Part shown: piece after piece, positions 1 to 38,781 of the stretch
Position numbering within the stretch: the first letter of the stretch is position 1
Layout: every line of letters starts with the position of its first letter
Origin: Dicyema japonicum
Taxonomy: Eukaryota; Animalia; Dicyemida
NCBI GenBank assembly: GCA_011109175.1
Contig: RDEW01000138.1
Coordinates: forward strand, 3,269 to 42,049
Reading direction: 5' to 3'
Length of the DNA stretch: 38,781 nt
Notes under the pieces: model-generated
What the model saw: only the letters and a program-made list of their open reading frames with translations
What the model was told of the DNA's origin: nothing
The model's database searches: none
Made by a program: the position numbers and the translations under genes

Positions 1-289
1 AAGAAATTGGAGTCTAACAATAATATAAAATCCACGAGATACGCTCTCACGAACAGATTATATGATCCAGTGTTGCAAAGGAATTTAAAGCAAACGAGGT
101 GATCCATCGAGAAAAGAAAGGACAGAGCGACAAATTTGGAATCAAGAAGTACAATAAGATTTAACAAGTAAAAAGTACACGTGGAGATGGGTTGATATTG
201 ATTGTTCATAGTCTATATCATCATAGAGATATCCATTAGAAATAATTTGTAAATTAAATTTGGATAGAGATTCGATAAATAACTAATAT

Positions 290-730
290 TACTACTCTTT
301 TATATTTTGTGGCAGAAAGCGTTATTCAATTACATTCAGATTTTTTTGAAAATTCATTTTTTGTTAATTTTTTGAAACCTAGAAAAAATGTTTTCTGTCA
401 TCCACGCAAGAGTATAAAATTCCATAAATTTCAGGAGATAAATTTTTGAATCATTTACGTATCTTCCAATTATTCATGGTTGTCATTTTTCTCCTGTGTA
501 GCTGCTGGATAGACAAAAAGTAACTCTATTTTTACTCCGATAAAAAAAGCAGTTTCGTCACTATTAATGATGTTCTTTGCATATTGTTCAAATTTAAAAA
601 TTAATTATAATAAATAATCGGAAGCGTCTGCTGATTACAGGGGGTAGATTCACCTGACAGTGCCTTGACTTCTCCAATTATTCATTTGAAGCTGTAAAAT
701 GTTTAAGTCCATTCTCAAAATAACAGTTAG
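290..730 (-). mobile_element. Decayed pogo/Tigger-type (Tc1/mariner superfamily, DDE_1) transposase relic
   Basis: Minus-strand translation across stops and frameshifts gives HFTASNE*LEK, LSGES, KNIINSDETAF, YTLAWMTENIF and LNNAFCHK. These are in the order of the Tigger/pogo motifs F.ASNGWL.KF, GES, I.N.DET, AWMT..IF and LDNA..H. Confidence 0.7.
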
Positions 731-894
731 TGAAATTTTTTAAGAGTTCCGAAAAGTGGAAGATTCTGCTTCCTTATACGCTAAAAAATACACTTGAATT
801 TTTGTCTAATCTTTTTTTTATTTTCACTTTTAAATAGAGATACAAATATTAACCAATTATTTGAACTTGAATAAAAGAATCCTCTTTCGATAAT

Positions 895-1745
895 TTGGAT
901 TACTGATTCGTGAGGATTTTTATTTTCAAGTATTATTTCACGATAAATCTCGTTATAGCAAAGATTGCACAGGTTTAGAGGTTTTGAATGCGAATTAAAA
1001 TGAAGGCTGCAAGTTCCAATACTTTTCCGACTCAAGCATTTCTGAATATCTCCAATACTAAATTTCAGTTTTGAGAAGGATAATAGACATCAAATCTAGC
1101 AGCACCTTAATACTGACATCAATATTACTTAATGAATGTCAAAAAAAGTCTTTTTTATTCTTGAAATATTAAATTTAATAATGACCTCTCCATTTCGGCC
1201 TCGAGAGTATAGTTATAATTCTCTAACTAGTAACTATGTATATAGTTGTTGCAATGTTATCGTGAACAGCAATCTTCGTTGAACAGACTTAATATTCGCT
1301 CTACCAAAGTGGTTATTATTATGTTCTTTTTAGAAAAGTAAAAAAGACTAAATTAACCTCGATCATTGTAAGCTTTAGTTTATCCTCTTCACTGCGAAAC
1401 AAATTAGAAAGCAATTATTCATCAAAATGAAAGCCTTTCCTTTCCAAAATTCTATTTTTGGTTAGCTTTTTAAGTCGATACTTCTTTCTCCTGTCAATTT
1501 CAGAATCAACAATTTTTGATAATTTCTCTTTATTCAGAACAACTAAATAACTCAAAGTCGATCAGAAAGACACGTATTTAGCATGATGAAAACAACATTT
1601 AGAGAAAGTTGTAAATTCCTGAATTTTTCCAACACTGAAATGATCTATAGTATAGATCATCTCGTCACTAGATTAAATATATTTTTAACGTTTTATTATT
1701 TAAAAAAGTGGTTCTTCAATTTTATTAATTTCCAAAAAACCAAAA
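895..1745. repeat. Module A, decayed coding-like repeat of unknown origin (copy 0)
   Basis: Clearly homologous to 4357-5200, 9168-9876 and 17983-18336. Each copy has different stops and frameshifts. No family recognised. Confidence 0.75.
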
Positions 1746-1765
1746 ATTGGCTCTTCGACTTAGAA

Positions 1766-2061
1766 NNNNNNNNNNNNNNNNNNNNNNNNNNNNNNNNNNN
1801 NNNNNNNNNNNNNNNNNNNNNNNNNNNNNNNNNNNNNNNNNNNNNNNNNNNNNNNNNNNNNNNNNNNNNNNNNNNNNNNNNNNNNNNNNNNNNNNNNNNN
1901 NNNNNNNNNNNNNNNNNNNNNNNNNNNNNNNNNNNNNNNNNNNNNNNNNNNNNNNNNNNNNNNNNNNNNNNNNNNNNNNNNNNNNNNNNNNNNNNNNNNN
2001 NNNNNNNNNNNNNNNNNNNNNNNNNNNNNNNNNNNNNNNNNNNNNNNNNNNNNNNNNNNNN
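1766..2061. other. Assembly gap (run of N)
   Basis: 296 consecutive n. Confidence 0.99.
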
Positions 2062-3181
2062 AACGAGAGGATCATAAGTTAATAAAGAATATGCCCAATG
2101 TGAAATCGACGTAATCATGTAATTACACTAAATAGCAAATTTTCATAAAAAATCCCGCGCAACTAATATGCACATGTTTTCTTTATAGCAGGAGATAGTT
2201 AGCTTCTAAGAGCCCACTAATATAAGCCCGGTTGCTATCAAGAGACCAGCTGAGATTATTGGGCGCCCATATATGTCTTTTAGAGTCACTAGCATTTTCC
2301 CTCAGGAACCTTCCCCCAAAAATCCCATTGGTTGCTATAAAAGTGGCTCTAGACCGATCATACAAGCAAAAATATTCCAACATCGAGGAATCAATAAAAA
2401 TTAACTAGCATTTCCCCTCAGGAACCTTCCCCCAAAAATCCCATTGGTTGCTATAAAAGTGGCTCTAGACCGATCATACAAGCAAAAATATTCCAACATC
2501 GAGGAATCAATAAAAATTAAAAAAACCTAAATTTATTAAAAAAATAATTATTCTGTCCATATTCCATTTATATATTCAAAATGGTAATTCTTCCTGACAA
2601 GATTCATCCAACTAAAAAACCACCAAAGGCCAAACTGATTCTCCAAACTTTTAATATGATTTCCAGTCTCAATAAGAGCATATTTCCTCATAATATTAAC
2701 TTTTGAATTCTACGAGTATTAAGAATCCCTAACCTCAGTCTCTGATGGTTGGTTTGGGCCATTGCTTTGTTCACTCATTCCTCCAAGACGGAAGGGTCCT
2801 CAAGTTTGCTTTGAGCCGGTTTCGGGAGTTCGTATCATTTTGTGGAAAGGGTTTCCATTGAAATCCCTGATTTGATCCTCTCCACTTTTTTTTAGAATTT
2901 GAGTCTCGCACGTGAATTTTTGGCATTCCTCGAATAAGCTGAAGTCTAACGGGGGAAATTTTTCTAGGTAGCTTTTTTTGTGTGAGGAAAGGTTTTCATT
3001 TCCTCCTCGATTAGATTTAATATTTACAAGATAATTATTTGGTCTCCAGCTTCTTTTACAAGGACATTGTCATCTCCCTGCTCATAATAGGGTAGAGCAT
3101 CTAGAACCACTTGTTCTATAATATAAATATAATCCCACTTTATTTAACAAACAATAAAAAAATGAATATATTTAATAATCA
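2062..3181 (-). repeat. Module B repeat, possibly a decayed LINE 5' region (APE endonuclease start)
   Basis: Homologous to 16568-17702. The minus strand of the second copy gives QRLRLGIFNTRRIYN, resembling the L.I...NVRG start of LINE endonucleases. The repeat is certain; the LINE identity is tentative. Confidence 0.5.
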
Positions 3182-3250
3182 ACAACCTTCCTCGCCTGCC
3201 TGTTCGCCAGTCTCCTCTGGCAGGTTCGATTCTGGTTGCTGAAACAATTC

Positions 3251-3500
3251 CTAGGGCGCCTTGTCTAATTGAACCCTCTGCCCATATGGCATCTCAGGGC
3301 TCTGCCTCCTATACTCCAGTGTCAGGCTCTCTAGGATCCGCTTTAACACAGTGGACTGTAGATAGGCCTGGAGCTTCCTATCTACCCCCAACTGCTTCAG
3401 ATAACCCTTGTGGTACTTTGTTCCAATTCCTTCCCACGTCATTACTATATGAATAACGAGGACCTTGCAACCAAACATCTACCCCATCTCGTTTGCAAGT
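3251..3500 (-). mobile_element. C-terminal fragment of an RLE-type (R2/R4-like) non-LTR retrotransposon
   Basis: ORF GCKVLVIHIVMTWEGIGTKYHKGYLKQLGVDRKLQAYLQSTVLKRILESL matches the post-endonuclease tail pattern V..IPYVMTWDG.VTKYH..YLK.L......AYIQS.VLK.T.E of this element family. Confidence 0.75.
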
Positions 3501-5749
3501 TCTATAATATTATTATTATTATTTAAATTTATTTTATTTTGTTTAATTAATTTTTAATCAAAGTTATCATTATTATTGGTTTAGGACCACGAAGACCTTG
3601 CAACCAAGCATCTACCCCATCTCGTTTGCAAGTTCTATAATATTATTATTATTATTTAAATTTATTTTATTTTGTTTAATTAATTTTTAATCAAAGTTAT
3701 CATTATTATTGGTTTAGGACCACTGAGTTAAAAGAGAAAGAAAAATGTTCTACCTTGTAAAAGAGGAAAAAAATAATGTTTCGTATGGAAGAGGAGGTTG
3801 CAAGATAAATTGACCAATCCCTTATGGTTGATAATTTATCTGGGTCGCTATTTGATTATTATCTTTGATATTAATTTGAAAGCGTGAAAGCGTCCCACTA
3901 GAGATTATGCGATCATAAACAGATGCTCGGAATGCACTTCTTATAAAAATTTAAAAATCCCGATTAACCTGATCACTGCCTTTGGCTCTCTATTAAGAAA
4001 AGGGAGGTAATCTTTACTCTCGTGAAAAACAATGTACACTACTGAGTATCAACAAACGCGATCTGAAGTCTTGGATTCAACAAGTTTCTGGGTCGTCAAC
4101 GACCGAGCATCGAAGCTAATGAAATTTATTTTCTCGTGAAATTCGGCTAAACCTGGTGCGCTACCACAAGATCTCCACGTATGTCTCAATGCCTACCTAT
4201 AAAAATCGAATAGGAAAGTCGTCACTTAATGACGTCGGGACATATCTTCTTTTCTTGTGTCCAGGCCCTTCGTTTTTTCCTCTGCATTGGATAACCTTTC
4301 GGATGTATGGAGTGTCTATCTATGGTAGTTACATTCTTGTATGTATTTGAGAGCATTGGATTACTGATTCGTGAGGATTTTTATCTTCAAGTATTATTTC
4401 ATGATAAATCTCGTTATAGCAAAGATTGCACATGTTTAGAGGTTGTTGAATGCGAATTAAAATAAAGGCTGCAAGTTCCAATACGGATACTTCTACTCAA
4501 GCATTTCTGAATATCTCGAATACTGAATATCAATTTTGAGGAAGATGATGAAACATCAAATCTAGCAGCATCTTAATACTGAAATCGATTTTACTTAATG
4601 AATGTCAAAAATTCATTTTTTATTCTTGAAATATAAACATTACTTTATTAATCACCGCTCTATTTCGTTTTCGAGGGTATATTTATAATTCTCTAACTAT
4701 GCATCTAGTTGTAGCAATGTTATCGTAAACGACAATCTTTGTTGAACATACTTAATATTCGCTCTTTCCAAAATGGTTATAATTTTGTTCTTTCTAGAAA
4801 AGTAAGAAAGACTAAATTAACTTTGATCACTGTAAGCTTTAGTTATCCTTTTCACTTCAAAAAAATAGAAAGCAATTATTCATCAAAATGAAAGTCATTC
4901 CTTTCCAAAAATCTATTTTGGTTAGCTTTTTAAGTCGATACTTCTTTCTCCTTCAATTTCAAAATCAATAATTTTTAATAATATCTCTTAATTCAGGACA
5001 ACTAAATCACTCAAAGTCGAGCAGAAAGACGCGTATTTAGCATGATGAAAGCGACATTTAGAGAAAGTTGTAAATTCTTGAATCTTTACCAGAACTGAAA
5101 TGATCTCTAGTATAGATCATCTTGTCACTAAATTAAACATAATTTTTTAACGTTTATTATTTTAAAAAGTGTCTCTTCAATTTTTTTAATTTCCAAAAAA
5201 CTAAAGCTTATATTCGCCATGGTTTCCGATCCCTGGGATTCAAATAGTCCTGAAAAACATCGCTAATTTTCGCTCATGGGCTTATTTTGGAAAACTCTGA
5301 TAGTCATTAATTTGTTTACAATACAAACATTTATATAATATAATACTAATTATGTTTTTGTCGTCCAGAATAATTGTGTCTATCTATACACTAAGTTTGG
5401 TCACTATTTTTTTCTCGAGAAAATGCGACGCCTAGCTACTCTCATAGCCATTCCCTCCTTCAGTTGATCTCCTTGGATATCTTGAGAAAGAAATCAGCAT
5501 CAATTATGTCGACGGGAATCAAAAATCATTAAATTAAAACAGCCATTCATCCAAATTGGACCCCGCTGACATTATCGACGTTGCGTTGCCTCTCATGATT
5601 ATAACAAGGAGTAACTGGAGAAGCTATCGGGTTTCATGTGCGTAGTGGCTTTTTAGTGTAGCTAAGCGTCCAAGTTTTTTAAATTATGAACTAAATATTA
5701 ACGAAAAATAAATTTGTAAGTCATTATTATAATCTAATATAAAATAATA

Positions 5750-6594
5750 TTAATAATTGAAAATCCCAATCTGTAATGGATAAAAACGTCTTCTTTTATA
5801 TTTTATTAAGTAAGTGATAACAATGGCAACAATAATTACACCAATTACACAAATTGATAATATATATTTGTTTTCTAAATTTAAATTAATATTACTGATT
5901 GCATGAGACTTTATTGTTTTTAGAGTACGATGAGTTGGTGTATAACTTCGATATGTATTTGTCATTAATTTTATATTAAAATATTTTTTTGATTTTATTT
6001 TTCTGAAATCACATCCGAGTGCTAAATGTCGGTTAATATAAGTTACCATTTCCAGTAAATTTAGTGTTATTGTCTGTTTTTGATAGCTGCATTTTCATAT
6101 CTTTTATTTTTATAGTTCCATAATTAGGAATAGTTATAACTAGTTCACTGCAGTTATAATAGCCGTTAGTCGAAATGTTCGGACTTGAAGCATACATAGG
6201 TCCACGAAAAGAAAGCAATTCTAATCCCCATATAACATCTAAATAATTTGATATACGGGAAAATAGTAATGTGAATTTTATATCATTTTTCTTCCATTTA
6301 AGCGCACCAAGATGGTGTCTACGTGAATCAAAATCAAAAATTGCGTCATTTAAATTTTCATATTTCATCTTTTATTTAATTTAATGTATTTACAGTATTA
6401 TCAATTTTATATTCAACTTCAATTATTCCACTAAACAACATTACGACGTGGTTGTTCTTTGTCGCACCCCACATAGGTACATTATTATACAACATTTCAA
6501 AAGTATTAATATTCCTCCCCAATAATTTATTGCTTGCTAAACACGTATATATTCCTATTTTTAATTTACTTTATAAACCTAGTAATTGGAACAT
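5750..6594 (-). CDS. Spliced type I membrane protein with LAMP-like ectodomain, copy 1 (256 aa); exons 6594-6579, 6554-6394, 6368-6047, 6021-5750
   Basis: Removing GT-AG introns 6555-6578 (24 nt), 6369-6393 (25 nt) and 6022-6046 (25 nt) joins track ORFs 6033-6368 and 5750-6049 plus upstream exons into one 771-nt frame. Product: MFQLLGIYTCLAS...FSGIIEVEYK...FTLLFSR...GYYNCSE...MKMQ...FTGNALGCD...YILSICVIGVIIVAIVITYLI KYKRRRFYPL. The same structure is open in all three copies. Confidence 0.85.
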
Positions 6595-6772
6595 CTCACT
6601 TCAATTGTTCCAATTATGAAACAATTTGTTTTATTTAAATAAAATTGAAACTAATATTTTAAATAAAATAAAGAATTAATTTATATTTTTTTAGCTAAAA
6701 ATAAAGTTATCGTGGGATGTAAATATATCATAAGTAACATCAATATAAATGACCTTTAGTTTACTGTTAGGT

Positions 6773-7930
6773 AACCTTGAAATGCAAAAAATTCAATATC
6801 TCCAACAATACTGGACACCAATAATCCTAATTTACTATTAATCGGATCGCTGCATCAGAGAAAACCTTGAAATGCAAAAAATTCAATATCTCCAACAATA
6901 CTGGACCCAAATAATCCTAATTTACCATTAATCGGATCGCTGCATCAGAGAAACTTCACTGACCTGCAAAAATTTCTCAGGAGAATCACATCTCCGTCCA
7001 AAGACTGTACCAGAACCAACAATATACACGGCATTATGCCTTCGCTTTTTATACGAACCCTCAAAGTGAACAAGATACTAGAATCCATACTACCATGAGA
7101 TTGCCTCTATTGAACGACTACTCCAGAAGATTTTCAGAGTTGAATTTCAAGTCTGCATTGTAGAATCATCCATCTCTGGCTTAAATATTGTTCATTAGCT
7201 CTTTGCTTTATCTGGACCACCAAGACTTTACGTTAAAATTGGGACTGTTTATTTTTTTCATGATTTTTCATTTAGTCATGTAAAGCTGTTATAAGTCACA
7301 CCAAGTTTACAAATTCACGAGTTCAGAAAAAGCCGTGGCCTTTTCAACTCTGCTAAATTGTCGGTTGAGAAAGAAATTATCCTCAAAGGCTTCATCAGGG
7401 ACTCTAACCCAGCTTTAATAATGAAATACTCCACCTCATTCGCGAGAAGAGACGCTTAAGGAGATCGAAGATTGATCATCAAAGAGAACTATCCTCACTG
7501 GATAAGCAAATAACCATGTTGATTTCTAATGTCAAAAATTAAAAACGGACTGGATTTTTTTCTTACTTTAAAATCAAAACCTAAAAATTTATGCAGATTC
7601 ATCAAGGATGTTCAGGTCAGTTAAAATGATTCCTATTCCATTCATGAAGGGATGTTTGATAAAGACAAACTAAATAATTTCGCTGTTATGCAAAGAATTT
7701 GATGACCTATTATTGCAATACCAGTCACATTCACATGTCCAAATATAATCGTTCTCAGAGAGTCCAACCAACACGAGGTACGAAGGGTCATCCAATTTCC
7801 CGTACGGCTAATCTATGGTTTGATTCAAAAAGTGCGCGCAACATCCCTGCCAAATAACCTGATGGTCTATGTATAGAGCAATTAGAAGAACTTCAAATTT
7901 GATGATTTTTAAATATTGAATATACGGAAA
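6773..7930 (+). mobile_element. Decayed Jockey/I-like LINE fragment (endonuclease end, linker, RT start)
   Basis: Plus-strand pieces LDH (SDH-like), PSFNNEILHLIREKRRLRRSKIDHQRELSSLDKQI (LINE linker pattern) and NQHEVRRVI (pre-RT EV...I). Repeated at about 13329-14600 and 22401-23470. Confidence 0.55.
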
Positions 7931-7999
7931 ATGAAACATTTATTGCAATTGAAAATTCTTTAGATTTGAAGAATAGTGAACAAGAACCTGAAAAAAATA

Positions 8000-8660
8000 A
8001 GACATGTAGAAAAAACGGATATTGCAGTTGGATTAACTGCATAATTGGAGAAGGTGATGTTAGTGTTCTTATAAGACACGTCTGTGTACTGTTGGGAATT
8101 GCACTGTTTGTACAGGGAAGCAAATCCGTTTCCATTTTGTCGGATAAGGTCTTAAAGTGATCAGGGGATTAGTTTATCTAGTTTCCTGAGATTACTAATA
8201 GTAGTGGATCTCAAGGACTCAATGTCATTGATTTTTTGTTTGTTCGTCCAGGACAGATTGATTCCCCATGACGCACATCCATAGCTGACAGATACCTCAA
8301 TTTTTGTACAATGATTTTAACCCTGGGAAAGGAGTCTTAATGCCACCAAAAGAGTCTAATGCCACCACTTCTGTTGGTAGAAGAAACCGGATGGTTTTAA
8401 GTGTTAATAAATAAATTGAATAGCACTGAGGATAGTCACCTCATACTTGTGATGTAGTACCTAACCCTTAAAGGAATATCACTATTTTCTACAATGGTTT
8501 CTCCCATACTTGTCGCCTTTGGTTATCTTTGAGATACCGACCAGGCATTGGACGTATTCTTAGTCAGATGGATCCTGCAACGCATCATAAAAATTGAAGA
8601 AGACAAAGAGTAGATAGGAATCCCTGCACCAAGTTGGTAGCAGTGTATATCAAACTCATA
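8000..8660 (-). mobile_element. Decayed LINE reverse transcriptase fragment, opposite orientation
   Basis: Minus-strand LSSVLFNLFIN (LSPxLFNLFIN motif), preceded by an FVDF..A.D-like segment and followed by a degenerate FADD region. Repeated at about 14660-15325 and 23540-24158. Confidence 0.5.
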
Positions 8661-8715
8661 GTTAATTTGCGACGCAACGACAGCATTGACCCGTACTGAA
8701 TCTGGTCCCTGCGTC

Positions 8716-9065
8716 GATGTTCTTGCTTAAGAGGAGAAACCAACAGGTCAACAAAAAATTCAGGACAACAATGGAGATATGATTTTTGACGCTATGGAAC
8801 AAGACGAACTTATCGCTTTTCATTTTGAACGATCTTTGACGTACATGGGGAAAGGTCACTCATAATGCAGGAAATCTTGTAAATAAAATCACGATTGGAG
8901 AAGTTATGAACGCAATAGAGAGACTGAAGTGCAATCGCTAGTCAGGAACGGATGGCATAAGTGCTGAGTTACTGAAGTACGACCCCAAAACCCTAGTGGA
9001 AATCGTGGCCAAAGTATTAAACGAAATATTTGCAACTAAGGACCTTCTTCCGTATGGCAAAGGAA
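8716..9065 (+). mobile_element. RTE-like LINE RT fragment
   Basis: ITIGEVMNAIERLKCNR*SGTDGISAELLKY...KVLNEIF. Homologous at DNA level to 24847-25200 of the longer RTE-like copy. Confidence 0.8.
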
Positions 9066-9876
9066 TTCCCTTTTTTTCCTCTGCATTGGATCAACCTTTC
9101 GGATCAATGGAGTGTCTATCTATAGAGTAGTTATTTTCCAGTATCAAGTTGTGAGGATCTGATGATTGATTCGTGAGGATTTTTATCTTCAAGTATTATT
9201 TCATGATAAATCTAGTTATAGCAAAGATTGCACAGATTTTGAAGTTTTTAATGCGAATTAAAATGAAGGCTGCAAGTTCCAATACGTTTTTTTTCTACTC
9301 AAGCATTTCTGAAAATCTCGAATAATGAATTTCAGTTTTGAGGAGGATAATAAGAAATCAAATCTAGAAGCACCATAATACTGAAATCGATATTACTTAA
9401 TGAATGTCAAAAAAGTCTTTTTTATTCTTGAAATATTAGCATTATTAATCACCGATCCAATTCGTCCTCGAGGGTATATTTATAATTCTCTATGTATCTA
9501 GATGTAGCAATGTTATCGTATACGGCAATTTTCATTGAACAGAGTCAATATTCGCTCTCTTCCAAAATGGCTGTAATTATGTTCTTTCAAATTAACATCG
9601 ATTTTTGTAAGATTTAGTTAAAAAATATTATAAAGCAACTATTCATCAAAATGAAAACCTTTCCTTTCCGAATTCTATTTTGGTTAGCTTTTTCTTTCAA
9701 TTTCAAATCAAGTTTTCCAGATTTTTTGAATTTATTAACTTTTGAAATTTTCTCTTTATTCAGAAAAACTAAATCACTCAAGGTCAATCAGAAAAACGCG
9801 TATTTAGCATTATGAAAACAACAGTTAAAGATAGTTGTAAAATCCTGAATTTTTCGAAAACAGAAATGATCTATAG

Positions 9877-11673
9877 CAATGGTTCGCATTTTTTTATTTA
9901 ATCGCCCCCTCAACTTTTTTTTCGCCCCTTATTTTACTAGTCAAAAGTTATTACCACATCTAGAAATTATTTAAGGAATATATTTTTATTTAAAAATCAT
10001 AGTTTTAATAATATCCCTGTTGTTGATGAGTATTCACAAGATTCTCTAAATTCGCCTTTCTTTTCGCAATCCTTCTATCTCCTCTTTCTTGTACATTTAT
10101 TTTGTTTCGTTTTTTACCGATGAATTTTTTTCCATACTCAAAGGTATTTAGAATTTAGATTTTGTGACTATTTCTACTTATCTTCCGACTTCATTAATAA
10201 AGAATTTGAAATTAATGCCGTATATCAATAATTCTAGCTAAACTTCAAAATATGAAAATAAATTGGAAAATATATAATAAATTTGACATTCACAAAATTT
10301 CTTCATGATTTAAAGCTACGTAAAGAATTGATTAGTCAAGGAATTATTTGATAAAACTTTGATCAATCTGCACGTTCAATAATAAAGAAATAATAAAGTG
10401 ACTAAAAAATATACATGACCTCAAGAAGCAATTTCTTTTTTTAATCTGTTCTTTATCTTTTCTCGTTCCATAAGACTTGCGTCATGTTATTCAATTATAT
10501 TTTTGTCGTGTTTATCAACATTATTTGTAGAATTAAGTATATCCTCGAAGCCATCGTCCTATCCGATATGATGACTTCATTTATAGCTATAATGACTTCA
10601 TAGATCTAAATTGAGTATATTCCATCCCAATCAAAATATCCATGACGAGGAATCAACAAAAGCGATCCAAAGTCTTGGATTCGAAAGTTTCTAGCTAGTT
10701 CTTCACCGATTTAAAAAATCAACGATGGAATCGCATAATTTTACAAATCGTAAAACCTGTTTTTGCAATTATCTCTGCAACTTTGACTGAATAAAATAGT
10801 CCAGAAACATTTTGAAATATACTTTTATTAAAACGAGAAATTAAAGTTTATTTTATTTTCATAATTCATTTTTAATTCAAAAAAAATTTTGTTTTTTTTT
10901 TCTAATTGAGTTGGGAAGTTAACGTTTTAAATGTTCGATTAAGCGCGATGGCTTCAAGCCGCATTGGAAAAAACTGTACCACATTGCAAGCGTTATGAAG
11001 ATCCTGAGGATTTTTAAAATATCCAAAAGAAATATATTCCTCTTTATAGGTTCTAACTTTTTTTGAACAAGACTCATCACGAAGTATTAGAAATCACGCT
11101 AATAATTTTAAATGAAATATTATTATTATTATTGAACCAAGACTGGATGTCATTTACAAACAGTTCATCGAGTCAACAATATGACACACTTGTAATGTCT
11201 GGGGAACTAACCTTGGAGCAAAGAATTTAGACAAGATCTGTAACATTCAAATGAAGGCAGCAAACCTACTAAGGAAATCTTCTCGTGTGGACATCATGGC
11301 CAGAAACCTTGAAAATATGATAGAGACGACTGGAACAGTACCCCTGCGAAGGACTCGAGTATGCGAAGCACACCCATATCGGAAATGCGCAGGAACGAAG
11401 TTGGAACACCGAGAAAAAAATTCGAAAACCGTTGAGGTAATCCGGGATCACCTGAATATGTTTATTTTGAATATGACAGTGTTTTTCTGGTTCTATAATA
11501 ATAAATAAAATATAATATAAATGTTGTAGTTTTAATATAATATAAATAAAATAACACTCGATTATTTATGTGTCTTTAATTTTTCATATGACATTGAGCT
11601 CTTAGAGCATCATCTCCCCTTGATAAGAAAAATCGCCCAAAAGGGGAGATTCTCCCCTCGTTGTGAACCACTG
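9877..11673 (-). mobile_element. Internally deleted hAT element, Buster/ZBED5-like
   Basis: Imperfect TIRs CAATGGTTCGCA (9877) and TGTGAACCACTG (ends 11673) with AATCGCCC subterminal motifs. Minus-strand relic around 10780-11080: SKKVRTYKEEYISFGY...QCGTVFSNAA/KPSRLIEHLKR...SVKVAEIIAKTG, matching the BED finger and N-terminus of Buster-type transposases. Absent from module A copies 0 and 1. Confidence 0.8.
11190..11460 (+). mobile_element. Probable LINE C-terminal fragment nested in the hAT element
   Basis: GC-richer island. NVWGTNLGAKNLDKICNIQMKAANLL resembles the post-RT Y...VW......KL..LQ.KA.R pattern. Second copy at about 19900-20170. Confidence 0.4.
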
Positions 11674-12310
11674 GTATCAATCTACTCAGTAGATTGAATA
11701 TAATTTTTTAAAGTTTTATTATTTTAAAAAACGGATCTTCAATTTTTTTAATTTCCAAAAAAACCGAAGCTTATTTTCGCCAAGGTTTCCGACCCCTGCG
11801 ATTCAAATAGTCCTGAAAAGCATGGCTTATTTTCGCTCATGGGGTTATTTTGGAAAACTCCGATAGTCATTATTTTGTTTACAATACAAACATTTATATA
11901 GTATAATACTAATTAAGTTTTTGTCGTCGAGAATAATTGTGTCTATCTATATACTAAGTTTGGTAACTATCTTTTCTCTAGAGATTGCGACGCCTAGATA
12001 CTCAGTATCTATTCCCTTTTTCAGTTGATCTCATAGGATATCTTGAGAAAGAAATCAGCATCAATTATGTCGACGGGAATCTAAACTCATTAAATTAAAA
12101 CAGCCATTCATCCAAAGTGGACACCGCTGACATTATCGACGTTGCGTTGCCTCTCAAGATTATAACAGGGAGTAACTGGAGAAGCTATCGGGTTTCATGT
12201 GCGTCGTGGCTTTTTAGTGTAGCTAAGCGTCCAAGTTTTTTAAATTATGAACTAAATATTAACGAAAAATAAATTTGTAAGTCATTATTATAATCTAATA
12301 GAAAATAATA

Positions 12311-13152
12311 TTAATAATTGAAATTCCCAGTCTGTAATGGATAAAAACGTCTTCTTCTTTTATATTTTATTAAGTAAGTGATAACAATGGCAACAATAAT
12401 TACACCAATTACACAAATTGATAATATATATTTGTTTTCTAAATTTAAATTAATATTACTGATTGCATGAGACTTTATTGTTTTTAGAGTACGATGAGTT
12501 GATGTATAACTTCGATATGTATTTGTCATTATATTAAAATATTTTTCCGATTTTATTTGTCTGAAATCACATCCGAGTGCTAAATGTCGGTTAATAAAAG
12601 TTACCATTTCCAGTAAACCTAGTGTTATTGTCTGTTTTTGATAGCTGCATTTTCATATCTTTTATTTTTATAGTTCCATAAATAGAAATAGTTATAACTA
12701 GTTCACTGCAGTTATAATAGCCGTTAGTCGAAATGTTCGAAGATGAAGTATGCATAGGTCCACGAATAGAATTCAATTCTAATCCCCAGGAAACATGCAT
12801 ATAATTTGAATCACGGGAAAAAAGTAATGTGAATTTTATATCATTTTTCTTCCATTTAAGCGCACCAGGAAAATGTTCACGTAGATCAAAATCAAAAATT
12901 GCGTCATTTAAATTTTCATATTTCATCTTTTATTAAATATAATTTATTTACAGTATTTCCAATATTATATTCAACTTCAATTGTTCCACTAAATAACGTT
13001 ACGACGTGGTTGTTCTTTGTCGCACCCCACATAGGTACATTATTATACAACATTTCAAAAGTATTAATATTCCTCCCCAATAATTTATTGCTTGCTAAAC
13101 ACGTATATATTCCTATTTTTAATTTACTTTATAAACCTAGTAATTGGAACAT
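12311..13152 (-). CDS. Spliced type I membrane protein with LAMP-like ectodomain, copy 2 (255 aa); exons 13152-13137, 13112-12952, 12926-12605, 12579-12311
   Basis: GT-AG introns 13113-13136 (24 nt), 12927-12951 (25 nt) and 12580-12604 (25 nt) sit at the same positions as in copy 1. The spliced frame is open and indels versus copy 1 are multiples of 3. Confidence 0.85.
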
Positions 13153-15829
13153 CTCACTGCAATTGTTCTAATTATGAAACAATTTGTTTTATTTAAATAA
13201 AATTGAAACTAATATTTTAAATAAAATAAAGAATTAATTAATATTTTTTAGCTAAAAATAAAGTTCTCGTGGGATGTAAATATATCATAAGTAACATCAA
13301 TATAAATGACCTTTAGTTTACTGTTAGGAAACCTTGAAATGCAAAAAATTCAATATCTCCAACAATACTGGACCCCAATAATCCTAATTTCCCATTAATC
13401 GGATCGCTGCATCAGAGAAACTTCACTGACCTGCAAAAATTTCTCAGGAGAATCACATCTCTGTCCAAAGACTGTACCAGAACTAACAATATACACGGCA
13501 TTATGCCTTCGCTTTTTATACGAACCCTCAAAGTGAACAAGATACTAGAATCCATACTACCTGAGATTGCCTCTATTGAACGGCTACTCCAGAAGATTTT
13601 CAGAGTTGAATTTCAAGTCTGCATTGTAGAATCATCCATCTCTGGCTTAAATATTGTTCATGAGCTCTTTGCTTGATCTGGACCACCTAGACTCTACGTT
13701 AAAATTGGGACTGTTTATTTTTTTCATTTATTTAGTCATGTAAAGATGTTATAAGTCACACCAAGTTTACAAATTCACGTGTTCAGATAAAGCCGTGGTT
13801 TTTTCAACTCTGCTATATTATAGGCTGAGAAAGAAATTATCCTCAAAGGCTTCATCAGGGACTCTAACCCTGCTTTAATAGTGGAATCCTCCACCTCATT
13901 CGTGAGAAGAGACGCTTAAAGAGATCNTTTTCATGATTTTTTCATTTAATCATGTAAAGCTGTTATAAGTCACATCAAGTTTACAAATTCACGAGTTCAG
14001 AAAAAGCCGTGGTTTTTTCAACTCTGCTAAATTGTCGGTTGAGAAAGAAATTATCCTCAAAGGCTTCATCAGGGACTCTAACCTTGCTTTAATAATGAAA
14101 TACTCTACCTCATTTGCGAGAAGAGACGCTTAAAGAGATCGAAGATTGATCATCAAAGAGAACTATCCTCACTGGATAGCAAATAACCATGTTGATTTCT
14201 AATGTCAAAAATTAAAAACGGACTGGATTTATTTCTTACTTCAAAATCAAAACCTAAAAATTTATGCAGATTCATCAAGGATGTTCAGATCAGTTAAAAT
14301 GATTCCAATTCCTTTCATGAAGGGATGCTTGATAAAGATAAACTAAATAATTTCGCCTTTATGCAAAGAATTTGATGATCTAAAATTGCAATATCAGTCA
14401 CATTCGAATGTCCAAAGAAACTCGTTCCAAGAGAGTCCAACCAACACGAAGTACGAAGGGTCATCCAAGTTCCCGTACCGCTAATCCATGGCTTGATCCA
14501 AAAATGCGCGCAAGTTTTCTGCCAAAAGACCTGATTGTCTATGTATGGAGCAATCAAATGAACTTCAAAGTTGATGATTTTTAAATATTGAATATACGGA
14601 AAATTAAACATTTATTGCAATTGAAAATTCTTTAGATTTGAAGAATAGTGAACAAGAACCTGAAAAAATAAGACCTGTATAAAAAACGGATATTGCAGTT
14701 GGATTAACTGCATAATTGGAGAAGGAGATGTTAGTGTTCTTATAAGACACGTCTGTGTACTGTTGGGAATTGCACTGTTTGTACAGGGAAGCAAATCCGT
14801 TTCCATTTTGTCGGATAAGGTCTTAAAGTGATCAGGGGATTAGTTTATCTAGTTACTTGAGATTACTAATAGTATTGGATCTCAAGGACTCAATGTCGCT
14901 GATTTTTTGTTTGTTCCTACAGGACATATTGATTCCCCATGAAGTACATCCATAGCTGACAGATACCTCAATATTTGTAAAATAATTTCAACGCTGGGAA
15001 AAAAGTCCACCAAAAGAGTCTAATTGCCTCCACTCCTGTTGGTAGAAGAAACCGGATGGTTTCAAGTGTTAATAAATAAATTGAATAACTTTCAGGATAG
15101 TTACCTCATACTTGTGATGTAGTACCTAACCCTTAAAGAAATGTCACTATTTTCTACAATGGTTTCTCTCATACTTGTTGCCTTTGGTTATCTTTGAGAT
15201 ACCGACCAGGCATTGGACGTATTCTTAGTCAGATGGATCCTGCAACCCATCATAAAAATTGAAGAAGACAAAGAGTAGATAGGAATCCCTGCACCAAGTT
15301 GGTAGCAGTGTATATCAAACTCTTAGTTAATTTGCGACGCAACGACAGCATTGACCCGTAGTGATTATTTATTTATTATTGCCGCAGGACAACTAGGTTA
15401 AAAGAGAAAGAACATCCCTTCTAACTATGCCATCCCAGACCGACAAGAGGGCATTTTGAAGCGGTATCGGAGTCTTCTTATTTTTTGGGTGAGTATAGTG
15501 ATGACCCAGTCTAGTTTGGTTGAATAAACAATGGGTAGTAAGATTTAAAAAAATACTGAATTTTCGAATGAATAAAGCATCTGATGCATCAATGTCTTGT
15601 TTCAATTCCCGTCTGACCCTGACGATAGGAAAATTGGTAAGAATCACCTACTTTGCGATAGAAGAGGGTAATTATCATTGAAGTATTGAATGTTCTTAAT
15701 AATAAAAATATTAATGAATTTATTTTATAATTAAATGCTGTCATCTTGTCAGAATTAAATATCACAAAATATGTTGAGATACGTATTAATACGACGATAT
15801 TTGATTTTTTCGTTTGCAAGATTGAAAAA

Positions 15830-16095
15830 ATGACAACATGGAGAATTAATTCACGGAATCGTCATAAACAGGCTGTGAGTGAAAAGAAAAGTGTCAAGAG
15901 TATGAACCTCTTGCAAAACAGTTCTCTCTTCTCTACAACCACTGAATAAAGATTGATTATGAACTGGGACGGAGTATTCTCAAAATGATTTAAGAATTAC
16001 ATGGATAAACTATATATCGACAAAAAAACGGAAACTCGCATCCAATCAGTTATGTTGAACAGAACTCTTGAAAGTACGGTAGTTGAGTAAAGCAC
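15830..16095 (+). mobile_element. Second decayed C-terminal fragment of an RLE-type non-LTR element
   Basis: QEYEPLAKQFSLLY...IMNWDGVFSK*FKNYMDKLYIDKKTETRIQSVMLNRTLES, the same motif series as 3251-3500. Confidence 0.65.
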
Positions 16096-16340
16096 GGGTC
16101 AAGGTCTTCGATAAAGATTTCATTTCTGCTTCAGTGAATGTTGGAAGAGAAGACTTGGTTGATTCTAAAGTGGAGAGACTATAGAAAAACGATAGAAGCA
16201 ATTTGGCTAGTTCGCTGATATGGTATTCAGTTATGATGTTTTGAATAAATAAATAAAATTTTTTTTCCATTCATCACAAATAATTGATTCAGATATTTCA
16301 GGGTTAATACATTTTCTAAGGAATTCAAAAATAAAACTAG

Positions 16341-17702
16341 ATGAAGCAGAAAACCAAGATGCTCTACGCAAAATCCAATCCTCGAAAAGAGCGTGAAGAC
16401 GTCTCACTGAAGATTATCAATGGTGCTCTACAACTAACGAGAGGATCATAAGTTAATAAAGAATATGCCCAATGAAGCAGAAAACCAAGATGCTCTACGC
16501 AAAATCCAATCCTCGAAAAGAGCGTGAAGACTTATCACTAAAGATTATCAATGAAGTTCTACAACCAACGAGAGGATCATAAGTTAATAAAGAATATGCC
16601 CAATGTGAAATCGACGTAATCAAGTAATTACACTAAATAGCAAATTTTCATAAATAATCCCGCGCAACTAATGTGCACATGTTTTCTTTATAGCAAGAGA
16701 TAGTTAGCTTCTAAGAGCCCACTAATATAAGCCCGGTTGCTATCAAGCGACCGACTGAGATTGTTGTGCGCCCATATAAGTCTTTTAGAGACATTAGAGA
16801 CCTTTCCTCAAAAATCCCATTGGTTGCTATAAAATTGGCGCTAGACCGCTCATACAAGCAAAAATATTCCAACATCGAGGAATTAATAAAAATTAAAAAA
16901 AGACCGAAATTTATTGAAAATTAATTATTCTGTCCGTATTCCATCTATAACTACCTACTCAAAAGCATAATTCTTCCTGACAAGCTTCATCCAACTAAAA
17001 AAACACCAAAAACCAAACTTATTCTCCAAACTTTTAATATGATTTCCAGCCTCAATCTGAGCATTTTTCCTCATAATATTTAACTTCCTTGATTTTCTCC
17101 CTTCAAATATTCACGATCCAAACCTTATCCCATCCAACTTCTTCTGCATGTAATCCGACAATTTCAAAAGTACACTGTTATGCTTCAACCAGACTTCCGA
17201 GCTGTATGAAAATTGTAGTTGAATATTGTAAATTCTACGAGTATTAAAAATCCCTAACCTCAGTCTTTGATGGTTGGTTTGGGCCATTGCGTTGTTCACG
17301 CATTCCTCCAAGACGGACGGGTCCTCAAGTCTGCTTTGAGCCGATTTCGGGAAATCGTATCATTTTGTGGAAAAGGTTTCCATTGGAATACATGATTTGA
17401 TCCTCTCCATTTCGTTTTTTAGAATTTGAGTCTAGGCACGTGAATTTTTGGCATTTCTCTAACAAGCTGAAGTCTATCGGGGGAAATTTTTCTAGGTAGT
17501 TTTTTGTGTGAGGAAAGGTTTTCATTTCCTCCTCGATTAGATTTAATATTTACAAAATAATTATTTGGTCTCCAGCTTCTTTTACAAGGACATTGTCATC
17601 TCCCTGCTCATAATAGGGTATAGCATCTAGAACCACTTGTTCTATAATATAAATATAATCCCACTTTATTTAACAAACAATAAAAAAATGAATATATTTA
17701 AT
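16341..17702 (-). repeat. Module B repeat, second copy
   Basis: Colinear with 2062-3181 from 16568 onward. Includes about 150 bp (17070-17220) missing from the first copy. Confidence 0.75.
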
Positions 17703-18336
17703 GTGACCGGTTCAGAATGAGATACGGTTGAATACGAGCCGTTAAATATCGATATTCAATGTACCGATTTAAAAAGCCAATCAAACAAAATGGCAAACGT
17801 CCCGTATTAATGATTGAACCTTAAATTTTTGAAAAAATGAAGTTTTATATCTGAACAAAGTTTGCTTTAAACTAGTCAAATTATCCACAACATTAACAAA
17901 ATATAATTTACATCACTTTAATTTTTGATAATATAAATTTCATTAAATTAAAATTTCTACTAAACAGAAAAACGTTACTAANACGGCAATCTTCTTTGAA
18001 CAGAGTCAATATTCGCTCAATTCCAAATTGGCTCTAATTATGTTCTTTCAAATTAACATCGATCATTGTAAGATTTAGTTAAAAAAATTATAAAGCAACT
18101 ATTCATCAAAATGAAAACCTTTCCTTTCCGAATTCTATTTTGATTAGCTTTTTCCTTCAATTTCAAATCAAGTTTTCCAGATTTTTTGAATTTATTAACT
18201 TTTGAAATTTTCTCTTTATTCAGAAAAACTAAATCACTCAAGGTCAATCAGAAAAACGCGTATTTAGCATTATGAAAACAACAGTTAAAGATAGTTGTAA
18301 AATCCTGAATTTTTCGAAAACAGAAATCATATATTG

Positions 18337-20483
18337 CAATGGTTCGCAATTTTTTTATTTAATCGCCCCCTCAACTTTTTTTTCGCCCCTTATTTTACTA
18401 GTCAAAAGTTATTACCACATCTAAAAATTATTTAAGGAATATATTTTTATTTAAAAATCATAGATTTAATAAAATCCCTGTTGTTGATGAGTATTCACAA
18501 GATTCTCTAAATTCGCCTTTCTTTTCGCAATCCTTCTATCTTCTCTTTCTTGTACATTTATTTTGTTTCGTTTTTTATCGATGAATTTTTTTCCATACTC
18601 AAAGGTATTTAGAATTTAGATTTTGTGATTATTTCTACTTATCTTCCGATTTCATTAATAAAGAATATGAAATTAATGTTCGTATATCAATAATTCTAGC
18701 TAAACTTCAAAATATGAAAATAAATTGGAAAATATATAATAAATTTGATTTTTTTTCTCCATGATTAAAAGCCATGATTAAAAGCTACGTGTAGAATTGA
18801 TTAGTCAAGGATTTATTTGATAAAATTTAATCAATCTGGCACGTTCAATAATAAAGAAATAATAAAGTGACTAAAAAATATACATGACCTCAAGAGAAAA
18901 TTTCTTTTTTAATCTGTTCTTTATCTTTTCTCGTTCCATAAGACTTGCGTCATGTTATTCAATTATATTTTTGTCGTGTTTATCAACATTATTTGTAGAA
19001 TTAAGTATATCCTCGAAGCCATCGTCCTATCCGATATGATGACTTCATTTATAACTATAATGAGTTGATAGATCTAAATTGAGAATACTCCATCCCAATC
19101 AAAATATCCGTGACGCGGAATCAACGAAAGCGATCCAAAGTGTTGGATTCGAAAGTTTCTGGCTAGTTTGTCACCGATTTAAAAAATCAAAGATTGAATC
19201 GAATAATTTTACAAATCGTAAAACGTTTTTGCAATTATCTCTGAAACTTTGAATGAATAAAATAGTCCAGAAACATTTTGAAATATACTTTTATTAAAAC
19301 AAGAAATTAAAGTTTATTTTATTTTAATAATTCATTTTTAATTCAAAAAAATTTTTGTTTTTTTCTAATTGAGTTGGAAAGTTAATGCTTTAAATGTTCG
19401 ATATACTTTTATCAAAACGAGAAATTAAAGTTTATTTTATTTTCATAATTCATTTTTAATTCAAAAAAATTTTTGTTTTTTTCTAATTGAGTTGGGAAGT
19501 TAACGTTTTAAATGTTCGATTAAGCGCGATGGCTTCAAGCCGCATTAAAAACTGTACCACATTGCAAGCGTTATGAAGATCCTGAGGATTTTTAAAATAT
19601 CCAAAAGAAATATATTCCTCTTTATAGGTTCTAACTTTTTTTGAACAAGACTCATCACGAAGTATTAGAAATCACGCTAATAATTTTAAATGAAATATTA
19701 TTATTATTATTGAACCAAGACTGGATGTCATTTACAAACAGTTCATATTCCTCTTTATAGGTTCTAACTTTTTTTGAACAAGACTCATCACGAAGTATTA
19801 GAAATCACGCTAATAATTTTAAATGAAATATTATTATTATTATTGAACCAAGACTGGATGTCATTTACAAACAGTTCATCGAGTCAACAATAGGACACAC
19901 ATGTAATGTCTGGGGAACTAACCTTGGAGCAAAGAATTTGGACAAGATCTGTAACATTCAAATAAAGGCAGCAAACCTACTAAGGAAATCTTCCCGTGTG
20001 GACATCCTCGCAAGAAACCTTGAAAATATGATAAAGGCGACTGGAACAGTACCCCTGCGAAGGACTCGAGTATGCGGAGCACATCCATATGTGAAATGCG
20101 CAGGAACGAAGTTGTAACACCGAGAAAAAAATTCGAAAACCGTTTAGGGAAGCCGGGATCACCTGAATTTGTTTATTTTGAATATGACGGTGTTTTTTTG
20201 GTTCAATAATAATAATTGAAATATAATATAAATGTTGTAGTTTTAATATAATATAAATAAAATAAGACTCGATTATTTAAATATGACGGTGTTTTTTTGG
20301 TTCAATAATAATAATTGAAATATAATATAAATGTTGTAGTTTTAATATAATATAAATAAAATAAGACTCGATTATTTATCCGTCTTTAATTTTTCATTTG
20401 ACAATGAGCTCTTCGAGCACCATCTCCCCTTGATCAGAAAAATCGCCCAAAAGGGGCGATTCGCCCCTTGTTGAAAACCACTG
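18337..20483 (-). mobile_element. Second copy of the deleted Buster-like hAT element
   Basis: TIRs CAATGGTTCGCAA (18337) and TTGAAAACCACTG (ends 20483, reverse complement CAGTGGTTTTCAA). Same BED-finger relic. Same insertion point as in unit 2. Confidence 0.8.
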
Positions 20484-21384
20484 GTATCAATCTACTCAGT
20501 AGATTGAATATAATTTTTTAAAGTTTTATTATTTTAAAAAATGTTTCTTCAATTTTTTTAATTTCCAAAAAAACCGAAGCTTATTTTCGCCAAGGTTTCC
20601 GACCCCTGCGATTCAAATAGTCCTGAAAAGCATGGCTTATTTTCGCTCATGGGGTTATTTTGGAAAACTCCGATAGTCATTATTTTGTTTACAATACAAA
20701 CATTTATATAGTATAATACTAGACCCCTGCGATTCAAATAGTCCTGAAAAGCATGGCTTATTTTCGCTCATGGGGTTATTTTGGAAAACTCCGATAGTCA
20801 TTATTTTGTTTACAATACAAACATTTATATAGTATAATACTAATTACGTTTTTGTCGTCGAGAATAATTGTGTCTATCTATATACTAAGTTTGGTAACTA
20901 TCTTTTCTCGAGAGATTGCGACGCCTAGCTACTCAGTATCTATTCCCTTTTTCAGTTGATCTCCTAGGATATCTTGAGAAAAAAATCAGCATCAATTATG
21001 TCGACGGGAATCAAAACTCATTAAATTAAAACAGCCATTCATCCAAAGTGGACCCCGCTGACATTATCGACGTTGCGTTGCCTCTCATGATTATAACAGG
21101 GAGTAACTGGAGAAGCTATCGGATTTCATGTGCGTCGTGGCTTTTTAGTTTAGCCAGGCGTCCAAGTTTCTTAAATTATGAACTAAATATTAACGAAAAA
21201 TAAATTTGTAAGTCATTATTATAATCTAATTTATAACAGGGAGTAACTGGAGAAGCTATCGGGTTTCATGTGCGTCGTGGCTTTTTAGTTTAGCCAGGCG
21301 TCCAAGTTTCTTAAATTATGAACTAAATATTAACGAAAAATAAATTTGTAAGTCATTATTATAATCTAATAGAAAATAATATAA

Positions 21385-22223
21385 TTAATTGAAATTCCCA
21401 GTATGTAATGGATAAAAACGTCTTCTTCTTTTATATTTTATTAAGTAAGTGATAACAATGGCAACAATAATTACACCAATTACACAAATTGATAATATAT
21501 ATTTGTTTTCTAAATTTAAATTAATATTACTGATTGCATGAGACTTTATTGTTTTTAGAGTACGATGAGTTGATGTATAACTTCGATATGTATTTGTCAT
21601 TATATTAAAATATTTTTTCGATTTTATTTTTCTGAAATCACATCCGAGTGCTAAATGTCGGTTAATATAAGTTACCATTTCCAGTAAACCTAGTGTTATT
21701 GTCTGTTTTTGATAGCTGCATTTTCATATCTTTTATTTTTATAGTTCCATAAATAGGAATAGTTATAACTAGTTCACTGCAGTTATAATAGCCGTTAGCC
21801 GAAATATTCAAAATTGAAGCATACATAGGTCCACGAATAGAAATCAATTCTAATCCCCATACAACATCTAAATAATTTGATATACGGGAATATAGTAATG
21901 TGAATTTTATATCATTTTTCTTCCATTTAAGCGCACCAAGATGGTGTCTACGTGAATCAAAATCAAAAATTGCGTCATTTAAATTTTCATATTTCATCTT
22001 TTATTTAATTTAATATATTTACAGTATTATCAATTTTATATTCAACTTCAATTATTCCACTAAACAACATTACGACGTGGTTGTTCTTTGTCGCACCCCA
22101 CATAGGTACATTATTATAAAACATTTCAAAAGTATTAATATTCCTCCCCAATAATTTATTGCTTGCTAAACACGTATATATTCCTATTTTTAATTTACTT
22201 TATAAACCTAGTAATTGGAACAT
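21385..22223 (-). CDS. Spliced type I membrane protein with LAMP-like ectodomain, copy 3 (254 aa); exons 22223-22208, 22183-22023, 21997-21676, 21650-21385
   Basis: GT-AG introns 22184-22207 (24 nt), 21998-22022 (25 nt) and 21651-21675 (25 nt). The spliced frame is open. Confidence 0.85.
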
Positions 22224-24189
22224 CTCACTTCAATTGTTCTAATTATGAAACAATTTGTTTTATTTAAATAAAATTGAAATTAATATTTTAAATAAAATAA
22301 AGAAGTAATTAATATTTTTTTAGCTAAAAATACAGTTCTCGTGGAATGTAAATATATCATAAGTAACATCAATTTAAATGACCTTTAGTTTACTGTTAGG
22401 AAACCTTGAAATGCAAAAAATTCAATATCTCCAACAATACTGGACCCCAATAATCCTAATTTACCATTAATCGGATCGCTGTATCAGAGAAACTTTACTG
22501 ACCTCCAAAAATCTCTCTGGAAAATCACATCTCCGTCCAAAGACTGTACCTGAACCATCAATATACACGGCATTATGCCTACGCTTTTTATACGAACCCT
22601 CAAAGTGAACAAGATACTAGAATACATACTACCTGAGATTGCATCTACTGAACGGCTACTCCAGAAGGTTTTCAGAGTTGAATTTCACGTCTGCATTGTA
22701 GAATTATCCATCTCTGGCTTAAATATTGTTCATGAGCTATTTGCTTGATCTGGACCACCTAGACTCTACATTACAAATTGGACTGTTGATTTTTTCATGA
22801 TTTTTTTTTCATTTAGTCATGTAAAGCTGTTATAAGTCACACCAAGTTTACAAATTCACGAGTTCAGAAAAAGCCGTGGTTTTTTCAACTCTGCTATATT
22901 ATAGGCTGAGAAAGAAATTATCCTCAAAGGCTTCATCAGGGACTCTAACCCTGATTTAATAGTGAAATCCTCCACCTCATTCGTGAGAAGAGACGCTTAA
23001 AGAGATCGAAGATTGATCATCAAAAAGAACTATTCACTGGATAAGCAAATAACCATGTTGATTTCTAATGTCAAAAATTAAAAACGGACTGGATTTATTT
23101 CTTACTTCAAAATCAAAACCTAAAATTTATGCTGATTCATCAAGGATGTTCAGGTCAGTCAAACTGATTCCAATTCCTTTCATGAAGGGATGCTTGATAA
23201 AGACAAACTAAATAATTTCGCCGTTATGAAAGAATTTGATGACCTATTATTGCAATATCAATCACATTCGAATGTCCAAAGATACTCGTTCTAAGAGAGT
23301 CGAACCAACACGAAGTACGAAGGGTCACATAAGTTCCCGTACCGCTAATCCATGGCTTGATCCAAAAATGCGCGCAACCTTTCTGCCAAAACACCTGATT
23401 GTCTATGTATGGAGCAATCAAATAAACTTCATAGTTGATGATTTTTAAATATTGAATACACGGAAATTAAAATATCTATTGGAAATGAAATTTTTTAGAG
23501 ATTTAGATTATAGTGAACAAGTATCTGAAAAAAAGATCTGTAGAAAAAAACGGATATTGCAGTTGTATTAACTGCATAATTGTAGAAGGTGATGTTAGTG
23601 TTCTTATAAGACACGTCTGTGTACTGTTGGGAGTTGCACTGTTTGTACATGGAAGCAAATCCGTTTCCATTTTGTCGGATAAGGTCTTAAAGTGATCAGG
23701 GGATTAGTTTATCTAGTTTCTTGAGATTACTAATAGTAGTGGATCTCAAGGACTCAATATCATTGATTTTTTGTTTGTTCGTCCAGGACAGATTGATTCC
23801 CCATGAAGTACATCCATAGCTGACAGACCCCTCAATATTTGTAAAATAATTTCAACGCTGGGAAAGGAGTCTTAATGCCACCAAAAGAGTCTAATGCCAC
23901 CACTCCTGTTGGTAGAAGAAACCGGATGGTTTCAAGTGTTAATAAATAAATTGAATAGCACTGAGGATAGTCACCTCATACTTGTGATGTAGTACCTAAC
24001 CCTTAAAGGAATGTCACTATTTTCTACAATGGTTTCTCCCATACTTCTTCCTTTGGTTATCTTTGAGCTACCGGTCAGGCATTGGACGTCTTCTGAGTCA
24101 GATGGATCTTGCGACGTATTATAAAAATTGAAAATGCTTGCACCAAGTTGGTAGCAGTCTCTATTGCACAAATGTCTGAAACGCTTTTA

Positions 24190-25860
24190 AAGCGCTTGGA
24201 AGAGCTTAAAATAACATCTTTCAATGTTAGAGGGATCAGTAAGGAATGGAAAAGAAACCTGTTATATTCAAATCTGGGGAGATATGGTGCAGACTTGGGA
24301 TGCCAACAAAAGACAAAAGTACAGGCTGGAATGGACGAGGTACATAGAGATTATAGACTCATTTGACTACCATCGTCATCAAAACACAATGGACAGGGAT
24401 TTGCTGTGCACAAGAAATTTGTTCGTGGGAGTCGTCGGTGTTATAATGTTAATGACAGAATCAGCATACTGCAAATACGGGATGGGGTCAAACGTACTTC
24501 GAGGGCCCTTATCTCAATTATAAATGTTTATGCACCCCACAGTGGACAAGTCGCCAAAGATTCGGACGAACTTGACGCTTTCTACGTGCAGCTGTAGAGG
24601 ACATATGCCGAACTGGAATCGTCTTTTCTAGTCTTTATTGCCAGAGACTGGAATGCTAAAGCAGGAGTACGTTGGGAGCATGAGTCGACTATCGCTAGAA
24701 AACATGACGAATACAGACAGGAAATGCTATTTAAAGTTGGAACGAACTAGGATACAAAGAAAAATCAGAAAATTAAACTGTGAACATGTTGCAAGCGTTT
24801 TGGATGCCAGACTAAAAAAAGTAGAAAATCAAATTAATTGTGAGCTGATGTTCTTGCTTAAAAAGAGGAACCAACATGGCAAACTAAAAATTTAGGACAA
24901 CAAAGGGAATATGATTTTTGACGCTACGGAACAAGCCGAACTTATTGCTGCTAATTTTGAACGACTCTGACGTTTACGGGGAAAAGGTGAACCTATTCAC
25001 TGGTAATGCCGGAAATCTTGTAAATGAAATGAAGGTTGGAGAAGTTATGATAGCAATAGAGAGACTGAAGTGCAATAACTCGTCAGGACCGGATGGCATA
25101 AGTGCTGAGTTACTGAAGTAAGGCCCTAAAACCCAGGTGGAAATCGTGGCCAAAGTATTAAACAAAATGTTTGCAACTAACAACCTTTTTCCTTTGGGCA
25201 AAAAAATTCTGGTGCCGATTCAATAATTGAATAAGAGGGCGGACCCTGTGGAAAACCTGCGCCCAGTAGTCCGACTCAATACGCTAAGAAAGGTCCTTGC
25301 TCTTGTGATGCTGGATCGTGTGCAAGAGCCTGTGAATGAATTCCTGTCATCGAGCCACAGTGGATTCAAGACAGGCAGATCTACCGCTGATGTGGTCTGG
25401 AGGCATAGGTGGCGTTGTGCCACTTACCAATGATTTGAAAGTGCGTCTACAATTTTGGGGATCGATATGTCGAGAGCTTTCGACATAATTCGCCGAGGAA
25501 AGCTTATTGATGTTTTGCGGGGATTCCTTAATAGGGATTCTGTCAGGATGATAGAAGTTTTATTGTCGAACACAGAACTGACGTTACGAGTTTGGAGTAC
25601 CTCGTCCAGGAATTTTTCGACGACTGTGGTTTCCCCATTGCTGTTTGTGGTATACCTGGAAGCAGCACTGCGTGGTCTTAAAAGTTTTTATAATGGCCAA
25701 ATCACCGAAATTATATATGCTGATGATGTGGACTTGGTATCGGAAGATAAAGCAGCCTTGAGGCGGTTACTTTACGTTGCCCCTGCAGAACTTGGGAAAT
25801 GGTTTCTTACAGTGAATACAACTAAAACTGAAATNATTTTAGGGAGATCCACTAGTAATT
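24190..25860 (+). mobile_element. Decayed RTE-like LINE (APE endonuclease plus RT), 3' truncated
   Basis: KITSFNVRG, IINVYAPHS and FIARDWNAKAG (endonuclease). EVMIAIERLKCNNSSGPDGISAELLK, ENLRPV, SGFKTGRSTAD, GIDMSRAFD, SPLLFVVYLE, IIYADDVDL and VNTTKTE (RT). Multiple stops. Confidence 0.9.
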
Positions 25861-27049
25861 TGAGTAGGTATCGGTGAGAAAATCGAATTCCCAGTTAAAT
25901 TGGAGTATCCTTTCGTTAGTTGGTAGAAGTTAAAAAACACACATGGTTTCATCGTTGTACCCATCCTGATTCTAGACAAGATGGAGCAGTCCTCATCAAT
26001 AAAAACTCGTCTGAGCAGTTATTATAAATATCCGCTCTCATTGATCTCCTCCTTTATTCTCAAGTTCCGACTATACTGAGCGTTTTAGAATTCTTGGTGC
26101 ACTCTGCTCGGGCATGTCAATGGACTCAATATCCTTCACGTCTTCGTTATGCTTCTGGCACCGTCATCCAGTTTCTTTGAACGTCCTCCTGTTTTGTCTG
26201 AGAATGAGTGAATTATGTTACTTCTATTTTGTTGAACCGTTCAAATTCGATGGCATAGGATTCCGGATTGTAGTCGTTCCAACAGTCTCGTTTTTTCATA
26301 AAATTGACAACGGTATGTCCGCCGTCAGGTATTATTAATTAGCGAACACCTTCTTTGTAATCTTAGGGTTAGTTTTTCGCGGTCTCTAGGAAATAACGAA
26401 TACCGATTAAACATCAAAGAAGTCCTTCTGCTTATGTGTCGTGGCACCACAGATCTCGTAGGACCCAGGTATAAACTATCCATATAGTGTACCTCATTTT
26501 TCTCTCATTGTTTTTGGTATGTATCAATTTCTATATTTGGCTAATTTAGCTGTTAGAGTTGATTGATTAACAACTCCATAAACAAAAAACAATATATGAA
26601 TTGATTTTTAATTATTTATTTTAATAATTATTATTTTTATTTATATAAATTATAATAAAAAACTGAATGAATGGATAAATTTTCATTATAATTAAAAAAC
26701 TGAATGAATGGATAAACTGCGCGTGGCGCCATGCGGTGCTACGTGGATAGTTGTATTTTCCTTCCCTCCAATGGCGTCACTGGATCACCTTACTGAGGAG
26801 CGCCCAATGCCTGGACGGCATCAAGAAGATCCAACAATTATTCCCCGGGGACAACGTCGTTGCCTGGTGACGTGTTCTGGAATGCTTGAACGAGTAGGAT
26901 CAAGGAGTTAGTTAGTATGGTTACCCTTGGTCTTTGGAAATAATTTTAATTTTTAATTTTAATTATAAAATAAATTGAGTAAGGTTAGATGTAAAAGGGT
27001 AGCTGAAATACCATGGTGCCCGTCTCGATAGGCCTGAACTTATAATTTT

Positions 27050-27600
27050 CTGTTTAATCTTCGATAAACTTTGCATACGAAGGTGTTTTTAATACAGAAT
27101 TCTGATATTTTTTATTCCTCAGTTTCATTCAATGGTCTCAATTATTTCTCTTGTCTCAATAAAACTCGCGTCAGACCTCATATAGATGCAAATTTATAAC
27201 GGATCGTCTTGTCTTTTCCGGCATAAAAAAATTTTCTCTCTCCTCGGAAAAAAATTCATCTATTACATCCATATAAGAGTGATATCAATAATGGTGGCCT
27301 CGTTTATATAGCCAAACAGCATTGTAGAGGCATGAAACCTTCGATCAGAAAGGGTAGGAATGAGATTCGACACGGAATCCAACTGAATTTAGTTAGCAGT
27401 TGTCAAGCTGCGGTATTTAGCTCAAGTGAAACATACAAATCGGGATCATCTGACCGCCTTGTATTCTGGCTAATTTGTCGGTGTTTCTTGGTTTTACGTA
27501 TAAACTTTATATTAATCTATAGGAAGGATAGAGATATGAATCTTTCCCAATAATCCAATTTCAAGGCAAACCTGACAACAGTCTACCAAATCCGTTTAAA
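27050..27600 (-). mobile_element. Possible decayed LINE post-RT C-terminal region
   Basis: Minus-strand LLISLLYGCN resembles the LLYGCE motif of RTE-like elements. Otherwise very degraded. Confidence 0.35.
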
Positions 27601-27699
27601 ACAAAAAATTGGAATATCGGTAACCCTATTATCCCTTCATTTGTTCATTTAATAATTCATTTATAGACACTATTTTATGTTCTGGTGGATTATGTAAAT

Positions 27700-28100
27700 T
27701 ATTAAACCGCAACAAAAAGTCTTTCCACTTTCTTTATAAACAAATTATATCAGTTATAGAAGAACGGGAAGCTCCTTTTGAAGAGTATCAAAAAACTGGA
27801 TTCACTTCTATGAATTTCCGAATTGTGATGAGGTAATCAAAAGTGATTACAAATAGTTTGAATGTTCCACCAAAAATCCCATCGTTTTCAGAAAAATTTG
27901 ACATAAAATCAATTGGTTTTTTTTCCTCTGAGTTGAACTGGATTCCTCCATTGAATGATATTGTTTCCAAATGGGTTATCTGGTTTTTTGCAGAAACTTT
28001 CGAAATCCGATTTGTAAATTCTTCTGGGAGGGAAGTGACTAGGGTAGAACTCTCTAAGGAAGGAAGAAGACGGAATATTTTCCGTTAGTTTGAGTTGATT
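27700..28100 (-). mobile_element. Possible decayed LINE RT N-terminal region
   Basis: IQFNSEEKKPIDFMSNFSENDGIFG followed by SKGASRS, loosely matching EV...I..L...S.G.DGI and KKG.RS..NYRP. Confidence 0.3.
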
Positions 28101-28489
28101 TCTTTTTATTTTTGAAAAGGAAAAGCAAATCTCACTGCGGATCAGGCTTATTTTAGCGTCAAATTAATGTTGGAAGTATCATCGAAGATCCTGTGATTTC
28201 TAACTGCGTGAATAGGGAAGTCGTCAAAAAATATCTTGAGATACGCATGAAGCCAAGCTTGGGGAAACATAATTAAGCTTCGAGGTAAACGTAAAGATTA
28301 ATGATTATTCTTATGCAAAAGATTATTGGATTCTTTACTTACTTCCTCTTATTATTATTGATTCTTTGCTTGTTAGATGCTTGGTAAGGAAGAATGTCTG
28401 GATTTGTCATTTATTAATGTTGGCAGTTTTCTCTATAAGTGGATGACTTACATTAAATGAAATAAATCTATTATTTTTTTCGGATTAAT

Positions 28490-29440
28490 AATTATTAAAT
28501 TTTTTCTATACATTAGTATTGTATAATAAATCATATTTAAAAATATATAAATTTAAATGAATTGTGATCTTGTTGAGCATCTTCTTTCTTTTCTTGAAAG
28601 TGAAGGTATAATTCAAAACATAATTAAATTATAGACCTAAACGTAATTATAATCAACTAAACCACATTTTCACCAACCTGATAGAAAACCATTCAGATTA
28701 CAAGTACTTAATAAACTTCTTCTATTCACACAGTGTTCTTATATTTCCAAAATGAGCTATTGGATTTATCAAATTCTGTCAAATTCCACCGGTTTTGCAC
28801 TCAATGATTTGTCAACCCAACGGATTTTTGTAGTTTAGTACGCATTTAAGTTCTGCCAGTACCTAATTATAATTACGTTGTTAGAGATTCCGGTCTGCTT
28901 GCAAATGTAGGAATAATCGATTACCAAATTCGATGTCTACTGTCCATTCATATCAACTCGGCTTCTGTTGTTTTTATCGCGGAATCTTGAACAAGTAGTA
29001 CTTTAAAGTAAGAAAGTTAGATTTTTGTCGTCAAGCTGAGACTTGTCCCAAGTTTGGTTGACCACGATTGGCATGATGGCTACAAAAAAGGTGAATGTTT
29101 TCGAGAACTTTGTAGATAAACTAATTATATGATATGAACGATTCCCAATCACTTTGGTGAACCAGCTTATTCAAGTAAATGAAATTTTTAATTTATATCG
29201 AGTATCATCCAAGAAATGGACGAGCTCATCGAAGATATATGAACGACAAACCTTTCCGATGATCAGCACAATCTTTAGACTTCAAGTTAAAAACTTTGAA
29301 CCGGATGAAAGCACCTCGTGAGCTTCATTTGGATTATTCTCTAAGAAATGCCATTGTGAAGTTTCTCAGCAGCTTTTGAACCCCATGTATGCTGCCAGCA
29401 CGTGGTTTGAATGTCTAATTAATGACTACATTGATCATCT
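28490..29440 (-). mobile_element. Decayed CR1/L2-like LINE 3' fragment, copy 1
   Basis: Homologous, with internal deletions, to 37550-38632. The repeat is directly visible; the LINE call rests on degenerate RT motifs. Confidence 0.5.
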
Positions 29441-30974
29441 GATTATAAAGTCAGGATAACAGCAATTCAACCTTGCAGATGATTATGGGAGACCAATAAA
29501 ACACTAATATCTATTTTTAACCAGGAACTGAAAATATTGGAAAGAAACATGAAAATAAAGTTTCAATTTACGTATGGGTAATTTTTATTCTTTGTGGATA
29601 TATGAAGCGTTGTACGTGAACGAGATGTTTCTACGAATTCCTCCATAATGATGGCGCGTCTTGATCCATTCTTAGAACAGTTTCCAGTGCTCATCATGAT
29701 CAGGATGCTTAGAAATCTAGCCGAGCATTTTTTGTACAATTTTCCAATCCTGAAACGCATTGGATACCTCAGTCCCAAGAGAAACCTAAGTTTCTTTTTA
29801 TGAAAGGAGTTGTCTATTTCCATCAGGTTCGATTAAAGTTACGGAGCGATGGTTTATGGAAAGGTCACTGCCTCAGGAATTCTTAATCCGTAACAACCGA
29901 AGGATGTGTCCATGTGACTACGAGCAACCAGTTATACGGCCGATATTGCTTGTGTAGGCTATTGGGAGGAGCATCGGGCCAAGTTGAGGTATCTGTTGGA
30001 ACGATACTGGATCACGTTCGTTGTTAGTTTTGTGTTACCCTAGTCATTGGAATTCCTCACTTCATTCGAATAACGTCCGGATGCTAAGTGGTTTGACTGG
30101 CATACCTGTATCAATGATCTTTGTTTAAATCGGAGGTTTTACTATGCGCTTTGCTTTACTTTTTTTGCGCTAAGTGCCTCGAGCATTCTCCCAGTTCCAA
30201 GAAGGTATAAATAAAAATCATTTGCTCTTCTCTATTTAATTGAGTATTTCTTGAGCGGTTCTTACTTCTCCGTTATAAAAAGGGTTCTGTGCTCGAAAAG
30301 CCTTGTCTTTCTCTTACAGTGGCCGGAGAAACTGGCTGGTTCTAACTTCACGGTGAACTCGGGGTTAATAAAATTAGTATGCCACAAGGTCAATACATCA
30401 AACTAATCACCACGGTTTTAGAATGCTCGAGTTACACCGAGAAATGCAAACAGATAAATCTGTCGACATTGACTCTTTTTAAAATTTAAAAGAATTTCAA
30501 TAGCATATAAACCCGAGGAACTATTAAAAACTGGATTACATTATAAACTCATTCCATCGAAAAACATTGCAGAATCATATATCAGGGTTACAAAAATTTG
30601 ACTGATCATTTCAGTTTAACGCATATTCTATGCTATTTTCCTTGAATATTAATATTTGTTTTCCTTACGATTGTCTCTTCCGACTTTAAAGTAAAAGCAA
30701 AATCCTTATTAGGCAACTCAACCAGAATACACCCTGAGTTTTCCTTATACCAATGATAATTTTGTTGCTATGGCAATTTATATAGGAATTATTTACTTGT
30801 GATTCCAAAATAAAACCACCAATTTTACCTGGGAGTCCTATACATTTAGTCAGTTTGATGTAACCGTGGTAATGGTATTATTATTAGAGGCGTAAGAAAA
30901 GCACCGGACTCCTATTTGCTAGTGAAGGTGGGATAACTATCTTATTATTTCATAATAATTCTCAATTATGCCAG

Positions 30975-31202
30975 GTTAGTTGGGCCAATGCGGGCGATAA
31001 AAACGCCGAAGTTCTAGACAGTAGTCTGTTTGCCCCTATTCGAAAAGTTTGCTGCACAACTGACGCATCCACCTTAGCGATGGTTGAAGGCGGGACTTTG
31101 TAATAATTCAAGAACGGACACTAAGAACGGTATTGTGTACCGTGTATACGGTTCCTTTTTTTCTTCTTCGGCGTTTTTATCGCCCGCATTGGCCCAACTA
31201 AC
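30975..31202. mobile_element. MITE-like foldback with perfect 37-bp terminal inverted repeats
   Basis: GTTAGTTGGGCCAATGCGGGCGATAAAAACGCCGAAG (30975-31011) is the exact reverse complement of 31166-31202. The 154-bp interior has no recognisable coding capacity. Confidence 0.65.
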
Positions 31203-32899
31203 ACGGATTAATTTCAAATTCTAACATTGAACATTCATAATACGTTTTAAAAACTCGCAATCCTTCAGTAATACAACAAATTTACAGAATTGTCACGCGG
31301 TCGATTGGGAACAGAAGATTTCACACTTCCTTTTTTCTACAGTAAAATGATAAACCGACAATTCTTTCGTAGTCTATTAAAAGGCCACAAATTTCAGCCA
31401 AAAATGTCTGAATCGACTCCATTCGTCCTTTTGTGGGTGATTATCCTCAAAGTTTGATCCTTTTGTGTACCATAGTCCAAATATACAACTGGCTATAACG
31501 AAGGCAGTAGTTTTAGTAATCTTTTCAGGCACATTCCGACTGATCACATAATGTAAACAAATACCAATTTCCGTAAAAAAGCCTCCTCAAATACAACACG
31601 TTTAAATTCCGATAAAACTTCCTAGCAAAATAATTCAATCACAAACCACGAAGACACAACGATCGTATGATTCCACCAACTTCACTAAATTATTTGCTGG
31701 AATCATCTAAATTAGCCAATATATCAATTACTAAAGTCTGAGCAATCCGTTGAAAAGGAAATGAAATCTCAGTGACCTGTAATATTTACACAAAATAACA
31801 AAGAGAAATCCACTATAGAGCATAAATGACCAATCTAAAGGAACGACCAAGGTTGAATTGAGTCCTTTAACAAAACAAGCGTCATAGCAGAGAATGCTGG
31901 GTAACTCCGTACAATCGAAGGTCTTTTTCGCTTTGAAAGAATCATCCTCAATTCAAAAGATACCAAATAGCACAGATATTCCGTCCCCGATACGTCTTCA
32001 CAGACGAACGCCTTTTCCGCCTTATTTGTACAACTAAACACATTTATTAATAAATTTACGTCTTCTCATTCCACACCCTCTCGAGACATAATTGAGGGAT
32101 AACGCTCTTTGGGTGGTCTGAGAGCTGAAAGAATGAAGAGAAATTTTGAATACTAGAGGCAGAGAGTCACCTGGAGAGAGAGACGTCAGTGCTGTGCTGA
32201 ATAATTGATTTAAGGCTCTTTCTAATGGAGGGAAAGGAAGAAGAAAAAATAGCCAGTTGTTGCATGATAGACTGGGTTAGATTAGATGGTTGAGATATGG
32301 AAAGAAGATCATGATGAATAATTGGTAGCGTAATACATATTACATGCACGTGAGTAGAACAGTCGTATAGTAGGACAAAGGGATGGTTAGGATAAGTGAA
32401 AATAATACTATAATGGTCGTGTGAGAAGTATTCTACTCGTTGAGAGCTAGTTCATCAAGGGGGTGAGAAAGACTAAACAAAGTGGGGAATCTATTTTCGG
32501 AAAATGCAATTTTTGCCTCCAAGGGTTCTTATTATCATCCTGTTATTTTTATTGAGTGCCATTGGTTGTAAAATGAATGGTCTGGAGATTTAAATCTATA
32601 AAAGAATCGAAGGTCGAGCATGAGAGTGATCAATGAGTACTTTTGACTCCCATGCATTTAGTTGATTGGAGCAGTTTCAAGTCAGTCGGTAATTGTCCTT
32701 GGGAGAATTTTGAAACCTCTGTCATTTTTAGAGATTTTTTATTTATATACAAAAACCCAGGTAAATACTAGTAATTCAACGTCATTCGGATAAACTTTTT
32801 TGTAAAAATCTATTATGATCATCTTGCTCTTCTCAAAATATGTATCTACCATTAGTTGGCCGATGACCTTAGTTTTTATGCAGTTTCAGTCACTTTTCT

Positions 32900-34500
32900 T
32901 CAAGCGACTTAGCTAAATAAAGGTATAGGACAATTTTAATTAAACCAACATCTTTGTGTTGAGACTATGGATAAGAATATGCCAACATCATATGTCAATA
33001 TAAGACTGCTGTACTAATTCAGATGCTGTTACTGGGTCCCAAAAGTAATATGACCACACATTGTTGCAATGTTGAATTAACTATGGTATTACGATGTAGT
33101 AACTCTAACAAACTCATAGAATAAATGGCTGATATCCACAATCCACGTGACCTAACTAGGTATCTAGCTTTCATTTCTATAGTATAAATCGATGTTGAAA
33201 AATAAAAAACAAAATCCATTGGATTTATCTTTTCTTATGTCTTTTAACCGTTAAAGAATAATCAAACTCTAACATTTTTAGACATTGGATCTCATATTCC
33301 AAAACGTGTAGACAGATCTCAGATATACTTATATCGAACTTCACGATGGCAAATAATTCTGTAATTGCCATATGGAATGTGTTAAAAATGTTGAATTAAG
33401 CGGATACATGGAAGACCTGGTGTCCCTTTGATTCAGTGTCGAGTTGAAAAGTTGTAATTAATTTATTGTTTTAAAGTTGAATATCTTCAAATTGCTACTT
33501 CGATTCCAGTTTAGATGAAGCAATCAAATAAATAATTTTTGAATAGAAAGTTTCCTTTCCTTACAATTGGATTCACTTTATTTTGGAGTCTCCCAATGCC
33601 TGATGGAATTTAAATTCACTCTACCTCAGACAATTCGTTCCTTGGCGACAACTTTTGGAATTGACCTTAGCTTCTAGTCTTCTGGATCACAGTGCTTGAG
33701 TGAGGGTTCTGCTGGAACGCGCCAGGATTAAGGAATTAGTTAGTTTGCTTTATTTTGATCTTCGGAATAGCGAAGAAGACTAGTCTTGATGAGAAGAAGT
33801 TAGAATGTAAGGACGAAAGCCATAATATTATAGTAGCTAGAGAGCGATGATCATTTGTGGAAAGTAGAAATTTGATAATCATTCATTCCGCATAGATGAG
33901 GAATACAGATCTGGATGTGAATATAAAAGAAAGACTTATAAATCCACTTTCATATCATTATTTGGTGGAGATCAACCTGATTTGAAGTCAGTAAATACAG
34001 ACTTTATAAAGTACTTTCCAAATCTTACTCCAGATTAGAGTGGAGTCAAAAACTGAGCAAGTTGAGGAAGAAAAGAGCGTTGAAGCAATTTACGAGCGGA
34101 GAATGCTTCTGACACGTGAAATACTCGAGAGGTCAAAAGAAAGTAGGAAGCCGAGACTAAAATATAGGAAGAAGGCAAAGAGAGTTAATATGAGTTACAA
34201 GAGAAAGAGCAAAGGTTTTTGTACCGTCTCATTGTTGAAATTCAACGGAATAACAGGAAAATTCTGCACAAGTGGAGAAAAAGAAAGAATTGGAGAGGTT
34301 TTAAATCCAACGTCAGAAATCACTAAGGTCCAGAGGTAGTCGACGTTAAGGATGATTGCAGAATCAAACCGAGGGGATGCCTCAATTGAATTAGCTATAT
34401 GTGGCTTATGGACATATGTTATGAGAATGAGGAGGTGGCATATGATGATGGAAGATCTGTGAATTGAGAAGGCAACACCATGAAGAAATTGATTCACTTT
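32900..34500 (-). mobile_element. Possible highly decayed APE-type LINE
   Basis: Minus-strand AIILNVDYLW (GDFN..W-like) near 34350 and TAVLIDI*CWHILIHSL (AVxLDI.KAFD.VWH-like) near 32970, in LINE order. Confidence 0.3.
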
Positions 34501-35249
34501 GTCAAAAATTGATGTGCCTTTTGTGTTACAATTTGCGGAGTGAAATCGACTTGTTAATTTTCTGAGAATATTGGTGCGTTGAAATGTTTCTCGTTGATTC
34601 TAGAAAAACTCTTCTACAACTCGTATGGAAAGAGAAAGTGACCATGAATAAATTCACCGGACTTTTTTATATTTTAGAGAGAAAAATGAGATAAACATTT
34701 GGCTGCTAATCAAGTAAAAATCATATAAATGGAATGCGATGATTAAAAAAACTTTACTTAATTTAAAATTTTATTATTATATGATTGTCATATGTTTCGT
34801 ATTACTTTGAAGTGCATAAACCGTCTCAAAAGGAATAATTTCATCTCCAAAAACGTGGGTGAAAGGACTCGAAAACGATATAGGTGGACAAAAGCGTATA
34901 TTGTCGGCTTTTTTCAATCATACGTCAAAGATGACATCTTTTCTGCACAAGTTGAATGAGTTATGAAGATCCTATTTGAAAAGGGTCATATCTTAAGCTC
35001 CAGATGATAGTTGGTGAACTCCTTAACCACATGGACGCCCCCACTTTGCATCCACGTGTGACTCTCACGTTTGAGCTGTAGTGGATGCAAGTCGTCAGAA
35101 CTAATTGCAATGATTGACGACTAGCAATCTTTCCAGAAACATTGCCATCAGTAATAGAACGAATTCCGCCGTCTTTCTCCCCTCAATCATGTCCCCAATC
35201 TAGTTAGATTAGTTTTTGATTAAAATCAGAGATTGTCCCTGAAAGCAAG

Positions 35250-36300
35250 GTTTTCATAAAATCCATAACTCTCCTGATAGAAGAATAGTTGGCTGGCCAA
35301 CAGATTTAGAACGAAGGTTCATAGTTGTCATGGCTTAATTTAATCAACTCCCTTACTACTGCTCTTTTGGAATGATTGTATGGTATCACGAAGTTTAGAG
35401 AAAGATACGTCGCCCAGAAAAAGATATCAGATGCCCTACTAATCACTCAACAAAAATCAGATGCTTAAACCAGCTTGCAAAGAGAGACTGTACCTACCTC
35501 GAAACATGCTAGGGAGAGGATTATGCTCGATCTCCTTCCTCAGTAAGAGAATGTTATTTGGTTTTCTGAACAATTTGAAAGGAAGAAGTACTTGTTGGAG
35601 AAAAGTTCCGCTATTCTTCAGGCCGCAACCTTAAGTAAAACTCATATGGCTATCATTGAAGAATTTTTGCGGGAGAAGTACTCTGTTGACAAAACATTTA
35701 TCCTGGATAGTAAATTTTTGATTGACCTGCAAAGAGAAAACTTAAAGAAACAAATAAGTACGAGTCTTCATTCGCAAGTGTACAAAAACCTATCGAAAGA
35801 ATTTGTAAACACTGAATTTTTTTTCTGTGGCTAGCAAAAGGGAACAACTCTCCAAAATCGGAAGCCTTGTTCTGTTTAGACAGGACAGAAATCTCTTTTT
35901 TGGAGAACTGAACAAGATTTGCACCTTGTGTATAAATGGAAGAAAACCGTGGATAATTGTGCTACAAGATGTGGCACGGAGATTACGTCAGAAGACATAA
36001 TGAAATCGTACGGTGCCTTCATTTCTATTTTTGCAAAGAATTCGATCTCAAAAACGAAAAAGATTAGAAACCCACTCAGTGCAAACAATTTAGATGAATG
36101 ATTTGGTAGAGATAAACTTGATTCTTTCATCAAAACCGATATAAACATTGAACACAACAAGCCAGATTTATTTATCCAAGATAAAAAGAGAATTCAAAGA
36201 CAGTTGATTGAAGTGGGTATAACATCAATCCAAAATCTCCAACAAGTAGAATTCAAAAAATTGAGAAAGTATGACATTTTATTGAGAAAGTATGACACGT
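35250..36300 (+). mobile_element. Decayed RLE-type non-LTR retrotransposon, post-RT, zinc knuckle and restriction-like endonuclease region
   Basis: KERLYLPRNMLGRGL, KTHMAIIEEFLREKY, KKTVDNCATRC and IKTDINIEHNKPDLFIQDKKR...LIEVGITSIQNLQQVEFKKLRKYDIL (PD..D/EVG RLE motif). Confidence 0.85.
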
Positions 36301-36339
36301 CTCCCTGATTGGAAGACGATAGGAGTAAATAAAGTATAC

Positions 36340-36950
36340 TAACCAGAAAACAATTCATGATTGGACGGCACTGGAACAACTTATTTGATCCCATAGCTGG
36401 ACAACCATCAGTCTGCTGCAGATTATCGACCGATAACCTACATCCAACCCTGTATAAGCTGATGACCAAATTTGTGGCTAATGAGGTTCGGATGTTTGTA
36501 GAGGCAAATAGAATTCTCTCCGATAATCAATTGGGTATTTTGCGAATTTGTCATGACAAAAGAGCTGGCTTTGGTCAACAAATGCCTTTCTGTGTCTTAT
36601 GAAACTCACTATTGTCATGTGGGTGGACGTGAAAAAGGCTTACGATTAAGTTGATTCTCTGTTCGGAGTCATTTAGTCGCCGCTTCAATGTTCGGTTTGA
36701 GCAAATACCAGGTAATTGTGAGGGTGTTTATTTCATTACAAATCAACTTTTTACCTGAAGATGTATACTCGAACAGCCGAGGAGCTCTACTCTATTGGGG
36801 TATGTGCCGATGAGTTCTTTGAGAGTATAGGACTAGATTTAAATTATTCCAAATCTGCGACTAACACGGAAGTATGTAGTGAGTTAGCAAGAGTCCTAGA
36901 AGAACACTGATAAGTATTTGGGTGTTAATGAAACTCCAAAGTCCCTTATA
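36340..36950 (+). mobile_element. RT fragment of an RLE-type non-LTR retrotransposon
   Basis: PTLYKLMTKFVANEVRMFVEANRILSDNQLG, MWVDVKKAYD and later KYLGV. It lies downstream of the endonuclease piece, so it is a separate or rearranged copy. Confidence 0.75.
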
Positions 36951-37119
36951 ATGCTTGAGAAAAGCTACAAATTACTGAGGGCATTCGTAAAAGAGCTGCG
37001 TCAACAATAACTCATAACGTTACACAACTATTCTATGATAAAAAGTTACTCAATGTTCATATTAACTTGTTTTTGGTTATTACGATTATGTCTTACGTGA
37101 AAATTGTAATTATTGAATT

Positions 37120-37199
37120 GTAAAGGTTCCGCAAAAAATAAATTAACCCAAAAGTAACCCAAAAAGGTTCCGCGAGAACCTTAAAGTTGAGAGCCACTG
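37120..37199 (-). mobile_element. Solo hAT-like terminus
   Basis: Reverse complement CAGTGGCTCTCAACTTTAAGGTTCTCGCGGAACC with a repeated GGTTCCGC subterminal motif. No partner end found in the window. Confidence 0.5.
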
Positions 37200-37549
37200 C
37201 TTTATGCTATCACGATAGCAAATCCTGTTTCCCCTCACTGCAAGCAGACTTTTTTAAACACTGTGTCTAATGAAAGTCCAGTAGAGTGACGTAGGAGTTA
37301 TCGGACTAGATGACTGTAGCTCGAAAGCGACGGGCGATTCCTAATGGTATACGGATGGCCGATTCTTAAAGCCGATATTAGTCAACTCCTCCTAGACTTG
37401 AAGGAGGTTCACATTGTGTATATTAGTGGTGACTAGACTATTTGTCTCAACCGGTAATCGTTACTTTTGGTCATGCGGTTAAACGGATCTAACGGTTAAA
37501 TCGATATACGTATCGTTATCAACCTGGAGTCGTTGTTAACTGGTCAAAT

Positions 37550-38632
37550 AATTATTAAATTTTTTTTACATTAGTATTGTTTAATAAATCTTATATAAAA
37601 TAAATAAATTTAAATGAATTGTGATCTTGTTGACCATCTTTTTTATTTCCATGAAAGTGAAGGTATACTTCAATCCAAAGTTAAATTCTAGACCTAAACG
37701 CAATTATAATCGACTATACCACATTTTCACCAACCTGATGAAAACCATTAAGATAACAAGGACTCAATAAGACATCCTTTTTTAACACAGCTTTCTAATA
37801 GTTCCAAACTGAGTGATCTCATAGTTATGTGTATCAATAATCTAATTACGGAAACCTATCAAATTCGAAATATTCTTCTTTACTTGACAATACAATAACA
37901 CATAGATTTAGTTCCACGTGCTTATTTTGTTAAGTGCGTAAATTGGAGGCCATTTGTCGTTCTGCTGAGTTTCTTCATTTAGAAAAGCGGATTTATTTTA
38001 CCTAAAGTAATGTTTTTGTAATTCTTAGCTATTTCCACCGTTTTATATCAAATTTACCGCACTATGAATAACTTCGACCTCAATGAGTGCTTCTATGACT
38101 CTTTTGAATGCAAGAATGTCAAACTAGAGAAGTTTTGCATAAAATCGTCAAGAACTTCACTTTAGCCCCAAAGAAACAGTTGCATTCAAAACTTTCTTGG
38201 ATCTATCAAATTCTGTTTACAGTTTTGCACTCAATGATTTCTCTGCCCAACGGATTTTTGGAACTTACTACGGATTTAATTTTTGCCAGTAGCTTTCTAG
38301 ATAAACTAATTGTCGGCAAAATGAACGATTCCCAATCATTTTCGGTGAAAGTTCTGTCATTAAACCAGCATATTCGAGTTTTTTTAATTTTTTTATTTAA
38401 GATCGAGTCTCATTCACTAATTGGATGAGCTCTTCTAAAATATTTGAACGACAGACCTCTTCCAAGGATCAGTGCAATCCTCAGATTTCGATTTAACAAC
38501 TTTGAAACAGATGAACGCATTTCGTTTGGTTCAATTGCTGTCATTTTCTAAGAAATGACTCAATGAAGCTTATCAGTAGCTTTTGGACCCCGAGTATGAT
38601 ACCAGCACGTGGTTTGAATGTCTTTAAATGTC
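37550..38632 (-). mobile_element. Decayed CR1/L2-like LINE 3' fragment, copy 2
   Basis: LISFIESFLRK*QQ (WI.SFL..R.Q motif) and further degenerate RT motifs. Ends in an A/T-rich tail shared with 28490-29440. Confidence 0.5.
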
Positions 38633-38781
38633 TACGTGTAAATTATGATGTGATGCGAGTTGAGACTGTCGGACTACTTTGACATACAACAAGACCAAGG
38701 TGGGTAATACTATTTGTTGTACTTCTTTTCAAGGAAATGACGGATAATTAATTGTTCTCAATTTTGGGGGTTCATTGAGAG

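Follow-up and report, generated by a model that had tools for sequence, protein, structure and literature searches.

Three tandem copies of a four-exon gene were found on the minus strand of a 38,781-nucleotide stretch of Dicyema japonicum DNA (contig RDEW01000138.1; the whole stretch is called the window below). On balance, we judge these copies to represent a real lineage-specific (orphan) protein-coding gene, of which the window contains three tandem paralogs and other parts of the genome probably contain more.

Gene model and predicted micro-introns

Splicing the minus strand of copy 1 at three GT..AG introns (24, 25, and 25 nt) gives a predicted gene of four exons with an open frame of 256 aa, from the ATG at 6594 to the stop at 5750. 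Exon 1 (6579..6594) consists of the ATG and 13 nt and begins the N-terminal hydrophobic segment. It is followed by intron 1 (6555..6578; 24 nt, GT..AG, starting with GTT), exon 2 (6394..6554; residues 6-59), and intron 2 (6369..6393; 25 nt, GTAAA..AAAG). Exon 3 (6047..6368; residues 60-166) carries the ectodomain core with the sequons and Cys132 and is separated by intron 3 (6022..6046; 25 nt, GT..AG, starting with GTA) from exon 4 (5750..6021), which encodes Cys170, the basic Ser/Thr stalk, the transmembrane (TM) helix (5804-5866), the polybasic tail, and the stop. The same four-exon model applies on the minus strand to copy 2 (12311..13152; exons 13152-13137, 13112-12952, 12926-12605, and 12579-12311), encoding 255 aa, and to copy 3 (21385..22223; exons 22223-22208, 22183-22023, 21997-21676, and 21650-21385), encoding 254 aa. 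All eighteen splice dinucleotides are intact across the three copies, and their coding sequences are separated by just two indels, one of 6 nt (Lys-Leu) and one of 3 nt (Arg), both in frame. The initial annotation had described a triplicated four-exon gene with an intact frame of 254-256 aa, which splicing at the GT..AG borders confirmed in all three copies, and had stated that every indel between the copies is in frame (6 nt KL, 3 nt R), which also holds, these being the sole coding indels.

A tblastn search of the window with the spliced protein returned just the three copies and no further paralog, and no record was found when the 111-aa ORF of exon 3 was looked up in a public gene-position index. 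Upstream of the gene, a 16-nt motif lies 8-23 nt before the ATG on the minus strand (6602..6617 in copy 1, 13160-13175 in copy 2, and 22231-22246 in copy 3). The motif is kept in all three copies, occurs in a diverged form in genomic contigs of paralogs, and may be a promoter or 5′-UTR element.

The model was compared with chance expectation using a dynamic program that starts from every ATG on both strands and, allowing no more than three GT..AG introns of 20-30 nt to be skipped, reports the longest open frame that ends in a stop. The three copies took ranks 1, 2, and 3 in the whole window at the exact ATGs of the model, and the runner-up measured 198 aa. In 50 random Markov sequences of 38.8 kb, built with the dinucleotide statistics of the window or of its AT-rich 5-7 kb stretch, the longest paths were 107-202 aa, and none of the 50 reached the length of the gene copies. 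Because the three copies are top-ranked and lie beyond all random maxima, the gene model is confirmed and is not a product of chance. A search for a longer model with up to six introns of 18-45 nt yielded no extension in any copy. The 198-aa path starts at 24224 on the plus strand, in a GC-richer region beside a reverse transcriptase (RT) fragment; the random controls span this length, and it is probably no gene.

Among animals, only the dicyemid Dicyema japonicum and the myxobolid myxozoans are known to have introns this small, and both show splice signals reduced to GTa...AG (PMC13644364). Judged by their sequence, the introns of 24, 25, and 25 nt, with GTT, GTA, and GTA at their starts and AG at their ends, appear to fit this published description of micro-introns (PMC13644364), and their size and reduced GTa/AG signals agree with the publications on D. 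japonicum and the myxobolids (PMC13644364; PMC6736024). The window has a GC content of about 33%; the D. japonicum assembly comprises 67.5 Mb with 36.7% GC, 49% repeats, and 4.1% gaps (PMC6736024). Gene finders that are not tuned to introns of 24-25 nt miss genes of this kind in apparently repetitive DNA.

Predicted membrane glycoprotein and comparison with LAMP

The sequence features confirm the layout of a putative type I single-pass membrane glycoprotein. Residues 1-12 are hydrophobic (mean hydropathy 1.58), and at 12 residues this N-terminal segment is short for a signal peptide. An ectodomain of ~160 aa (residues 13 to about 171) follows, in which Cys132, Cys170, and the sequons NIS, NCS, and NNT are shared by the three copies. 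Between Cys170 and the TM helix, whose first residue is 217-219, lies a Ser/Thr-rich, basic stalk of 45-47 aa. The helix is a single strong TM segment of 21 aa (residues 219-239), with a 19-residue Kyte-Doolittle maximum of 3.0, and is followed in each copy by a tail of 17-18 aa that begins with the KYKRRR of KYKRRR(R)FYPL. Cysteines are located at positions 10, 132, 170, and 224. Cys10 belongs to the hydrophobic N-terminal stretch and Cys224 to the TM helix; with both outside the ectodomain, just one Cys pair is possible within it, and the C-terminal Cys motif is split by intron 3. The type I membrane-glycoprotein layout reported by the initial annotation was recovered in all three copies, including the sequons, the 21-aa TM segment, and the KYKRRR(R)FYPL tail. 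Its remark that the tail lacks a canonical GYXXphi motif also stands, as the tail has no Tyr with a bulky hydrophobic residue at +3 and no dileucine motif.

On the basis of this layout, a route from gene to membrane can be proposed. The transcript would lose its three GT..AG introns of 24-25 nt, and the product of 254-256 aa would enter the ER via its short hydrophobic N-terminus and be N-glycosylated at the three conserved sequons. Cys132 and Cys170 would form the single disulfide of a β-rich ectodomain, which the basic Ser/Thr stalk of about 46 aa would lift above the membrane, with the one TM helix as its anchor. The polybasic tail (KYKRRR) would set an N-out, C-in orientation.

The initial annotation had assigned the ectodomain to the LAMP domain (PF01299), an assignment that the homology searches do not bear out. 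Its proposed HMMER comparison with PF01299, run as a Pfam hmmscan on the separate exon products (exon 2, exon 3 of the three copies, and exon 4), gave no PF01299/LAMP match at E≤10, a reporting threshold at which the filters yet drop most matches above about 0.1. The exon 4 product gave only sub-threshold Pfam matches, to RIFIN and TMEM154, which lie over the stalk, TM helix, and tail; the match to the RIFIN C-terminus had E=0.0034 and 17.8 bits against a cut-off of 32. LAMP was likewise absent from the results of PDB sequence searches. In an exhaustive HMMER search, a profile of the three exon 3 products was run against 1.84 billion representative proteins and returned two matches at E≤0.001, both to unrelated tandem-repeat proteins and neither to a LAMP. 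Protein-atlas neighbors of the exon 3 product scored no higher than 0.65 and included no LAMP, and the language-model recognition score of this product was low (1842). AlphaFold2 modeled six β strands for the 107-aa exon 3 piece alone at low confidence (pLDDT 43), and a Foldseek search of the PDB with this low-confidence model produced nothing at E≤0.001 and no LAMP. The view of the initial annotation that the family is undescribed is upheld to the extent that known relatives are absent from the searches run, including the exon 3 profile search of 1.84 billion proteins, although the absence of homologs there is equally expected of a non-gene.

Structural features were also compared with those of the LAMP family (LAMP-1/2, DC-LAMP, BAD-LAMP, and CD68; PF01299). 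The Dicyema product resembles this family as a predicted type I membrane glycoprotein with a short cytosolic tail and an ectodomain of ~160 aa that is probably all-β, with a Cys pair near its C-terminal end. Four hallmarks are given for the family in the DC-LAMP structure paper (PMC3409847): a domain of 150-200 aa whose two disulfides (four Cys) are completely conserved, direct adjacency of this domain to the TM helix, one Pro and two Gly conserved in that helix, and a short C-terminal tail with a lysosomal sorting motif of the GYxxPhi type. All four are absent from the Dicyema protein. Whereas LAMP has two disulfides, the Dicyema ectodomain can form one; whereas the LAMP domain adjoins the TM helix, a stalk of 45-47 aa intervenes here. 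The Dicyema TM helix contains no Pro and one Gly in place of the Pro and two Gly of LAMP, and its tail of 17-18 aa has neither the YxxPhi form of the lysosomal sorting motif nor a dileucine. The LAMP β-prism is built of 11 strands; for the 107-aa exon 3 piece, the one part folded, six were modeled at pLDDT 43.

These comparisons bear directly on the proposal that the product is a highly divergent single-domain LAMP, a β-prism protein in which the first disulfide, TM signature, and sorting tail have been lost. The roughly LAMP-like size of the ectodomain (about 160 aa), its apparently β-rich model, and two cysteines 38 residues apart near its C-terminal end are compatible with such a protein, as are some short collinear motifs. 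The motif matches listed by the initial annotation were made by eye, with no statistic behind them. The proposal is opposed by the missing Pfam match of the exon pieces at E≤10, by the absence of LAMP from the PDB sequence, exhaustive HMMER, protein-atlas, and Foldseek results, and by the lack of the paired disulfides, the TM-adjacent domain, the Pro and two Gly, and the sorting-motif tail listed for the family (PMC3409847). LAMP ancestry is therefore not supported by the sequence and fold comparisons, and membership in the family cannot be claimed. Since Pfam and AlphaFold saw exon pieces and not the whole spliced protein, a very remote LAMP origin retains a small probability, and we consider it very unlikely. 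The Dicyema gene leaves knowledge of LAMP proteins unchanged.

Constraint, possible decay, and proposed sequence exchange

Pairwise dN/dS among the three copies is 1.04-1.16, and variable sites make up 6.5% of alignment columns in exons, 5.4% in introns, and 5.5% in flanks. With dN/dS near 1 and exons no better conserved than introns or flanks, the copies in the window appear to be without purifying selection. These values are what would be expected if the copies were young, decaying pseudogenes, in which a once-functional gene underwent recent segmental triplication and the frames are intact for want of time. dN/dS is close to 1 in every pair and every region, and the fraction of variable sites is alike in exons, introns, and flanks. 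Against such decay, no stop or frameshift is present in any of the three copies; when substitutions were simulated under neutrality in the number (51 copy-specific) and with the spectrum observed, the probability that no copy acquires a stop was 0.076. Both coding indels are also multiples of three, and the splice sites are intact in all copies.

Further evidence on this point came from contigs of four public runs of one 2019 sample, in which 155-642 contig pieces per run matched at ≥90%. Contigs of all four runs cross all three introns unspliced, with no joints at the intron borders, and the runs thus behave as genomic DNA. A search limited to RNA-labelled libraries listed no run. Among the 31 coding variants listed in these genomic contigs there are no stops, and the ratio of non-synonymous to synonymous changes is 25:6, near the ratio of sites and in this respect consistent with decay. 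Eleven of the 31 variants are missing from copies 2 and 3, so that further paralogs must exist. A minority contig variant has a 1-nt deletion at 5867, which suggests that some family members are broken and lends the pseudogene explanation additional weight.

The contigs also point the other way. At 6372/6373, inside intron 2, loose ends mark where paralog contigs depart from the window sequence; at this site they carry a different sequence of 23-24 nt (GTAAT...AAAG), after which exon 2-like sequence resumes. Intron 2 thus retains its position and ends among paralogs although it varies in sequence and length, a pattern expected of a spliced intron, and this constancy of position despite changing intron length argues against decay. 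Contig-summed depth, which is a rough guide to copy number, is ~10-40x that of a single contig over the tail and TM helix, both the last third and the beginning of exon 3, exon 2, and the ATG, and ~2x over the adjacent 3′ and 5′ flanks, the start of the stalk with intron 3, and the exon 3 core. Across the wider family, most exon bins therefore exceed the adjacent flanks in summed depth, which also speaks against pseudogenes. Taken with the lack of stops in the window, these observations lead us to rate recent pseudogenes as a rather doubtful explanation, and we retain a protein-coding orphan gene as the preferred reading.

Differences among the copies are unevenly placed. In copy 2, a divergent patch of ~250 nt (12743..12998, minus strand) runs from the end of exon 2 through intron 2 and the first half of exon 3, and the majority of the differences unique to this copy fall within it. 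The copy-2-unique differences are clustered, with 21 in 161 alignment columns (420-580) versus 13 in the other 933 (p=1.7e-10). Inside the patch, synonymous divergence (0.13-0.16) is raised together with non-synonymous divergence (0.17). Because the synonymous changes rise with the non-synonymous ones, intron 2 included, the patch points to DNA exchange with a more distant paralog and not to amino-acid selection alone, and by its sequence the "hypervariable" core of copy 2 resembles the product of gene conversion. Diversity of the ectodomain core would by the same token derive from gene conversion between paralogs and not from amino-acid selection alone.

Possible role and repetitive surroundings

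The product most likely serves in the parasite's outer cells as a glycoprotein of the surface or of endocytic membranes, and it is not demonstrably a LAMP. Both nutrient uptake and host contact in Dicyema take place entirely via the outer cell membrane, and such families are candidates for the host interface. If expressed, the gene would add a lineage-specific, locally amplifying family of membrane glycoproteins to a very small published gene set (5,012 genes). A more far-reaching suggestion, which we put forward tentatively and regard as unlikely, is that it belongs to a dicyemid-only family with tens of members, surface or endocytic-membrane glycoproteins with constant ends and a core reshuffled by gene conversion. 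If true, one of the simplest animals would possess a variant-surface-protein system where it meets the cephalopod kidney.

Variant membrane-protein gene families are found in other parasites, for example the VSPs of Giardia and RIFIN/STEVOR of Plasmodium, and offer a functional analogy only. By that analogy, the Dicyema genes would be similar in being multi-copy, in conserving the N-terminus and the TM-tail region with a more variable ectodomain core, and in showing signs of sequence exchange between paralogs. They differ from those families in that there is no homology and in that the host setting of Dicyema is the cephalopod kidney.

The three gene copies lie in a tandem segmental repeat (5116..24132) composed of units at 5116-11675, 11676-20721, and 20722-24132+, with 92-97% identity among the units. 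Unit 2 is ~2.5 kb longer than unit 1. Its extra part (15364-17983) has blocks of 89-95% identity in common with 2062-3176, which suggests, from sequence similarity, an inserted repeat element. Elsewhere in the window, a 140-aa ORF at 25455-25877 on the plus strand matches RVT_1 (E=1.6e-11), its translation containing one X (an N), and is a fragment of a non-LTR-type retroelement. Other ORFs tested in the window gave no family match. The initial annotation had placed the gene amid dead transposable-element DNA, a description borne out by the RT fragment at 25455-25877 and left without backing by the other tested ORFs, which lack a family match. Directly 3′ of the gene, positions 5650-5686 show a summed contig depth up to ~165x that of neighboring bins in all four runs; a repeat of very high copy number appears to adjoin the gene here.

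These surroundings raise the question of whether a transposable element carries the gene as a passenger or envelope-like gene and accounts, by its own copy number, for the multiple copies. A repeat-rich neighborhood, the RT fragment at 25455-25877, and the very high contig depth in the 3′ flank at 5650-5686 would accord with an element of this kind. A search around the gene for terminal inverted or long terminal repeats revealed none that is meaningful, so no such repeats bracket it, and no TE protein domain (transposase, integrase, or RT) was detected in the ORFs of the 6.5-kb unit. Moreover, the high depth over the gene is limited to exons and does not reach the adjacent flanks, and the copies in the window represent a tandem segmental duplication rather than dispersed insertions. 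On these grounds, we find a transposon passenger highly improbable and favor an orphan gene that was amplified in tandem.

Two further features of the assembly were observed. An assembly gap (a run of N) is present in the window at about 1770-2060, and the sequence order on either side of it is provisional. In addition, sequence units of 90-214 nt are repeated in tandem about twice (1.9-2.0 copies), at 91-100% identity, at ten places in the window: 2288-2520, 3456-3723, 6773-6953, 13730-14140, 16341-16605, 19283-19520, 19612-19879, 20177-20378, 20601-20842, and 21091-21370. Such a number of clean two-copy repeats may be an artefact of how the sequence was assembled or its gaps closed, or else a real habit of local duplication in this genome.
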